From positions 23,188 through 87,187 of the forward strand of contig JASGEH010000069.1 of the NCBI GenBank assembly GCA_047606565.1: a DNA stretch of 64,000 nt, read 5' to 3'. Position numbers and translations under genes: made by a program. Shown in pieces: positions 1 to 64,000 of the stretch. The DNA comes from Comamonas sp. Its GTDB lineage: Bacteria; Pseudomonadota; Gammaproteobacteria; Burkholderiales; Burkholderiaceae_C. The notes below the pieces were generated by a model. The model was not told the DNA's origin. It worked only from the letters and a program-made list of their open reading frames with translations, and did no database searches. Each line of letters starts with the position of its first letter. Position 1 is the stretch's first letter.

Positions 1-977
1 CCGACGTGGCGGTGCTCAAGATCGACGCCAGCCACCTGCCCACGGTGCGTCTGGGCGATGTGCGCAGCCTGAAGGTGGGCGAGTGGGTGCTGGCGATCGG
101 CTCGCCCTACGGGCTGGAGAACACGGTGACGGCCGGCGTGGTCAGCGCCAAGGGCCGCAGCCTGCCCGACGACAGCACAGTGCCTTTCATCCAGACCGAC
201 GTGGCGGTCAACCCCGGCAACTCGGGCGGGCCGCTGTTCAACTCGCGCGGCGAGGTGGTCGGCATCAACTCGCAGATCTACAGCCGCACCGGCGGCTACC
301 AGGGCCTGTCCTTCGCCATCCCGATCGACCTGGCGATGCGCGTCGAGCAGCAGCTCGCCGCGCACGGCAAGATCGAGCACGCCAAGCTCGGCGTGGCGAT
401 CCAGGACGTCAACCAGAGCCTGGCCGACTCCTTCGGACTGGACACCCCGTCCGGCGCGCTGGTCAGCAACGTCGAGACGGGCAGCGCCGCCGCCAAGGCC
501 GGCCTCAAGCCCGGCGACGTGATCCTGAAAGCCAACGGCCAGGCCATCGCCACCTCGGGCGACCTGCCGGCGCTGGTTGGGCTGGCCAAGCCCGGCGATG
601 CGCTCACGCTCGACATCTGGCGCCAGGGCAAGCCACAGACGGTGGTGGCCACGCTGGTCAACATCGACGACAAGTCCGGCGCGGCCAGCAAGACCGCCAA
701 GGCCGAGCAGCAGGGCAAGCTGGGCCTGGCGCTGCGCCCACTGCAGCCGGCCGAGCAGCGCGCCTCGGGCATCGAGCACGGCCTGCTGGTCGAAGACAGC
801 ACGGGCGCGGCCGAGCGGGCCGGCGTGGAGTCGGGCGACGTGCTGCTGGCCGTCAACGGCACGCCGGTGGACAGCGCCGCCGAGGTGCGCGCGCTGGTCG
901 CCAAGGCCGGCAAGTCGATCGCGCTGCTGATCCAGCGCGGCGACGCGCAGATCTTCGTGCCGGTGCGGCTGGGCTGA
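1..977 (+). CDS. HtrA/DegP/MucD-family periplasmic serine endoprotease, C-terminal part (5' end lies outside the window)
   Basis: The reading frame is open to the window edge. It has the trypsin-like catalytic Ser motif GNSGGPL followed by two PDZ-like segments (…GSAAAKAGLKPGDVIL…, …GAAERAGVESGDVLLAVNG…). Confidence 0.9.
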   Translation, partial: DVAVLKIDASHLPTVRLGDVRSLKVGEWVLAIGSPYGLENTVTAGVVSAKGRSLPDDSTVPFIQTDVAVNPGNSGGPLFNSRGEVVGINSQIYSRTGGYQGLSFAIPIDLAMRVEQQLAAHGKIEHAKLGVAIQDVNQSLADSFGLDTPSGALVSNVETGSAAAKAGLKPGDVILKANGQAIATSGDLPALVGLAKPGDALTLDIWRQGKPQTVVATLVNIDDKSGAASKTAKAEQQGKLGLALRPLQPAEQRASGIEHGLLVEDSTGAAERAGVESGDVLLAVNGTPVDSAAEVRALVAKAGKSIALLIQRGDAQIFVPVRLG

Positions 978-1104
978 TTGACCCAGGCCGGGGCGCGCCC
1001 CGGCCGCGTTCGCCAACCGGCAGCGATGGCTTCGCACTTCGCGCCTGCGGCCGGGCCGGCTCGGCATTAGCATCGGCGGCTTTGCACACGAGAGCGCGCC
1101 GCCG

Positions 1105-2034
1105 ATGTTGTCCTTCTCCGAAACCAGCCTGTGGATTCCCGTGGTGGTGCTGGCCGCCGCCGCGCAGACCGTGCGCAACACCGCGCAGCGTTCGCTCAGC
1201 GGCGGGCTGGGCGCCTGGCCGGCCACGCTGGTGCGCTTTCTCTACGGCCTGCCGTTCACGCTGGCGGTGCTGGCACTGCTCTACCTGCTGCCGGCGCAGG
1301 CCCCGGCGCTGCCGCCCTTCGGGCCGGCCTACTTCGGCTGGATCGTCTTCGGCGCCTTCTTCCAGGTCGCCGCCACGGCGGCCTTGCTGATGGCGATGCA
1401 GGCCGGCAACTTCGCCGTCTCGGTCACCTTCTCCAAGACCGAGGTGCTGCAGCTGGTGCTGTTCGGCGCGCTGTTCCTGGGCGAGTTGCCGGCGCCGCTG
1501 CAGTTGGCCGGCGCGGCACTGGCGACCGCCGGCGTGGTGCTGCTGGCCTGGCACGGCAAGGGCGCGGCGCCGCAGGGCGGCCGCCTGGGCCGGGCCTCGT
1601 TCTACGGCCTGGTCTGCGGCGCCTGCTTCGCGCTGGCGACGCTGGGCTTTCGCGGCGCGGCGCTGCAGTTGCCGGGCATCAGCCCCTGGCTGTCGGCGGC
1701 CTGGGGCGTGGTGCTGGCGCAGGGCCTGCAGACGCTGGCACTGGGCGGCTGGCTGGCCTGGCGCGACCGCGCTGGGCTGCGGGCCTGCCTGCGCAACTGG
1801 CGCGTGTCGCTGCTGGCCGGGGCGATGGGCGCGCTGGCCTCGCTGCTGTGGTTTACCGCCTACGCGCTGCAGACGGTGGCGGCGGTGCGCACGCTGGGCA
1901 TGGTGGAGGTGCTGTTCGGCTACCTGGTCTCGCGCCGCCTGCTGCGCGAGCGGCTGCGCCCGGCCGAGCAGTGGGGCATCGCGCTGGTGGTGCTGGCGGT
2001 GCTGCTGACCGGCTTGGGCGACTGGCGCGCATGA
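1105..2034 (+). CDS. EamA/DMT-family membrane transporter
   Basis: 309 aa, very hydrophobic with about 10 predicted TM segments in a two-halves DMT-like layout. Codon third positions are GC-rich in this frame. Confidence 0.7.
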   Translation: MLSFSETSLWIPVVVLAAAAQTVRNTAQRSLSGGLGAWPATLVRFLYGLPFTLAVLALLYLLPAQAPALPPFGPAYFGWIVFGAFFQVAATAALLMAMQAGNFAVSVTFSKTEVLQLVLFGALFLGELPAPLQLAGAALATAGVVLLAWHGKGAAPQGGRLGRASFYGLVCGACFALATLGFRGAALQLPGISPWLSAAWGVVLAQGLQTLALGGWLAWRDRAGLRACLRNWRVSLLAGAMGALASLLWFTAYALQTVAAVRTLGMVEVLFGYLVSRRLLRERLRPAEQWGIALVVLAVLLTGLGDWRA

Positions 2035-2100
2035 AGCGCACGAGGCGCATGACGCGCATGACGCAGCCTCGGCGCACGGCGACCGCCGCCACCCGCCTCT

Positions 2101-2208
2101 TGTAGTAGTCACCCGCCATCCCGCGCCGCCGGAAAACCCGCGCGGCGCCGCCCCGCCCTGGGGCGCACCGGCCCTCCGTCGCATCCGGGCCACGGATTTA
2201 CTACTACA
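2101..2208. repeat. 108-bp GC-rich intergenic element bounded by a 9-bp inverted repeat (TGTAGTAGT ... ACTACTACA)
   Basis: TGTAGTAGT at 2101-2109 is the exact reverse complement of ACTACTACA at 2200-2208. The right arm contains the prophage target site. Confidence 0.5.
2203..2208. repeat. Target-site duplication, left copy (ACTACA)
   Basis: ACTACA lies immediately outside the TGAAG prophage terminus. An identical hexamer lies immediately outside the other terminus at 40994-40999. Confidence 0.8.
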
Positions 2209-2253
2209 TGAAGCGCGGCGCGATATTTGCCCTACTGCAAGTGAGATATTTGG
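2209..2253 (+). repeat. Prophage terminus (late/tail side) with two putative transposase-binding repeats
   Basis: Sequence is TGAAGCGCGGCGCGATATTTGCC…GTGAGATATTTGG, with motif copies at 2220-2230 and 2243-2253 (23-bp spacing). From memory, the first 15 nt resemble the phage Mu right-end terminus TGAAGCGGCGCACGA. Confidence 0.75.
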
Positions 2254-2313
2254 ATCGGATTTGAATTGCACGTAGCGTAAAGGAATTACGCTGCAGAAAA
2301 CACTTATGTCTGA

Positions 2314-2335
2314 TCGCCTTCGGCCCTGAAGGCGA
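2314..2335 (-). terminator. Hairpin downstream of the last late-arm gene (possible terminator)
   Basis: Perfect 8-bp stem TCGCCTTC/GAAGGCGA with a 6-nt loop, about 45 nt after the stop at 2380. On the transcribed strand only a delayed TTTTC follows, so it is not a canonical U-tract. Confidence 0.35.
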
Positions 2336-2379
2336 ACTTGACCAGGATTGTGGTCTTCACCAGGTTGCCCTGGGGTACC

Positions 2380-2622
2380 TCAATCTGCCTGGATGCAATC
2401 CCATCCATCAGACCCGTTCAACACGCGTTTCGTTGAATCTAGCTGCGCAGTAGCAGCAGTCACTACCACATAGGTCGATCGTTCGCCAGTTGGGGCAGCA
2501 ATGCTTTCAATGGGGGCGAATAGATCCTCGTTAGTGATGGCATCGACACCGACCCTCACACGGTCACCTTTTTTCAAGTCGGCAGCAAGAACAAACTTAG
2601 GCATCTTGGTCATGCTGTCCAC
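2380..2622 (-). CDS. Hypothetical small protein (80 aa), terminal cargo gene of the late arm
   Basis: The ORF begins 5 nt after the J-like stop. It is visibly more AT-rich than neighbouring phage genes. I recognised no family. Confidence 0.55.
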   Translation of the reverse strand: MDSMTKMPKFVLAADLKKGDRVRVGVDAITNEDLFAPIESIAAPTGERSTYVVVTAATAQLDSTKRVLNGSDGWDCIQAD

Positions 2623-2626
2623 GCTA

Positions 2627-4891
2627 TCACAAGATAGTCAGTTCCAACACGTCCCCCTCCACCCCCACCGGCGTGCCAGCGGCGACAGGTAGAAGAGAGA
2701 TGGTCAGCTTGGTCCCCGCCGGATACACCGGCAGCAGCAGCTCCCGCCCCAACACCGTGACATGCCCGGCCACCGGCACCTGCTCGGCGGCGCCGCCGTC
2801 GACCGACACGCGCACGTCGGCGCCGTGGGCGGCTTCGAGTTCCCAGACCAGGCGCAGCGCACCGCCGTCCGCCGGCAGCGCGGCAAGGTTGAAGGCGCGG
2901 GCCACCAGACGTTCGCCGCTGGTGACTTCGGGCACGGTGCCCAAGCCGTACTCCAGCGGGTAGTAGGCCTCGTACTCGTCCCGGGCCGTGATCTTGACGC
3001 GCCGGGCGCTGGACGGCTCCATGCCGATGATGCGCACGCGTTTGCCAGGTGTTGCCAGAGGGCCGGCCAGGAAGGTCCAGTCCTCGGGCAGCGTGTCTTC
3101 CCAGTCCTCGACGGCCTCGTCGTTGAGCGTGGCCGCGCCCAGCCAGCCGGGCGCATCCTCGGCCGACCAGGTGCCCTGCACGACGAGGCGGCGGGTGCGG
3201 CCATCGGGTGGAGCGCACAGCACCGTGAACGGGTCGCCACCTGGCGGGGTGACCATCAGCCAGAACTCGGTACCGCCCTCGGGCAACTCGACCTCGGCCG
3301 AGAGATCCACGGCCGTGACCTGGCCATCGGCGACAGCCAGGCCGCGTAGGCGGCCGCTGTAGGCCCACCGGGTCAGGTCATGGGCGAGCTGGATGATGTC
3401 GCCCGTGGCCACGGTCAGGCCCATGAGCGTGCTCTCCCAGGTCATCGTGCGCCGGTGGTAGTAGGCTGACGCCGCCAGCAGGTTGACCAGGCGCTGGGCC
3501 TGGGCCTGCGGCATGCTGTAGACCGCCTCCTCGACGGTCTGATTGACCGGCAGCGTCACGCCGGGCACCGTGGCATAGACCGTGTCGGCCTCGTAGTCAT
3601 TGTCGGATCGGGGATACGACAGCCCGAACTCGTCGACCGTGTCGTCCGTGATGTAGGCGATGCGGAAGGTGCCGGCAACGATGTTGCTGGCGCCGAACGC
3701 GGTCAGCCAGGGCTGGCCCGCGGCCTCCCACCAGACCGAGAGCTTGCCCGGTGCCCAGGTCTTGCGCGCGCGGCCGGCGGCGGCGATGTCGTCGAGCACC
3801 GCCCCGGCGCTGCGCTGCGACGACAGCGCCATGCGGCAGGTCAAGCCGGCGCTGTCGCAGAACTGGCCCCAGGCGATCAGCGTGCCGTAGTCGATCCGGT
3901 TGTTGGTCAGCCCGGCACCGAACAACCGCGCGCCATTGCTCGCGGCCGGCTCGTCCAGCCAGCCGGCCTGGCCCAGGTGATCCGGCGCGGCCGTGGCGTT
4001 CAGGAACCCGCCCCGCGCGAAGTAGAGGAACAGCCAGGCCGGATTGACCGTGTACGTCCACGTCCACGCACCGTTGCCCGAACCCGGCAAGGAACCGTCC
4101 CACGGATCGCTGCTGTCCCACACCCAGCACTTGCTGCGCACCAGGGCCGAGTAGCGGTCCACCGTGCCGCTGAGCTGCCCGGTCGCCTTGATGAGCAGCC
4201 CCTGCCGGCGCTGGGCCGGGTACAGCGCGTCGCCTTCGCGGAACACTTTCACGCGGGTCCATTCCAGCTCCGAGACGTCGTTGGCATCGGTCGGGTCGGG
4301 CGTCACGCGGCGCACCTGGAACTTGATCGCCGGCTGGTCCAGATAGGCCGAGTAGGTCTCGCGGGCCACCCGGCTGCTGCCGTTGGTCATCGTCATGGGC
4401 GAGAACGGGAAATCCACCCACGTCGACGAGCCCGGCACCTGGTACTGCGCCTCGAACACGCACGACAGATTCTCGATGCCACCGCTGCCCTGGCGGAACA
4501 GCCGGCCCGTGATGTCGAGCTGGATGTAGCGTCCGCCCTGCGAGCCCTGGCGCTCGACCCAGCCGCTGTTGGTCACGCTGTCGTTCTGCTCCAGCGCGCC
4601 GCCGTCGACGGTCTGCACATTGCCCGGGAAGTCGTCGCCCGGCCAGTTGACGCTGGTGTAGCCGGCCAGCGCGGTACGGTCGGCCTGGCCGGCGGGCACG
4701 TGGCTGTCGATCAGCTCGGCCGCGTTGTACTGCGCCAGGTCGTTGGCGCCGATACGCGGCTCGCTGATCGTCAGGTCGCCAAAGCCGAAGTTGAACTGCT
4801 GCGTCAGCCGCTCCGTGTTGTAGGTGACCGTGTAGCCGTACCGAACCAGTACAGGCAGCGCGGTGTTCAGTGCGCTCCAACTCGCCATCAC
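2627..4891 (-). CDS. Host-specificity (lambda gpJ-like) central tail fibre / tail tip protein
   Basis: 754 aa, last large gene of the tail-tip module after the gpK-like and gpI-like genes. It begins with an ATGA overlap on the upstream gene. The central region resembles J-family proteins (…YPAQRRQGLLIKATG…, …NPAWLFLYFARGG…). Confidence 0.75.
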   Translation of the reverse strand: MMASWSALNTALPVLVRYGYTVTYNTERLTQQFNFGFGDLTISEPRIGANDLAQYNAAELIDSHVPAGQADRTALAGYTSVNWPGDDFPGNVQTVDGGALEQNDSVTNSGWVERQGSQGGRYIQLDITGRLFRQGSGGIENLSCVFEAQYQVPGSSTWVDFPFSPMTMTNGSSRVARETYSAYLDQPAIKFQVRRVTPDPTDANDVSELEWTRVKVFREGDALYPAQRRQGLLIKATGQLSGTVDRYSALVRSKCWVWDSSDPWDGSLPGSGNGAWTWTYTVNPAWLFLYFARGGFLNATAAPDHLGQAGWLDEPAASNGARLFGAGLTNNRIDYGTLIAWGQFCDSAGLTCRMALSSQRSAGAVLDDIAAAGRARKTWAPGKLSVWWEAAGQPWLTAFGASNIVAGTFRIAYITDDTVDEFGLSYPRSDNDYEADTVYATVPGVTLPVNQTVEEAVYSMPQAQAQRLVNLLAASAYYHRRTMTWESTLMGLTVATGDIIQLAHDLTRWAYSGRLRGLAVADGQVTAVDLSAEVELPEGGTEFWLMVTPPGGDPFTVLCAPPDGRTRRLVVQGTWSAEDAPGWLGAATLNDEAVEDWEDTLPEDWTFLAGPLATPGKRVRIIGMEPSSARRVKITARDEYEAYYPLEYGLGTVPEVTSGERLVARAFNLAALPADGGALRLVWELEAAHGADVRVSVDGGAAEQVPVAGHVTVLGRELLLPVYPAGTKLTISLLPVAAGTPVGVEGDVLELTIL

Positions 4892-5868
4892 ATGCCTCCA
4901 CCATCGCCGCTGTCGCCGCTGTCACCACTGGAATCCCCGCTGTCGGAGCCGTCGTCGCCCGAGCTGTCGCTTGGCCCATCGCCGCCGCTCGACCCGTCAT
5001 CGCCGGTGTCGGCAATCAGCGTCAGGTAGTCCTCGTAGGTGGCGACCTGGTCGGTGCTGGCCGTGTGGCGCACGACAAAGGTATGCGGCCGCGTGACCGT
5101 GCCGCCACTGCTGCTGGTGTAGGTCCGGCTCGCGCCATCGCCGTAGTACGCCAGCAGATCGCCATCGGTCGCCGAGCCCGTCGTCGAGATCAGCACCCAC
5201 GGCGACAACACCTCGCCGGCAGAGAACCCGAAGTCCGGGTGCGTCTGCGTCTCGTAGACCGGCGTGTTGTTGATCACCTCGGTCGTGGTCGTCGGGTCCA
5301 GCACGTACTCGGCGAAGGGCCGGCAGGCGTAGTCCGGATACACCCGGTGCTCACCCAGAACCAACTGCAACGGCTCGTAGGGCCGCGCCGAATTCGAGCC
5401 GCCCTCCACGCTGTAGGCCGTGGGCGCATCGTCGGCGGCATAGGCACTGCTGCTGCTCTTGCGCGCGAGCGACGACGCCAGCGTCGAGACCGCGAAGGCG
5501 ATCGCCGCATTGGCCGCAAACGCGATAGCCGTGCCCAGCACAAAGGCCGTGCCATAGGCCATGTTGGCCGACATGATCAGCTTGGCCGTGACCGCGCTGC
5601 CCTCGACCACGCCCTTGGGCACCTGGCGCAGCACCAGCAAGTCGGAGACGGCCACGGGCGTGGCGGACCACTGCTCGGCACCCAGCGGCCGGCCGTTGAT
5701 GACCACGGCCAGCGGCGTCGACGCCAGGCCCAGCCGGCCGACGATAGCCTGCACCGTATCGCCCGGCACCAGCGCCACCGTCAGCGCCTGGCGGTCGCTG
5801 GCCGGCCGCAGCGGGTTCGGGCACCAGGTGACCGAGATGGTGGGCATCAGCCCCGGGTCTACAGCCAT
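4888..5868 (-). CDS. Tail assembly protein gpI-like with a C-terminal extension and an Asp/Gly/Ser-rich tail
   Basis: The start at 5868 (MAVDPGLMPTISV…) overlaps the gpK-like stop. The layout follows lambda gpI: a ubiquitin-like N-terminus, a hydrophobic AFVLGTAIAFAANAAIAFAV segment, then a …LVLGEHRV… motif. About 100 extra residues end in DDGSSGGDGPSDSSGDDGSDSGDSSGDSGDSGDGGG. The long upstream part of ORF 4888..6297 is an Arg/Pro-rich shadow. Confidence 0.65.
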   Translation of the reverse strand: MAVDPGLMPTISVTWCPNPLRPASDRQALTVALVPGDTVQAIVGRLGLASTPLAVVINGRPLGAEQWSATPVAVSDLLVLRQVPKGVVEGSAVTAKLIMSANMAYGTAFVLGTAIAFAANAAIAFAVSTLASSLARKSSSSAYAADDAPTAYSVEGGSNSARPYEPLQLVLGEHRVYPDYACRPFAEYVLDPTTTTEVINNTPVYETQTHPDFGFSAGEVLSPWVLISTTGSATDGDLLAYYGDGASRTYTSSSGGTVTRPHTFVVRHTASTDQVATYEDYLTLIADTGDDGSSGGDGPSDSSGDDGSDSGDSSGDSGDSGDGGGM

Positions 5869-6227
5869 GCGTAGTAGCCCTCCACCTTGTACGGCAGCCG
5901 GGCCAGTGGCGTGCGCACGCTCGACCCGAACAGCGAATCGCTGTGCAGCACATAGGGCACGCGGTCTATCAAGCAGTACAAACCGATGTGCGCCCGGCGG
6001 CCGCGCGCCCACATCAGCACGCCGCAGCCGTCCTCGGCCTGGCCGATGGGCCGGGCGAAGTCCGCCGCGTGATCGACGATCAGGCTGGAGCGATGCACCA
6101 GGTCGTCCGCCTGGCGCTGGGGGAAATGCACGTCGCGGCCTAACTGCTCGCGCAGAACGCGCTCGACAAGCTGACCGCAGTCCAGCACGGCGTGCGGGAT
6201 GTTGAGATAAGGATCGGACCAATGCAT
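5859..6227 (-). CDS. NlpC/P60-family tail protein (lambda gpK-like position)
   Basis: 122 aa with a Cys motif (LDCGQLV) and a downstream His (RRAHIGLY) typical of NlpC/P60. It sits between the DUF1833-like and gpI-like genes. Confidence 0.7.
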   Translation of the reverse strand: MHWSDPYLNIPHAVLDCGQLVERVLREQLGRDVHFPQRQADDLVHRSSLIVDHAADFARPIGQAEDGCGVLMWARGRRAHIGLYCLIDRVPYVLHSDSLFGSSVRTPLARLPYKVEGYYAWL

Positions 6228-6703
6228 CAGAACAGCCCCGGCGCAGTCTCCGGCCGGTAGGTGTAGCCCACGGCCGACTTGTTGAGGATGTCGTCATAGC
6301 CGAGCTGGCCGGTGACGGACTTGACGGTTACTTCGATGTTGCGCAGATCCAGCGTCAGCTCGTCCTCCACGAAATCCGGCGCGCCGCGCATGATCTGGAT
6401 CGCCGTAATGACCGCGCCCCGGCCACCGTGCGTGCGCTCGAAGAACGCGCCCACGCCGCCCGAGAAGTTGGCAATGGCCAAGCTGGCCGCCGGCGTGCGG
6501 CCGTCCTGGTCATCGGGCCAGACGAACTCGAAGGCGCTGGCCAGGTACAGCCGCTCGCGCGAGACGATGTCGGCGTTGTCATTGACGAAGCGCATGGGCT
6601 CGGGCAGCAACGCATGCGACAGCTCCAGCAACATCAGCGGCCGGTCGTCGGGCGAGAGCTGCTGCGCGGCGCGGCGGAATCGAGTGGACTTGCGCGCGCT
6701 CAC
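6227..6703 (-). CDS. Minor tail protein, DUF1833-like (gpL position)
   Basis: 158 aa, overlapping its neighbours by 1-4 nt. The position follows the tape measure and a gpM-like gene. The family call is from memory of DUF1833 phage proteins. Confidence 0.55.
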   Translation of the reverse strand: MSARKSTRFRRAAQQLSPDDRPLMLLELSHALLPEPMRFVNDNADIVSRERLYLASAFEFVWPDDQDGRTPAASLAIANFSGGVGAFFERTHGGRGAVITAIQIMRGAPDFVEDELTLDLRNIEVTVKSVTGQLGYDDILNKSAVGYTYRPETAPGLF

Positions 6704-7074
6704 AGCCAGTACTCCAAGGTGAACGACGCCAGGTAGTCATCGAAACGGTTGCTCAAGGCCTTGTAGGCCACCTCGCCCGAGACGATGCGCGCGCGGCGCA
6801 GCGTGGCGCCGGCCGGGTCCTCCGGGTCGGGCCATGCGAAATAGGCCGTGCCCAGACGGAGGCTCTCGCGCCGCCAGATCTCGAACGCATCCTTGTCGGC
6901 CTGGCTGGCCAGCCGGTAGCTCAGCGCGATCTCGTAGCGGGCCAGCGACTGGATCGGCACCTGTTCGACGAAGCCGTCATCCATCTCGGTGCGCTCGACG
7001 CCGCCAGTGGCCGTGGGCTCGTAGTCGTCTTCCAGCACCAGCTGGGCATAGTCGGGAAAACGGGTGTAGGCCAT
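6700..7074 (-). CDS. Minor tail protein (gpM position)
   Basis: 124 aa, immediately downstream of the tape-measure gene and coupled by overlap to the next gene. I recognised no specific motif. Confidence 0.5.
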   Translation of the reverse strand: MAYTRFPDYAQLVLEDDYEPTATGGVERTEMDDGFVEQVPIQSLARYEIALSYRLASQADKDAFEIWRRESLRLGTAYFAWPDPEDPAGATLRRARIVSGEVAYKALSNRFDDYLASFTLEYWL

Positions 7075-7077
7075 GGC

Positions 7078-10000
7078 TCAGTTCCTTTGCATCGCGGCCT
7101 TGATGGCCCGCGTGCCGCGCCCGCCGTTCTGGGCATCGGCCACGAGCACGTCGATGACCCAACTGCCGCTTTCCTGGGTGACCTTGGCGTCGCCGACCTG
7201 CTGCTTGGCCGTGCCGGTATTCGTGAAGCGCACCAGCACTTGGGGCGCCGACGTGGCCGATTCGCTGCCGCTGGACGACGAGACCGAACCGCCTGTGGCG
7301 AAGCGCACGCGCTGGCTGGCCGAAACCAGTCCACCAAAGGCGAACTGCGGCTTGGGCAGGCGCAGCGTGCGCACGGCTTCCATGAAAGGCAAGCCGTAGT
7401 GCTGCACCGCGCGCTCGGGGTGGATGAACTCGTTGTTGCTCACGCGGATGGGCCGCACGCCGTCGACAAGCGCCGGGATGCTGTCGCTGGTGCCAGTGCC
7501 CGGCCCGACGATGCGGCCGCCCGTGGACGGCGAGCCACCCTCAGCGAATCCCAACACCGAACGGACGCCGGAGGCCACTGCACCGATGACGGTGGTGCCG
7601 CCACCCGAGCCCGAGTCCACCGTGAACAGGTTGGTCAGCAGCCGCTTGATGTCGGACCGGACGATATCGGCGGCGATCTGCTTAAGAGTGGTGGCGGCCG
7701 CGTCGCGCAAGTTGCTCCAGTTGGCCACCGCCGTGGCGGCGGCATCGGCCATGCCGTCGATAACGGTATTGCGCAGGCGCGTGCCCAGGTCGACCACCAC
7801 CGGCGTCGCGGCTGCCGCTGTGTTTCGCAACTGGCCGATGCTGGTATTCATGCTGTCAAGCGCCACGACTGCATCCGGTGGCAGCGCGTCCCGGATGCGC
7901 TCCAGCTCGGCCACGATCTGCTGCAGCATCGGCACCTGCGCCGCGCGTGCCTGCTGGATCTTCGCTTCGCCCTGAATCTGGCTGATCTGCCCGCTGCTGA
8001 CCTGGTTCTGGATAGCCTGCTCGATCACCCCGAGCTCGCCCTGCAGACGCTGGGCCTCCGCCAGCTTGTTGTTGAACTCGGCCTGCGCGGCGGCGGCCTG
8101 GAGCAGCAGCTCGATGCGTTCCTTGGCGGCGTTGGCTTCGGCCGGGTCGGAAATCCGGCCCGCCGCCTGCAGATCGCCCGCGTACTGCTGGCGCAGTTGC
8201 TGCTCGATGGCCCGGCGGTCGAACTGGCCCGTCAGTGCTGCGGTGTCCACGCGCAGGCGCACCGTCAGATTCGCCAGCTTCAACTCCTCGGCCTTGCGCC
8301 AGTCGGCCAGGGCCTGTTCGGCCGTGGTCAGGCTCGTGCCCAGCACCTTGAGCTGCGCCTGGATCTCGACCTTGCGCGCCTTGGTCGTGCCGGCCGTGCG
8401 GGCTTCATCCTCCAGCGCCTTGCGCTGCGCCGCGCTGTCCTCGCGCAGGGCTGCCAGGCGCTGGGCGTAGGCATCGTCCAGGCTGACGCGGCCTTCTTCC
8501 AGCGCCTTCACCAGCACCGCATCGCTGCTCTTGATGGCCGCCTGCAGCGCGGCCAGGTCGGACTTGATCTGCTGTATGGCCACGGCCGCCGCCGAGTCGC
8601 CCTTGGCGCCGCCCTTGTTGGCCCGCTCGCGCAGCGCCTTCAGGCGCGTGTCGTATTCGTCCTGGCTGATGCCGCCGCCTGCGGTGCCGGCGGCCAGCAG
8701 CGCGTCCAGGTCTTTCTTGGCCGCCGCGAGTTTCTCGGCCTCGGTCTTGTAGGCCTTGCCCTCGGCGTCGAACTGCTCGCGCAGCAGCTTGATGCGGCGC
8801 TCTTCCGCCGTTTTGGCGGCCTGGCCGTCGGCGTCGGCCGCTTCCTGCGCCAGTTGGCCCTGCAGCTCGGTCAAGCGCCCCTGCGCCGCCGCCAGAAGCT
8901 GGGGCAGATTGCCCAGGGCACGCGTGCCCCGGCGTTCGATCTGCTGCTGCAGCCCGGCCACCGTGGCCTCCTGCGACTGCAACTGCGCATCCAGGGACTT
9001 CTGCTGCCCGATGCCCAGCATCGCGCTCCACGCGCTGCCGGCGGCCCCAGTCACGGCCTGCCAGGCCCGTTGCAAGATGCCCAGGTTGTCCGGCACCACG
9101 CGGCCAAAGTGATCGGCCGCAGCCCGGCTCAGTTCGAGCTGCGCCTGCTCGGCACGCCCCTGCTCGACCAGCAGCGCGATGTGCCGCCGCTGTGAGGCCG
9201 AGAGGAAGTTGAACTGATCGTCGAGCTGCTTGGCCGCCCGCGCCGGGTCAGCGAACAGCTTGGCCAGCGACGACGCGGCCGCATCGACCGATTGGCCCGT
9301 GGCCTGCGCGTAGCCGTTGACGGCCGTGGTCAGGTTGCCGATGACCTGGATGCCCAGCCGCCCGGACTGCACCATGGCCACGGCCGCCGACTCGGCCACA
9401 CTCTTGCTGATGCCGCTGACGCGGTTGGCCTCCTCGGCCAGCGCCTTGATCCGGCCCAGCGTCGCGCCCGCCGCATTGCCCGTGGTCTGGATGGCCACGT
9501 TGTAGGCCAGGGCGTCACGCTCGCCCTTGATCATGATCGCGGCCAGCGTGCCAATGCCCACCGCCAGGCCGCCGACCGCCAACTTGGCCGGGCTGAGCAG
9601 CGCGGTCATGGCCTTGGCCGCCGGGCCGATGCCGCCGAAGCTGTCCTTGATCTGCCCGCCTTGCTGGATCGCCACCAGCCACACCGGCATGCCGCTGGCC
9701 AGGCTGGTCGTGATGTCCGTGATCTGCGCCGGCAGCATGCGCATCGCCGCCGCAGTCTGGCCCGCCGACACGCCCAGGCCGGTGTAACGCTGTTGCGCCA
9801 GGGCGACCAGGCGCGTGTGCTGTTCCTGGGTGACGAGGCCCTTGGAGAGGGCCGTATTCAGCTCGACCTGCGCGGCCGCCAGCTTTTGCGAATCCACGGC
9901 CGCAGGGTCCAGGCTGCCGATCAGGCGGTCGATGGCGGCCTTCTCTTTGTCTGTGGCCTGTGCTGTCGCCTCTGCGGCCTGGGCTTGCTTCTGCTGCCAG

Positions 10001-10167
10001 TCGGTCTGCGCCGATGGCGTTGGCACATGGGCCAGGTCGGTGGACGCCTTGCGGCCAGCCTCGCCCAGTTCGACCACGTCGCCCTTGAGCTGCTGCACCC
10101 CACGTCGGGCATCGTCGAACTTGGCCTGGACGCGGAGGGCGATGTTGAGGTCGTCGGAGGAGGACAT
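7078..10167 (-). CDS. Tail tape measure protein
   Basis: 1029 aa, Ala/Gln/Leu-rich and coiled-coil-like throughout, with a hydrophobic central segment. It follows the frameshifting chaperone pair. Confidence 0.9.
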   Translation of the reverse strand: MSSSDDLNIALRVQAKFDDARRGVQQLKGDVVELGEAGRKASTDLAHVPTPSAQTDWQQKQAQAAEATAQATDKEKAAIDRLIGSLDPAAVDSQKLAAAQVELNTALSKGLVTQEQHTRLVALAQQRYTGLGVSAGQTAAAMRMLPAQITDITTSLASGMPVWLVAIQQGGQIKDSFGGIGPAAKAMTALLSPAKLAVGGLAVGIGTLAAIMIKGERDALAYNVAIQTTGNAAGATLGRIKALAEEANRVSGISKSVAESAAVAMVQSGRLGIQVIGNLTTAVNGYAQATGQSVDAAASSLAKLFADPARAAKQLDDQFNFLSASQRRHIALLVEQGRAEQAQLELSRAAADHFGRVVPDNLGILQRAWQAVTGAAGSAWSAMLGIGQQKSLDAQLQSQEATVAGLQQQIERRGTRALGNLPQLLAAAQGRLTELQGQLAQEAADADGQAAKTAEERRIKLLREQFDAEGKAYKTEAEKLAAAKKDLDALLAAGTAGGGISQDEYDTRLKALRERANKGGAKGDSAAAVAIQQIKSDLAALQAAIKSSDAVLVKALEEGRVSLDDAYAQRLAALREDSAAQRKALEDEARTAGTTKARKVEIQAQLKVLGTSLTTAEQALADWRKAEELKLANLTVRLRVDTAALTGQFDRRAIEQQLRQQYAGDLQAAGRISDPAEANAAKERIELLLQAAAAQAEFNNKLAEAQRLQGELGVIEQAIQNQVSSGQISQIQGEAKIQQARAAQVPMLQQIVAELERIRDALPPDAVVALDSMNTSIGQLRNTAAAATPVVVDLGTRLRNTVIDGMADAAATAVANWSNLRDAAATTLKQIAADIVRSDIKRLLTNLFTVDSGSGGGTTVIGAVASGVRSVLGFAEGGSPSTGGRIVGPGTGTSDSIPALVDGVRPIRVSNNEFIHPERAVQHYGLPFMEAVRTLRLPKPQFAFGGLVSASQRVRFATGGSVSSSSGSESATSAPQVLVRFTNTGTAKQQVGDAKVTQESGSWVIDVLVADAQNGGRGTRAIKAAMQRN

Positions 10168-10187
10168 GGTGACCGATGATGGTCACC
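10168..10187 (-). promoter_or_regulatory. Perfect hairpin abutting the tape-measure start codon
   Basis: On the transcribed strand GGTGACC-ATCATC-GGTCACC is directly followed by ATG. There is no Shine-Dalgarno sequence between hairpin and start. Confidence 0.5.
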
Positions 10188-10216
10188 CGCGCGCCTCACG
10201 TCCTTGGAACGACTTC

Positions 10217-10244
10217 ATAAAAAAGGGGCTCACATAGAGCCCCC
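10217..10244 (-). terminator. Canonical intrinsic-terminator-like hairpin inside the tail operon
   Basis: The transcribed strand reads GGGGCTC-TATGT-GAGCCCC followed by TTTTTTAT. The stop codon of the chaperone -1 frame lies inside the hairpin. Confidence 0.6.
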
Positions 10245-10789
10245 GGAAAGCGCCGCCGCCGTATGCGCCGCCTGGTGTTGCGCGCTGCGGTCTGCCTGAT
10301 CCGCAACCGCCTGCAAGTAGCCGATCAGCTCGCCGTAGCTATAGCGCCGGATCTGCTGGCGGTCGTGGCCGGCGGCGATGAGTTGCTGAGCAACGGCGAA
10401 CCAATCGACATCAGCCGGTCCTGGATCGGCCGAATGGCCGCCAGGCTCTGGGTAAAAAAATCCAGGTTGGTCTCCAGCACGACGTATGCAGCCTCCAGCA
10501 CCATGGGGATTGGCATGCGCTGCACGTCGGCGGCCGTGAGCGGCTGCGGTGCGCCGTCGACGTCGACGGCAAGACATGCGGCCAGGAGCTGCTGCAGGGC
10601 CTGCTTGACTGCGCTGTCGCCCTTGAGCTGTTCGAGCGCGGCCAGGTCCATCACGCCGCCAGCATGGTTGAGCAGCCATTGGCCGAAGGTGACCGCCGCG
10701 TCGAAGGCCTCGAACGGGACTTTGCTGACCAGGAAGGTCTGGCCGGCGATGGTTTTCGAGACAGGGGATTGGAAGAGGTTTTTGGTCAT
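10230..10789 (-). CDS. Tail assembly chaperone frameshift product (gpGT-like, -1 PRF at 10454-10460)
   Basis: The -1 frame is open from the slippery site to 10230 and encodes …FFYPEPGGHSADPGPADVDWFAVAQQLIAAGHDRQQIRRYSYGELIGYLQAV…. The upstream part of ORF 10230..10883 looks non-coding (Arg/Pro-rich). Confidence 0.65.
10325..10789 (-). CDS. Tail assembly chaperone (gpG-like, zero-frame product)
   Basis: 154 aa directly upstream of the tape measure. It contains the slippery run GAT TTT TTT ACC, and its ATGA start overlaps the upstream gene. Confidence 0.75.
   Translation of the reverse strand: MTKNLFQSPVSKTIAGQTFLVSKVPFEAFDAAVTFGQWLLNHAGGVMDLAALEQLKGDSAVKQALQQLLAACLAVDVDGAPQPLTAADVQRMPIPMVLEAAYVVLETNLDFFTQSLAAIRPIQDRLMSIGSPLLSNSSPPATTASRSGAIATAS
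10454..10460 (-). other. Slippery heptanucleotide (T7 on the coding strand) for programmed -1 frameshifting
   Basis: The A7 run on the plus strand corresponds to GAT-TTT-TTT-A in the chaperone frame. Confidence 0.65.
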
Positions 10790-11061
10790 GCCGTCTGCCC
10801 CTCCTCCAACACGTCCTCAGCCCCTTCGAACTCGGCGAGGGTCTTGAGGTACGCATAGGCCTGGCAGAACGGGTTGGGGCCATCTATGTCATATGCGCAC
10901 TCCCGAGTGGCCGCGAGCAGCAGTTCCGTCCCAGCCGCCGCGTGACAGTGCACAGCAAACGTCATGCTTGTCTTGTCCGGATTTATTGCAGGCCCGACGA
11001 CCCGGATGTACGCAGAGGGGACCGCGAGGCCGCGATACTCGGAGTCTTTAAGTAATGCCAT
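10786..11061 (-). CDS. Hypothetical protein (91 aa) downstream of the tail fibre gene
   Basis: Start at 11061 (MALLKDSEYRG…) with AAGGA 7 nt upstream. Lower GC than the phage average. The long N-terminal extension of ORF 10786..11238 is rejected because it overlaps the fibre gene. Confidence 0.6.
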   Translation of the reverse strand: MALLKDSEYRGLAVPSAYIRVVGPAINPDKTSMTFAVHCHAAAGTELLLAATRECAYDIDGPNPFCQAYAYLKTLAEFEGAEDVLEEGQTA

Positions 11062-11072
11062 GGTCAATCCTT

Positions 11073-13940
11073 TCAGGCGGTGTGGCCGATGAGGGACAAC
11101 TGATCCTTCGTGAGAAGGGTCAATACCCCTGCGCTGACTGTTTTCGACGTGGCCCCCGGGTTGTAGATCGTGACCCGGACGGCAGACGCTGAATCCACGG
11201 CGGCCGTGATGACGAGCCCGCTGATATTCGTGGACCACGCAAGCTGCACGTTGTTGCCGACGGCAGCGTTGAGGACTGTGTAGTCCTGGCTCACAGTGCT
11301 GCCAGCGGCCACCGTGAAATTCGAATATGCGACCTGAGCAACACGCTCCGCGCCACGCCGATACGTGACCGATTTGATCTGTATCTCGCCGTTCGATGTC
11401 GTACGCTGCAGCGAGAATCCGGAGTTTCCATCCTGGCTGATGACGCTACCCGAGATGACGAAACTAAACCGCTGGAACTTTTGCGTCAATGCGAAAGTGC
11501 CGAGCAAGCCGCTGGACGTTGACGGCTCCCGGTAGCGGCCCTGAAGGGTGTCGCCGGACGCGGATGTGCTGCGAGCGACAACCTCAACGGTCACAGCTCC
11601 CGCACTATACGGGGCAAAAATTTCGTCGTACTGATTGAAAATGAAGACAACTTGCAGGTCGGTCGGCGTGGCAGCAGAGAGCGTAATGTTCTCGCCATCG
11701 GTTCCCACATACAGCCCCCCGTTGTCGGTGTTGAGACTAGGTGCCCGCAGTGCCCCAAGCCCCTTCGCCGTCAGCACCAGTTCGCCCCGGTCGCCGGAGG
11801 CTTGTTGCGTCGACTCGTACCCGTCGAAGCGCCCAAACTCTGTCCCCTTGATCGAAATGTCCGCCATCAGGGTTGCGCTGTAGAGTACGCGCGGACGGTT
11901 GCCAAGCGCATCCGAGACATTCCAGAGTAGCGTCTGTTCCGGGGCCAGCTTGGTGCCTGTTGTGGATTGATGGTGAATCCGTAGCTTGGCCGCCGGAGCG
12001 TTCACACGGTACACGAAGTCGGTAGCGTAACCCTGGCCATCACAGCGGTTCATGTCGAAGTCCCCGTTGTGAATCGCAGAGACGATGGCAGTTGGGCTTC
12101 CGTATTCCGGGAATCCGCTGTCGCCGCCGATATCCACGAATCCCTTGACCTCGTTGACGGCCTCCATGTAATTGCGGGAGTAGCGCTTCTGTCCTCCAGA
12201 TACTTTAATGAATACCCCAGACGAGGGGTTTCCATCGGTCCCCTCCATCATGCCGATCAGGTCGTTATTGTGGACCCAGGCCGATGACCCGAAGCTGCCC
12301 CGCGCGATGTCCAAAATCGTGAAGTGCTTGCCATTGAGCAACCGGTTGTTGCAGACTTCGCCAATGTCGCTGCCCTGCATGAGCAGGTTCACATCGAAAT
12401 ACCGGATCTGATTGCGGCGCACGTCAATGTCAAACGCTTTGATGAGCTGCAGCCCGTACTTTTCGATGTCTGTCTCATTCCACGAAAGCGTGTAAGGGCA
12501 CAGGTAGCAGTCCTGCATGACGAACCGGAGGACTGGGGGGATGGCGGTGGCGTTGGTTAACTCCGCGTCCCGGTCGTTGATGCAGATCGCATTGTCGGCA
12601 ATGATCGTCATGCCGCGAATATCCTGACTGGCCTGTGCTGACTGGTTGTATTGGAGGTAGACAAGACCGTACCCGCCAGGCGAGACATTCGTGATCTTCG
12701 AGTGCGCCGCCGCGCCCTGGAAATATTGGCCGCCGCAGCCCTGGATACGCTGGCCGGGGAGCATCTGGATGCACTCCTCCGGATCGGCCTCATCGATCAC
12801 GACATCGAGCCCACGCGGGTAGTAGATCGCCATTTCGCTCTGATGCAGATCACGTAGCGCCGCACGAGCGGCCGAAGTGCTGCCCCAGCCGCCGTCCGGA
12901 CGCGCTCTGTTGACGTTGACAAAGCCCGAGCCCTCCCGTGTGACGACAGTGAACGCGAGCGAATTGGCGGGGTAGACCGTGGCGTCATCGACGCCTGCAA
13001 CGAGGCGTGCGCCTTTTGTAGATGAGGCCAGGTCCTCCCGAATCTGATCCATGTTCTGCACAAAAACCAACACCCCACCTTCAACCACATAGCGCGTATT
13101 CGCGCCGTCCAGCGTCTCGTCGACATAGATCTCGATGCGGTCGCCGTCGACCAGCTCACCGCGTGCCAGCGCGGCAACGGCCTGTGCGTGGGTGGCGTAA
13201 AACTCCCGGATGGGGCCGGACGCCTTGGCCGATGCGCGAGCATCCTCGGCAGCCTGGTCGGCCAGGGCGCGGTCCGTGGCAGCCTGGGCTGCGTCGGCAG
13301 CTGTGGCTGCGGCATCGGCCCCGGCCAGGCCCGCGTAATGCTTGGCCGAGTAGTTCTCCCCCTCGACAGGATCGACCTCCTGCACCGCCCAGGCTTTCGC
13401 CTCGGTGCGGGCCGCGTCGATCGCTGCAAACGTCGGGTAGCGCTTCTGCTCAACCGCCTCCGTGCCGACGCGCTGCCACAGGATCAGAAACTCGTCGGAG
13501 TTCGGCGATGGTGTACCGAAGAACTGGCCGTCCTGGACGGCCGCGATGCCCGAGGCCGTGGTCAGGTAGATGCCCTGCGAGATCAGCCCGGTGTCGATGC
13601 CCGAGCTCTGCCGCATGCTGAGCCAGCCGCCCTCGGCCGTGCTCAGGTAGACATCCGAGCCATCAGCCATGATCGCCTTGACCCCAGGCCGCGCGTCATA
13701 GCGCTTCCAGCTCCCCGCGTTGAACACCGCGAACGTGCCATCCACGTAGATCTGCCCATCGCCATCGGCCGGCGCCGCCGGCAGCGGCGTATCCACCGGC
13801 TGCGGCGCCAGCAGCGTGTAGAGCCCGAACACGTCGTCGAGCGTGCGCAGGTTCTCGGCCATGCCGTTGGGCGTGTGGAAGGGATCTTGCGTGGGCGCGA
13901 AGCCGGTCCAGAGACCGCGCGCGAGCTGTTGGGTCGCCAT
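11073..13940 (-). CDS. Tail fibre / tailspike-like receptor-binding protein (955 aa), possibly with a beta-helix depolymerase-type C-terminal part
   Basis: Start at 13940 (MATQQLARGLW…), 2 nt after the upstream stop. The N-terminal about 110 aa resemble DUF2793-type fibre N-termini. An Ala-rich linker (…AGADAAATAADAAQAATDRALADQAAEDARA…) follows, then a long Asn/Gly/Ile-rich repetitive region. GC content drops visibly in the 3' two-thirds. Confidence 0.65.
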   Translation of the reverse strand: MATQQLARGLWTGFAPTQDPFHTPNGMAENLRTLDDVFGLYTLLAPQPVDTPLPAAPADGDGQIYVDGTFAVFNAGSWKRYDARPGVKAIMADGSDVYLSTAEGGWLSMRQSSGIDTGLISQGIYLTTASGIAAVQDGQFFGTPSPNSDEFLILWQRVGTEAVEQKRYPTFAAIDAARTEAKAWAVQEVDPVEGENYSAKHYAGLAGADAAATAADAAQAATDRALADQAAEDARASAKASGPIREFYATHAQAVAALARGELVDGDRIEIYVDETLDGANTRYVVEGGVLVFVQNMDQIREDLASSTKGARLVAGVDDATVYPANSLAFTVVTREGSGFVNVNRARPDGGWGSTSAARAALRDLHQSEMAIYYPRGLDVVIDEADPEECIQMLPGQRIQGCGGQYFQGAAAHSKITNVSPGGYGLVYLQYNQSAQASQDIRGMTIIADNAICINDRDAELTNATAIPPVLRFVMQDCYLCPYTLSWNETDIEKYGLQLIKAFDIDVRRNQIRYFDVNLLMQGSDIGEVCNNRLLNGKHFTILDIARGSFGSSAWVHNNDLIGMMEGTDGNPSSGVFIKVSGGQKRYSRNYMEAVNEVKGFVDIGGDSGFPEYGSPTAIVSAIHNGDFDMNRCDGQGYATDFVYRVNAPAAKLRIHHQSTTGTKLAPEQTLLWNVSDALGNRPRVLYSATLMADISIKGTEFGRFDGYESTQQASGDRGELVLTAKGLGALRAPSLNTDNGGLYVGTDGENITLSAATPTDLQVVFIFNQYDEIFAPYSAGAVTVEVVARSTSASGDTLQGRYREPSTSSGLLGTFALTQKFQRFSFVISGSVISQDGNSGFSLQRTTSNGEIQIKSVTYRRGAERVAQVAYSNFTVAAGSTVSQDYTVLNAAVGNNVQLAWSTNISGLVITAAVDSASAVRVTIYNPGATSKTVSAGVLTLLTKDQLSLIGHTA

Positions 13941-13942
13941 GG

Positions 13943-14797
13943 TCAGTGTGCGTCGTTGTAGTGACCGCGCAGAACGCGGTACCAGGCCGTGGCGGCTGCA
14001 GAGACGCGCACGGGCTGGAGGGAAAACTTGAGCGAGATGGCGCCGACCGATTCGTTGAGCGGCGCGAAGCTGCCCTCCAGAATGGGCCGGCAGCGGTAGG
14101 CGTCCAGCCGCACGGGCCGGCCGTCGATGAGGTTGGTGCCGGCAAAGCTCAGGCCCAGCTCGATGCCGGGCTGGGCCAGCGCGTCGAGCGTGTCGGCGCT
14201 GCCTTCGGGCGTGTAGCGGATCTGGATGCTGGAGCCGATGGGGCCGGAGAAGCCGGCGGCGATCAGCACGCCATGGGCCGTCCGGCGCCAGTGCACGCCT
14301 TCTTCCCAGTCGGCCCAACTGGGCTGCACCAGCACGGGCTGCGCCAGGTCGACCAGGTGCCGCGTGAACAGCGTGCAGCCGGCCTCGATGCTGGCGCGGC
14401 CGGTGTGGATGGTCTCGCTGGCCTGGCGGCTGTCGGGCCGGGTGCGCACGGCGTGCAGCGCATCGACCAGGTTGGCCGCGCCGTGGCCGTGCAGCACCAG
14501 GCTGGCCTCGACCGCGTCGACGACCAGGTTGCCGCGCGTGTCCCATGCGCTCGTGGCCAGGCGGCGCACCGTGGGCGTGAGGGTCAGCCCGCGCGCGTTG
14601 CCCACGAAGCGGCCGGGCGGCAGGCGCAGCTCGCCGGGCGTGGCCGGCTGCGCGGGCCAGTTGTTGCCCCAGCGCACACCGTAGGCGGCCATGTTGACCC
14701 CGCCACCGGCCGGCAGCAGCGGCGCGGTGAAGTGCACCTCGCCACGGCCCAGGTGGTGGGCGTTGTGGGCGTCGGCGAAGTAGTCGAGGCGGGACAT
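13943..14797 (-). CDS. Hypothetical virion/tail-associated protein (284 aa)
   Basis: GC3-rich ORF between the putative tail tube gene and the fibre gene. I recognised no motif. Confidence 0.55.
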   Translation of the reverse strand: MSRLDYFADAHNAHHLGRGEVHFTAPLLPAGGGVNMAAYGVRWGNNWPAQPATPGELRLPPGRFVGNARGLTLTPTVRRLATSAWDTRGNLVVDAVEASLVLHGHGAANLVDALHAVRTRPDSRQASETIHTGRASIEAGCTLFTRHLVDLAQPVLVQPSWADWEEGVHWRRTAHGVLIAAGFSGPIGSSIQIRYTPEGSADTLDALAQPGIELGLSFAGTNLIDGRPVRLDAYRCRPILEGSFAPLNESVGAISLKFSLQPVRVSAAATAWYRVLRGHYNDAH

Positions 14798-14819
14798 ATG
14801 GGCGTGCGCGCGGCGGGTG

Positions 14820-15623
14820 TCAGATCTTCAGCGTGCCGTACTGGCTGAACGGATTCGCCAGCGTGCCCAACGCCTTGCTCGGGTCGCGCTCGACCGTGCC
14901 GGTCAACTCCAGCTGCGCCAGGTTGTCGCCGATCACGGTCACTGTCGCCGCCGGGCCGAAGACGACGCGGAACAGGTCGAAGTGGGTCGCGCTGATCGGC
15001 GTCTCGGCGACGTTGTAGCCGTCGAAGTGCAAGGCCACGGCCTCGGCCGGGCGCGCGTAGAGCTGGACCAACGTCTGGTCGCGGCGCGTGTAGCTGACGC
15101 GCACGTTGGGCTGGCCCTTGCCGCTGGTGACGGTGGGCGTGGGGATGGCGCCGGTGGCGATCTGCACGATGGAGCCGGCCGGCGTCACGTCGTAGTCGGT
15201 GCCGCGCACGTAAGTCGTTTCGCCATCCAGGCTGGTAACGATGGGGGCGACGCTGTCGTCGATCAGGTGGGCCAGCGGCTCGACGGTGCCGGGCCACAGC
15301 ACGTGTTCCTCGTTGACGACTGCAGCGGTGGCGACCTCGGCATCGGCACCCGCGCCGCTGGTGGCCAGCGCCCAGTTGGCGGGCGAGTGGCAGCGCAGCG
15401 TGAGGTTGGCGGTGACGGTCTGGATCTCGCGGAAGGCGCAGGCCACGCCGCCGGCCGGCGAGGTGAAGTCCTGCACGTTCTCGGTCGTCTCGGCCACGGC
15501 GATGGCGAAGGCCGACGCATTGCCGACCGGCAAGAAGCCAGCGGTCGCGGCCAGGCGCGCGGCGTAGTTGACCAGGGAGATTTCTCCCCGGCCTTTAAAG
15601 CAGCAGTATTGACGGGTGGCCAT
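14820..15623 (-). CDS. Putative major tail (tube) protein
   Basis: Start at 15623 (MATRQYCCFKGRGEISL…), 267 aa. The position follows the head-tail connector genes. The upstream part of ORF 14820..15833 is Pro/Arg-rich shadow. Confidence 0.5.
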   Translation of the reverse strand: MATRQYCCFKGRGEISLVNYAARLAATAGFLPVGNASAFAIAVAETTENVQDFTSPAGGVACAFREIQTVTANLTLRCHSPANWALATSGAGADAEVATAAVVNEEHVLWPGTVEPLAHLIDDSVAPIVTSLDGETTYVRGTDYDVTPAGSIVQIATGAIPTPTVTSGKGQPNVRVSYTRRDQTLVQLYARPAEAVALHFDGYNVAETPISATHFDLFRVVFGPAATVTVIGDNLAQLELTGTVERDPSKALGTLANPFSQYGTLKI

Positions 15624-15654
15624 AGTTGGGCTCCTGGTTTGTGGTTGAGGTGGA

Positions 15655-15927
15655 TCAGCTCGCCGCGCTGTCTGCGGCCGATGCGGTCGCCGTGTCGGCG
15701 GTGCTGGTGGCGGCGGCGGTGGTGGTCGTGGCCGCCGCCGCACTGGCCTTTGCTGACTGGCGGGTGGTCGTCGTCGCGGCATCGGGCGCTTCGGCCGTGG
15801 CGCCCAGCGCCTGCAACTGCTGGACGACAGCATCCGGCTGCCCCTTGAGGGACGCGCCGGCCTGGATGGCCACGGTGCCGCCTTGGCCGTCGTGAACGGT
15901 GGCGGCGATCTTGGCGATGAGTGCCAT
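15655..15927 (-). CDS. Hypothetical protein with a Thr/Ala-rich tail (90 aa)
   Basis: ORF in the operon direction between the connector and tail tube genes. The C-terminus is low-complexity. Confidence 0.45.
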   Translation of the reverse strand: MALIAKIAATVHDGQGGTVAIQAGASLKGQPDAVVQQLQALGATAEAPDAATTTTRQSAKASAAAATTTTAAATSTADTATASAADSAAS

Positions 15928-15957
15928 GGCGTGTGCTCCTGGTGTTCTGGAAGGTGT

Positions 15958-16380
15958 TCAAAAACCGCCGTAGCGGATGCAGACGTACTCGTCGGACCAC
16001 CAAAGCAGCCCGTCGCCCTCGAACTGGATCAGCTCGCCCTGCAGGAAGGCCATCGGGTCGGCCAGGCGCTCGTCGGGCGTCCAGCCGCCCAGGGCGGCGA
16101 GGATCTGGCGGCGGATGGCGGGCAGGCCCTTCAAGGCGCCGCCGCCGGTGGCGTCGCCCAGTTCGTCGACCACGGTGATGACCGACACCGTCTGCAGCGT
16201 GCCGGCGCTGCAGCCCGCGCCCTCGATGCCGCTCACGTTCTTCTCGATGCCGGGCATGACGTAGACGGCGGGCGGACGAGCATGGCCGCGCATGGCGGCG
16301 TCCAGCTCGGCGGCGGCGCCGACGGCCATCACGTCCTGGACCTGGGCCTGCAGCCGGGCGACGATGGGAGAGACGTCCAT
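15958..16380 (-). CDS. Putative head-tail joining / neck protein
   Basis: 140 aa located between the DUF1320-like adaptor and the tail genes, as in Mu-like siphophages. Confidence 0.5.
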   Translation of the reverse strand: MDVSPIVARLQAQVQDVMAVGAAAELDAAMRGHARPPAVYVMPGIEKNVSGIEGAGCSAGTLQTVSVITVVDELGDATGGGALKGLPAIRRQILAALGGWTPDERLADPMAFLQGELIQFEGDGLLWWSDEYVCIRYGGF

Positions 16381-16392
16381 GGCGGGTCCGCT

Positions 16393-16929
16393 TCAGCGAA
16401 AGCCGCGCAGTTGGTCGCGGCCAAAGACGGGCCGCGCGCCCGCGAAGCGCACATCGGTCATGCCGGTGTTCTGCGACACAGCCGGGTCGTCGGCGCCCAG
16501 GCTCAGCTTGCCGCTGGCCATGAGCTGCAACATCTTCAGCGCGTCGCGGTAGTCGCGTGCGACCGGGTCCTTGGACTCGTCCGTCACGCGCGACTTGTTG
16601 AGCAGGTAGCGCGCGATGGCGCGGCACCAGGACGTGAGCAGCGACTTTCCGGTGCTCGTCGCCGGCAGTGTCAGCGGCAGCGTGTAGCCGCGCTGGGAGA
16701 GGAAACCGTCGATCACCGCGCCGGCCTCGGCCACGGCGTCGTCGATGCGCGCCAGGGCCGCATCGGCGGCCGCGACCTCGGCTACCGTCCAGGCGCTGCG
16801 GTCGGCGGCGCGCAGGGTGGCGTCCATCAGCGCGTCGTCGCGCACCGGCTGGGCCAGGGAGCCGGCCACCTGGGCCAGTTCCCGGGCGCCCGGGCGCTCG
16901 GCGAGTTCGGTGTGGGTGATGTAGGGCAT
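16393..16929 (-). CDS. DUF1320 (Mu gp36-like) head-tail adaptor
   Basis: The N-terminus MPYITHTELAERPGARELAQV… is typical of DUF1320. It lies immediately downstream of the major head gene. Confidence 0.7.
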   Translation of the reverse strand: MPYITHTELAERPGARELAQVAGSLAQPVRDDALMDATLRAADRSAWTVAEVAAADAALARIDDAVAEAGAVIDGFLSQRGYTLPLTLPATSTGKSLLTSWCRAIARYLLNKSRVTDESKDPVARDYRDALKMLQLMASGKLSLGADDPAVSQNTGMTDVRFAGARPVFGRDQLRGFR

Positions 16930-16951
16930 GGCGCGCGCGGCGGTCTAGCGA

Positions 16952-17860
16952 TCAGGCCAGCCAGGGGCTGACCAGCAGTTGCAGCCGGCCCTTGAGGCCG
17001 TTGCTCACGGTGGTGGTGCCGTCGCTCACAAGGTCGCTGTTGAGCAGCGTGGTGGCGGTCTTCTGCAGGTTGCTGGGCACCACCAGCAGGCTGGCGCGCA
17101 GGCCCAGCGGGCGGCCATGGTCGCCCTTGCGCGATTCCAGCGCCTCGATGGCGGCCCACAGGGTGTCGGCGGTCAGCGCCTTGGTGCTGGACTGCGCGAG
17201 CTGCCAGAAGCCGAAGCCGCCGTTGCCGCGCCGGTCGGTGCCGTACTTGAACTCGCCCTTGTCGAAGACGTTGTCATCGGTTTCCGAGTCCTTGGCCACG
17301 AAGTTGGGCTGCTTGCGGTCCTGGAAGATCAGCGGCTTGAGCGCGCGCGTGGTGTCCAGCACATACCAGGTGCCGCTGCCGCCCGCGCCGTCGTCGATGT
17401 TGGACTGCGTGGCAGGCCGGCCCTTGGCGTCGAGCACCGGATGGGCCGCGCTGAAGAACGGCACCTTGTCGTAGCCCTGGGCGGTGCGGCCGTTGGCGAG
17501 CAACTGGAAGATGAGCTGATCGGGGTGCGCGGCGACCGAGCGGCCCATTTCCTGGAACATCGGGGTGTAGACGCCGAACTGGTCGTCTTCGATGGCCGTG
17601 CGCGGCACCGCGATGGTCAGCTCGAAGGCCTTGTTCTTGATGGTGTAGTCGTGCTCGCTGATGCCGTGCACCACGCGGTCGCCCAGCCACTCGCGCATAT
17701 TGGGCAGTTGGCCCAGCCAGCCGTATTCCTCGCTGCCGGTGGTGCTGGGCACCACGGTGGCGATCTGCGCGTACTGGCTGGCGGCCTGGCCCAGGCCGGC
17801 CTTGAAGGCGGCGTTGAACGCCACATACAGCGTCTTGAGGTTGCCCCGGTTGATGATCAT
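16952..17860 (-). CDS. Mu gpT-like major head subunit
   Basis: Start at 17860 (MIINRGNLKTLYVAFNAAFKAG…), 302 aa. The N-terminus and the …EEYGWLGQLPNMREWLGDR… segment match my memory of the Mu-like major head subunit family. Confidence 0.85.
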   Translation of the reverse strand: MIINRGNLKTLYVAFNAAFKAGLGQAASQYAQIATVVPSTTGSEEYGWLGQLPNMREWLGDRVVHGISEHDYTIKNKAFELTIAVPRTAIEDDQFGVYTPMFQEMGRSVAAHPDQLIFQLLANGRTAQGYDKVPFFSAAHPVLDAKGRPATQSNIDDGAGGSGTWYVLDTTRALKPLIFQDRKQPNFVAKDSETDDNVFDKGEFKYGTDRRGNGGFGFWQLAQSSTKALTADTLWAAIEALESRKGDHGRPLGLRASLLVVPSNLQKTATTLLNSDLVSDGTTTVSNGLKGRLQLLVSPWLA

Positions 17861-17924
17861 GTCGGTTGCTCCGATTGAAAAAGAGTTGCGGTGGGCGGCG
17901 GATACGCGGTGGATGGGCGGCGGA

Positions 17925-18353
17925 TTACTCGCCGGCGGCCTCGGCGGCGGCCACGGTGACGCTGGCGCGGCCGATGTCGACCCACACCTCGCCGTCCTCG
18001 ATGTCGAGCACCAGGCCGGCGACGGCGGTGCCGGTCTTGCTGACGGTCTGGTCGTCGGCCACATAAGCCACGCCGCCGATGTCGGCGCGGGTCAGCTCGG
18101 CCGCGCCGGCTGCGTTGCCGAAGCGCCAGGCGCCCCGGTGGCCGTCGACGCGCTCGTCGCCATCGGCCTGCACGGCGCGGGCCTGGGCCACGGCGCGCAC
18201 GGTGTTGCCGTCGGCGGTGGCGGGCACGGCGTTGCCGTCGTCGTCCAGCGCGTAGAGCGCGCCGGCGTAGATCACGGCGCCGGTGGCCAGCGGGTCGGAA
18301 ACCTGGTCGCCTGCGCGGTAAGGCGTGCTGCGGTCAGTGGTCAAAGCGGTCAT
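17925..18353 (-). CDS. DUF2190-like head-associated (decoration/cement-like) protein
   Basis: 142 aa between the protease/scaffold and major head genes. The Gly/Ala/Asp-rich beta-type sequence is typical of that slot. Confidence 0.5.
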   Translation of the reverse strand: MTALTTDRSTPYRAGDQVSDPLATGAVIYAGALYALDDDGNAVPATADGNTVRAVAQARAVQADGDERVDGHRGAWRFGNAAGAAELTRADIGGVAYVADDQTVSKTGTAVAGLVLDIEDGEVWVDIGRASVTVAAAEAAGE

Positions 18354-18390
18354 GGGTCAGCCTTTCGGGTGGGGTTGCGGGTGCCTGCCT

Positions 18391-19581
18391 TCAGGCCTTG
18401 CCGGCGGCGAACTGCGCGGGCGTGAGGCCGCAGGCGGCGGCCACGGCCAGCTCGTCGGGCGTCAGGCCGTTGGCGTCCTTGGTTTGCACGGGTGCGCGGC
18501 CGCCGGTCTGGCTGCCGGTCAGTGCGGCAATGGGCTGGGCGGTGGCCAGGTAGCTGGAGAGCGCGGCGATGTTGGATTGGCCCAGGTCGCGCGCCCAGAC
18601 TTCCTGGGCGGGCAGCAGGCGGCCGTCGGCCAGGGCGGGCGCCACCAGGTCGTCGATGTCGCGCTGCTGTTGCTTGGCCGTCAGCGTGGCGACGTTGGTT
18701 TGCAGGTCTTGCACCACGCTGATGGGCACGTACTGGGCCGGGTCGGGCGTGGTGGCCGTGGTGGCCGCTGTGGCCGCAGCGGCGGTGCGCAGCGCGCTGC
18801 AGGCGGCGGTGACCGCTTCGGCCGTGGCGTCGTCGGCCAGGCCCAGGGCCTTGGGCGCGGCATCGGCGCGGGCCTTGAGCGCCGGCAGCGGACCCAGCGC
18901 CGTCAGCGCGGCCGTGGCGGCTTCTTCGGGGGTGGACTCGGGCAGGCCGAGCGAGGCCAGCAAGGCCTTGAGCAGAGGATTCACGGAGGGCTCCTGGTGG
19001 TGCGGTTGATGGTTCTGTTGGTGGATGGGGAGGTAAGCGGTGGCGGCGGCCAGCGTCAGCGGGTCCATGCCGTGGATGGCGGGGTCGTTGGTGAATGCAC
19101 CCATGAGCACGTCCAGCACCGTGCCGTCGGCCCGGCTGTACTGGAAGACCGGCGAGAAGTAGAGGATTTCGTCGGCGGCGATGTGCTCGCGGGCGCGGGC
19201 CGTGAGTTCGGCCACGGCATACAGGCCCTTGCCTTCGATCCAGCGCAAGTCCTGCATCCAGGCGGCGGCCAGCGCGGGCCGGCCGTTCTTTTCCTTGTGC
19301 AGGGTCTGGTGCTCGTAGTCGATGACGGTGCGCTTCTTGCGCGCCTTGAAGCGCTCGATCACGCGCTGCGCGCTGGCCGCGTCGATGCGCCAGGCCGGCA
19401 CGTCCATCGGGCGGCCGTCGCTGGGGCCGAATTCGCCGGCCGGGGTGACCTGCAGCAGGATGCGGCCGCTGTCGCCATCAGGCTCGGCACCGGCCAGCGC
19501 GAAGGCGCAGGCGGCAACCGCCACCGAGGAGGTGGCGGCCGCAGTCAGAACGGCGATGGCGGTGTGGGTGGAACGAGGCAT
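18391..19581 (-). CDS. Mu gpI-like head maturation protease / scaffold
   Basis: 396 aa. The N-terminal half (…ILLQVTPAGEFGPSDGRPMDVPAWRIDAASAQRVIERF…IDYEHQT…) matches the Mu I protein family. The C-terminal half is Ala-rich and scaffold-like. Confidence 0.8.
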   Translation of the reverse strand: MPRSTHTAIAVLTAAATSSVAVAACAFALAGAEPDGDSGRILLQVTPAGEFGPSDGRPMDVPAWRIDAASAQRVIERFKARKKRTVIDYEHQTLHKEKNGRPALAAAWMQDLRWIEGKGLYAVAELTARAREHIAADEILYFSPVFQYSRADGTVLDVLMGAFTNDPAIHGMDPLTLAAATAYLPIHQQNHQPHHQEPSVNPLLKALLASLGLPESTPEEAATAALTALGPLPALKARADAAPKALGLADDATAEAVTAACSALRTAAAATAATTATTPDPAQYVPISVVQDLQTNVATLTAKQQQRDIDDLVAPALADGRLLPAQEVWARDLGQSNIAALSSYLATAQPIAALTGSQTGGRAPVQTKDANGLTPDELAVAAACGLTPAQFAAGKA

Positions 19582-19649
19582 GCCGCCATGGTCGGCGGCG
19601 GCGGATGGACCGTCTTGTGAACGGCTTCAGTGATTGCGTGGTGTTTGCT

Positions 19650-20222
19650 TCAGCCGCGCAGGCTGCGCAGCCAGTCGATGGCGCGCTGCTGGATGGCCTG
19701 GCGGTCGGCGGCCGACAGCCCCAGGAAAGGCCGGGCTGGAACCGTCACGGTGTGGGCGCCGACGGTGGCCGTCTTGGTCAGGTTGGCGGCCTTCTTCTTG
19801 ACGAACAGCCGGCCCACCACGCCCTTGGCATTCTTGCGGAAGTAGAGCTGGACCGAGCGTTCCTTGCGCTCGATCTCACCGCCCAATTGGTGGATGCGAG
19901 CGTACACCCGATTGCTGCCCACCCGCACCGCGTCGTCGCCATCGGGCTGCCAGCGCATTTGACCGCGCAGGTAGCCGCGCAGCGTGAGCACCTTGTCCTT
20001 GTTGTACTTCTTGCGCTTGGCGTAACGGCGTGACAGCGGCGCCCAGGCCTGGCCGTCCGGGCCGGTCTGGCTGCTGAAGCGATCCTTGGTGCTGGGCAGC
20101 AGGATGGCCTCGCCGATCTGGCCCATGAGCGGGCGCGGGCTGGCCAGCGCTGCGTCCAGCCGGTCGAGCCCGGCTGCGGCCGCGCTGACGTCGAGGTCCA
20201 CCTTGATGCTTGCTCCAGCCAT
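19650..20222 (-). CDS. Phage virion morphogenesis protein (Mu gpG-like)
   Basis: 190 aa. …PLMGQIGEAILLPSTKDRFSSQTGPDGQAWAPLS…TLRGYLRGQ… is typical of the virion morphogenesis family. It sits between the F-like and I-like genes. Confidence 0.8.
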   Translation of the reverse strand: MAGASIKVDLDVSAAAAGLDRLDAALASPRPLMGQIGEAILLPSTKDRFSSQTGPDGQAWAPLSRRYAKRKKYNKDKVLTLRGYLRGQMRWQPDGDDAVRVGSNRVYARIHQLGGEIERKERSVQLYFRKNAKGVVGRLFVKKKAANLTKTATVGAHTVTVPARPFLGLSAADRQAIQQRAIDWLRSLRG

Positions 20223-20324
20223 GTCAGCCCCCTAAAATCGCGTCATCCATCGGATGGGCAGCCCCTGCCAGGGCGTCCGATCCCACATCCGGGTGGCCCG
20301 CATGTGGCAGCGTGCGGGCCTTTC

Positions 20325-21581
20325 TCATGCCTGATCGTCCTCGCGCTGGTACAGCCGCACGCCCAGGCGCAGGCTCTCCAGGTAGTCGCCGGTGGCGGGC
20401 TGGAATGCCGTCACGCCCGTCCAGCCGTCCGCGCCCACCTCGAACACCACCAGTGCCGGCACGTCCTCGCCTTCGACCGGGAAACGCGCGACGTAGCGAC
20501 GTCGAACAACTGCCTTCTTCAGGGCATACATCCATTCCAGCCGCACCCAGATTTCATCGGGCTGCAGCAGCGCCTGCGCCAGCAGCGGCAGGAGCTGCTC
20601 GCGCCCGTTCTTGAGCACCTTCCAATCGCCCTGGGTGTCGGTGAACAATTCCTTGCCCACCACCAGCCGCTCGCCGATGACATCCCGCACGATGGCCGGC
20701 TGATCCCGCGTGGCGCCCAGCGGCTGCAGGAAGCTGTCGACATAGGTCTCGGGCGCCAGGCCCTGGGGCAACACCGCGTTGGCGGGCGCTGGGCGCGCCG
20801 GCGGCAGCGGATCGGCCGGGCGCGTGTTGGGCAGGCCGTGCCCATGCACGCTGCCCGCGCCGCCGGGGCGGATGCCGTCCGGTCGCTCGGGGGGAATGGC
20901 GCCGCGCAGCCGCGCCGCGCCGGGCGCGTACTCGAAGCCCGGGTCGATGCCGACCGGCACGCGCACCGTGCGCGGCCCATTGGACGAGCGCTGGCCGATG
21001 ACCTGGTCGACCCAGGTGACCGTGGGCGTCGGGTCCGGCCCCGTCTTGCCCAGACGCGCCAGGTCCTCGGGCCACAGGCCACGCATTTCGCAATGACAAC
21101 CCCAGCCGTTCGGCGGGAAATGGATACGCAGCCATGGGTTTCCACGCTCCAGAACCAGCCCATTCCAGGCCTGGTGCAGCGGGCGCGGGTGTTCCACCCA
21201 GTCCTGGTGCACGTACTGCCAGTACGGCGCGTCCTGCAGTTGCTCCCAGCGGCCGGCGGCGTAGCTGGTCGAGAGGTTGGTGTCGTAGATCACCCGGCTG
21301 CGCCAGTCGCGCCCGCCGTTGTAGTCCCAGCCGTGGGTGGCGACGATGCGGTCGAAGTCACGGCGGAAGGTCTCCAGCGTGGTGCCATCGACAATGGCCT
21401 TGTCCACCGCCGCGCGGAAGTCCGTCACGATGGCATCGCGGTTGGCCCCGGCCACGACGAATGCCCAGTCGTGCTCCTGCAGGTAGATGTCGGTCCAGCT
21501 GACCGTCGGCAGGTTGACCTTGCGCCGGAAAAACTCGGCCTGTTCGCGGAACGGCAGCGAGGCGTAAGACGCATCAGCCAT
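20325..21581 (-). CDS. Mu gpF-like minor head protein
   Basis: 418 aa. The N-terminal …LPFREQAEFFRRKVNLPT… and …NGWGCHCEM… motifs resemble the Phage_Mu_F family. It directly follows the portal gene. Confidence 0.8.
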   Translation of the reverse strand: MADASYASLPFREQAEFFRRKVNLPTVSWTDIYLQEHDWAFVVAGANRDAIVTDFRAAVDKAIVDGTTLETFRRDFDRIVATHGWDYNGGRDWRSRVIYDTNLSTSYAAGRWEQLQDAPYWQYVHQDWVEHPRPLHQAWNGLVLERGNPWLRIHFPPNGWGCHCEMRGLWPEDLARLGKTGPDPTPTVTWVDQVIGQRSSNGPRTVRVPVGIDPGFEYAPGAARLRGAIPPERPDGIRPGGAGSVHGHGLPNTRPADPLPPARPAPANAVLPQGLAPETYVDSFLQPLGATRDQPAIVRDVIGERLVVGKELFTDTQGDWKVLKNGREQLLPLLAQALLQPDEIWVRLEWMYALKKAVVRRRYVARFPVEGEDVPALVVFEVGADGWTGVTAFQPATGDYLESLRLGVRLYQREDDQA

Positions 21582-21685
21582 GCAGCCCCCCGGGAACCCT
21601 TTTACGGCCTTTTACGAGGCCGGGACAAACGCCGGGATGGGCGCGGGTAGCCCGTGGCTCGAAAAATCGCTTAAAACGCCGCATT

Positions 21686-23350
21686 TCAGGTCCCCGCATT
21701 TCCAGCCTCGCGCAGCACCTCATGCCGCCCGGCCAGTTCGGCCGCGCGCAGGGCCTCGGCCATGGCGGCGGCGTACTGGTCCAGCGTCATGCCGGGCAGC
21801 AGTTGCTCCAGGCCGTCGCGGATCTGCGCCAGCGAGTCGGCTTGCTCGACCAGCGCGCGGATCTGCTCGACCCAGGTGCCCACCGGCGCGCGCAGGTCGG
21901 CGGCCAGGCGCGTGGCCATCAGCTCGGGCGGCGTGAGCTGCGCGGCCGGGCGCTGGCCGGCGGCGGCTGCCCAGCCCAGGTTAGCCAGGCTGCCCAGGTA
22001 GCGCCCGGCCGTGGCGGCGGCGGCCTGCGCGGCGGCGTCCACGGGTGGCACGGCAGGTACAGACGACACAGGCGCGGGCGCGGGCGCGCCCAGCACCGCC
22101 TCGCCCTCCTGCGCCTGCGGGATGCCCAGCTTCTCGTGCGCCCACTGCACGGTCGGCTTGATGCCGATGGCCACCAGCTTGGGCAGCGCGTCGGCATAGG
22201 CGGCCAGGTCCTCGGGCTCCTCGGCATGGAGGCGGAACAGCGGCGCGCGGCGGATGCCTCCCGGCGCCAGGCCGTTGAGTGCGGCAATCGCATAGACCAG
22301 GTCGCGCGTCAGCGTGGTGTTGACTTGCCGCACGTCGGAATCGCGCAAGTCCTTGCGCACCTCGTTGTGCACATTGCCCAGCGCGTTGGTGCTGCTCTTG
22401 CCGTCGGCTCCGCTGGTCAGCGTGCCGCCCAGGATGACCTTGGACTGGTTCTTCTCGCACCAGTCCATCATCAACTGGAATGCGGCCGGATCGCCTGCTG
22501 CCGCGTTGTGGAATTCCAGCAGCATGCCCTCGGGCACGATGCCGGCGGCGTTGTGGCCGATGCCTTGCAGCGCGCGCAGCAGCGTGGCCTTCTCTTTCTC
22601 GGTGGCGCTGGGTGGGTACTTGCCCAGGCGCAGCGGAATGCCGTAGATCTCCAGGAACTCGGCCAGGTCGCCCACGCTGTAGTTCTTGAACAGGTAGGTC
22701 CACACCAGCTGCCGGAACAGCGCGCTGCGTTCCAGGTAGCCGCTCTTGGCCTTGTGCACGTGGGTGATCCAGCCGAAGGGCAGCAGCGGCTCGCCCAGCA
22801 CGCCGTTCGCGTCGGTGGTGTTGCTGCGCAGGCGCAGCTCCTGCCGGTAGCCGCGGTGCAGGCGGAACCAGCTCTGCGGCCGGTGCGTGATGGACTTGGG
22901 TAGCCACCAGCCGTCCAGCCGGTGCCACTCGATCTCCAGGCAGGCAAAGCCCTTGCCGATGCCGTCGGTCACGTCGAACAGCATGTCCTCGAAGTCGGGC
23001 ACGTCGGTCATCAGCTCGCCGAGCTGCTCGGCCGCGCGCTTCTCCTGCGCGCTGGCATTGACGGGCGGCACGATCTCCCAGTCCAGCAGCAGCGCGCGGC
23101 GGCGCTTGCCCATCTCGCTGGCGATGTGGCCGTCCTTTTCTTCCATGTCCTCGAACAGCTCGAACTGGCTGACCAGGTCGCCGTTCTCGGCCGCGTCGAG
23201 GATGGCCGCCAGCCGGCTGGGCGTGAGGCCGCGCGTGGGGTGGCTCTGCAGCTCGCGCTGCAGGTGGCCCAGGCGCGCGGTCTGCGGCTCGGCCAAGTCG
23301 GCGGTGCGGATGGGCTGGCCGTCGGGGCCGAGGATGCGGGAGGTTGCCAT
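21686..23350 (-). CDS. Portal protein (DUF935 / Mu gp29-like)
   Basis: 554 aa downstream of the large terminase gene. …LTPSRLAAILDAAENGDLVSQFELFEDMEEKDGHI… is typical of DUF935 portals. Confidence 0.85.
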   Translation of the reverse strand: MATSRILGPDGQPIRTADLAEPQTARLGHLQRELQSHPTRGLTPSRLAAILDAAENGDLVSQFELFEDMEEKDGHIASEMGKRRRALLLDWEIVPPVNASAQEKRAAEQLGELMTDVPDFEDMLFDVTDGIGKGFACLEIEWHRLDGWWLPKSITHRPQSWFRLHRGYRQELRLRSNTTDANGVLGEPLLPFGWITHVHKAKSGYLERSALFRQLVWTYLFKNYSVGDLAEFLEIYGIPLRLGKYPPSATEKEKATLLRALQGIGHNAAGIVPEGMLLEFHNAAAGDPAAFQLMMDWCEKNQSKVILGGTLTSGADGKSSTNALGNVHNEVRKDLRDSDVRQVNTTLTRDLVYAIAALNGLAPGGIRRAPLFRLHAEEPEDLAAYADALPKLVAIGIKPTVQWAHEKLGIPQAQEGEAVLGAPAPAPVSSVPAVPPVDAAAQAAAATAGRYLGSLANLGWAAAAGQRPAAQLTPPELMATRLAADLRAPVGTWVEQIRALVEQADSLAQIRDGLEQLLPGMTLDQYAAAMAEALRAAELAGRHEVLREAGNAGT

Positions 23351-23358
23351 GGGTACTC

Positions 23359-24738
23359 CTACCAGCCTTGCGGCTCGGGCAGGTGGATGTCTGCTGCCAG
23401 GCCGTCGAAGCTGTCGACCAGGCGAGCGCTGGAAATGTTGTCGAAGCCGCGCGGATGCGCGGGCACGGGCACGTAGTCGATGACCCTCTCGCCGCCGGCC
23501 GCCGCGTGCTGCGCCAGGAAGTTGGCCCAGGTGCGGTCGGCGTGGCCATTGCTGTCGCTGTCGGCCACGAAGCGCGGCGTGCCGGTGGCGCCGGTCACCT
23601 TCTTGAGCTTGTGCAGGTCGGCGCGCAAGTCATTGCGGCCTTCCGGGATGCGCACGCGCCGGTCCTCGAAGCCTTCCTTGCCGCGCGTGGCCAGCTCCAG
23701 CTTGGCCGCGCCAGTAAAGAGGATGCCCTGCACGCGGCTGCTGCCGTGGCGGCGCTGGGCGTCTTCCACGGGTTTCTCGCCCATGCCGGTCTGGTCCATG
23801 CAGGCGCGGATCACGTTGTAGCGGCGGAACACGTCGTCGAGCAGCATGTCCTGCTCGGCGAAGGTGATGCGGCGGCGCTCGACGATCTCGCGCGTCCACA
23901 GCACGTCGCCCACCTTCTCGAACACCCAGATCACGAACAAGTCGTTGCGCGCGGCGATGTCCACGCCGATGAAGCACGGGCCGCCCTGGTAATGCTCGGG
24001 CAGGCCCGCCGCCTCGTGCTCGCAGGCCGTGATCAGCTCGAAAGGCAGCCAGGCGCTGGCCTCGTCGAGCCACTGCAACTCGAACTCCTGCGCCCACAGG
24101 TCGGGGTCGCCCGCGCCGCGCTTGAGCTCCTCGATGTCGCGCGGCAGGCCATCGGCCACGGCCTGGTAGATGTCGGTGGTGTGGCGGCTCCAGCCGTCAT
24201 CCTTGCCCGTCATCAGGTCATAGAACTTGTTGCTCTTGCCGTTGGGCGTGGAGATGACGCGCAGTTTCAGACCCGGCTTGGAGATGACCGGGAACAGCGC
24301 CTTCCAGATGGCACGGCTGTCCTGGTGGAAGGCGAATTCGTCGAGCAGCACATTGGCGGAAAAACCCCGTGCCGTGTCCGGGTTGGCGGGCAAGGCGGTG
24401 ATCTTGCTGCCGCCGGGCAGTTCCACCTCCAGCGCCTTGATGCCGGCCTCCCACTCGTAGTCGTAGGCCTTGAAGCCCGCCGACAGCGCGGCCAGGTGCA
24501 GCTTGACGCCTTCGTTCATGGCCTCGCGCGCCTGGCGCTCGCCACGGCTGAGGATGACCCAGCGGCGGCGCTGGCCCTGGGCCTCGGCCAGGGCGCAGTC
24601 CAGCGCCAGCTCCAGCGTGCTGGTGAAGGTCTTGCCGCACTGGCGCGCGAACATGGCGATCTTGAAGCGGCTGTCGTCCTGCACCCAGCGGCGCTGGTAG
24701 GCGTAAAGCGGCAGGGCTGCTTGGGGTGGCATGGTCAT
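23359..24738 (-). CDS. Terminase large subunit (Mu gp28-like)
   Basis: 459 aa with a Walker-A-like ARQCGKT motif near the N-terminus. It lies between the DUF3486 and portal genes. Confidence 0.85.
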   Translation of the reverse strand: MTMPPQAALPLYAYQRRWVQDDSRFKIAMFARQCGKTFTSTLELALDCALAEAQGQRRRWVILSRGERQAREAMNEGVKLHLAALSAGFKAYDYEWEAGIKALEVELPGGSKITALPANPDTARGFSANVLLDEFAFHQDSRAIWKALFPVISKPGLKLRVISTPNGKSNKFYDLMTGKDDGWSRHTTDIYQAVADGLPRDIEELKRGAGDPDLWAQEFELQWLDEASAWLPFELITACEHEAAGLPEHYQGGPCFIGVDIAARNDLFVIWVFEKVGDVLWTREIVERRRITFAEQDMLLDDVFRRYNVIRACMDQTGMGEKPVEDAQRRHGSSRVQGILFTGAAKLELATRGKEGFEDRRVRIPEGRNDLRADLHKLKKVTGATGTPRFVADSDSNGHADRTWANFLAQHAAAGGERVIDYVPVPAHPRGFDNISSARLVDSFDGLAADIHLPEPQGW

Positions 24739-25298
24739 ACGCCCATCCCGTAGGCCGCCTGGATGACCTTCTTGAGCGTGGCCGGATCGACCTCGCCGGA
24801 TTTGCCCAGGGCGTCGAGCTTGTTGCGCTGCTCGGCCAGCAGTTCCTCGCGTGCGGCCTGGCGGATGGCCAGGCGCTCGTGCCGGTCGACCTTGCGCGCC
24901 TGGATCACATCCTTGGCGGCGCGGGCGAGCTTGCGCACGGACTCGATGTCCACGTCTTCCTCGCCTGCGGCCATGAGCGAGGCGTGGGTGGTGAGCGTGG
25001 TGATGGACTGCACCATCAGCGCGCCGGCCTTGTCGTCCGGGTTCTCGCCCAGCTCTTCCACCAGCACGCTGGCCATGGCCTGCTGCTCGCGGATGCGGCC
25101 GGCCATTTCGTTCAAGCTCTTGCTGTAGCGGCCCACGCTGCTGCGGCTGGGCAGCTCGCCCTGGGCGGCGTGGGCGGGGAAATGCGTGTGCAGGTCCGCG
25201 ATCAGCTCGTCGAGCGTGAGGCGGCCTTCGCGCAGGCGCTTCTGGATGTGGGTCTTGACCTCGGGCTGCAGGCGGTCGATGCGGGACTTGCCGGCCAT
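24735..25298 (-). CDS. DUF3486 protein (putative terminase small subunit, Mu gp27-like)
   Basis: 187 aa with a 4-nt overlap on the large terminase gene. The N-terminus MAGKSRIDRLQPEVKTHIQKRLREGR… is typical of DUF3486. Confidence 0.7.
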   Translation of the reverse strand: MAGKSRIDRLQPEVKTHIQKRLREGRLTLDELIADLHTHFPAHAAQGELPSRSSVGRYSKSLNEMAGRIREQQAMASVLVEELGENPDDKAGALMVQSITTLTTHASLMAAGEEDVDIESVRKLARAAKDVIQARKVDRHERLAIRQAAREELLAEQRNKLDALGKSGEVDPATLKKVIQAAYGMGV

Positions 25299-25301
25299 GG
25301 G

Positions 25302-25607
25302 TCAGGCTCCTGGGCGCTTGACGCCGTCGACCACCGCGCGGCCGGTGGCCACATCCTGCCCGCGCTCGGCCAGGCGGGCGATGAGCACGCTGCCGTCGCC
25401 AATGGACTCCACCTCGACCAGGCCTTGCTCGGCCAGCCAGCGCAGCTCGGTCTTGACCTGGTCGCGCGTGGGTTCGTGCCCCCAGGCCGCCAGCGCGGTG
25501 TAGAGCACCGAGCTGTTGGCTCGGTAGCCGGGCATTTCGTGCAGCAGCCGCAACAGCAGCAGGCGGCGGTCTTCGCTGAGGACTTTGGCGTAGGTCTTGG
25601 CAGTCAT
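25302..25607 (-). CDS. Small winged-helix-like phage protein (101 aa)
   Basis: Start at 25607 (MTAKTYAKVLSEDRRLLLLRLLHEMPGYRAN…). This slot upstream of the terminase genes is conserved in Mu-like phages. Confidence 0.55.
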   Translation of the reverse strand: MTAKTYAKVLSEDRRLLLLRLLHEMPGYRANSSVLYTALAAWGHEPTRDQVKTELRWLAEQGLVEVESIGDGSVLIARLAERGQDVATGRAVVDGVKRPGA

Positions 25608-25614
25608 GGCCGGG

Positions 25615-25920
25615 TCACTTGTTGTTGAGCAGGTGGTTCTCGACACGGTTGATCGCGTGGCGCAGGGGCTCGATGCGCTCGGAGAGCGCGCCGACCGAGC
25701 CGGCCAGGCGCTCGACGTTGACGACCAGCTCGTGCAGCTGCTGCTGGCTGGGCACCTGGCGCAGGTCGGCCTCCAGCTTGGTCACGCGGGTGCGCAGGTC
25801 CAGCAGCTCCTGCGCGCTGGCCGACTGGCGGCCGATCACCCAGGCATAGATGCCGAGGGCTGCCATCACCAGCCAGCGCACCGTCTCGAAGTCGAAAATC
25901 ATCTGGGAGAAGGAAGTCAT
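25615..25920 (-). CDS. DUF2730-like membrane/coiled-coil protein
   Basis: Start at 25920 (MTSFSQMIFDFETVRWLVMAALGIYAWVIG…). It has one TM segment followed by a coiled coil. Confidence 0.6.
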   Translation of the reverse strand: MTSFSQMIFDFETVRWLVMAALGIYAWVIGRQSASAQELLDLRTRVTKLEADLRQVPSQQQLHELVVNVERLAGSVGALSERIEPLRHAINRVENHLLNNK

Positions 25921-26153
25921 GGGGTCCCTCGGTGTTGGCGTCGTTCTTGAAGGGCCTGGCACGCCACGCACAGCCGCACGCCCGGCACCGCACGGCGGCG
26001 GCCTGCGGGAATGGGCTCGCCGCAGTCCCCGCATTCGGTGGCGGAATCGGCCGCCGTCTTGCCCGCCAGCCCGGCGCGCCGTGCGTGGTCGCGCAAGGCG
26101 TCGTCGCGCAGTTGCTGCTCGCGCGCGGCGGCGCGGTCGATGTCATCGGTCAT
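25917..26153 (-). CDS. TraR/DksA-family C4 zinc-finger protein
   Basis: Start at 26153 (MTDDIDRAAAREQQLRDDAL…). The C4 motif is CGDCGEPIP…RLCVAC. Confidence 0.75.
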   Translation of the reverse strand: MTDDIDRAAAREQQLRDDALRDHARRAGLAGKTAADSATECGDCGEPIPAGRRRAVPGVRLCVACQALQERRQHRGTP

Positions 26154-26443
26154 GGTTGCGGCGCGGGGTGATGGGGGCGGCCGGGGTGGTCGGGGTTGTC
26201 GAGCCAGTCCACCAGCTCGAAGTGGCGGCCCGCGCACAGGCCGTACAGGTCATACATTTCCTTGAGGGCCAGGGCGATGGCGTCCATGCCGGGCTCAAGG
26301 CGTTGCGGCGGTGGCGGGCACAGCGCCAGCGATTCCACTGGCAGCGGCGGCGCCAGCGCTGGCGCGGGCGGCGTCGAGCTGGCGCATGACGCCAGCATCG
26401 AACAGGCAGCCAGCGCGGCTGTCAGCGGTAGGGGCAAGGGCAT
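26150..26443 (-). CDS. o-spanin (Rz1-like outer-membrane lipoprotein), overlapped architecture
   Basis: Signal peptide with lipobox (LASC), a Pro-rich mature part, and a start inside the 3' part of the i-spanin gene in another frame. Confidence 0.65.
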   Translation of the reverse strand: MPLPLPLTAALAACSMLASCASSTPPAPALAPPLPVESLALCPPPPQRLEPGMDAIALALKEMYDLYGLCAGRHFELVDWLDNPDHPGRPHHPAPQP

Positions 26444-26699
26444 CGCGTAGCTCCTGAGTGGTTTGCCGCACGCGCCCGTTCCAGGCCGCCGTGGCGGTGC
26501 GCAGTGCGGTACTGGCCTGGCCGGCGCGCTGGGTCAGGTCCTGGTGCTGCGTCAGCAGGCCCTGCAGCGCCTGCACGGTCTGGGCGTTCTGCGCCGCTGT
26601 GGCCTTGGCCCGGCCCTGGAGCAGGCCATAGGCATAGCCGCCCACAGCGGCGGCCAGTACGGCCAGCAGCAGGCCCAGGGCCAGCGTCGAGCGGCTCAT
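26295..26699 (-). CDS. i-spanin (Rz-like)
   Basis: Start at 26699 (MSRSTLALGLLLAVLAAAVGGYAYG…). It has an N-terminal TM anchor followed by a coiled-coil periplasmic domain, and overlaps the holin-like gene by 4 nt. Confidence 0.7.
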   Translation of the reverse strand: MSRSTLALGLLLAVLAAAVGGYAYGLLQGRAKATAAQNAQTVQALQGLLTQHQDLTQRAGQASTALRTATAAWNGRVRQTTQELRDALAPTADSRAGCLFDAGVMRQLDAARASAGAAAASGIAGAVPATAATP

Positions 26700-27031
26700 G
26701 GCTGCGGCCCCACGGCTGCAGTGCCCCCGGCTGCGCCGGCGCCGCCGTTGAGCACGCCCGGCTGGGCCTGGATGCGCAGATAGATGCCGACCACCGAGAT
26801 GGCAGCCGCCACCAGCGGCCACCAGGCCCCGGTGATCAGCGGCTGCAGGTGCGGCACCACGTCGGACTGCGCGAGCATGAAGACGGCCAGCGCGGCCTGC
26901 GCCTGGTTGGAGGTCAGGCGCCAACTGCCGCGCCAGCCGTCGATCAGGCCGGGGTGGCGCAAGACAGCGACGGCGACCGACGCGCCAATGACGGCGAGCA
27001 CGGCCAGGACGATGAGGGTGGCAAGAGTCAT
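26696..27031 (-). CDS. Holin-like membrane protein (111 aa)
   Basis: Start at 27031 (MTLATLIVLAVLAVIGASVAVAVL…). It has 2-3 TM segments and lies inside the lysis cassette. Confidence 0.55.
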   Translation of the reverse strand: MTLATLIVLAVLAVIGASVAVAVLRHPGLIDGWRGSWRLTSNQAQAALAVFMLAQSDVVPHLQPLITGAWWPLVAAAISVVGIYLRIQAQPGVLNGGAGAAGGTAAVGPQP

Positions 27032-27060
27032 GGGGGAGCTTTCTGGGAGGGGTGGAGGAA

Positions 27061-27267
27061 TCAGGCGCGCCGGCCGCGCAAGGCCCGGCGATGGCGCGCG
27101 CGATGGCGCACCTTGGCGGCCAGGCGCTGCACCTGGCGCGGGCTCCAGCCACGGCGCGCGCGGCGGCCGTAGCCAGCCGGCGCTGCGAACGCGCCGAGGC
27201 CCGTGCCAATGCGCCAGCCCAGGCCGGCCAGAACGGTGGCGACGAGAGCGCGCAGGCGCTGCCTCAT
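27061..27267 (-). CDS. Small single-TM protein with a strongly basic C-terminus (68 aa), lysis-cassette associated
   Basis: ATGA overlap with the endolysin stop. One TM segment (LVATVLAGLGWRIGTGLGAF) is followed by an Arg-rich tail. High GC makes a chance ORF possible. Confidence 0.4.
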   Translation of the reverse strand: MRQRLRALVATVLAGLGWRIGTGLGAFAAPAGYGRRARRGWSPRQVQRLAAKVRHRARHRRALRGRRA

Positions 27268-27770
27268 GCCGCGCCGCCAATCTTTTGCAGATTGCCCGCC
27301 ACGCGCCGCGCCCAGCCCCGGCCGAAGGTGGGCCAGGTGGACAGGCTGCTCATGAACTGCAGGCGGTGGCCGGAGAAGCGCGCGCGCAGCGCGGGCACAT
27401 TGGCCCGGGCCAGTTCCGCAAGCGTCTGCGGCCCGACCACGCCATCCTCGGCCAGGCCGAGCGCGCGCTGCAGGTGGCGGATGGCCGTGCCGATGCCGCT
27501 GTTGACGGCAAAGTCGAACACGTCGAAGGCCAGCCCCGGCGCCATCTGGTCGCAGCGCGCGCGCAGCCAGTAGTCGCGCAGGTAGATGGCCTTGGCGTCG
27601 GCCAACGTCAGCCCGGCGATGTCGAGCTGCGGATAGGCGCGCTTGGAGATGCCGTACTTCGTCTCGCCGCCCGGGTCGCGCGGGTCGTTGACGTAGCCGC
27701 CCTCATGCCCGATGACCTGGGCGAAGGCTTGCTCGAAGGCGGGGGGAAAGGGTGTGGTGCTGGTGGACAT
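27264..27770 (-). CDS. Endolysin, glycoside hydrolase family 108 N-terminal domain with a peptidoglycan-binding C-terminal domain
   Basis: …VIGHEGGYVNDPRDPGGETKYGISKRAYP… is the GH108 signature, and the C-terminal …GLAEDGVVGPQTLAEL… is PG_binding-like. No signal or SAR sequence is present. Confidence 0.9.
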   Translation of the reverse strand: MSTSTTPFPPAFEQAFAQVIGHEGGYVNDPRDPGGETKYGISKRAYPQLDIAGLTLADAKAIYLRDYWLRARCDQMAPGLAFDVFDFAVNSGIGTAIRHLQRALGLAEDGVVGPQTLAELARANVPALRARFSGHRLQFMSSLSTWPTFGRGWARRVAGNLQKIGGAA

Positions 27771-27773
27771 GAT

Positions 27774-27793
27774 GGCTCTGGGGTGACAGAGCC
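27774..27793 (-). promoter_or_regulatory. Hairpin 3 nt upstream of the endolysin start codon
   Basis: The transcribed strand reads GGCTCTG-TCACCC-CAGAGCC-ATC-ATG. No clear Shine-Dalgarno is present. The geometry (7-bp stem, 6-nt loop) matches the hairpin at the tape-measure start. Confidence 0.45.
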
Positions 27794-27859
27794 GTCAGTC
27801 TCGGATTCAGCGGGGCGGGCGTAATTGGAAGGCGTTCAGTTTGTGCATATGAGGCACGC

Positions 27860-28450
27860 TCAAGGCGGATCAGCGTCTTTACCCCCAGATCGTCCCTGAA
27901 AGCCCGCGTACATTTTTGCAATTCTGAAGATATGCATGGTGGCAGCCACCACCGACGTCAACGCATACAGGAAAAGCCCATACCCTATTGCGCCACCCAC
28001 CGCATTCAAAAACGGAAGTGCTGGGCGGATAGGATCCACCAAGGGCGTGTAGAACCACCAGGATTTCGCCAGAATGGCTGCCACCAGCGCCAAGGCCTGC
28101 ACAAGGATGAAATGTACGAAGGTAGAGCACAGTGCCACATAAGCATTGATGTCTGACTCTTCATCATCTTCCGCCAAGATGGCCCGGAATTTCTCGTCAC
28201 CAAAGCCGATAAAAATTGCGAAGCCCCCCAGCGTGAATCCCAGCAAGTTGGGTAGGACGATGATGCTTTGTTCCCACCACGGATCACACTCCAGCCCCAC
28301 GCACCCAAAGCCTATCCATGTTTGAGCCGTAAGCGTCAAAAGAACAATCGCAAGATGCAAATACGGCGAGCATGCCAAAGCCCCCAAGCCACCGTAGGCG
28401 ACCCAGTACACCCTGAAGATATCTGCAACGCCCTTGTATTGCTTAAACAT
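27860..28450 (-). CDS. Multi-pass membrane protein (196 aa, about 4-5 TM), second gene of a low-GC accessory pair
   Basis: The ATG immediately follows the TAA of the upstream gene (…TAAATG…). Hydrophobic segments include IIVLPNLLGFTLGGFAIFIGF, AYVALCSTFVHFILVQALALVAAIL and LNAVGGAIGYGLFLYALTSVVAA, with an acidic loop (EDDEESD). I recognised no family. Confidence 0.75.
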   Translation of the reverse strand: MFKQYKGVADIFRVYWVAYGGLGALACSPYLHLAIVLLTLTAQTWIGFGCVGLECDPWWEQSIIVLPNLLGFTLGGFAIFIGFGDEKFRAILAEDDEESDINAYVALCSTFVHFILVQALALVAAILAKSWWFYTPLVDPIRPALPFLNAVGGAIGYGLFLYALTSVVAATMHIFRIAKMYAGFQGRSGGKDADPP

Positions 28451-29335
28451 TTACTGATTGGCCGCGCTGCGCCTTTGCTTTGCACTGGCCCGGTCTAAAA
28501 CATTCCAAATGGTTTCCACTTTCTCATCCACGAGTTGTGGATAGATCGCTGGCTTTGCTCTGGTTGACTCTGATGCCTTGATCCCGGCTGCATCATAGCC
28601 AATCGCTTCCACATGACCATTGTTTGCGGCAGCTTTGGCCTCAGCCTTCATTTCTTCGTCAGGAATAATACCCTCTGGATCTCTTGAAGTCATCACCTCT
28701 TGAATGCGGTTGATGTTGCGCCTTTCCATGCGCCTCATGATACGTTGCTCGACATCTCCTCCATCATCCGCGTTCGGTCGTTTGAACTCGAAAATGATCT
28801 TGGTCATCCGGTGGATGCTTAGCACTTCATCCACCGCGGTTTCATCAGGAATGACAGTGACCTCTACGGGTGGAGCGTCGTGCTGTCGAGAGACTTCATT
28901 GAAAATCTGTTGCAAGAACCCTTCCGCGATAGATGGTCCCATCGTCGATTTTCTATCCTTGCTGATATACCAAAATCGATGCTCCTTGGGTCTGAAGACA
29001 AACAGGATACGCTCCAAATTGGGATGAAGATTCCCCGGAATGAAGATATTTTCGGTGTCGGCTTCGTCTGCTGGTTTACCTGTTTGTGTATTGAACCAAG
29101 GCGCATCTGGATCGATGTTCGTGAAGCGGTAAATCTCTCCTTGTAACTCATTTTTTTCCACCGCTTTTTCGCTCTCATAAAGCGCGCCAAGTAAATATCC
29201 ATCCGATCTACCTCGACTGGCGATGCGCTTCAGTCGGTATGCCTTCTGAAATAGTTCTACATATGCCTGCGGGCTGTGGGGCGCATGCATTGAGATATTG
29301 ATCTGACGAATTTCAACTGTTCTTGGTTTGGCCAC
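28451..29335 (-). CDS. Soluble 294-aa protein, possibly DUF4747 family, first gene of the low-GC accessory pair
   Basis: GTG start preceded by GAGGAGG. The N-terminus …VEIRQINISMHAPHSPQAYVELFQKAY… and the length fit my recollection of DUF4747, with low certainty. There are no TM segments, and codon use is AT-richer than the phage backbone. Confidence 0.7.
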   Translation of the reverse strand: MAKPRTVEIRQINISMHAPHSPQAYVELFQKAYRLKRIASRGRSDGYLLGALYESEKAVEKNELQGEIYRFTNIDPDAPWFNTQTGKPADEADTENIFIPGNLHPNLERILFVFRPKEHRFWYISKDRKSTMGPSIAEGFLQQIFNEVSRQHDAPPVEVTVIPDETAVDEVLSIHRMTKIIFEFKRPNADDGGDVEQRIMRRMERRNINRIQEVMTSRDPEGIIPDEEMKAEAKAAANNGHVEAIGYDAAGIKASESTRAKPAIYPQLVDEKVETIWNVLDRASAKQRRSAANQ

Positions 29336-29437
29336 AAATCGCCTCCTCGGGGTACAAAGTTAAAGATTTGAAATTGATCAGTCTGCCCACCGCACCGGCA
29401 CATTCGCCGCACATGACGTGGGCCGTCAATCCATGAG

Positions 29438-29935
29438 TCACTGATACGGATCTGCGCTGACCGGCCGCGACGGGCTATAGCTCAGTCTGCGTTCCAACTC
29501 CCGCACCTGGGCGTTGAGTTGCCGAATACGATCGCTCATCTGCGCAGCATCGGGCCCTGTGGGGTTGGCGACCAACTGGGACCGGATCAAAGCGCGCTCT
29601 TCCTTTGCCGCCGCCCACTCGTCCTCCCACCGTTTCCATGTCGCCTTGGACTGCGGGCCCACGCCTTCCGAAACCGCTTTTGCGGCGTAACCCTGCGCGC
29701 GCATGCACAGGATCATCAGGTTGTTGCGGCGCTGTTTTTGGTCAATGCCCTGCAGCCAGTAGCCCACGCTGTAATCCGGCGTCTGGGTGGCCGAAGTCGT
29801 TTCGTACTGGCAGCGGTCAACGGCCCGGTCGACAGGTGTGGCGTCGTCGCGCGTGGGCGTCCAGGTCAGCACGGGCTGGTTGACGGCGCAGCCGGCCAGC
29901 AACAGGCAGATGGCAATGAAGAGGCCGCTACGCAT
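29438..29935 (-). CDS. Lipoprotein (165 aa) with a C-terminal coiled coil
   Basis: Signal peptide plus lipobox (LLLAGC). The start overlaps the upstream gene by 8 nt. The C-terminal segment …IRQLNAQVRELERRL… is helical. Confidence 0.75.
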   Translation of the reverse strand: MRSGLFIAICLLLAGCAVNQPVLTWTPTRDDATPVDRAVDRCQYETTSATQTPDYSVGYWLQGIDQKQRRNNLMILCMRAQGYAAKAVSEGVGPQSKATWKRWEDEWAAAKEERALIRSQLVANPTGPDAAQMSDRIRQLNAQVRELERRLSYSPSRPVSADPYQ

Positions 29936-30557
29936 GGCGGATGGGCTCCACCGCCCAGTTCGACCCTACGCCAAAGGCCGCTTTGCAACTCGGGCACGAG
30001 TCGGAATCCAGCGCAATGGCGGACCGGCAATTCGGACACACGCCCTGGGGCTTTTCTGGCTCTGTCGGCGGGGACGCCACCGTCGACACCCGCACTGCGG
30101 AGGTGGCTTCCAGCGGCGGTAGCTCGCTGCGGCAATGCTTGCAGAGCTTCGCGGCGGCCTTGACCGTTTCGGCGCAGAACGGGCAGGTCCGGGTGTCCCC
30201 GGCCAGGGGAGCCACGGCAGCCGGCGCTGGCGTGCCCCGGTGCTGTTCGATGAGCTCGACGGCGCGATTTCGGGTGAGCGCCCAGATCAGCGCGGCGACC
30301 CAGGGCAGCAAGGCCCATCCCAACAAGAAGTTGAGCCAGAACACGGCGAGGCCGTTGTCATGGGCGCGCTCGAAGGCCACGAATGACGGGATGAAGTAGG
30401 CCGCGCCCGACAGCGCCAGCATGACTCCCAAAAGAATGGCGGCACCGCCGCCTCCCCCGGCCAGCGAAAGCAGCGCAACGATGCCGGAAACTGCGGCGAT
30501 CCCGATTAACAGGTTTTTGCTGTTTGTCCTCATGATCCTCTCCCTATCGCCTTTCAT
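29928..30557 (-). CDS. Superinfection-immunity (T4 Imm-like) membrane domain fused to two zinc-ribbon motifs
   Basis: …YFIPSFVAFERAHDNGLAVFWLNFLLGWALLPWVAALIWALT… matches the Imm_superinfect-type motif as I recall it. The C-terminal zinc ribbons are CPFC…CKHC and CPNC…CPSC. Confidence 0.7.
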   Translation of the reverse strand: MKGDRERIMRTNSKNLLIGIAAVSGIVALLSLAGGGGGAAILLGVMLALSGAAYFIPSFVAFERAHDNGLAVFWLNFLLGWALLPWVAALIWALTRNRAVELIEQHRGTPAPAAVAPLAGDTRTCPFCAETVKAAAKLCKHCRSELPPLEATSAVRVSTVASPPTEPEKPQGVCPNCRSAIALDSDSCPSCKAAFGVGSNWAVEPIRHA

Positions 30558-30581
30558 CTGTATGTCCTGACAGTTAGCGTT

Positions 30582-31076
30582 TCAACACGATGCAGGGTTT
30601 TTTTTAATAGGATGAGCCAGAAAGCGCCAGGACAGCCAGCTCACGATCAAGGAAAAAAGCACGAAGATCAGCGCTTGCATTTGCGCCATGACTGACAACG
30701 GGCGCCCTGGCGTAACCAGTAACATGCCCATCACGACGAGTCCCAAGCAGGCCATCACCGTTGTGATGAAGTAACCCGACAAAGAAAGCAGGACGTCCTT
30801 CTTGGGCTCAATCAGAACCGGGCGCTGCGGGCCATCTGGTGCATCAGCCCGCACGCCTAATGGGGCGTTCTGAATCTGTTGTGTTGGTTCGATTACGATT
30901 CGTTCTGGCGCTGGCGGCCATTGAATAATGGTCAGATGGCTGACATGGGTATGGTTCACAACACTGCCCACCACATTCCCTCCAACCTCCCCGACCTGGA
31001 CGTGGCCCGATCCCGTACCACTGATGGCCTGATCCGGGGGCTGGCTGGGTAACTGGTCTTCTGGTTTGTCTTGCAT
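30582..31076 (-). CDS. Membrane protein (164 aa): N-terminal repressor-tail-like motif and a C-terminal 2-TM hairpin
   Basis: It starts 68 nt downstream of the repressor stop on the same strand. Residues 17-38, AISGTGSGHVQVGEVGGNVVGS, parallel repressor residues 127-148. The two TM segments are LLSLSGYFITTVMACLGLVVMGMLLV and ALIFVLFSLIVSWLSW. Confidence 0.7.
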   Translation of the reverse strand: MQDKPEDQLPSQPPDQAISGTGSGHVQVGEVGGNVVGSVVNHTHVSHLTIIQWPPAPERIVIEPTQQIQNAPLGVRADAPDGPQRPVLIEPKKDVLLSLSGYFITTVMACLGLVVMGMLLVTPGRPLSVMAQMQALIFVLFSLIVSWLSWRFLAHPIKKNPASC

Positions 31077-31144
31077 CCCTCATTCCTCCTGCTGTTCGAC
31101 ATGGGCTGGCAGGCGCGGAAAGCTGCTTTGCCAGCGAATCCCCG

Positions 31145-31618
31145 TTACTTCGTCTTGCGTGGCGCCCTCGCAGGCGAGCCATACACATCCCCACTGGTCG
31201 ATCCCACTTGCACGTGACCGTTGCCAGAGCCGGTAATGCTCATGCTGCCAGGGGGCTTGGACGACGTTTTTCCCGATGTCCCCGCGAGGCCCGCCGCCAG
31301 CAGCGCCGCCGTCTGGATGAGGTTGGCCTTGGCCTGCGGCGACGCGCGGCGGTAGCTGTCGAGCAGCACCTGCTCGGCCGGGTCCAGCGTGGGCGCGGCC
31401 GGATCGCGCGTGCCCGTCAGGACGTAGGCCACGTCCACTCCCGCCCCCCATAACGCTGACAGCACTTCGCCGCCCGGCACGGCCAGCCCGCGCTCGTATC
31501 GGCCCCATTGCTCTCGCGTCACGAACGCCAGCGCGGCGGCTTCAGCCTGGCTGAGGCCGAGCGCTGTCCTGGCGTCTTTCAGGCGACCCCCAAAAAGAGA
31601 TGAAAAATTCTCTTTCAT
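31145..31618 (-). CDS. XRE-family HTH repressor (phage c-repressor candidate)
   Basis: The N-terminal HTH is …LKDARTALGLSQAEAAALAFVTREQWGRYERG…. The gene diverges from the Ner-like gene across an AT-rich operator region. No S24 peptidase domain is present. Confidence 0.8.
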   Translation of the reverse strand: MKENFSSLFGGRLKDARTALGLSQAEAAALAFVTREQWGRYERGLAVPGGEVLSALWGAGVDVAYVLTGTRDPAAPTLDPAEQVLLDSYRRASPQAKANLIQTAALLAAGLAGTSGKTSSKPPGSMSITGSGNGHVQVGSTSGDVYGSPARAPRKTK

Positions 31619-31621
31619 ATC

Positions 31622-31650
31622 TTGATGAAGAGACTTTTTGGTCTCATAAT
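31622..31650 (+). promoter_or_regulatory. Candidate early promoter (TTGATG-17 nt-CATAAT) for the Ner-like gene
   Basis: Near-consensus sigma70 hexamers with 17-nt spacing, 67 nt upstream of the ner-like ATG. Confidence 0.5.
31630..31645. promoter_or_regulatory. Candidate operator palindrome GAGAC-N6-GTCTC
   Basis: A perfect 5+5 inverted repeat lying in the spacer of the candidate early promoter, 12 nt from the repressor start codon. Confidence 0.45.
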
Positions 31651-31716
31651 TCGTTTACTCAAGTTCACACCCATGTCATCCCGCGCCAACGGGAGCACAC
31701 ACAACAGGACACAGCC

Positions 31717-31962
31717 ATGGCTCTCAAAAAGCGTTCCGAGGTCCGCGCCGAGTTCATCCGCAAGGGGTGGTCGATCTCGGCGTGGGCCACTCGCAACGGC
31801 TATTCGCCCAACCTGGTCATCGCCATCATCAATGACGACGACGTCAAGCCGGTGCGCAAATGCACGCGGGGCGACTCGCACAACATTGCCGTGCTGCTGG
31901 GCCTGAAGGAGGGGGAGGTTTCCCGCCCACCCCATTTCGGCCGCCTTGCCGCCGCCGCGTGA
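31717..31962 (+). CDS. ner: Ner-like DNA-binding protein
   Basis: 81 aa. …KGWSISAWATRNGYSPNLVIAIIN… parallels the Mu Ner/Nlp HTH region. It diverges from the repressor gene. Confidence 0.7.
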   Translation: MALKKRSEVRAEFIRKGWSISAWATRNGYSPNLVIAIINDDDVKPVRKCTRGDSHNIAVLLGLKEGEVSRPPHFGRLAAAA

Positions 31963-32008
31963 TCCGCCGGAGCCGCGCCATGTCCGTTTCCAGGCATCTT
32001 ACAGGCGT

Positions 32009-32377
32009 TTACACGACTGTTACCGCCGAAAAAGCCGGGACTTTCCGGCCGGCCACGGCGGCTCGGTGGCTGCGGGCAGCGTCCAGTGCCTGGGCCAGTT
32101 CCCGCAGTGTGCGCCCGGCGCTGGCCAGCACGGGCGAGTGCGCATCGGGCCTGGAGGTGCGCCAGGCGCCGGATAACTGCGCGCCTGCGAGGGTGCCGTC
32201 CTGCTCCAGGACGGCGGCCATCAGCAGCAGCGCGCGGGCCAGGCCTTCGATGCGCCCGGCCAGTTCGTCGAAGTGGCGTGGCGCCATGTCGTCGGCCTTC
32301 TCGTCGGCCATCTCGCCCATTTTCTCGTTCATCTCCTCACCCATCTTCTCGTCCACCGTCTCGTTGATCTCGCCCAT
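32009..32377 (-). CDS. Acidic hypothetical protein (122 aa) with EKMGE-type repeats, antisense to the early arm
   Basis: The ATG at 32377 is preceded by AAGGAG at 7 nt. Codon third positions are strongly G/C (GGC GAG ATC AAC GAG ACG GTG GAC…). The N-terminus is MGEINETVDEKMGEEMNEKMGEMADEKADDM. Confidence 0.65.
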   Translation of the reverse strand: MGEINETVDEKMGEEMNEKMGEMADEKADDMAPRHFDELAGRIEGLARALLLMAAVLEQDGTLAGAQLSGAWRTSRPDAHSPVLASAGRTLRELAQALDAARSHRAAVAGRKVPAFSAVTVV

Positions 32378-32479
32378 GTCGGCTCCTTGCTTCGTTGCCG
32401 CCATTGTTCGGGCGAGCCGGGTTTCCAGGGCGATCTTTGTTTGGACGGCCCTGTCCACGCCCCGCAGGAGGGCCTTCTA

Positions 32480-32950
32480 ATGCCGCGCCGCAATTGGAAA
32501 CAGGTGCGCCCGGCCAGCCTGCTGGAGGCGTTGCGCCTGTGCAAGGACTTCGCGCTGGAGCGCCGCCGCCTGTCGGTCGAACGCATCGCCGCGCTGATGG
32601 GGGTGACGCACGACAGCCTCTACAAGTGGCTGGCCACGGGCCGCATGCCGGCCGTGCTGATCCCGCCCTACGAGCATGCCTGCGGCATCCACCTGGTCTC
32701 GACCTGGCTGGCGGCTTCGGCCGGCAAGCTGGTGATCGACATGCCCAAGGGCCGGGTGGCCAGCACGCCCGACCTGGTCGAGGTCAACAGCGGCTGCGCC
32801 GCCGCCTTGAGCCTGCTGACCGCCTTCTACGCCAACCCCGCCCAGGCCGACACGGCCGCGACGCTGGACGCGCTGCGCCTGCACCTGGAGCAGGTCGCTT
32901 ATCACCACCACAACGTGGCGGCTGCCACGACACCTGAACTGGAGTTCTGA
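32480..32950 (+). CDS. HTH DNA-binding protein (156 aa), early region
   Basis: The ATG at 32480 is preceded by CAGGAGG. The HTH-like segment is …LSVERIAALMGVTHDSLYKWLATGRMP…. The upstream part of ORF 32273..32950 is the antisense shadow of the 122-aa gene. Confidence 0.65.
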   Translation: MPRRNWKQVRPASLLEALRLCKDFALERRRLSVERIAALMGVTHDSLYKWLATGRMPAVLIPPYEHACGIHLVSTWLAASAGKLVIDMPKGRVASTPDLVEVNSGCAAALSLLTAFYANPAQADTAATLDALRLHLEQVAYHHHNVAAATTPELEF

Positions 32951-32953
32951 CCG

Positions 32954-33262
32954 ATGACGCCCGACACCAAGAACACCGGCGCCCCCGTGCTGCGCGCCCT
33001 GCAGATGGCCGAGTGCCTGGCCGGCTACGCCGCCACCGGCGCCACCAACAAGGAACTGGCCGAGCAGCTCAAGTGCCCGCCGCCCTACGTGACGCGCACG
33101 GCCGATGTGCTGATCGCCGCCGGCTGGGCGCGCAAGAGCGAGGACGGCCGCTTCTACCCCACGGCGCACTTCACGCGCCTGACCTTTCGCGTGCTGGCGG
33201 ACTTCGACCGGCTGGAGAACCAGACGCAAGACCGCAAGCGCGCCATGACCAGTGCGTATTGA
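32954..33262 (+). CDS. Winged-helix (IclR/MarR-like) DNA-binding protein
   Basis: 102 aa. …LRALQMAECLAGYAATGATNKELAEQLKCPPPYVTRTADVLIAAGWARK… resembles an IclR-type N-terminal wHTH. Confidence 0.55.
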   Translation: MTPDTKNTGAPVLRALQMAECLAGYAATGATNKELAEQLKCPPPYVTRTADVLIAAGWARKSEDGRFYPTAHFTRLTFRVLADFDRLENQTQDRKRAMTSAY

Positions 33263-33298
33263 TCCATTCCTGCCCCATTTTCCGAAGGACTTTCAACC

Positions 33299-34312
33299 AT
33301 GGCTCGAACAGCAAACAAACCCCAGGCCCCCGCACCGATGGACGTGATCCCCGTGGCGAAGGTCGAGCGCATCGAAGCGGCGCAGGACGCCCTGGCGCTG
33401 GAGCAGAAGCAGGCCCAGGCCCATGTGCGCGCCGTGGCGCTGCAGGTGGGCTACCAGTTGCCCGCCGACAGCGCCGACCCCGACCTGATCCAGCGTGACA
33501 TCGCCGCCAACATGCGGCGCAGCGTGGAGGCCTGCCTGGAAGTGGGGCGCGGGCTGGCGGTGCTCAAGGCCGTCTGCGGCCATGGCAATTTCCTCGCGCG
33601 GCTCGAGGTGCTGGGGATCGAGACGCGCGTGGCGCAACGCTTCATGCAGTCCGCGATCAAGTTCTCAAATGCGGCGTCAACGCCGCTTTTGAATGCCATC
33701 GGCAACCAGACCAAGCTTTTCGAGATGCTGGTGCTCGACGACGAGCAGATCGACGAACTGGCCCTGACCGGCGAAACCGGCGAGCTGCACCTGGATGACA
33801 TCGCGACCATGTCGGTGAAGGAGCTGCGCGAGGCGCTCCGACAAGCGAAGCACGACGAGCAGTACATGGGCGACAAGCTCTCCAAGGAGCGCGAGCGTGC
33901 CGACCAGGCCGAGAAGCGACTGCGCAAGGGCGGGCCGGAGACCCGCCCGCTTGATGAACGCATCACGCCATTTCAGGTTGAGCTGACCGAGCGCCAGTCG
34001 CTGCTGGAAAAAGCGCTGTTGGCGCATGACGAGGCCGTCACGGCGCTGGACGCATGGTGGACACAGGAGGTCGTTACCGCCCCAGGCTATGACCCTGAGG
34101 CACCCGCGCCGCTGCCCGCGCCAGTTCTGGCGGTGGCCCAGCACCTGTACGACGCCATCGAGCGCACAGCCGCCATTGTCGGCGGCCTGCAGCACCGCAT
34201 GTGGGAAGTGTTCGGCGACCAGATTCCGAACGCCCGCCAGTACCTGCTGCAAGACCCTGCGCTGGTCTCCGATCTGGCCGCTGCCGAAACAGCAGCGCAA
34301 GGCCATGACTGA
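33299..34312 (+). CDS. DUF3102-like protein
   Basis: 337 aa. …VGRGLAVLKAVCGHGNFLARLEVLGIETRVAQRFMQSAIKFSN… matches the DUF3102 core as I recall it. It lies immediately upstream of the transposase gene and overlaps it. Confidence 0.6.
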   Translation: MARTANKPQAPAPMDVIPVAKVERIEAAQDALALEQKQAQAHVRAVALQVGYQLPADSADPDLIQRDIAANMRRSVEACLEVGRGLAVLKAVCGHGNFLARLEVLGIETRVAQRFMQSAIKFSNAASTPLLNAIGNQTKLFEMLVLDDEQIDELALTGETGELHLDDIATMSVKELREALRQAKHDEQYMGDKLSKERERADQAEKRLRKGGPETRPLDERITPFQVELTERQSLLEKALLAHDEAVTALDAWWTQEVVTAPGYDPEAPAPLPAPVLAVAQHLYDAIERTAAIVGGLQHRMWEVFGDQIPNARQYLLQDPALVSDLAAAETAAQGHD

Positions 34313-36137
34313 CCCCATCACGCTGGACGAATCCTCCATGGCCGCATCCCTTTCACCCGAGATCGCCGACTACGTCCGCGATCTGGCCCGCAGGCTGGAC
34401 GGCGCCCGCCACGGCCAGGCCGGGGCGCTGGTGGACGCTGCTGCGGCTTTCTTGGGCATGTCGCGGCAAACCGTCTATCGCCACTTGAAGGAATGCGCGG
34501 GCTGGGCCAGTGGCCGCAAGTGCCGCGCCGACAAGGGCAGCACCAGCGTGGATGCCGAAGCGCTGACCAAGCTGGCCGCAGCCCAACGCGAGGCCGTGCG
34601 CGACAACGGCAAGCAGACGCTGTTCACCACCACGGGCCGAGGCATTCTGGAACAGAACGGCACCCGCCTGGGCGTGAGCAACAGCCAGCTCAATCGCCTG
34701 ATGCGCGACCGCAAGCTGGGCGTCGCGGCCCAGCGCGTGGCCGACCCGGTGCAGCAACTGCGCGCGCTGCACCCCAACCATGTGCATGAGGTCGATCCGT
34801 CGCTGTGCCTGGTCTATTACCTCAAGGATCGCCAGCACATCATGCGCGACCGCGATTTCTACAAGAACAAGCTGGAGAACTACGCGAAGGTGAAGTTCAA
34901 GGTCTTCCGCTACGTGCTCTACGACCGTGCCAGCGGTGCCATCGTGCCCTGGTATGTGGAGGCCGCAGGCGAAGACCAGCACAACTTGTTCGACTTTCTC
35001 ATGTACGCCTGGGGCCAGCAGCCGGGTCGGCTGTTCCACGGCGTACCCAAGGTGATGCTGTGGGACAAGGGCAGCGCCAACCAGTCCGGCGCGATCAAGA
35101 ACCTGCTGGAAGCCCTGGGCGTGCAGGCGCTCGACCACCAGGCGGGCAACGCCCGTGCCAAGGGTGGCGTCGAAGGTGCCAACAACATCGTCGAAACCCA
35201 GTTCGAGAGCCGCCTGCGGTTCGAGCCTGTCAACAGCGTGGCCGAACTCAACGCCGCCGCCACGGCCTGGGCCGAAGCCTGGAACGCCGATCTGCTGCCC
35301 GGCCAGAACGCCAACCTGCGCCGCCAGGGCCTGGCCGGCCGCGTGAGCCGCTACGACCTGTGGCAGCTCATCACGGCCGAGCAGCTGCGGCGGCTGCCCG
35401 ATGTGGACGTGTGCCGCGCGCTCATGGTTTCCAAGGCCGAGGAACGGCTGGTCAGGCCCAATATGACGGTGAGCTATCGCCACCCGCAGGCCGATGCCCC
35501 GGCGCTCTATAGCCTGCGCGGCCTGGAAGGTATCAACGTAGGCGACAAGATCATGGTGCGCGCGCTGGTCTATGGCAACAACGCCATCCAGATCCAGGTT
35601 CCACGCTACGACGGCGAGACGCTGACCTACCGCGTGGAGCCGGAGACTGAATACGACCGGTTCGGCATGCCGCTCTCGGCGGCAGTCATTGGTGAGGAAT
35701 ACAAGTCCATCGCCCGCACAGAAGCCCAGCATGCCGCCCACGCGATGGACACACAGGCCTACCCCGGCCTGGACCCTGACCAGATCAAGGCCGCGCGCGA
35801 CAAGAAGGCGGTTCCGTTCAACGGTGAGCTCAAGTCACACAGCTATCTGAAGGACGTGGAAATCCCCACCTTCATCCCGCGCAGCGGCACCGAGATCGAA
35901 GCGCCCGCGCATGCCCAGGCTGCGGCTGCGCCGATGCTGGTCAACGTGACGGCGGCGCTGCTGCGCATCGCCAACGCGGTGCGGCGCAACCTGACCGAGT
36001 CCGAGCGCACGTTTTTGCGCACGCGCTTTGCCGACGGCGTGCCCGAAGACCAGCTCGACAGCCTGATCGACCAGTTCATCAACCCCGAGCCTGCCGCCGA
36101 GCCTGTGCGTGCCGCTGGCGGTCTCCGAGCGATCTAA
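34305..36137 (+). CDS. DDE (retroviral-integrase-fold) transposase, MuA-like
   Basis: Start at 34305 (MTDPITLDES…), 610 aa. An N-terminal HTH (…MSRQTVYRHLKE…) is followed by candidate catalytic residues in …HVHEVDPSL…, …MLWDKGSAN… and …KGGVEGANN…. Confidence 0.85.
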   Translation: MTDPITLDESSMAASLSPEIADYVRDLARRLDGARHGQAGALVDAAAAFLGMSRQTVYRHLKECAGWASGRKCRADKGSTSVDAEALTKLAAAQREAVRDNGKQTLFTTTGRGILEQNGTRLGVSNSQLNRLMRDRKLGVAAQRVADPVQQLRALHPNHVHEVDPSLCLVYYLKDRQHIMRDRDFYKNKLENYAKVKFKVFRYVLYDRASGAIVPWYVEAAGEDQHNLFDFLMYAWGQQPGRLFHGVPKVMLWDKGSANQSGAIKNLLEALGVQALDHQAGNARAKGGVEGANNIVETQFESRLRFEPVNSVAELNAAATAWAEAWNADLLPGQNANLRRQGLAGRVSRYDLWQLITAEQLRRLPDVDVCRALMVSKAEERLVRPNMTVSYRHPQADAPALYSLRGLEGINVGDKIMVRALVYGNNAIQIQVPRYDGETLTYRVEPETEYDRFGMPLSAAVIGEEYKSIARTEAQHAAHAMDTQAYPGLDPDQIKAARDKKAVPFNGELKSHSYLKDVEIPTFIPRSGTEIEAPAHAQAAAAPMLVNVTAALLRIANAVRRNLTESERTFLRTRFADGVPEDQLDSLIDQFINPEPAAEPVRAAGGLRAI

Positions 36138-36146
36138 GAGGATTCG

Positions 36147-37412
36147 ATGACGGTTTCCAGCCCAAAACCGATTGCCCTGGGTGACCTCATGACGAGCGTC
36201 AACCTGTCGCAGACCTCCCTCGGCCGTGAGGTGGATGCGAGCCCCGGTTCGATCAACTTGATCGTCCGCTACGACCGCTGGCCCAAACGAAGAGGTGGCG
36301 GTGAACAGAACCTGCGCGAGGCCATCGCTCGCGCTTTGCTGAGTCGTGGAGCCCCGGCCGAATCGGTCTATGCCGCTCTGCGACTCGAAGAGTCGGCCAG
36401 GCAGCGCGTTGATTCCAGCCGCGACGCTGCCCGGCCTTCCCCGACCGAAGGCATTGCCGACGGTCATCCCTTGTTGAAGGACCCGTACATGCTACTACGC
36501 AAGCAAACCATCAACCGGGCCGCGCGCCAGCACTTCAAGCTGCTGCGCGACCCCTTTACCGACGAGATGCTCGACGAGGCCGACGTCTTCGTCAGCGACG
36601 ACATCCGCTACGTGCGCGCGTCCATGCGCCAGACCGCCAAGCACGGCGGCATGCTGGCCGTGGTGGGCGAGTCCGGCGGCGGCAAGAGCACGCTGCGCCA
36701 GGATCTGGCCGAATGGATCAACGTGTCGCACGAGCCGATCACCGTGATCGAGCCCTACGTGATCGGCATGGAGGACAGCAACCGCAAGGGCAAGGCGCTG
36801 AAGTCGGCCGACATCACCGGTGCCGTGATCCGCGCCGTGGCGCCGGGCCAGCCGCTGCGCGCCAGCCTGCAGGACCGCGCCGGGCAGATGCACGACATCC
36901 TCAAGGCCAGCGCCCAGGTCGGCCGCAAGCATGTGCTGATCATCGAAGAGGCGCATTGCCTGGCGATCCCCACGCTCAAGCACCTGAAAAGGTTCTACGA
37001 GCTGCAGGACGGCTTCAAGAAGCTGCTGGCCATCATCCTGATCGGCCAGACCGAGCTGGGCTGGAAGCTCTCCGAGCACAACCCGGAAGTGCGCGAGGTG
37101 GTGCAGCGCTGCGAGCTGGTCAACCTGCCGCCGCTGGACAACCACGTCGAGGGCTACCTGCGCCACAAGCTCGGTCGCGCGGGCCTGGAATTCGACGCAC
37201 TCATCGCGCCCGGCGCGGTCGACGAGATCCGCGCGCGGCTGCGCACCAATGTGCAGGAGGTGCGGCGCGGCAAGCGCGAGACGCGCGCGGCCAGCCTGTG
37301 CTACCCGCTGGCCATCAACAACCTGGTGAGCGCCGCCATGAACGAGGCCGTCAAGATCGGCGAGCCGCGCATCACGGCCGAGCTGATCGCGGCGGCGGTG
37401 GGGGGCGAGTGA
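36147..37412 (+). CDS. AAA+ ATPase, MuB-like transposition target-selection protein
   Basis: 421 aa with Walker A (VVGESGGGKST) and Walker B (HVLIIEEAH), directly downstream of the transposase gene. Confidence 0.8.
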   Translation: MTVSSPKPIALGDLMTSVNLSQTSLGREVDASPGSINLIVRYDRWPKRRGGGEQNLREAIARALLSRGAPAESVYAALRLEESARQRVDSSRDAARPSPTEGIADGHPLLKDPYMLLRKQTINRAARQHFKLLRDPFTDEMLDEADVFVSDDIRYVRASMRQTAKHGGMLAVVGESGGGKSTLRQDLAEWINVSHEPITVIEPYVIGMEDSNRKGKALKSADITGAVIRAVAPGQPLRASLQDRAGQMHDILKASAQVGRKHVLIIEEAHCLAIPTLKHLKRFYELQDGFKKLLAIILIGQTELGWKLSEHNPEVREVVQRCELVNLPPLDNHVEGYLRHKLGRAGLEFDALIAPGAVDEIRARLRTNVQEVRRGKRETRAASLCYPLAINNLVSAAMNEAVKIGEPRITAELIAAAVGGE

Positions 37413-37714
37413 TGGACAACCGCCACCCCTTCGGCCACTACCGCGAGTTCGTCCTGTCGGATGGCACCAGCGGTTCCCTCGAGTGCGCCCACGTCGTGCT
37501 GGACGGCCGTTTCACGCGCTTCCTGTGGATCGAGCTGTACGACGCGCACGGCGAATGCCTGATGAGCGCCTGCAAGCTCAACCCGCACCGCCGCTGGCGC
37601 TCGGGCCGGTGCATCCCGGACCGCACGCTGTTCGAGCAGATCCGCAGCATGCCGGGCTACATGCCCGGCCGGTGGGCGCGCATCGAAATCCAGGACGGGA
37701 GGGCTGCAGCATGA
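37412..37714 (+). CDS. Hypothetical early protein (100 aa)
   Basis: TGATG overlap with the upstream gene, GC3-rich frame (MDNRHPFGHYREFVLSDG…). Confidence 0.55.
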   Translation: MDNRHPFGHYREFVLSDGTSGSLECAHVVLDGRFTRFLWIELYDAHGECLMSACKLNPHRRWRSGRCIPDRTLFEQIRSMPGYMPGRWARIEIQDGRAAA

Positions 37715-37884
37715 CCAACCGCCTGACCTGGATCAAGCGCCGCGCCCGGCGTCTCGAAGCCGCCTTCGGCACGCCGCGCCGCGTGGCCATTGGCGAGGCC
37801 ATCATGGACTGCAATGCCTTCGCGGGCACGCGCGTGCTGCGCGTCGTCGGCGCCGCATCGCGGCTGGAAAGGATGGCGGCATGA
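37711..37884 (+). CDS. Hypothetical early protein (57 aa)
   Basis: ATGA overlaps at both ends place it in a translationally coupled chain. Confidence 0.45.
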   Translation: MTNRLTWIKRRARRLEAAFGTPRRVAIGEAIMDCNAFAGTRVLRVVGAASRLERMAA

Positions 37885-38138
37885 AGCGCTTTCCCTTTGC
37901 CCCTGGCACGCTCCAGGGCGGCTCGCGCTTCAAGGCCCGCCTGGCCCGCGTCCGCCGCTGGCTGGTGCGCCATTCGGACGCGCTGGGCCTGGTGCTGATC
38001 CTGACCGCGTTCGCGGGCTGGTGTTTCGGCCTGGAAGGCTGGGCCATGTGGCTGCTGCTGGCGGCCAGCTTCGGCGGCGTGCTGGGCCTGGAACGGCTGG
38101 AGCGTGCCGACGACCGCCGCGCACTGGAGGACTTGTGA
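37881..38138 (+). CDS. Small membrane protein (85 aa, 2 TM)
   Basis: ATGA overlap. TM segments are ALGLVLILTAFAGWCFGL and WAMWLLLAASFGGVLGL. Confidence 0.5.
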   Translation: MKRFPFAPGTLQGGSRFKARLARVRRWLVRHSDALGLVLILTAFAGWCFGLEGWAMWLLLAASFGGVLGLERLERADDRRALEDL

Positions 38139-38746
38139 TCAACATCACTTGCCCCTCCTGCAACGCCGATATGGACCTGGACGTGGCCCTGGCGCATGAC
38201 GAACTGCGCGCGGCGGTGGCCGAGATCATCACGGTCTCGCTGCCGCTGGGCCGGCAGGTTCTGCGCTACGCCAACCTGTTCAAGCCGCGCAAGAACAAGA
38301 TGCGGCCAGACCGGCTGGCCCGTCTCATCGGCCAGCTCGCGCCCGATCTGCAGCGCCAGGCCATCACCCACAACGGCCGCGAATGGACGGTGCCGCATGC
38401 GGCGTGGGAGGCGGGCTTCAACGCCATGCTGGAGCGCGCGGCCAGCGGCAAATTCACCTTGCCGCTGGAGAGCCACGGCTACCTCTACGCCACGCTCGCC
38501 AGCCAGGCCGACAAGGCCGAGGGCCAGGCCGAAGCGCAGACCGAGAGCGACCGCCGCGTCGTCCCACGCCGCGACAACGTGCAAATCCACGGCCAGACGC
38601 TGCCCATCGGCGACGCCCTGCAGGTCGCCTTCGCCAGGCGCGACCCCGCGCTGGCCAAGCTGGACGCCGACAGCCGCAACGCCGCGCCCGCACCCGATCA
38701 CATCAAGGCCAGGTTGGCCGCACTCAAGAAAGGAGGTCAGGCATGA
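38135..38746 (+). CDS. Hypothetical early protein (about 203 aa; start uncertain)
   Basis: A GTG at 38135 overlaps the upstream stop (GTGA). The N-terminus carries a CPSC motif. The upstream part of ORF 37790..38746 overlaps three better-supported genes. Confidence 0.5.
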   Translation: MINITCPSCNADMDLDVALAHDELRAAVAEIITVSLPLGRQVLRYANLFKPRKNKMRPDRLARLIGQLAPDLQRQAITHNGREWTVPHAAWEAGFNAMLERAASGKFTLPLESHGYLYATLASQADKAEGQAEAQTESDRRVVPRRDNVQIHGQTLPIGDALQVAFARRDPALAKLDADSRNAAPAPDHIKARLAALKKGGQA

Positions 38747-39360
38747 CCGAGAAAACCATTCCCGAAGGCCACAAGCGCGACGCGCAGGGGCGGCTCGTGC
38801 CCATCAGCCTGATCAAGCCCATCGACCTGGCGCGCGACGAGCTGGTTCTGGAGATCGCCGCCACGGCGCGCAAGCTCAACGCTGCCATGGCGCAGGCCAA
38901 GGCCCAGATCTTCGCGGACGCCGCCGCCTTCGTCGACTTGTCGGCCGAGCAATACGGCGTGCATCTCGGCGGCAAGAAGGGCAACGTCACGCTCAACGCC
39001 TTCGACGGCAGCATCCGCGTGCAGATCGCCACGGCCGAGTCGTTGTCCTTTGACGAGCGCCTGCAGGCCGCCAAGGCGCTGATCGACGAGTGCATCGGCG
39101 AGTGGGTGAAAGACAGCCGCCCCGAGATCGCCGTGCTGGTGCAGGACGCCTTCCGCACCGACCGCGACGGCAAGCTCAGCGCCGGCCGCATCCTGGGCCT
39201 GCGCCGCCTCGACATCCAGGACGAGCGCTGGCAGCGCGCCATGAAGGCCATCGGCGAATCCGTCCAGGTCACCGGCTCCAAGCAGTACGTGCGCGTGTAC
39301 GAGCGCGTGGGGCAGACCGATACCTATCAACCCATCGCCTTGGACATCGCCGCCGTATAG
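38743..39360 (+). CDS. DUF3164-like protein (conserved in Mu-like prophages)
   Basis: ATGA overlap, 205 aa. …IPEGHKRDAQGRLVPISLIKPIDLARDELV… is typical of DUF3164 as I recall it. Confidence 0.6.
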   Translation: MTEKTIPEGHKRDAQGRLVPISLIKPIDLARDELVLEIAATARKLNAAMAQAKAQIFADAAAFVDLSAEQYGVHLGGKKGNVTLNAFDGSIRVQIATAESLSFDERLQAAKALIDECIGEWVKDSRPEIAVLVQDAFRTDRDGKLSAGRILGLRRLDIQDERWQRAMKAIGESVQVTGSKQYVRVYERVGQTDTYQPIALDIAAV

Positions 39361-39430
39361 CTGACGGGCGTGGCGGCACGCGGCCGCTGCTTTCCGTCAA
39401 CACCCCCTTTCTCAACCTGGAATTTTCATC

Positions 39431-39703
39431 ATGAACAAGACCGATCTGATCCAACACATCGCCGCCGAGGCTGAAATCTCCAAGGCTGCGGCCGAGCGTG
39501 CCCTGGAGGCCTTCACCGATGCCATCAAGACCACGCTCAAGAAGGGCGGCACGGTGGGCCTGGTGGGCTTCGGCACCTTCCTGGCGGCCAAGCGGCCGGC
39601 GCGCACGGGCCGCAACCCGCGCACCGGCGAGGCCGTGAAGATCGCGGCCCGCAAGGCGGTGAAGTTCACCGCCGGCAAGGGCCTCAAGGACGCCGTCAAC
39701 TGA
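39431..39703 (+). CDS. HU-family nucleoid-associated DNA-binding protein, phage-encoded
   Basis: 90 aa. [89 protein letters not shown] is an unmistakable HU/IHF fold sequence. Confidence 0.92.
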
Positions 39704-39768
39704 TCCCGCACGTTCTCTGGAGCGCCTTGCCTGCAGGGCGTTCTGGTGAGCACCAGGACCTCCTCATC

Positions 39769-40485
39769 ATGACCACGACGACACCTCATCCCGCCGCCGC
39801 TGCCCGACGCGCCCAGCTCATCCGGCTGATCCACGTCGGCCGGCGCGACCTGGAGCAGCGCGGCCAGATGGACGAGCCGACCTACCGCACCCTGCTGCGC
39901 ACGGCGAGCGGCGGCAAGGCCGATTCCTCGGTCGCCATGACTGTTCCGATGCTGGAGCGCGCGCTCGACCAGCTCAAGCGCGCCGGTTTCAAGGTGCGCG
40001 CGAAGGCCGGCAGCAAGGCCCGGCCCGACCGCGTGCAGACGCCGTCGCCGGAGGCCCGCAAGGTGCGCGCGCTGTGGCTGTTCCTGCACCATCTGGGGGC
40101 CGTGCGCGATCCGTCGGAACGGGCGCTGGCGGCCTACGTCAAGCGCATCGGCAAGGTTGACGACCTGCACTGGGCACGCGGCGTGCGCTGGGATCTGCCC
40201 GAAGCCCGCGACCGCATGGAACTGATCATCGAGACGCTCAAGAAGTGGGCGATGCGCTATCTGCCCGGCGCCATCCAGGCCTTGCTGGCCGAGGCCGGCG
40301 CGCGGCACCAGGTCCATCCGCTCAACCAAGCCCAGCAGGAGGCCGCGCAGCGCGCCTTCAACTGTATCCGCGATGCCGAGGGTTTCGACATGCACTGGGC
40401 GGCGTGGGAGCGCCTGGCCGAGGCGTTGGGCCGACCGATCCACGCCGATCTCCGCCCCGTTTCTGCCCGGAAGGCCGCCCAATGA
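39769..40485 (+). CDS. GemA-like regulatory protein (DUF1018, Mu gp16-like)
   Basis: Start chosen at 39769 (MTTTTPHPAAAARRAQLIRLIHVGRRDL…). The …YRTLLRTASGGKADSSVAMTVPMLERALDQLKRAGF… pattern is typical of DUF1018. It lies directly upstream of mor. Confidence 0.7.
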   Translation: MTTTTPHPAAAARRAQLIRLIHVGRRDLEQRGQMDEPTYRTLLRTASGGKADSSVAMTVPMLERALDQLKRAGFKVRAKAGSKARPDRVQTPSPEARKVRALWLFLHHLGAVRDPSERALAAYVKRIGKVDDLHWARGVRWDLPEARDRMELIIETLKKWAMRYLPGAIQALLAEAGARHQVHPLNQAQQEAAQRAFNCIRDAEGFDMHWAAWERLAEALGRPIHADLRPVSARKAAQ

Positions 40486-40865
40486 GCACGAGCCACGAAA
40501 ACCGCATGGCCCGCCGCCGCCACGAGCTGCTGCAAGACGTCGTCGACCTGTTCAAGCGCCACCTGGCCAGCTACGACCTGCCCGAGGCCGCCGCCGACGC
40601 CATCGCCAACCACGCCGCCGACCGCCTGGCCGACCACTGGGGCGGCCAGCTCATCAGCATCCCCAAGGATTTCCTGTGGCGCCTGTCCCAGGTCGAACAG
40701 GAAATCTACGCCGCTTTCACGGGCACCAACTACGACGTGCTCGCCCAGCAGTACCATATGACCGAGCGCGGCATCCGCATGCTCATCAACCGCGTCCGCA
40801 CCAAGCTCGCCGCCCAGAACCCGACCCAGCAGGGCGACATGTTCACCGCCCCCGAGGCCGACTGA
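40482..40865 (+). CDS. mor: Mor-family transcriptional activator
   Basis: ATGA overlap, 127 aa. The C-terminal HTH …NYDVLAQQYHMTERGIRMLINRV… and the preceding …GGQLISIPK… are typical of the Mor/C family. Confidence 0.8.
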   Translation: MSTSHENRMARRRHELLQDVVDLFKRHLASYDLPEAAADAIANHAADRLADHWGGQLISIPKDFLWRLSQVEQEIYAAFTGTNYDVLAQQYHMTERGIRMLINRVRTKLAAQNPTQQGDMFTAPEAD

Positions 40866-40948
40866 CCCTCCTGGGCGCCCGTTACACCTGCTGTAACCGC
40901 CTTACAAGCGCCCACACCACCCCATCCCTCCCAGTCCCAGGAAATCCC

Positions 40949-40993
40949 GGTTTATCTCACCAGATGACCCTGGGTTTATCTCTCTCTTCTTCA
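40949..40993 (+). repeat. Prophage terminus (early/Mor side) with two putative transposase-binding repeats
   Basis: GGTTTATCTC occurs at 40949-40958 and 40973-40982 (24-bp spacing). The terminus ends …CTTCTTCA. Its reverse complement aligns with the other end at TGAAG, GATA and GTGAGATA. Confidence 0.75.
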
Positions 40994-40999
40994 ACTACA
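40994..40999. repeat. Target-site duplication, right copy (ACTACA)
   Basis: Identical to 2203-2208 and immediately outside the …CTTCA terminus. Confidence 0.8.
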
Positions 41000-41007
41000 G
41001 CCCGGTT

Positions 41008-41032
41008 AATAGAATGATTCGCAATTGAATTC
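41008..41032 (+). promoter_or_regulatory. Candidate Fur box upstream of the TonB-dependent receptor
   Basis: AATAGAATGATTCGCAATTGAATTC is composed of NAT(A/T)AT-like hexamers and resembles GATAATGATAATCATTATC. It lies 50-74 nt upstream of the receptor ATG. Confidence 0.5.
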
Positions 41033-41081
41033 ACTCACCGGGCGGCACAGGCGGTCGCTCTTTTTTCGTCCGCGCTCACCG

Positions 41082-43217
41082 ATGTCCATGACTTTCCCGT
41101 CCCGCCGCGCCCCAGCCCACCACGTCTTCCGCCTGACCCTGCTCTCCAGCGCCTGGCTGGCCGCCGCCGCCTCGGCGCAGCAGACCGCCACCGCCGAACT
41201 GCCGGCCGTGACCGTGCAAGGCGCCGCCGAGTCCGAAGCCGAGGGCTACCAGCCCAAGCGCAACAGCTCGGCCCTGCGCGGTGACGCGCCGCTTCTGGAG
41301 ATTCCGCAGGCCGTCAACATCGTCACGCAGGACGTGCTGCGCGACCAGGGCGCGCGCTCGCTCGACGACGCGCTGCAGAACGTCAGCGGCATCACCCAGA
41401 CCAACACCCTGGGCGGCACGCAGGACGCCTTCATCCGGCGCGGCTTCGGCGACAACCGCGACGGCGGCATCCTGACCAACGGCCTCAAGACCGTGCTGCC
41501 GCGCAGTTTCAATGCCACCACCGAGCGCGTCGAGGTGCTCAAGGGCCCGGCCTCCACGCTCTACGGCATCCTGGACCCGGGCGGCGCCATCAACGTCATC
41601 ACCAAGAAGCCGCAGCGCCAGTTCGGCGGCGAGGCCTCGGTGTCGGCGTCGAGCTTCGGCGGCGGCAGCAGCACGCTGGATGTGACCGGCCCGATCGCCG
41701 ATGGCCGGCTGGCCTACCGGCTGGTGGGCAGCTACCAGAACACCGACTACTGGCGCAACTTCGGCAAGACCCGGCAGTGGCTGCTGGCGCCGTCGCTGAG
41801 CTGGCTCGGCGACGACACCGTCGTCACCGTCTCCTACATGCACCAGGACTACAGCGTGCCCTTCGACCGCGGCACCATCTGGGACGCCAGCGGCCCGATT
41901 CCGCTGTCGCGCCGCACCCGGCTCGACGAGCCCTTCAACGTCACCCAGGGCAGCAGCGACCTGGCCTCGCTCAGCGTCACGCGCGCACTGGCCGACGACT
42001 GGCGCCTGAGCTTGGACTACAGCTACAGCCGCGACCAGTACACCGACAACCAGGCCCGCGTGCTGGGCTACGACGCGGCCACCGGCAACGTGACGCGGCG
42101 CGTGGACGCCACCCAGGGCTCGGACACCCGCAACCATGCGCTTCGTCTGGACCTGGCCGGCTCGGCCACGCTCGCGGGCATGAAGCACGACCTGCTGTTC
42201 GGCGCCCAGTACGACGATCAGGACCTGCTGCGCAGCGACATGATCCGCTGCACGGCGGCCGTCAGCTTCAACATCTACAGCCCCACCTACGGCACGGTCT
42301 CGCCCTGCACCACGGTACGCGCGACCGACAGCGACCAGCGCGAGCGGCTGCGCTCGCCTTCGGTCTACGTGCAAGACGCGCTGCACCTCAACGAGCGCTG
42401 GATCGTGGTGGCCGGCCTGCGCTACCAGTATTACGACCAGACCTCCGGGCGCGGCCGCCCCTTCGTGCTCAACACCGACACCAGCGGCGGCAAGTTCGTG
42501 CCGCGCCTGGGCGCGGTCTACAAGGTCAGCCCGAGCACCTCGCTGTACGCCAACGCCGCGCGCACCTTCCGGCCGCAGTCGTCCTTCTCCAGCTACTTCG
42601 GCGACCTCACGCCCGAGGAAGGCACCACCTACGAAGTCGGCGCCAAGTGGGAAACCCCGGCCGGCCTGAGCGCCAACCTCGCGCTCTACACCACCGACAA
42701 GAAGAACGTCAGCTACTTCGAGACCGTCGATAACGTGGTGGTCACCCGCACCGCCGGCCTGGTGCGCGCGCGCGGCCTCGAATTCGACGTCGCCGGCCGG
42801 CTGACGCCGCGCCTGAGCCTGATCGCCAGCTACGCCTACACCGACGCCCGCGTCAAGAAAGACCCGGACTACGCCGGCCTGCGCCCGGTCAACATCGCGC
42901 GCCACACCGCCTCGCTGTTCGCCACCTACGACTTCGGCGTGCATGCCGGCGGCAACCGCTTCAAGGCCGGCGCCGGCCTGCGCACCGCCAGCAAGCGCGC
43001 CGGCATCAACGACAATTCCTACTTCCTGCCCGGCTATGCGGTCGCCGACGCCTTCGCGGCCTACACCATCGCCGCCAAGCACCCGGTCACGCTGCAGCTC
43101 AACCTGCGCAACCTGTTCGACCGCACCTACTTCACCTCCTCGCTGGGCGCCAGCCGCTACGGCAACGTCTATGGCGAACCCTTCAATGCCACGCTCACGG
43201 CCAGCGTCAAGTTCTGA
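41082..43217 (+). CDS. TonB-dependent siderophore receptor
   Basis: Start chosen at 41082 (MSMTFPSRR…signal peptide…AAASAQQ). It has a TonB-box/plug region (ELPAVTVQG…, …RVEVLKGPASTLYG…) and a C-terminal aromatic residue (…SVKF). Confidence 0.9.
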   Translation: MSMTFPSRRAPAHHVFRLTLLSSAWLAAAASAQQTATAELPAVTVQGAAESEAEGYQPKRNSSALRGDAPLLEIPQAVNIVTQDVLRDQGARSLDDALQNVSGITQTNTLGGTQDAFIRRGFGDNRDGGILTNGLKTVLPRSFNATTERVEVLKGPASTLYGILDPGGAINVITKKPQRQFGGEASVSASSFGGGSSTLDVTGPIADGRLAYRLVGSYQNTDYWRNFGKTRQWLLAPSLSWLGDDTVVTVSYMHQDYSVPFDRGTIWDASGPIPLSRRTRLDEPFNVTQGSSDLASLSVTRALADDWRLSLDYSYSRDQYTDNQARVLGYDAATGNVTRRVDATQGSDTRNHALRLDLAGSATLAGMKHDLLFGAQYDDQDLLRSDMIRCTAAVSFNIYSPTYGTVSPCTTVRATDSDQRERLRSPSVYVQDALHLNERWIVVAGLRYQYYDQTSGRGRPFVLNTDTSGGKFVPRLGAVYKVSPSTSLYANAARTFRPQSSFSSYFGDLTPEEGTTYEVGAKWETPAGLSANLALYTTDKKNVSYFETVDNVVVTRTAGLVRARGLEFDVAGRLTPRLSLIASYAYTDARVKKDPDYAGLRPVNIARHTASLFATYDFGVHAGGNRFKAGAGLRTASKRAGINDNSYFLPGYAVADAFAAYTIAAKHPVTLQLNLRNLFDRTYFTSSLGASRYGNVYGEPFNATLTASVKF

Positions 43218-44121
43218 ACCCCCGCCCGCCTCGCCTTGCGCACCTGAAGCATCTGCCGCCCCTGCGGCACCCGCCGCACCTACCGCAGATCCCGCGCCCC
43301 TGGTCGCGCGCGGCCTGCAAGCCGGCTACGGCGAGCGCGCCGTGGTCGACGCCGCCAGCCTGGCCTTCGCCCCGGCCAGCCTGAGCGTGCTGCTGGGGCC
43401 CAACGGCTCGGGCAAGTCCACCCTGCTGGGCGCGCTGGCGCGGCAACTGCCCGCGCGCGGCGGCGCCGTGCTGCTGCACGGGCGCGACATCCACAACCTG
43501 CCGGCGCGCGCGCTGGCGCGGCAGTTGGGCCTGCTGCCGCAGGCGCCGCTGCTGCCCGAGAGCATGACCGTGCTCGACCTGGTGTCCTTCGGCCGCCACC
43601 CCCACCAGGGCTGGCTGCGCCAGTGGAGCGAGGCCGACAGCGCCGCCGTCGAACACGCCATGCGCCTGACCGGCACGCTGGACTACGCCGCGCGCGCCGT
43701 CGACAGCCTTTCGGGCGGCCAGCGCCAGCGCTGCTGGATCGCCATGGCGCTGGCGCAGCAGACCGACGTGATCCTGCTCGACGAGCCCACCACCTACCTC
43801 GACCTGCGCTACCAGGTCGAGGTCATGGACCTGCTGCACGCGCTGGCCCACGAGCACGGCCGCACCCTGGTGGCGGTGCTGCACGACCTGAACTTCGCCA
43901 TGGCCTACGCCGACCAGCTGGTGCTGCTCAAGGACGGCCGCGTGCGCGCCTGCCTCGACGACGTCGCTGCCTGCACGCCCGAGCTGGTGCAGGACGTGTT
44001 CGAGGTCAAAGTCGCCGCCCTGCCCGGCCTGCACGGCGGACGGCCGCTGTTCGTGCCGCGCGGCCACCTGCGGCGACCCGGCCCCGATGAGCACGTCGAT
44101 GCGCCCCACCGCCATGGCTGA
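43186..44121 (+). CDS. Iron-siderophore ABC transporter ATP-binding protein (FecE/FepC-like); start uncertain
   Basis: Walker A (GPNGSGKST), ABC signature (LSGGQRQR) and Walker B (ILLDEPT). No ATG or GTG lies between the receptor stop and the conserved core, so the start is either ATG 43186 (overlapping the receptor) or a rarer codon. Confidence 0.8.
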   Translation: MPRSRPASSSEPPPASPCAPEASAAPAAPAAPTADPAPLVARGLQAGYGERAVVDAASLAFAPASLSVLLGPNGSGKSTLLGALARQLPARGGAVLLHGRDIHNLPARALARQLGLLPQAPLLPESMTVLDLVSFGRHPHQGWLRQWSEADSAAVEHAMRLTGTLDYAARAVDSLSGGQRQRCWIAMALAQQTDVILLDEPTTYLDLRYQVEVMDLLHALAHEHGRTLVAVLHDLNFAMAYADQLVLLKDGRVRACLDDVAACTPELVQDVFEVKVAALPGLHGGRPLFVPRGHLRRPGPDEHVDAPHRHG

Positions 44122-45175
44122 TCCCCGTCCCTCGGCGGCGCCCGCCCGGGCGCGCCCCGGCATCCGCCCGCGCGCCAGCCGGCGCTGGGCCTGGGTACTC
44201 GTGGGGCTGGCCGCGCTGCTGGCCGTCCTGGCCCTGCTGCACCTGGGCGTGGGCGCGCGCGCCATCGCGCTGGCCGACGTCGCCCGCGCCCTGGTCGCGC
44301 CCGACCCCGACAACTTCGACCACCACGTGGTGCTGCGCCTGCGGCTGCCGCGCCTGCTCGGCGCACTGTGCGCCGGCGCCGCGCTGGGCCTGGCCGGGGC
44401 GCTGATCCAGGCGATCACGCGCAACCCGCTGGGCGAGCCGCAACTGCTCGGCCTGAACGCGGGCGCCGCCTTCGCCGTGGTGCTGTCGACCACGCTGTCG
44501 CTGCCGCTGCTGTCGCAGCCGGCCGCGCGCCCCTTCGTGGCCGCTGGCGGCGGCGCGCTGCTGTTCCTGGCCGTTCTGCTGCTGGCGCAGGCCGGGCGGC
44601 GCGGCATGACGGTGCTCAAACTCACCTTCTGCGGCATCGCGCTGTCGGCCTTCGTGTCGGCGCTGACCTCGGCGCTGCTGATCCTCGACGAAGACTCGCT
44701 GCAGGCGCTGCGCCTGTGGCTGGCCGGCGACCTGGCCGAGGCCGGCGCCCGGAGCGTCGCGCAGGCCGCGCCGGCGGCGCTGCTGGGGCTGCTGGCGGCC
44801 GGGGCAGTGGCGCGCCACGTCGATGCGCTGGCGCTGGGCGACCGCGTGGCCGCCAGCCTGGGCACGCCAGTGGCGCGCACCCGGCTGGCCGGGCTGGCCG
44901 CCGCCGCGCTGCTGTGCGGCGCGGCCGTCTCCATCGCCGGGCCGCTGGGCTTTATCGGCCTGGTGGCGCCGCACATGGCGCGCCGGCTGTGTGGCGCTTC
45001 GCGGCGCGGCACGCTGGCGGTTTCCGCACTGGCCGGCGCCGCGCTGGTGCTGGCCGCCGACATCGCCGCGCGCACCGTGCTGGCCCCGCGCGAGCTGGCC
45101 ACCGGCGTGGTCACCGCCGCCATCGGCGTGCCGGTGTTCCTGTTCCTCGTCCTGCGCCGGCGGTCTTCCCCATGA
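44087..45175 (+). CDS. FecCD-family iron-siderophore ABC permease
   Basis: 362 aa, polytopic, with …RLPRLLGALCAGAALGLAGALIQAITRNPLGEPQLLGLNAGAAF… typical of the FecCD family. Confidence 0.85.
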   Translation: MSTSMRPTAMADPRPSAAPARARPGIRPRASRRWAWVLVGLAALLAVLALLHLGVGARAIALADVARALVAPDPDNFDHHVVLRLRLPRLLGALCAGAALGLAGALIQAITRNPLGEPQLLGLNAGAAFAVVLSTTLSLPLLSQPAARPFVAAGGGALLFLAVLLLAQAGRRGMTVLKLTFCGIALSAFVSALTSALLILDEDSLQALRLWLAGDLAEAGARSVAQAAPAALLGLLAAGAVARHVDALALGDRVAASLGTPVARTRLAGLAAAALLCGAAVSIAGPLGFIGLVAPHMARRLCGASRRGTLAVSALAGAALVLAADIAARTVLAPRELATGVVTAAIGVPVFLFLVLRRRSSP

Positions 45176-46302
45176 GCGATCTGCTGCACCGCAACGGCCG
45201 CCGCCTGGCGCGGCTCGGCCACTGGCAGTTCGTGCTGCGCCCGCGCCTGGCGGCGCTGTGGGCAGTTGGCGTGCTGGCGCTCGCGCTGCTGGCGGCGGCC
45301 GTGCTGCCGCTCGGGCCCTTCGAGACCCTGGCGGGCGGCGGGACGGCGGCCAGCGCACCGGCCTCCACGGCCGCCCCGGCGACCTCTGCGGCGGATGCCG
45401 CCACCGGCCCGGCCGTCCACGGCGAGGCCGAGACCGAAGCCGAAACCCTGGCCGAATTGCGCCACATGATCTGGCGCGACTTCCGACTGCCGCGCATCCT
45501 CGCGGCATTGCTGGTCGGCGCCATGCTGGGCCTGGCCGGCGCGGCGCTGCAGACGCTGGCGCGCAACGAGCTGGCCGATCCGGGCCTGGTCGGCGTCAAG
45601 GAAGGCGCGGCCGTGGCGGTGATCGCGGTGGCCTTGCTGGCGCCGCAACTGGCCTCGGGCTGGCGCACGGCGGCCGGGCTGGCCGGCGGGCTGGCGGTGG
45701 CGCTGCTGGTGGCGGCGCTCTCGCGCGACCTGACCCGGGTGCGCTTCATCCTGGTGGGCATCGGCGTGTCGTGGCTGCTGCACGCGGCCATCGCCATCTT
45801 CACCACCACCGCCGACCTGCAGGACGTGCAGACCGCGCTGATCTGGATGGCCGGCAGCCTGCACGCCGCCTCCTGGCCGACGCTGGCGGCGACCGCGCCG
45901 TGGGCGGCCGTGGGGCTGCTCCTGCTGCTGGCCAGCAGCCGCGCGGCCGACGTCGCCAGCCTGGGCCCGGGCGTGGCCGCCGGCCTCGGCGTGAACCTGC
46001 GCCGCCTGCACGCGCTGCGCCTGCTGGCGGCCTGCCTGCTGACGGCCGCCGCCGTGGCGGCGGTGGGCAGCCTGGGCTTCGTCGGGCTGGTCGCGCCGCA
46101 CCTCTCGCGCCTGAGCCTGGGCGGGCGCCAGCTCGCGCTGCTGGCCGGCAGCGGCCTGTACGGCGCGGCGCTGGTGCTGGCGGCCGACAGCATTGGCCGG
46201 CTGGCCTTCGCACCGCTGCAGATCCCGGCCGGCATCGTCATGGCGATCATCGGCGTGCCAGTGCTGTTGGCGCTGCTGTGGCGGCGCCGCGACCAACTCT
46301 GA
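45172..46302 (+). CDS. FecCD-family iron-siderophore ABC permease (second subunit)
   Basis: ATGA overlap. …RLPRILAALLVGAMLGLAGAALQTLARNELADPGLVGVKEGAA… matches FecCD. An unusual Ala/Thr-rich insert follows the first TM segment. Confidence 0.85.
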   Translation: MSDLLHRNGRRLARLGHWQFVLRPRLAALWAVGVLALALLAAAVLPLGPFETLAGGGTAASAPASTAAPATSAADAATGPAVHGEAETEAETLAELRHMIWRDFRLPRILAALLVGAMLGLAGAALQTLARNELADPGLVGVKEGAAVAVIAVALLAPQLASGWRTAAGLAGGLAVALLVAALSRDLTRVRFILVGIGVSWLLHAAIAIFTTTADLQDVQTALIWMAGSLHAASWPTLAATAPWAAVGLLLLLASSRAADVASLGPGVAAGLGVNLRRLHALRLLAACLLTAAAVAAVGSLGFVGLVAPHLSRLSLGGRQLALLAGSGLYGAALVLAADSIGRLAFAPLQIPAGIVMAIIGVPVLLALLWRRRDQL

Positions 46303-46321
46303 TTTCACGAACATCCCAACC

Positions 46322-47344
46322 ATGCGCCCATCCGGACTCCCGACTTCTCCCGCCTGGCGGACTGCGCTGGCGGCCCTGGTCTGCCTGGCATCTCTGGTCA
46401 CGACGCTGCTGCTGGCGCTGCCCACGCCGGCGCAGGCCCGCCCCTTCGTCGACGACCTGGGCCGCCAGGTCGAGGTACCGCAGGCTCCCCGGCGCATCGT
46501 CTCGCTCGACGACATCGACGTCACCATCCCGCTGATCGAGCTGGGCGTCCTGCCGGTCGCCAGCCACGGCCGCCAGGGCCTGGACGGGCGCCGCTACCTA
46601 CGCGCCAGCGCCTTGCTCACCGGGGTGGACTTCGACAACGCGCCGATCGCCTTCCTCGGCGCCGCCGACATCAACATCGAGTCCGTCGCCGCCGCCCGGC
46701 CCGACCTCATCGTCACCGCCCCGGGCCGCGCGCTGCCGCTCGACCAGCTCAGCCGCATCGCCCCCACGGTGGTGATCGACAACCAGAGCGGCGGCGCGCC
46801 GCACATCTACCGCCGGCTGGCCGAGCTCACCGGCACGCAGGCGCGGCTGGCGGTGCTGGAGCGCCGCTACCGCGCGCAACTGGCGCAGTTGCGCCAGGTG
46901 GTGGGTGATCCGGCGCGCATCACGGTCTCCGTCATCCAGGCACAAAACGGCAAGATCGCCGTCTACCACACCTACCGCTCGCTCGGCCGCGTGCTGCGCG
47001 ACGCGGGCTTCCGCTTCCCGGCCCTGGTGGATGCCGTGCCCGAGGGCGGCCGCATGGAAGTCAGCGCCGAGCGCCTGCCCGAGCTGGACGCCGACTTCCT
47101 GTTCGACACCTACCGCTCCGACACCGGCGGCAAGCCCGGCGCCGAGATCGCGGCGATGGAAAAAGTCATGCCCGAGTACTGCCGCTTCCTGCGGGCCTGC
47201 CGCGAGGGCCGCTACGTGCTGGTCGCGCGCGAGGAGGCCATCTCCAACTCCTACGCCGCGCTGGGCCTGATGGCCATGCTGGTGCAGTCGCACCTCAGCG
47301 GCCGGCCGCTGCCCCGGGCGGCGCAGAAGCCGGCCGCGCGGTAG
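46322..47344 (+). CDS. Periplasmic iron-siderophore substrate-binding protein
   Basis: Start at 46322 with a signal peptide (…LLALPTPAQA). …RIVSLDDIDVTIPLIELGVLPVA… is typical of class III substrate-binding proteins. Confidence 0.75.
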   Translation: MRPSGLPTSPAWRTALAALVCLASLVTTLLLALPTPAQARPFVDDLGRQVEVPQAPRRIVSLDDIDVTIPLIELGVLPVASHGRQGLDGRRYLRASALLTGVDFDNAPIAFLGAADINIESVAAARPDLIVTAPGRALPLDQLSRIAPTVVIDNQSGGAPHIYRRLAELTGTQARLAVLERRYRAQLAQLRQVVGDPARITVSVIQAQNGKIAVYHTYRSLGRVLRDAGFRFPALVDAVPEGGRMEVSAERLPELDADFLFDTYRSDTGGKPGAEIAAMEKVMPEYCRFLRACREGRYVLVAREEAISNSYAALGLMAMLVQSHLSGRPLPRAAQKPAAR

Positions 47345-47451
47345 ATCGCACGGCGGCCAGCGCCGCAACCGGCGCGCGGGCTATCATCGCGGCCCACCCG
47401 GCCTGAGAATGTGAGCGGCCAGGGCCACGCTCGACAACCCGGGATCGCCCC

Positions 47452-48351
47452 ATGGACAGCCAGAACCCGCGCGACGCCGCGCGTCCATCCCCCCGCCGCC
47501 CCGACCGTTTCACCCAGCGACTAGAAGCACGCCGCGCCGTCCTGTCGCCACGCATGCGCGCGGTCGCCGACTACATCGACCACAACCGCGCCATGGTGCT
47601 GTCGCGCTCGGCCATCGACCTCGCGCACGACACCGGCGTCTCGGATGCCACCGTCATCCGCACCGTCCAGGCGCTGGGCTTCAACGGGCTGATCGACCTC
47701 AAGCAGATGCTGGCCGGCCTGCTCGGCCAGTCCAGCACCACCGTCTCCAAGCTCTCGGCCACGCTCGACCAGCTCGGCCCCGGCAGCGCCAGCGTGATCG
47801 ACCACGTGCTGCAGGAGCACAGCCACGCCCAGCAGGCCTTGGCCCAGCCCGAGGCGCGCGCGGCCATCGGCCGGGCCATCGCCATCCTGGGCGCGGCGCG
47901 CCGCATCGCCGTCTTCGGCATCGGCGCCTCGGGCATCCTGGCGAGCTACGCGGCGCGGCTGTTCGCGCGCCACGGCGTGCCCGCCTATGCCCTCAACCAG
48001 ACCGGCATCGGCCTGGCCGAACAACTGCTCGACATGGCCGAGGGCGACGCCATGATCGTGCTGCTGGCGCGCAACACCCACCGCGAAATCCAGGCCGCCA
48101 TGGAAGAAGCCGGCCGCCTGGGCGTGCCGGTGGTGCTCATCACCAGCCACCGCCAGCACAGCCTGGCGGCAGCCTGCGCGCAAGTCATCGTGCTGCCGCG
48201 CGCCCGCGCCGAAAGCATCCCGCTGCACGGCCCCACGCTGTCGTGCCTGGAGATGCTGATGCTCGGCGTCACCCTGGCCGACCCGGCGCGCTCGGTCGAT
48301 TCGATGAACCGCCTGATCCGCCTGCGCAAGACGATACGGCCGGCGAAGTGA
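47452..48351 (+). CDS. MurR/RpiR-family transcriptional regulator (HTH plus SIS domain)
   Basis: …VADYIDHNRAMVLSRSAIDLAHDTGVSDATVIRTVQALGFNGL… is the RpiR HTH, followed by a SIS-like …IAVFGIGASGILASYAA… segment. Confidence 0.8.
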   Translation: MDSQNPRDAARPSPRRPDRFTQRLEARRAVLSPRMRAVADYIDHNRAMVLSRSAIDLAHDTGVSDATVIRTVQALGFNGLIDLKQMLAGLLGQSSTTVSKLSATLDQLGPGSASVIDHVLQEHSHAQQALAQPEARAAIGRAIAILGAARRIAVFGIGASGILASYAARLFARHGVPAYALNQTGIGLAEQLLDMAEGDAMIVLLARNTHREIQAAMEEAGRLGVPVVLITSHRQHSLAAACAQVIVLPRARAESIPLHGPTLSCLEMLMLGVTLADPARSVDSMNRLIRLRKTIRPAK

Positions 48352-48359
48352 GAACGCGT

Positions 48360-48650
48360 TCAGTGACGCGCAGCCACCCACTCGCGCAGCGCGGCGTCGA
48401 TGCGGGTTTGCCAGCCCGCGCCGCTGGCCTTGAAGTGCTCCAGCACGTCGGGCGACAGGCGGATGGTGACAGGCTGCTTGGGCTGCGCGATGGCCGGGCG
48501 GCCCACGCGGCGCAGGGGCTGCATGCGCGCGGCCTCGCGGGCCGTGATCTCCTGGGTGTCCGGGTCGGTGGCGATGCCGGCCTCGATGGCGGCCTCTTCC
48601 TCCGGGGTCGGGAGGATCAGATCCGGCTTCTTAGAAGAGCGCTTGTTCAT
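48360..48650 (-). CDS. brnA: BrnA-type antitoxin (ribbon-helix-helix)
   Basis: Start at 48650 (MNKRSSKKPDLILPTPEEEAAIEAGIA…). The C-terminal …VTIRLSPDVLEHFKASGAGWQTRIDAALREWV… is typical of BrnA. Confidence 0.7.
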   Translation of the reverse strand: MNKRSSKKPDLILPTPEEEAAIEAGIATDPDTQEITAREAARMQPLRRVGRPAIAQPKQPVTIRLSPDVLEHFKASGAGWQTRIDAALREWVAARH

Positions 48651-48902
48651 AGACTTTGACCTCTCGTGTGTTGGCCTTGCGCAGGCTGATGATGCGCATG
48701 GCCTCTGCGCGCTGGCTGAACACCACGACATACAGCCGCCGCCCAATGACCGCGAGCCGATTTCGCGCAGCTCGCGGTAGTCCTGGCGGGTGTCGGGGTA
48801 GCACAGGACTTCGCTCCATTCGATGTCTTGGGCCAAGGCCAGAGAGACACCATGCTTGGCGACGTTCACGTCATCCTTGGCCGGGTCGAATTCGATGAGC
48901 AT
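48631..48902 (-). pseudogene. brnT: BrnT-type toxin (DUF497) interrupted by a frameshift
   Basis: The N-terminal half MLIEFDPAKDDVNVAKHGVSLALAQDIEW…DYRELRE is in one frame. The C-terminal half …LAVIGRRLYVVVFSQRAEAMRIISLRKANTREVKVYE is in another. The junction lies near 48760-48770. Confidence 0.6.
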
Positions 48903-48903
48903 A

Positions 48904-48925
48904 AATTAATGTACGTACACTAATT
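48904..48925. promoter_or_regulatory. 22-bp near-perfect palindrome upstream of brnT (candidate TA operator)
   Basis: AATTAATGTAC|GTACACTAATT has 10 of 11 positions symmetric. It begins 2 nt upstream of the brnT start codon, in an AT-rich patch. Confidence 0.45.
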
Positions 48926-49099
48926 AAGCGTGTCAAGCCCTGCGCGAACAGGGGCGGCCTGCCCAGAAAATAGGCAGAACAAACCTTTTCCTTCTGAATC
49001 AAAGGCTTGCGACAGCCCTACAGAGCCGGCCCCGGCTTATCCACAGTCTTGTCCCCGTCGGCTGGGGAGAAGGCGCTCGGCGCCCCGTTTCGCCCCGGC

Positions 49100-49847
<748 letters not shown>

Positions 49848-49855
<8 letters not shown>

Positions 49856-51104
49856 AGCGCAGCGCCTCGGCGGGGTTGACGCGGCTGGCGCGCCAGCTCG
49901 GATACAGCGTGGCCAGGAAGGCCAGCACCAGCGAGATGACCGCGATGGGCCAGATGTCGGCGGCCTGCGGATCGCTGGGCATGCGGCTGATGAGGTAGAC
50001 GTCGCGCGGCAGGAAGGTGGTGTGCAGCAGCCGCTCGATGGCCGGCACGATGACGTCGATGTTGAAGGCGATCAGCAGCCCCAGGCCCAGGCCGGCCAGG
50101 GTGCCGATCACGCCCACCATGGCGCCCTGCACCACGAACACGCCCATGATGCTGCGCGGGCTGGCGCCCAGGGTGCGCAGGATGGCGATGTCGCTGCGCT
50201 TGTCGGTCACCGTCATGACCAGCGTGGAGACCAGGTTGAAGGCGGCCACCGCCACGATCAGCGTGAGGATGATGAACATCATGCGTTTTTCGAGCTGCAC
50301 GGCGGAGAACCAGGTCTTGTTCTGCTGCGTCCAGTCGCGCAGGTAGAGGTCGCCGGTGAGGGTGCGCGCGAGCTGCCGCGTGACCTCGGGCGCGTCGTGC
50401 AGGTCGCGCAGCTTCAAGCGCACGCCGGTGGGCGCCTCCAGGCGGAAGATGCGCTGCGCGTCCTCGATGTCGATCATCGCCAGCGTCGAGTCGTACTCGT
50501 AATGGCCCGAGTTGAACAGGCCCACCACCTTCATCTGCTTCAAGCGCGGCACCACGCCGGCCGGGGTCACCTGGCCGCTGGGCGAGACCAGCGTGACGGT
50601 ATCGCCCTCGACCACGCCCAGTTGCGCGGCCAGGTCCGCCCCCAGCACGATGCCGAAGCCGCCCGGCACCAGCCGGTCGAGCACGTGCTGCGCGGCGGCC
50701 GAGCCCAGGTCGATCACCTCGGGCTCGCGCGCCGGGTCAATGCCGCGCACGATGGCACCCTTCATATCCTCGCCGCGCGCCACCAGCGCCTGGCTGGCGA
50801 CGAAGGGCGCGGCGCCGATCACCTCGGGGTTGGTGCGCGCTTCCTGGATGGTCTTGTTCACATCGGGCAGGGCCAAGCCCGGCGGCGCGAAGATCTCGAT
50901 GTGCGAGACCACGCTGAGCATGCGGTCGCGCACCTCCTTCTGGAAGCCGTTCATGACCGACAGCACGATGATGAGCGCCGCCACCCCGAGCGCGATGCCC
51001 AGCATGGACACGCCCGAGATGAAGGAGATGAAGCCATTGCGGCTGCTGGCGCGGCCGGCGCGCGTGTAGCGCCAGCCCAATCGGAGTTCGTAAGGTAATT
51101 CCAC
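49848..51104 (-). CDS. LolC/LolE-family lipoprotein-releasing system permease
   Basis: GTG start at 51104 ([41 protein letters not shown]…). 418 aa with an FtsX-type C-terminus. The longer ORF upstream is Arg/Ala-rich shadow. Confidence 0.85.
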
Positions 51105-51261
51105 GCGGGCGATTGTGGCATGGTGGCGCGGCGCGCTCGCCCGCCGCGCTGTCAGCCTGCAGCGCATGCTGATGGCACCGCCGGATCGCTCCGCCCCCCA
51201 CGCCGCGCCCTTGGCGCCGCGTGGGCCGGGGCCAATCGGCGATCGCCGACAATCGGGCCCC

Positions 51262-52290
51262 ATGCATCTCCTGATCCCGCACGCCAACAGCGCAGCCGAG
51301 CCCGCCCGCGCGCTCTGGCCCACGCTGGCGCTGCCCCACCTGCAAGCCCTGCTGGGCCGGCTTGCGCGCCAGCCCGCCACCGCGTCGGCCACGGCCGAGC
51401 CCCGCCTGAGCATGCCGCACGAGCGCCAGTTGGCCGAACGGCTGGGCCTGCCCACCGACGATGGCCGCATCCCCTACGCCGCCTGGCAGCGCTGGCACAG
51501 CAGCGGCGCAGCCGATGGCACGCCCTGCGCGGTCCTGACGCTGTGCCACTGGCAAGTCACGACCCAGCACGTCAGGCTGCTGCCGCCGGCGCACCTGCCC
51601 TTGACCGCGCAGGAAGACCAGGCCCTGCTGGCAACCCTGTCGGACTTCTTCGCGCCCGATGGGCTGGCCCTGGCGGCCACGGGCCAGCCGGGCCGCTGGT
51701 TCGCCACCGGCGAGCTGTTGCGCGAGCTGCCCTGCGCCTCGCTGGACCGGCTGATCGGCAACGAAGTGGACGCCACCCTGCTGGGCCTGGCCGATCACGC
51801 CGCCGCCCGCACCGTGCGCCGCCTGCAGAACGAAACGCAGATGCTGCTCTACACCCACCCGGTCAACGAGGCGCGCGAGGCCAGCGGCATGCCGCCGGTC
51901 AACGCCTTCGTGCTCAGCGATGCGGGCGCCTGGCAGCCGCCGCCCGGCTACGCCCCGCCCCAACTCACCCATTGGCGCGGCAGCGAAACCGCTGGCAGCC
52001 TGCTGCCGCCCGCCCCCGGCGCCATCCTGCAGGTCGAAACCCTGCGCGACGCCGCCCTGCGCGAGGACTGGCACGGCTGGGCCGCCGCCTGGCAGGCCAT
52101 CGACGCGCAACTGGCCCGGCCCGAGTGGCAGGCCGCCGCCCGCCACCCCGATTTCACGCTGACCCTGTGCGGCGACGAGGCCAGCCCGACCTGGCGCGGC
52201 CAGCAAGCCTCCTCGGCCTGGGGCGCGCTGCTGCAACGCTTCAAGCGCGGCACGGGCGCCGCCGAACTGGATTGGCTCCGACAACTATGA
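51262..52290 (+). CDS. Conserved hypothetical protein (342 aa)
   Basis: Start at 51262 (MHLLIPHANSAAEP…). GC3-rich frame with an ATGA overlap on recJ. I recognised no motif. Confidence 0.6.
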   Translation: MHLLIPHANSAAEPARALWPTLALPHLQALLGRLARQPATASATAEPRLSMPHERQLAERLGLPTDDGRIPYAAWQRWHSSGAADGTPCAVLTLCHWQVTTQHVRLLPPAHLPLTAQEDQALLATLSDFFAPDGLALAATGQPGRWFATGELLRELPCASLDRLIGNEVDATLLGLADHAAARTVRRLQNETQMLLYTHPVNEAREASGMPPVNAFVLSDAGAWQPPPGYAPPQLTHWRGSETAGSLLPPAPGAILQVETLRDAALREDWHGWAAAWQAIDAQLARPEWQAAARHPDFTLTLCGDEASPTWRGQQASSAWGALLQRFKRGTGAAELDWLRQL

Positions 52291-54011
52291 AAATCATCCA
52301 ACGCGACGCGCCGCCCCGCGCCGTCTGGGCGCTGCAGCAAGCCGGCGTCCACCCCCTGCTGGCCCAGCTCTACGCCGCGCGCGGCGTGGTGGCCGCCGAC
52401 GAACTCGACGACGGCATGGCCCGCCTGCTGCCGCCCGCCTCGCTGCTGGGCGCCCAACAGGCCGCCGCGCTGCTGGCCGACACCCTCGCCGCCGGCCGGC
52501 GCATCACCGTGGTGGCCGACTACGACTGCGACGGCGCCACCGCCTGCGCCGTCGCGCTGCGCGGCCTGAAACTGCTGGGCGCCCCGCACGTGCGCTTCAT
52601 CGTGCCCGACCGCGTGACCGACGGCTACGGCCTGTCTGCCCCCATCTCCGAGCGCGTGCACGCGCTCGGCACCGACCTGCTGCTGACGGTGGACAACGGC
52701 ATCGCCAGCCTCGACGGCGTGGCGCGCGCCAAGGCGCTGGGCCTGCAGGTGCTGGTCACCGACCACCACCTGCCCGCGCAAGTGGACGGCCGCGTCGTGC
52801 TGCCCGAGGCCGACGTGCTGGTCAACCCCAACCAGCCCGGCTGCAACTTCGCCAGCAAGCACATCGCCGGCGTCGGCGTGATCTTCTACGTGCTGCTGGC
52901 GCTGCGCGCCGAACTGCGCGCGCGCGGCGTCTTTACCGCCGCCACCCAGCCCAAGCTCGACAGCCTGCTGCCACTGGTGGCGCTGGGCACCGTGGCCGAC
53001 GTGGTCCGGCTCGACGCCAACAACCGCCGCCTGGTCGCGCAGGGCCTGAAGCGCATCCGCGCCGGCGCCCTGCCGCCCGGCATGCTGCAGCTCTTCAACG
53101 TCGCCAGCCGCAAGAGCGAGGCCGCCACCACCTTCGACTTCGGCTTCGCCCTGGGCCCGCGCATCAACGCCGCCGGCCGGCTGGCCGACATGACGGTCGG
53201 CATCGAATGTCTGCTGACCGACGACATGGGCCGCGCCGAGCACCTGGCGCGCCAGCTCGACACCATCAACCGCGAGCGCCGCGACATCGAGGGCGGCATG
53301 CGCGAGCAGGCCCTGCTCGCCGCCGAAACCCTGTTCGACGAGACCGAGACGCCGCCCGCGGCCATCGCCGTCTTCGACCCCGACTTCCACGAAGGCGTGG
53401 TCGGCATCGTCGCCTCGCGCATCAAGGACCGGCTGCACCGCCCTACCTTCGTCTTCGCCGCCAGCCAGGCGCCGGGCCAGGAACACGTCCTCAAGGGCTC
53501 GGGCCGCTCGATCCCGGGCTTCCACCTGCGCGACGCGCTGGACCTCGTCAGCAAGCGCCACCCCGGCCTGCTGCTGCGCTTCGGCGGCCACGCCATGGCG
53601 GCCGGCTGCACCCTGCTCGAAGAAAACTTCGCCACCTTCGAACACGCCTTCGCCCAGGCCGCGCATGAGCTGATCGACAGCGCCAGCCTGCAACGCCGCC
53701 TGGAAACCGACGGCCCGCTGGCGCCCGAGTACTGCCGCACCGACATCGTCGACACCCTGCACCGCGAAGTCTGGGGCCAGGGCTTCGCCCCGCCTACCTT
53801 CAGCGAGGACATCGAGGTGCTGTCGCAGCGGCTGGTCGGCGAAAAACACCTTGCCCTCAAGCTGCGCCACCACGGCCAGCCCATCGACGGCATCTGGTTC
53901 GGCCGCACCGAAAGCCTGCCCGCCCGCGTCCGCCTGGCCTTCCGCATGGAAGCCGACGAATGGCGCGGCGTGCGCAAGGTGCGGTTTCTGGTGGAGGGGG
54001 CGGAGTTGTGA
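52287..54011 (+). CDS. recJ: Single-stranded-DNA-specific exonuclease RecJ
   Basis: DHH motifs (…VVADYDCDGATA…, …LLLTVDNGI…, …VLVTDHHLP…) and a DHHA1-like …GGHAMAAG…. Confidence 0.92.
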   Translation: MKIIQRDAPPRAVWALQQAGVHPLLAQLYAARGVVAADELDDGMARLLPPASLLGAQQAAALLADTLAAGRRITVVADYDCDGATACAVALRGLKLLGAPHVRFIVPDRVTDGYGLSAPISERVHALGTDLLLTVDNGIASLDGVARAKALGLQVLVTDHHLPAQVDGRVVLPEADVLVNPNQPGCNFASKHIAGVGVIFYVLLALRAELRARGVFTAATQPKLDSLLPLVALGTVADVVRLDANNRRLVAQGLKRIRAGALPPGMLQLFNVASRKSEAATTFDFGFALGPRINAAGRLADMTVGIECLLTDDMGRAEHLARQLDTINRERRDIEGGMREQALLAAETLFDETETPPAAIAVFDPDFHEGVVGIVASRIKDRLHRPTFVFAASQAPGQEHVLKGSGRSIPGFHLRDALDLVSKRHPGLLLRFGGHAMAAGCTLLEENFATFEHAFAQAAHELIDSASLQRRLETDGPLAPEYCRTDIVDTLHREVWGQGFAPPTFSEDIEVLSQRLVGEKHLALKLRHHGQPIDGIWFGRTESLPARVRLAFRMEADEWRGVRKVRFLVEGAEL

Positions 54012-54037
54012 GACCGAGGGCGGCCGCAACAAAGGGT

Positions 54038-54916
54038 TCAGCGCCGCCCCATCCCCCTGCTTCCCAGAATGACGTAGACCCCACCCGCCATAATCACCAG
54101 CATCCCCGACAAGGCAAACAGAGAAGGCTCGGCACCAAACACCAGAAAGCCGATCACGGCCGACCACACCAATTGGGTATACGAAAAGGGCGCCAGGCTG
54201 GCAGGACTCCCGCCTTCATAAGCCTTGATCAGCATGAACTGCGCCAAGAAGCCAGACAACCCGAGCGCCCCCAGCAAAATGATGTGCTTCACCTCGAAGC
54301 TCATGGAGTCGACCGACCAGAAGAATGGGACCACAAAACTCATCACCATCGCCCCCACCCCACCCGTCATGACATTCGTCACGACGGGATTTTCAGTGGT
54401 TGCAAACATCCGGGTGAAGATCTGAAATCCCGCATATAGGAGTGCAGCCATCAACGGCAGCAGCCAGGACAACTCAAAGTCGCCATGACCTGGCCTGGTG
54501 ATCAGCAAGACCCCAATAACGCCCATAAACGTGGTGCCCCAGACTCGTCCGCTAACTTTTTCCTTCAAAAAGAAGAAAGTCAAAACGGTCGCAATCAGCG
54601 GTGCCGTGAAATAGAGAGAGGTCAACTCCGCCAAGGGTAGATATTTGGCGCCGTTCATCATGCACAGCGAGACCCCCAGCATCAAAAGGCCACGCACGAC
54701 TTGCGCGCCCATGCGTTGACTCCGGAACATGGCCCCGCCATGCGCTGGAAAGAACACAGCCACGGCCACCAGCGTATGGATGAGATATCGGGCCCAGACC
54801 AGAAAAACAACCGGATAAATTGCCGCCAGATATTTCGTGAGCGCATCGAACACCGCAAAAGCCAAGACAGCGGCCAGCATCCATCCGATGGATGCCCGTC
54901 GATTCATTCGATTCAT
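54038..54916 (-). CDS. EamA/DMT-family transporter
   Basis: 292 aa with about 10 TM segments. GC content is lower than in the surrounding genes. Confidence 0.75.
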   Translation of the reverse strand: MNRMNRRASIGWMLAAVLAFAVFDALTKYLAAIYPVVFLVWARYLIHTLVAVAVFFPAHGGAMFRSQRMGAQVVRGLLMLGVSLCMMNGAKYLPLAELTSLYFTAPLIATVLTFFFLKEKVSGRVWGTTFMGVIGVLLITRPGHGDFELSWLLPLMAALLYAGFQIFTRMFATTENPVVTNVMTGGVGAMVMSFVVPFFWSVDSMSFEVKHIILLGALGLSGFLAQFMLIKAYEGGSPASLAPFSYTQLVWSAVIGFLVFGAEPSLFALSGMLVIMAGGVYVILGSRGMGRR

Positions 54917-55034
54917 GGGCGGGCTGCTCCTGTCCTTCGCTGGTCACACATCAGCGCTCGTTCAAATTATCGCCATCGTTGACAACTTCGTCAACGATGC
55001 TTCAGCCGGCCCCTCTTCCCTCTAGAATTCCCCC

Positions 55035-55616
55035 ATGGTGATGACGCGACAGTTCGATGAGAACGACGTTTTGGAAAAAGTGCTGTCGGTGTTCTGGACC
55101 CGAGGCTGGCTCTCGACCTCCATGAACGATCTGGCACTGGCAACCGGTGTTCAGCGTGGCTCGCTTTACCACGCTTTCGAGAGCAAGGATCGACTCTTCC
55201 GCCTTGCATTCGACCGCTATGCCGCGCGCGTGCTCGACGAGTCGAGAACGGCGCTGGAGGCCCCGACGGCGCGGGCCGCGATCCAGAGCTTCCTGGACGC
55301 ATCGATCCGCCGCATGGTCGGCGACCAGCCGGCTCGCGGCTGCTTCACCACAAAAACCGCACTGGAGGGCGGCGCCCTGAGCGAGGAGACCTTGCAGCGC
55401 TTGCAGGATCTGGTCACGCGCCAGCAACAGCTCCTGATCGAAGCGCTCGCGCGCCAGGAGTGGGAAGACGAGCTCGCCGTCGCACCGGAAACCGCCGCGC
55501 GCCTCATCACCACGCTGACGCGCGGCCTCGCGGTCATCGAGCGCGTCTACCGGGACGTGGACCACTTGCATGCCGTCAGCCAGGACCTGGTGGACCTGCT
55601 GGCGCCGGTCAGGTAA
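55035..55616 (+). CDS. TetR/AcrR-family transcriptional regulator
   Basis: The N-terminal HTH is …FWTRGWLSTSMNDLALATGVQRGSLYHAFESKDRLF…. Confidence 0.85.
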   Translation: MVMTRQFDENDVLEKVLSVFWTRGWLSTSMNDLALATGVQRGSLYHAFESKDRLFRLAFDRYAARVLDESRTALEAPTARAAIQSFLDASIRRMVGDQPARGCFTTKTALEGGALSEETLQRLQDLVTRQQQLLIEALARQEWEDELAVAPETAARLITTLTRGLAVIERVYRDVDHLHAVSQDLVDLLAPVR

Positions 55617-55730
55617 GAGCGAAGCCCAAGGTCATGCAGGCATGCGGCCGGCGTTCCCCATCGAGTCCGGCCTCGCGCGACGGCAGACGCACGAGACCGC
55701 CCTCATCCCAACAGACTCACGTCGCCTTGT

Positions 55731-56135
55731 CTACTTGTGGCTCTTGCTGGCCACGATCGCCTGGATGATGACCGCGATCGGAAGGCCGACCATGGCAACA
55801 CTCACGACAGGATGGGCACCCAGATAGGCGGTCACTCCGGCACCGATCAAGGCGCACAGGGAAATGGTCAGCCCGATCCAGTGGCCACGCCGCGTATCCT
55901 TGACCGTGGCCGCAAGCACCTCTTGGTCGGTCTTGATCCGGTGGGCCTGCTCGGCTTCCACCATGGCCATGATGCGGTTGGCACCGTCCGGGATGATGGC
56001 GTTGAATTGCTGAAGTGCGCCAGGCGGCGGCAAGGGCCCTTCCCACTGCTGGGACTGGACCACCGCGGCCTGCTGCTGGCGTGCCTGCTCAGCGTTTTCT
56101 GGCGGGACGGACTGCCGCTTGGGAGGGGTTTCCAT
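55731..56135 (-). CDS. DUF2335-like membrane protein
   Basis: …WEGPLPPPGALQQFNAIIPDGANRIMAMVEAEQAHRI… followed by two TM segments. The family call is from memory. Confidence 0.55.
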   Translation of the reverse strand: METPPKRQSVPPENAEQARQQQAAVVQSQQWEGPLPPPGALQQFNAIIPDGANRIMAMVEAEQAHRIKTDQEVLAATVKDTRRGHWIGLTISLCALIGAGVTAYLGAHPVVSVAMVGLPIAVIIQAIVASKSHK

Positions 56136-56500
56136 ACGTTCGTTGGATCACCTGGGCAAAGTCCTGCCCAACGCGCCTGACGTCGCCGCGCATACGGCCA
56201 AGGTCGGAGCCTTGAGTGCGCGGATACTCGACAGGCGCTGCAAACGTTGATGGGGCAGAAATACCAGCAACAACGCCCGCGATGACGGCTTGGAAGCGTC
56301 GCATGAGGTTGCTCCTTCTGGACATTGGACTTTCATTCTAGTCGAGTCCTCCCAAGACCCCCGTCATCAACAGGCCGGCACATCAAGCAAAACCGCCTCC
56401 ACACCCGCCACATAAGCAACGACAGTTTTCACATTTGGGCAGCCCCCGTGCCCAGTCAAAAATCGCGGCCCCGGCACCTTGCCCCTTGTGAAAGACCGCC

Positions 56501-57478
56501 ATGCCCACCTCCCATCCCACCCGGCGCCGCGCCGCCACGTCTCTGTTCGCCGGAACGCTAGCGCTGGCCATGCCGCTGGCCGGCCGGGCCCAGCCGGCCA
56601 AGACCTTGCGCATCGGCTACCAGAAGTCGTCCACGCTCATCACCATCCTCAAGGCCCAGCGCACGCTGGAGGAGCAGCTCGCACCCCGGGGCGTGCAGGT
56701 CTCGTGGCACGAATTCACCAGCGGCCAGCCGCTGCTCGAAGCCCTCAACACCGGCAACGTCGACCTCAGCGCCGACGTCGCCGACACCGTGCCGCTGTTC
56801 GCCCAGGCCGTCGGTGCCGAGCTGACCTACTACGCGCGCGAAAGCCCGGCCCCGGCGGCCCAGGCCATCGTCGTGCGCGAGGACTCGCCGATCCGCACGG
56901 CGGCCGACCTCAAGGGCAAGAAGATCGGCTTCGCCAAGGCGGCCGGCGCCCACTACCTGGTGCTGGCCGTGCTGGAGCGCGCCGGGCTGAAGCTCAGCGA
57001 CATCCAGCCCGCCTACCTGACCCCGGCCGACGGCCGCGCCGCCTTCGACCGTGGCGCCATCGACGCCTGGGCGATCTGGGACCCCTTCTACGCCGCCGTG
57101 CAGTTGCAGGACAAGGTGCGCGTGCTGGCCGACGGCAGCGGCGGACTGGCCAGCTACGCGCGCTACTACCTGGCCGCCAGCCGCTACGCCCAGGCCAACC
57201 CCGAGACCGTGCGCACGGTGTTCGAGGCGTTGCGCGCCGCCGGCACCTGGGCCAAGCGCGACCCGGCCGCGGCTGCCGCGCTGCTGGCGCCGATCTGGGG
57301 CATCGACCGCGCCATCATCGAAACCGCCAACGCCCGCCGCAGCTACGACATCCAGCCCGTGCGCGCCGACAACCTGGCCGACCAGCAGCGCATCGCCGAC
57401 GCCTTCTTCGCCGAAAAGCTGCTGCCGCGCAAGGTCATCGCCGCCGACGCCCGTATCTGGACGCCGCCGGGGTCTTGA
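56501..57478 (+). CDS. Sulfonate/nitrate/taurine-type (SsuA-like) ABC substrate-binding protein
   Basis: Tat-like signal (TRRRAATSLFAGTLALA). …LRIGYQKSSTLITILKAQRTLEEQL… and …IDAWAIWDPFYA… are typical of SsuA/NMT1-type binding proteins. Confidence 0.75.
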   Translation: MPTSHPTRRRAATSLFAGTLALAMPLAGRAQPAKTLRIGYQKSSTLITILKAQRTLEEQLAPRGVQVSWHEFTSGQPLLEALNTGNVDLSADVADTVPLFAQAVGAELTYYARESPAPAAQAIVVREDSPIRTAADLKGKKIGFAKAAGAHYLVLAVLERAGLKLSDIQPAYLTPADGRAAFDRGAIDAWAIWDPFYAAVQLQDKVRVLADGSGGLASYARYYLAASRYAQANPETVRTVFEALRAAGTWAKRDPAAAAALLAPIWGIDRAIIETANARRSYDIQPVRADNLADQQRIADAFFAEKLLPRKVIAADARIWTPPGS

Positions 57479-57511
57479 GCCCGCACCGGGCGGAGCCGGC
57501 CACCCGCCGCC

Positions 57512-58129
57512 TCACTCGTGCAGCGACTCCAGCGCCTTCGGCGACATCGCCCCGAAGTCCGGCGACGAGCGCCAGCGGCGCAGGGCCTTGAGGAAGAACA
57601 TGCTGTTGGGAATCTGCAGGTAGGCGCCCTTGGACTCCTCGCCGCCCATGTCCAGCAGCGTGGTGTAGAGCAGGTTGACCGTCACCACCCGGCCCTTGAG
57701 GCCGGGCTTGTCGCCGGTTTCCATGATCTCCAGCACGTCGCCGACGCGAAACGGCGCGCTGGTGAAGATCAGGAAGGCGCAGAACAGGTTGGAGAGCACG
57801 CTCCAGGCCGCGAAGAAGGCCACCGCCGCCATCGCGGCGAAGCCGGTCAAGGCCGTCCACAGCACCGTCACCGACACGCCCACGCGTTCCATCACCATCA
57901 GCGCGGCGGCCAGCACGATGACCCAGCCGGCCAGCGTGCTCAGCGGCACCAGGAAATCCAGCGGCACCTGGTAGCGCGTGCCCAGCCGGTGCACCACGCG
58001 CCGCAGCAGCCGGCGCAGCGCCCACGCCACCGCCACGATCAGCAGGATCTGCAGCCCGACACCGATGGCCTGCAGCCACGGCAGCGCCCACAGGGGCAGA
58101 AAGTCACGGATCATCTCGGTCAGGCTCAC
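57512..58129 (-). CDS. Small-conductance mechanosensitive channel family protein (MscS-like)
   Basis: 205 aa with three TM segments, then …FRVGDVLEI…GRVVTVNLLYTTL…, the MscS beta-domain signature. Confidence 0.7.
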   Translation of the reverse strand: MSLTEMIRDFLPLWALPWLQAIGVGLQILLIVAVAWALRRLLRRVVHRLGTRYQVPLDFLVPLSTLAGWVIVLAAALMVMERVGVSVTVLWTALTGFAAMAAVAFFAAWSVLSNLFCAFLIFTSAPFRVGDVLEIMETGDKPGLKGRVVTVNLLYTTLLDMGGEESKGAYLQIPNSMFFLKALRRWRSSPDFGAMSPKALESLHE

Positions 58130-58191
58130 GGCAATTCACTCCTTCGGGCAACGGCGCCGACTGTAACAACACGGCGCGAACGTCGAAGCAG

Positions 58192-58211
58192 TACTGTATG
58201 TTTGTATAGTT
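58192..58211. promoter_or_regulatory. Candidate LexA (SOS) box with one core mismatch
   Basis: TACTGTATGTTTGTATAGTT compared with TACTG(TA)5CAGTA gives CTGT-N8-ATAG instead of ACAG. It lies 34 nt upstream of the DUF1016 nuclease gene. Confidence 0.35.
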
Positions 58212-58244
58212 CGGCATGATCCAAGAAGCAACCCGGCAACCTTC

Positions 58245-59276
58245 ATGAACCAGCCTCCCGCAACCACTGCCAGCGGCCTGTACACCGAGCTGCGTACGCT
58301 CATCGCCAGCAGCCGCCAGCGCCTGGCCACGGCGGTGAATGCGGAACTGACCCGCCTGTACTGGGCCGTGGGCCAGCGACTGAACACCGAAGTGCTGGGC
58401 GGCGAACGCGCCAGCTACGGCAGCCAGTTGCTCGACCAACTCGGCCAACAACTGGCCCAGGAGTTCGGGCGCGGCTTCGAGGCCCGCAACCTGCGCCGCA
58501 TGCTGAAATTCGCCCAGGCATTCCCGGATGCCGAGATTGTGTCGACACTGTCGGCACAATTGAGCTGGAGCCACCTGGTGGCCATCGTTGCTCTCAAGAG
58601 CACCGAAGCACGGCAGTTCTACGCCTCGCAGGCCGCGCAAGAACGCTGGAGCGTGCGCGAACTGGCCCGCCAGATCGAGCGCAAGGCTTTCGAGCGCAAC
58701 GCCATTGTCCGGACGCAGGCCCCGCCCTCTCACCTGGATACCTCCGCCAGCCCTGTCTTCAAGGACCCCTATTTCCTGGACTTCCTGGGCTTGCGCCAAG
58801 GGCATGACGAGGCGGACCTCGAAAACGCCATCCTGCGCCAACTGGAGTCTTTCATCCTGGAGTTGGGCCGGGGCTTTGCCTTCGTCGAACGCCAAAAACG
58901 CATGATCATCGATGGCGACGACTTCTACCTCGATCTGCTTTTCTACCACCGCGGCCTGCGCCGCCTGGTCGCCATCGAACTGAAACTGGGCCGTTTCAAG
59001 GCCGCCCATAAGGGCCAAATGGAACTGTACTTGAAGTGGCTGGACAAGTTCGAGCGCCAACCGGGCGAGGAAGCGCCCATCGGGCTCATCTTGTGCGCCG
59101 AATCCAGCCGCGAGCAGGTCGAGCTTTTGCAAATGCACAAGGACGGCATCACCGTGGCCGAATACTGGACCGAACTTCCCCCCAAGGCGGAACTGGCGCG
59201 ACAGCTGCATCAAGCGCTGACTGAAGCACGTGAACGGCTGGCACAGCGCGGCATCGTCCTCAAGGACGACCACTGA
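58245..59276 (+). CDS. DUF1016 / YhcG-like PD-(D/E)XK nuclease family protein
   Basis: …RLYWAVGQRLNTEVLGGERASYGSQLLDQLGQQLAQEFGRGFEARNLRRMLKF… and …DLLFYHRGLRRLVAIELKLG… are typical of DUF1016. Confidence 0.8.
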   Translation: MNQPPATTASGLYTELRTLIASSRQRLATAVNAELTRLYWAVGQRLNTEVLGGERASYGSQLLDQLGQQLAQEFGRGFEARNLRRMLKFAQAFPDAEIVSTLSAQLSWSHLVAIVALKSTEARQFYASQAAQERWSVRELARQIERKAFERNAIVRTQAPPSHLDTSASPVFKDPYFLDFLGLRQGHDEADLENAILRQLESFILELGRGFAFVERQKRMIIDGDDFYLDLLFYHRGLRRLVAIELKLGRFKAAHKGQMELYLKWLDKFERQPGEEAPIGLILCAESSREQVELLQMHKDGITVAEYWTELPPKAELARQLHQALTEARERLAQRGIVLKDDH

Positions 59277-59383
59277 CCTGATCTCGCAAACGCTTGGGCG
59301 CGACCCCATCCAGGCCAGCGAAATCGGCCACGACATGAGCGCCCTATCACCCCGAACCCAACAGTAACAACGGCAAGCAAGGC

Positions 59384-60754
59384 ATGGCCAAAGAAAAAAC
59401 CACCTACGTCTGCAGCGAATGCGGCGGCACCAGCCCGCGCTGGCTGGGCAAGTGCCCGAGCTGCGGTGCCTGGAATTCGCTGATCGAGAGCGTCGCCGCG
59501 CCGGCCAAGGCCGAGAGCAGGAACCGCTTTTCCTCGCTGGCCGGGGCGCAGGCGGCCACCGCGCTGGCCGACATCGAGGCGCGCGACGTCGACCGCACGC
59601 CCACCGGCATCGATGAGCTGGACCGGGTGCTGGGCGGCGGCATCGTCTCGGGCGGGGTGATCCTGATCGGCGGCGATCCGGGCATCGGCAAGTCCACCTT
59701 GCTGCTGCAGGCCGCCGATGCGCTGCAGCGCGCGGGCGTGCCCGTGCTGTACGTGACCGGCGAGGAAAGCGGCGCCCAGGTGGCGCTGCGCTCGCACCGG
59801 CTGGGCATCGAGGCCTCGCAGGTGAAGGTGCAGGCCGAGATCCAGCTCGAACGCATCCTGGCCACCATCGAGGCCGAACGCCCCGCCGTGGCGGTGATCG
59901 ACTCGATCCAGACCATCTACTCCGACCAGCTCACCTCGGCCCCTGGCTCGGTGGCGCAGGTGCGCGAGTGCGCCGCGCAGCTCACCCGCGCGGCCAAGTC
60001 GGGCGGCACCGCCATCGTGCTGGTCGGCCACGTCACCAAGGAAGGCACGCTGGCCGGCCCGCGCGTGCTCGAGCACATCGTCGACACCGTGCTGTACTTC
60101 GAGGGCGACACGCACAGCGCCTTCCGGCTGGTGCGCGCCTTCAAGAACCGCTTTGGCGCGGTCAACGAGATCGGCGTCTTCGCGATGACGGAAAAAGGCC
60201 TCAAGGGCGTTTCCAACCCGAGCGCGATCTTCCTGTCCACCCACAGCGAGCCGGTGCCGGGCTCGTGCGTGCTGGTCACGCTGGAGGGCACGCGGCCGCT
60301 GCTGGTGGAGATCCAGGCGCTGGTCGATGGCGGCGGCCCCAGCCCGCGCCGGCTGTCGGTGGGGCTGGAGCGCGACCGGCTGGCGATGCTGCTGGCGGTG
60401 CTGCACCGGCACGCGGGCGTCAACTGCGCCGACCAGGACGTGTTCGTCAACGCCGTGGGCGGCGTGCGCATCAGCGAACCGGCGGCCGACCTGGCGGTGC
60501 TGCTGGCGATCCAGAGCAGCCTGCGCGGCAAGCCGCTGCCCAAGGGCTTCATCGCTTTCGGTGAAGTCGGCCTGGCCGGCGAGGTGCGCCCCGCCCCGCG
60601 CGGCCAGGAGCGGCTGCGCGAGGCTGCCAAGCTCGGCTTCTCGGTCGCCATCGTGCCCAAGGCCAACGCGCCCAAAAAGCCCATCGAGGGGCTGGCCATC
60701 CATGCCGTCGAGCGGGTGGAGGAGGCGATGTCGCTGGTGCGCGGGCTGGAGTAG
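59384..60754 (+). CDS. radA: DNA repair protein RadA/Sms
   Basis: N-terminal zinc finger (CSECGGTSPRWLGKCPSCGAWN), Walker A (GDPGIGKST), KNRFG motif and a Lon-like C-terminus. Confidence 0.95.
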   Translation: MAKEKTTYVCSECGGTSPRWLGKCPSCGAWNSLIESVAAPAKAESRNRFSSLAGAQAATALADIEARDVDRTPTGIDELDRVLGGGIVSGGVILIGGDPGIGKSTLLLQAADALQRAGVPVLYVTGEESGAQVALRSHRLGIEASQVKVQAEIQLERILATIEAERPAVAVIDSIQTIYSDQLTSAPGSVAQVRECAAQLTRAAKSGGTAIVLVGHVTKEGTLAGPRVLEHIVDTVLYFEGDTHSAFRLVRAFKNRFGAVNEIGVFAMTEKGLKGVSNPSAIFLSTHSEPVPGSCVLVTLEGTRPLLVEIQALVDGGGPSPRRLSVGLERDRLAMLLAVLHRHAGVNCADQDVFVNAVGGVRISEPAADLAVLLAIQSSLRGKPLPKGFIAFGEVGLAGEVRPAPRGQERLREAAKLGFSVAIVPKANAPKKPIEGLAIHAVERVEEAMSLVRGLE

Positions 60755-60794
60755 CGTCCACGCCTGTCTGGGGCCCACGCCGCCGCGTCTGTGC

Positions 60795-61448
60795 TCAGGC
60801 CATCCCCAGCCGCTCCAGCGCCGGCGCCAGCCCCAGCAGCTCCACGGTGCTCACGCCCTGGGCTATCGCCTCGCGCTGCCGGGCTTCCTTTTCCTCGCGC
60901 AGCAAACTGCTGGCCAGGGCCGATTCGACCTCGCCTTGCGGGACGACTACCAGGCCATCTCGGTCGCCCACGATGATGTCGCCCGGATGGATCAGCGCAT
61001 CGCCGATGACGATGGGCACGTTGACCCGGCCCGGCTGGTTCTTGCCCGTGCCCTTGATCGACAGGCCCCGGCAAAACACGGGAAAGCCCAGTTCGATGAT
61101 GAGGTTGGCATCCCTCACGCAGCCGTTGATGACCAGGCCGGCGATGCCGCGCTGCATGGCCTGGACGGTCAGCACATCGCCCCATGGCCCGGCCTCCATG
61201 AAGGCCTTGGCATCGACCACCAGCACGTCGCCCGATCGTGCTTTCAGCACGGCGTAGTGCAGGACGAGGTTGTCGCCGGGCCGAGCCTCGACGGTGCAGG
61301 CGGGCCCGGCCAGGCGCACGGCGGGATCGAGCGGCTTGAGTCCATGATCGAGCGCACCTTTGGCGCCCTGGGCTTCGTAGAGGGTGGCGGCGCCCAGGGC
61401 GCGCAGTTGGGCCAGTTGTTCGGATCGGGCCATCATGTTTCCAATCAA
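60795..61448 (-). CDS. RraA-family protein (4-hydroxy-4-methyl-2-oxoglutarate aldolase / RraA-like)
   Basis: …GDVLVVDAKAFMEAGPWGDVLTVQAMQRGIAGLVINGCVRD… is typical of RraA/HMG aldolase. Confidence 0.75.
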   Translation of the reverse strand: MIGNMMARSEQLAQLRALGAATLYEAQGAKGALDHGLKPLDPAVRLAGPACTVEARPGDNLVLHYAVLKARSGDVLVVDAKAFMEAGPWGDVLTVQAMQRGIAGLVINGCVRDANLIIELGFPVFCRGLSIKGTGKNQPGRVNVPIVIGDALIHPGDIIVGDRDGLVVVPQGEVESALASSLLREEKEARQREAIAQGVSTVELLGLAPALERLGMA

Positions 61449-61469
61449 AAGGGAGGTGAATCGAGCGCT

Positions 61470-62705
61470 TCAGGAAATCCTGCGCAAGATGCCGGGCTGG
61501 CGCAGTTCGGCCAGGCATCGGACGCCGAGCAAGGCCATGTCGCGGGATATCTCGGCCTTGAGCAGGTCGATGGCATGGCAAACGCCGGCGTGTCCGCCAA
61601 TCGCGGCCGCGTAGGCAAAAGGCCGGCCAACCAGCACACCGTCGGCGCCCAGGGCGATGGCCTTGAGCACGTCCGTGCCCCGTCGCACGCCACCGTCGAG
61701 CAGGAGCGGCAGGCCGGGCACCGCGCGGGCGACATCCGGCAGTGCGTGCAAGGAGGCCAGGGCCCCGTCGAGCTGGCGGCCGCCATGGTTGGAGACGACG
61801 AGGGCATCGGCGCCCGTATCGCGCGCCAGGCGTGCATCGTCGGGATGCAGGATGCCCTTGACGATCAAATCGCCCTTCCACATCCGACGGATCGCCGACA
61901 GATGCGTCCAGCTCAGGTGGCCCCGGTCCGAGAAATCGCGCAGGACGTTGGGCGAGAGGATCGGTGCGCCTCGGGTCGCATAGTTGTTCTCGAAATGCGG
62001 CATACCGTGCCGCATCAGGGTTTTCAGGAAGGTGCCGAAAAGCCACCGGGGATGCGCCAGTCCCTCGGCCACCAGTCTCAGGCTGGGCCTCAGGGGCGTC
62101 GAGAATCCGGCACGCACGTTGTTTTCGCGGTTCGCCGCGACCGGGGTGTCGATGGTGACCATCAAGGTCCGGTAGCCCGCTTGCGCCACCCGGCTGATCA
62201 ACGCTTCGATCTGCCCCGGGTCGCCCGGCAGATAGGCCTGGAACCATGCGCCTGGGCTGGCGCGGGCGACGTCCTCGAGAGGGATGAGCGACGAGCCGCT
62301 CATGGCCATCGGGATGTGCTGCGCGGCCGCGGCCCGGGCCAGCACCACATCGCCCCGGTAAGCCGACAGGGCACTCAAGCCGAGCGGCGCGATGCCAAAG
62401 GGACTGGCATAGGTCTGCCCCAGGAAGCGCAGGGACGTGTCGCGCGCGGAAACGTCCACCAGTCCCCGCGTGACGAAAGCGTGCGCACGATAGGCCTCGG
62501 CATTGGCCGACAGGGTGTGATTGCGTTCAGCCCCGCCCCGGATGTACGCGAAAACCGGGCCGGGAAGGTGCCGACGGGCCTGGGCCTCGAAGTCATCGAG
62601 GCAGAGCACGGGCCTCAGCCGCCGCGCGTACCTCGCGACCGGCGCGGGCAGGTCGTGGCCGGTCTGCGGCAGGCTGGGTGTTGCCAGCGTGGCCTTGTCA
62701 TGCAT
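61470..62705 (-). CDS. FMN-dependent alpha-hydroxy-acid dehydrogenase/oxidase (LldD/mandelate dehydrogenase-like)
   Basis: …VSNHGGRQLDG… and …DGGVRRGTDVLKAIALGA… are family signatures. Confidence 0.85.
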   Translation of the reverse strand: MHDKATLATPSLPQTGHDLPAPVARYARRLRPVLCLDDFEAQARRHLPGPVFAYIRGGAERNHTLSANAEAYRAHAFVTRGLVDVSARDTSLRFLGQTYASPFGIAPLGLSALSAYRGDVVLARAAAAQHIPMAMSGSSLIPLEDVARASPGAWFQAYLPGDPGQIEALISRVAQAGYRTLMVTIDTPVAANRENNVRAGFSTPLRPSLRLVAEGLAHPRWLFGTFLKTLMRHGMPHFENNYATRGAPILSPNVLRDFSDRGHLSWTHLSAIRRMWKGDLIVKGILHPDDARLARDTGADALVVSNHGGRQLDGALASLHALPDVARAVPGLPLLLDGGVRRGTDVLKAIALGADGVLVGRPFAYAAAIGGHAGVCHAIDLLKAEISRDMALLGVRCLAELRQPGILRRIS

Positions 62706-62719
62706 GATTCACCCGCTTC

Positions 62720-63712
62720 CTATTGTTCGAGCGTGGCGCCGGTGAGCTTCACCAGGCCATCGTAGCGCTGCAGTTCGGCCTGCCAGAAGGCAGCGAATTC
62801 TTCTGGCGTTCCCCCCTTGCCTTCGGCGCCGATGGCGGCCAGCCGCCGCGTCAGCACACCAGAGCGCAGCGAACGGTTGATGGCGGCATTGAGCTTCGCC
62901 ACCACCTGCCTCGATGTTGCCGCAGGAGCCGCCACGCCGTACCAGGCGCTCATGCGGACGCCCGGGATGCCAACCTCGTCGAATGTCGGAACCTCCGGGA
63001 ACAGCGCCATGCGCTTGTCCGATGCCACGCCGATGGCGCGCACCTTGCCGCCCTGCACATAGGGCACGGCGCCGGTATCGAACATGTAAGCCAGTTGACC
63101 GCCCATCACATCGACGATGGCCGGCCCGCTGCCCTTATAGGGAATATGGGCGACGTCGATCTTGGCCACCGACTTGAAAAGCTCGCCGGCCAGGTGGGAC
63201 GAGGAACCGACACCGCCCGACCCATACGACAAGCGGCCGGGTTCGGCGCGGGCCTGTTTCATCACATCCTGCGGCGACCTGAACGGCGAGTTCGCGGGCA
63301 CCACCATGATGCTGGGAATGGCCGCGACCGCCGCCACGGGCGTGAAATCCTTGATGGGCTCGAAGCCCAGCGCCTTGTAGAGCCAGGGATTGGCGGCGTT
63401 CGTCGAACTGGTCGCCAGGAAGATGGTGTAGCCATCGGGCGCGGCGCGCACGAACTGCCGGGTTCCGATGTTGCCGCCCGCGCCCGCGATGTTCTCGACA
63501 TAGACCGACTGCCCGATCTCGGCCGTCAGCGCCTGGGCAATCGCCCGCCCCACGGCATCGGCGGCGCCGCCCGCCGGCCACGGCACGACCATGCGGATGG
63601 CTTTGTCAGGGTAGCCCTCCGCCTGCTGCGCCTGGACGCCCGCTGCCAGAAGGCAGCCCAAAACAGCCAGCACCCAGCCGCCGACCCGGTTCGAAATACG
63701 CATTCTGTCCAT
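62720..63712 (-). CDS. Bug-family (TctC-like) tripartite tricarboxylate transporter substrate-binding protein
   Basis: Signal peptide, then …YPDKAIRMVVPWPAGGAADAVGRAIAQAL…VENIAGAGGNIG…, the classic Bug family N-terminus. Confidence 0.85.
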   Translation of the reverse strand: MDRMRISNRVGGWVLAVLGCLLAAGVQAQQAEGYPDKAIRMVVPWPAGGAADAVGRAIAQALTAEIGQSVYVENIAGAGGNIGTRQFVRAAPDGYTIFLATSSTNAANPWLYKALGFEPIKDFTPVAAVAAIPSIMVVPANSPFRSPQDVMKQARAEPGRLSYGSGGVGSSSHLAGELFKSVAKIDVAHIPYKGSGPAIVDVMGGQLAYMFDTGAVPYVQGGKVRAIGVASDKRMALFPEVPTFDEVGIPGVRMSAWYGVAAPAATSRQVVAKLNAAINRSLRSGVLTRRLAAIGAEGKGGTPEEFAAFWQAELQRYDGLVKLTGATLEQ

Positions 63713-63903
63713 GTTGTCTCCTGTTTTATCGATAAGGGAATCAAGCCGTCATGGGAAGCGAGTCTGCGTTTTTCACGACGGCTCAGAAAGCATGGAATCT
63801 TTCTTTTGAACGATAAAATTTCCCACTTCCCATTGCAGTCACACAGCCGGATTTCGCAACCTCCCGAAGGCATGCTCTCCATCCCTTCACTTCAGAATTC
63901 ATA

Positions 63904-64000
63904 GTGAACACGCTTTACCTGGAAAGCTTCATCTCCATCGTGGAATCGGGCTCCCTGGCCGAGGCCGCACGCCGCCTGGACCTCACGCCAGCCGCGCTGG
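63904..64000 (+). CDS. LysR-family transcriptional regulator, N-terminal fragment (runs off the window)
   Basis: My own translation from GTG 63904 gives VNTLYLESFISIVESGSLAEAARRLDLTPAAL, a LysR-type HTH. It diverges from the Bug-family gene. Confidence 0.6.
   Translation, partial: MNTLYLESFISIVESGSLAEAARRLDLTPAAL

Follow-up and report, generated by a model that had tools for sequence, protein, structure and literature searches.

A DUF4747 protein and its membrane partner as a probable RexAB-type abortive-infection module in a Mu-like prophage of Comamonas

The window analysed here, a stretch of 64,000 nucleotides of Comamonas DNA, contains two tightly joined minus-strand genes, at positions 28451-29335 (294 aa) and 27860-28450 (196 aa), which probably form a two-component system of the RexAB type for abortive infection (phage exclusion). 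The prophage that carries them as a moron is Mu-like (transposable). We give the RexAB-type reading a probability of about 0.6. The first gene encodes a soluble DUF4747 protein, the putative sensor, and the second an inner-membrane protein with four transmembrane (TM) segments, the putative effector. Of all abortive-infection systems, RexAB has been known the longest, and there is still no agreement on how it works. Using lambda RexAB, Sbash gp30/31, CarolAnn gp44/43 and Pseudomonas putida RexABpp as sources of analogy, the following course of events can be proposed. In the lysogen, both proteins would be made at a low level, probably from the repressor-side transcript. When another phage infects, the DUF4747 protein would sense phage DNA, a replication or recombination intermediate or a DNA-protein complex, and would activate the membrane partner, which would then oligomerise into a channel or pore. 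The ensuing depolarisation or permeabilisation of the membrane would lead to a drop in ATP and a stop in growth, and the infection would abort before progeny are produced.

That the DUF4747 pair family serves defence is inferred by analogy, and the searchable literature yielded no phage-defence phenotype for a bona fide PF15931 member. The preliminary description had presented the cassette as a pair with no assigned function and as a candidate new defence system. This has to be revised, since the combination of a DUF4747-like protein and a 4-TM partner has been linked to Rex-like defence since 2019, in a series of RexAB-like abortive-infection proposals (PMC6426596, PMC6426606, PMC7542560), and the immune operons, known or predicted, that a 2026 paper lists include a 'DUF4747/CarolAnn prophage system' (PMC13373217). 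The family is of interest in that it has the Rex architecture and the predicted RexA/RdgC fold, yet it is invisible to PADLOC v2 and its effector has no Pfam model. It offers a far larger comparative data set than the lambda-type Rex systems, and its conserved effector, fast-evolving sensor and invariant residues could help to show by what means sensors of the RexA fold are coupled to effectors in the membrane. For annotation purposes, a DUF4747 gene followed by one encoding a YW.AYGG / LPNLLGF.LGG / TFVHFI..Q protein can be taken as a candidate Rex-type defence pair.

The cassette and its prophage setting

The DUF4747 gene (28451..29335, minus strand) starts with GTG at 29335 and, as read from the sequence, is preceded, after a 6-nt spacer, by the ribosome-binding site GAGGAGG (29342..29348, minus strand), as had been proposed. 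The choice of start codon is supported by the DUF4747 homologues, which in most matches align from residue 1 (alignment consensus MAxxRT). The stop codon of this gene (TAA, 28453-28451) abuts the ATG (28450) of the partner gene (27860..28450, minus strand) with zero spacing, exactly as previously noted, and this junction (28448..28453, minus strand) is a candidate for translational coupling. Both ORFs have many conserved homologues and, judging from these sequences, are real genes. Upstream, a gap of 102 nt (29336..29437, minus strand) separates the cassette from a gene (29438..29935) whose product starts with MRSGLFIAICLLLAGC, a lipoprotein lipobox, so that both the gap and the lipoprotein gene of the preliminary description are confirmed. 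Within the gap, conservation is limited to the ribosome-binding site: in comparison with the closest relatives, similarity at the nucleotide level sets in at about 29351, which implies that this site travels with the two genes.

The cassette was said to be richer in AT than the phage backbone, and this is borne out by its overall GC content of 0.504, compared with 0.643 and 0.703 in the 4-kb flanks. In 400-nt windows, the GC content is 0.47-0.54 over positions 27800-29400 and 0.65-0.75 around them, and the GC3 values of the two genes are 0.50 and 0.61, while those of the neighbouring genes range from 0.8 to 0.95.

The minus-strand block that holds the cassette begins with a putative prophage repressor gene (31145..31618, minus strand; HTH_31/HTH_3 in Pfam), divergent from a ner/cro-like gene (31600-31962, plus strand), and three moron genes lie between the repressor and the cassette. 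On the other side, after a gap of 89 nt (27771..27859, minus strand), a GH108 endolysin gene (27264..27770) is found on the same strand; a holin-like gene (DUF7940) comes after it. The cassette is thus co-oriented with the repressor-like gene and placed between it and the endolysin gene, the slot assigned to it from the start. In nine other loci (L019, L035, L036, L040, L041 and L047-L050), too, repressor/ner-like homologues are found upstream of the cassette, at a distance of 1-3 kb, and in Leptothrix-type Mu-like prophages the cassette occupies the same slot, immediately upstream of the endolysin gene. The type of endolysin adjoining it varies (GH108 versus Peptidase_M15_3). A simple scan of positions 27200-32100 detected neither a sigma-70-like promoter nor a terminator-like site in the 102-nt upstream gap or in the 89-nt gap before the endolysin gene; because neither was found, expression of the cassette in the lysogen is an assumption. 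Two promoter-like sites are located within the 3' end of the DUF4747 gene, a number not above that expected from shuffled sequences.

The soluble protein and its membrane partner

The 294-aa protein is a full-length member of the Pfam family DUF4747 (PF15931; E=7.5e-70; 235.7 bits, with a gathering score of 27), with residues 13-263 aligned to positions 1-251 of the 257 in the profile, so that the family suggested in the preliminary description proved correct. PF15931 is present in all homologues among the matches listed, and the protein also matches phrog_10040. Its AlphaFold model (pLDDT 88.8, pTM 0.84) was compared with the PDB by means of Foldseek, yielding RdgC (2owl, E=2.7e-5, probability 1.0) as the top match, together with lambda RexA (8twq_B, E=9.1e-5, probability 0.99; 8twq_A, E=2.9e-4, probability 0.95). 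All five matches at E<=1e-3 are chains of either RdgC (2owl, 2owy) or lambda RexA (8twq), and kinetochore proteins of the CENP-N/L type come next. The structural relatives published for RexA itself make up the same set, namely RdgC and the Chl4/Iml3-type kinetochore proteins (PMC11077077). On the basis of Foldseek probabilities of 0.95-1.0, the predicted fold of the DUF4747 protein appears to be that of RdgC and lambda RexA, although the global TM-scores of the model are low (about 0.3, and about 0.32 for RdgC, with rmsd values of 13-16 Å), plausibly as a consequence of a hinge motion between its two domains. By analogy with RdgC and RexA, the protein may be a dimeric, non-specific DNA binder.

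Sequence searches of the PDB chains, whether run with the single protein or with the two profiles, gave one match at chance level and nothing else, and the structural matches of the model in BFVD include phage proteins annotated as 'Recombination-associated protein' and 'Exonuclease'. Residues H20, Y25, G66, H119, N188 and G240 are invariant over 82 diverse DUF4747 members. The position of RdgC, a recombination protein, rather than RexA, at the top of the structural matches counts against the RexAB reading.

The 196-aa protein presents four hydrophobic segments in Kyte-Doolittle plots and four long helices in its AlphaFold model (pLDDT 87.7), in addition to an N-terminal amphipathic helix; from the earlier estimate of four to five TM helices, four are therefore retained and the fifth is not. 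The acidic loop attributed to this protein is also present and corresponds to the central loop (residues 84-102, GDEKFRAILAEDDEESDIN; 28145..28201, minus strand), which contains 8 Asp/Glu and 2 Lys/Arg. The protein is predicted to adopt an N-in/C-in topology, which would place this loop in the cytoplasm. In the family alignment, the GDEKFR motif of the loop is nearly invariant and is followed by an acidic stretch. Other motifs of the family are YW.AYGG, LPNLLGFTLGGFAIFIGFGDEKFR, C.TFVHFI.VQ and AATMH.FRIA, and invariant polar residues are found within the TM helices. In distant loci, what blastn most often still detects is the segment spanning TM2, the loop and TM3 (28279-28085).

A total of 467 homologues of the membrane protein were found, and it matches phrog_20580 (E=6e-39), while no match was obtained in Pfam, NCBIfam or the PADLOC models. 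The structural modelling suggested in the preliminary description, which placed the soluble protein next to RdgC and RexA, gave for the TM model a single convincing match in BFVD, an uncharacterised protein of phage ctylc9, and no RexB-like match. This uncultured phage is among the best viral structural matches of both cassette proteins. That the partner has no detectable relationship to RexB or to CarolAnn gp43 also counts against the RexAB reading.

Pairing, mobility and alternative explanations

Whether the two genes always occur together, a question raised at the outset, can be answered with almost always. The DUF4747 gene lies directly upstream of the TM gene in 31 of 33 GTDB loci found through the TM protein, the TM gene lies directly downstream of the DUF4747 gene in all 11 IMG/VR viral contigs found through DUF4747, and the junctions between them measure from -20 to +18 nt in 36 of 36 related loci. 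The same partner family also comes after DUF4747 relatives that share 23-27% identity and lie on an Acinetobacter plasmid (hhalign 99.7%) and a Niveispirillum replicon. One locus (L013) carries an orphan TM gene without DUF4747, and in another (L008) a frameshifted DUF4747 gene adjoins an intact TM gene. The pair is present in Alpha-, Beta- and Gammaproteobacteria, its carriers are prophages, plasmids and chromosomal islands, and the family to which the cassette belongs amounts to about 1,200 clusters at 50% identity. A tblastn search of 50,697 GenBank phage genomes with both proteins gave no match: the sequenced cultured phages of that collection hold no close relative, while IMG/VR has 11.

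The view of the cassette as independently acquired is upheld by its GC content, which is below that of the flanks in 42 of 42 loci (mean difference -0.10), and by the nucleotide similarity between related loci, which ends at the ORF ends. As a single AT-rich unit, the two genes travel among prophages, plasmids and chromosomal islands, and their immediate neighbours differ from locus to locus. Elsewhere, these neighbours include type I and MmeI-type restriction-modification, toxin-antitoxin and recombinase genes (listed without a statistical background), among them the HigB-like Gp49 and DUF4411 toxin families. Housekeeping genes flank some of the loci, and in some plasmid and chromosomal ones none of the three ORFs closest to the cassette on either side is a phage gene. 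The pair also occurs directly beside a RelE/ParE toxin-antitoxin pair, on a mobilisable Acinetobacter plasmid of 11.7 kb. Of 820 locus pairs compared, 97% show stronger conservation of the TM protein than of the DUF4747 protein, and the divergence of the two is correlated (r=0.855). Faster divergence of the sensor than of the effector would be expected if it is the sensor that takes part in an arms race.

These data bear on four other readings of the cassette. It could be an independent, widespread proteobacterial defence family that shares only an RdgC-like scaffold with RexAB instead of being a diverged form of it, with the invariant constellation H20, Y25, H119, N188 and D190, which is absent from RexA, forming a catalytic or ligand-binding site. 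This we consider unlikely; if it were true, the sensor would detect or process a signal in another way than RexA, and the dedicated and unusually conserved partner would represent a new effector class. Slightly less credit is due to a toxin-antitoxin or addiction module, in which the TM protein would be a latent toxin controlled by DUF4747 and the pair would mainly stabilise its carrier element without sensing phage. Such modules typically consist of two closely joined genes, and the RelE/ParE pair on the Acinetobacter plasmid and the toxin families near the genome loci agree with this reading, as does the growth suppression caused by RexBpp (PMC12894663). However, in those Rex-type systems that have been characterised, the membrane protein is activated, rather than neutralised, by its soluble partner (PMC12894663), and the orphan TM gene and the TM gene beside a frameshifted DUF4747 would be lethal states if DUF4747 were an essential antitoxin. 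Furthermore, abortive infection and toxin-antitoxin behaviour can coexist.

The endolysin gene found immediately downstream in the window and in the Leptothrix-type prophages, and the divergent repressor/ner pair 1-3 kb away in many loci, would fit a role intrinsic to the prophage, in lysis timing or in the switch between lysogeny and lysis, with the TM protein acting as a holin- or antiholin-like protein or in superinfection exclusion and DUF4747 as a DNA-binding regulator. A comparable case is that of RexA, which acts on the lambda switch independently of RexB. We regard this role as improbable, because the pair is also carried by plasmids and by chromosomal loci without nearby phage genes, which lowers the weight of a holin reading in particular, the adjoining endolysin types differ and the immediate neighbours are not conserved, the composition is foreign to the phage backbone in all 42 loci, and the window has a separate holin-like gene after the endolysin. 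Very improbable, in our opinion, is a role of the DUF4747 protein in modulating recombination or replication in the manner of RdgC, for instance by restraining RecA on phage or transposing DNA, with the membrane protein as a mere tether and no killing. The rank of RdgC as best structural match, the annotations of the BFVD matches and the transposable nature of the host element all speak for it. However, the Pfam RdgC model (PF04381) has no match, the pair shows moron-like mobility, and DUF4747 is almost never found without its membrane partner, while RdgC family proteins, to our knowledge, have no need of one. Moreover, the stronger conservation of the partner and the invariant polar residues in its TM helices argue against a mere tether and for an active role in the membrane.

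Comparison with known systems

A search of PADLOC-DB v2.0.0, which holds models for lambda RexA and RexB and nothing covering CarolAnn or DUF4747, gave no match at E<=0.1 for either cassette protein or for their three upstream neighbours, so that this proposed check returned no defence system, and NCBIfam gave no match either. The comparison with Kiwa made in the preliminary description was abandoned, since no match to the KwaA or KwaB models of PADLOC was found here.

The likeness to RexAB put forward in the same place holds at the level of architecture and of the predicted fold of the soluble component. As in lambda, the gene for a soluble protein (294 aa for DUF4747, 279 aa for RexA) is directly followed by that for a small 4-TM protein, the pair is beside the prophage repressor and in its orientation, the DUF4747 fold is predicted to match RexA (Foldseek probability 0.99), and RexA's structural neighbours are common to both. 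In contrast, the membrane partner has 196 aa, versus 144 aa in RexB, and constitutes a strongly conserved family of its own; likewise, the host is a Mu-like instead of a lambdoid phage and the repressor is three genes away. The cassette proteins match neither the RexA (PF15969) and RexB (PF15968) families in Pfam nor the RexA/RexB models of PADLOC, whereas lambda RexA and RexB were strongly matched by their own models (RexA by PF15969 only in Pfam). Direct sequence homology to RexA or RexB was rejected, as BLASTP, profile-versus-sequence and profile-versus-profile comparisons were all insignificant, which likewise weighs against the RexAB reading. With hhalign, the family profiles gave probabilities of 0.2 against RexA and 0.1 against RexB; the profile-profile comparison set DUF4747 alignments of 39 and 82 sequences against a RexA alignment of 27, and the narrow and broad profiles reached 0.2-0.3 against the RexA profile and CarolAnn gp44. 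Homology to the CarolAnn proteins was discarded on similar grounds (0.3 for the DUF4747 profiles against gp44, 0.1 for the TM profile against gp43).

The structure closest to the DUF4747 model is that of RdgC (2OWL/2OWY), a ring-shaped, dimeric, non-specific DNA binder, but RdgC has a housekeeping role and no partner in the membrane, its TM-score against the model is about 0.32, and its family (PF04381) has no match to the DUF4747 protein at E<=0.1.

The pairs of the actinophages Sbash (gp30/gp31), CarolAnn (gp44/gp43) and Butters (gp30/gp31) resemble the cassette as prophage-encoded combinations of a cytoplasmic and a 4-TM protein. They are expressed in the lysogen, protect experimentally against heterotypic phages and have been tied to DUF4747 through weak HHpred matches (PMC6426596, PMC6426606, PMC7542560), and the soluble proteins of actinophage Rex-like systems and RexA homologues are DNA-binding dimers (PMC11077077). 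The actinophage pairs differ from the cassette in that the protein of the window belongs to PF15931 proper and matches it over its full length, while the 370-aa CarolAnn gp44 has no Pfam match at E<=10 (and gp44 and gp43 match neither Pfam nor PADLOC models), and their hosts are actinobacterial, while the DUF4747 cassette family is found in Proteobacteria. RexB, Sbash gp31, CarolAnn gp43 and RexBpp are described as having four TM segments, an N-in/C-in topology and a cytoplasmic central loop (PMC6426596, PMC6426606, PMC12894663).

A RexAB-type system has been shown experimentally in prophage P1 of Pseudomonas putida, where RexBpp, when stimulated by RexApp, permeabilises the membrane and suppresses growth (RexABpp, PP_5643/PP_5644; PMC12894663). 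RexApp differs from the window protein in its reported HHpred match to lambda RexA (98%) and in BLAST relatives named only 'hypothetical protein', a published description which suggests that it is probably not a PF15931 member. As a proteobacterial prophage pair in which a DNA-binding protein of the RexA fold is combined with a 4-TM effector, RexABpp provides the best experimental model of the way in which the window cassette may work.

A gene cassette within a Mu-like prophage

The pair consists of a 294-aa DUF4747 ORF with a GTG start (28451..29335, minus strand) and a 196-aa ORF with an ATG start (27860..28450, minus strand) encoding its membrane partner. The TAA of the former directly abuts the ATG of the latter, and a GAGGAGG ribosome-binding site (29348-29342, minus strand) can be read six bases before the GTG. 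The GC content of the cassette is 0.504, against 0.643 and 0.703 in its 4-kb flanks (0.47-0.54 over 27800-29400 versus 0.65-0.75 on either side), and the GC3 values of its genes are 0.50 and 0.61, compared with 0.8-0.95 in neighbouring genes. A gap of 102 nt separates it from an upstream lipoprotein gene (lipobox LLAGC), and it lies between an HTH repressor-like gene (31145..31618, minus strand) and a GH108 endolysin gene (27264..27770, minus strand). This gene arrangement, the low GC content and these neighbours are all as the preliminary description had portrayed them.

A scan of the two gaps flanking the cassette revealed neither a sigma-70-like promoter nor an intrinsic terminator. Two sigma-70-like hexamer pairs (28592-28693, minus strand) precede the TM gene, within the 3' end of DUF4747, and recall the PLIT promoter, which sits inside lambda rexA; the number of promoter-like sites (3 found, 1.8 expected from shuffles) is not significant.

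Both proteins have 100%-identical database entries, by which the window corresponds to a contig of a Comamonas sp. MAG. The cassette is embedded in a Mu-like transposable prophage that encodes a transposase of the rve type and a MuB-like AAA_22 ATPase on the plus strand, and Mu gp27, the large terminase, Portal_Mu, Mu F and the gpT major head protein on the minus strand. Its Mu F-like head morphogenesis protein (20325-21581, minus strand) has a PBECR2 (Barnase/EndoU/RelE-like) nuclease domain at its C-terminus (E=5e-30). A second low-GC gene (30582-31076, minus strand; GC3 0.62) follows the repressor directly; it encodes a 164-aa product with a C-terminal hydrophobic region and no Pfam match, and is probably another moron in the slot of the cassette. 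Two genes upstream of the cassette, a 209-aa membrane protein with an Imm_superinfect domain (E=7e-14) and double zinc-ribbon motifs is encoded by a candidate superinfection-immunity gene (29928-30557, minus strand).

Pairing and mobility of the two genes

The DUF4747 and TM genes form one unit. Among 33 GTDB genome loci found through the TM protein, 31 show a co-oriented DUF4747 ORF immediately before the TM gene, and the TM gene lies directly downstream in 11/11 IMG/VR viral contigs found through DUF4747. The gene junction measures -20 to +18 nt in 36/36 loci. The two unpaired loci are L021, which ends at a contig end, and L013 (7198-7764; MAG Comamonadaceae, JAYVPU010000014.1), a true orphan TM gene with no DUF4747 upstream. 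The closest ORF upstream of this orphan, on the opposite strand (4777-6537), codes for 586 aa, and its product resembles, by eye, an N6-adenine methyltransferase or a type IIG-like enzyme. Counted among the paired loci is that of Comamonas sediminis JCM 31169 (L008, 6969-7983), where what looks like a frameshift has broken DUF4747 into two overlapping ORFs and the downstream TM gene is intact.

DUF4747 relatives at only 23-27% identity precede the same TM family, the partner being matched by hhalign (prob 99.7%) on an 11.7-kb Acinetobacter lwoffii plasmid and by shared motifs, read by eye, on a Niveispirillum replicon. The two genes diverge in a correlated manner (r=0.855), with the TM protein the better conserved one in 97% of 820 locus pairs. 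Proteins of one and the same uncultured phage, ctylc9, figure among the best BFVD matches of both models, and in a strain-specific Salmonella locus a hypothetical gene of 606 bp comes after DUF4747 (894 bp; PMC11181664).

In 42/42 loci the GC content of the cassette lies below that of its flanks (mean difference -0.10). When the window is compared with its closest relatives, nucleotide similarity extends only from ~29351 to ~27894, over the ribosome-binding site and the two ORFs, and the genes next to the cassette in the window (lipoprotein, Imm_superinfect protein, GH108 endolysin) are not kept in other loci. Many related prophage loci have a divergent repressor/ner-like pair 1-3 kb upstream, and in Leptothrix-type Mu-like prophages the pair also stands just before an endolysin, there Peptidase_M15_3. 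Prophages of this type (L047, 12042-15333; also L048 and L049) carry, about 1.5 kb downstream of the cassette, a diversity-generating retroelement made of bAvd and an RVT_1 reverse transcriptase and preceded by a target-like gene of 514 aa. On the mobilisable A. lwoffii plasmid (NZ_CP118966.1; L051, 3161-5515), the pair adjoins a divergently oriented RelE/ParE-NadS toxin-antitoxin pair. A survey of the three nearest ORFs per side in the GTDB loci, made without a background model, recovered genes of phages (Portal_Mu, Mu F, terminase, capsid), genes of a mobile or defence type (serine recombinases, Gp49/HigB-like and DUF4411 toxins, an MmeI-type enzyme and two type I R-M sets) and ordinary housekeeping genes, a mix that speaks for compatibility with a defence moron and not for enrichment.

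Features of the two proteins

The 294-aa protein, which the preliminary description had tentatively placed in DUF4747, is indeed a full-length member of this Pfam family (E=7.5e-70) and of phrog_10040, with no match in NCBIfam or PADLOC. Searching 1.84 billion representative proteins with a profile returned 1,208 DUF4747 clusters at E<=0.001, the best 150 being nearly all about 280-300 aa and matched in a single stretch. H20, Y25, G66, H119, N188 and G240 are invariant in 82 diverse members, and N13, W80, P100, P187, D190 and A236 are kept in at least 96% of them. The AlphaFold2 model is confident (pLDDT 88.8, pTM 0.84), and its five Foldseek matches in the PDB at E<=1e-3 are all chains of RdgC (E. 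coli and a second entry, 2owl and 2owy; E=2.7e-5 to 9.1e-5, prob 1.0) or lambda RexA (8twq; E=9.1e-5 and 2.9e-4, prob 0.99 and 0.95). Next come kinetochore proteins of the CENP-N/CENP-L type; these are the same structural neighbours that Adams et al. described for RexA itself, namely RdgC, Iml3 and Chl4 (PMC11077077). Global TM-scores to the PDB matches are only about 0.3 (rmsd 13-16 A), which is tentatively attributed to different inter-domain angles because RexA has been described as hinged.

The 196-aa partner belongs to phrog_20580 and has no match in Pfam, NCBIfam or PADLOC. Of the 4-5 TM helices and acidic loop initially proposed, the loop stands (the central one, residues 84-102, 8 acidic residues) and the helices number four, as seen both from four hydrophobic segments and from four long helices, with an N-terminal amphipathic helix in addition; the charge distribution suggests an N-in/C-in topology. 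Its conservation is strikingly high, with the motifs YW.AYGG, LPNLLGFTLGGFAIFIGFGDEKFR, C.TFVHFI.VQ and AATMH.FRIA and the invariant polar residues H113 and Q118 within helices. The segment from TM2 through the central loop to TM3 (28085-28279, minus strand) is conserved enough for blastn to match it, at 65-80% identity, in many loci where the DUF4747 genes share just 30-40% identity at the protein level. No RexB-like match to the model was found among viral predicted structures (BFVD).

Proposed function and relation to known systems

Architecture, fold and location are shared with RexAB, and therefore the cassette may act likewise: a RexAB-type abortive-infection module is the best-supported reading, with a probability of about 0.6. 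The DUF4747 protein, of RexA/RdgC fold, would be a probably dimeric DNA-binding sensor that, upon infection, triggers the 4-TM partner, which would form a channel or pore and collapse membrane integrity. The analysis itself shows family membership, fold, topology, obligate pairing, mobility and location, whereas binding to DNA, activation, damage to the membrane and exclusion of phages are proposed by analogy with lambda RexAB, Sbash gp30/31 (PMC6426596), CarolAnn gp44/43 (PMC6426606) and Pseudomonas putida RexABpp, in which RexA overexpression leads to RexB-dependent permeabilisation (PMC12894663).

Should the pair be a toxin-antitoxin or addiction module, the DUF4747 protein would be expected to restrain its partner; the orphan TM gene of L013 and the frameshifted sensor of L008 argue against such a simple antitoxin role, and this option is unlikely. 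A lysis or switch function intrinsic to the prophage is slightly less probable again, given the plasmid and non-phage loci of the pair, and a recombination modulator of the RdgC kind, suggested by the fold, seems the most improbable, the membrane partner being obligate and highly conserved.

The anti-phage module proposed in the preliminary description is right in kind; its claim of novelty is not, since cassettes of this class were on record before: a 2026 paper includes a "DUF4747/CarolAnn prophage system" in its list of immune operons, known or predicted, and counts 17 cases in Acinetobacter, located downstream of capK/capS (PMC13373217). The published link from DUF4747 to Rex-like systems consists of weak HHpred matches (Butters gp30, prob 69, E=140; PMC7542560), and this sequence link was not reproduced here. 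In Pfam, lambda RexA matches PF15969 alone and CarolAnn gp44 no family at E<=10; a broad DUF4747 profile (Neff 5.4), compared by hhalign with a RexA profile or with gp44, gave prob 0.2-0.3. The PADLOC RexA/RexB models recognise lambda and not the window proteins, and no PADLOC model matches CarolAnn or DUF4747 pairs. No experimental test of a true DUF4747 member was found in the searchable literature, and the remaining value lies in a large family of pairs absent from PADLOC v2, a TM effector lacking a Pfam model and an invariant His/His/Asn/Asp/Tyr set. By its sequence, then, the cassette is a bona fide DUF4747 member, belonging to neither the RexA/RexB nor the CarolAnn sequence families, and it resembles RexAB in architecture, fold and location.
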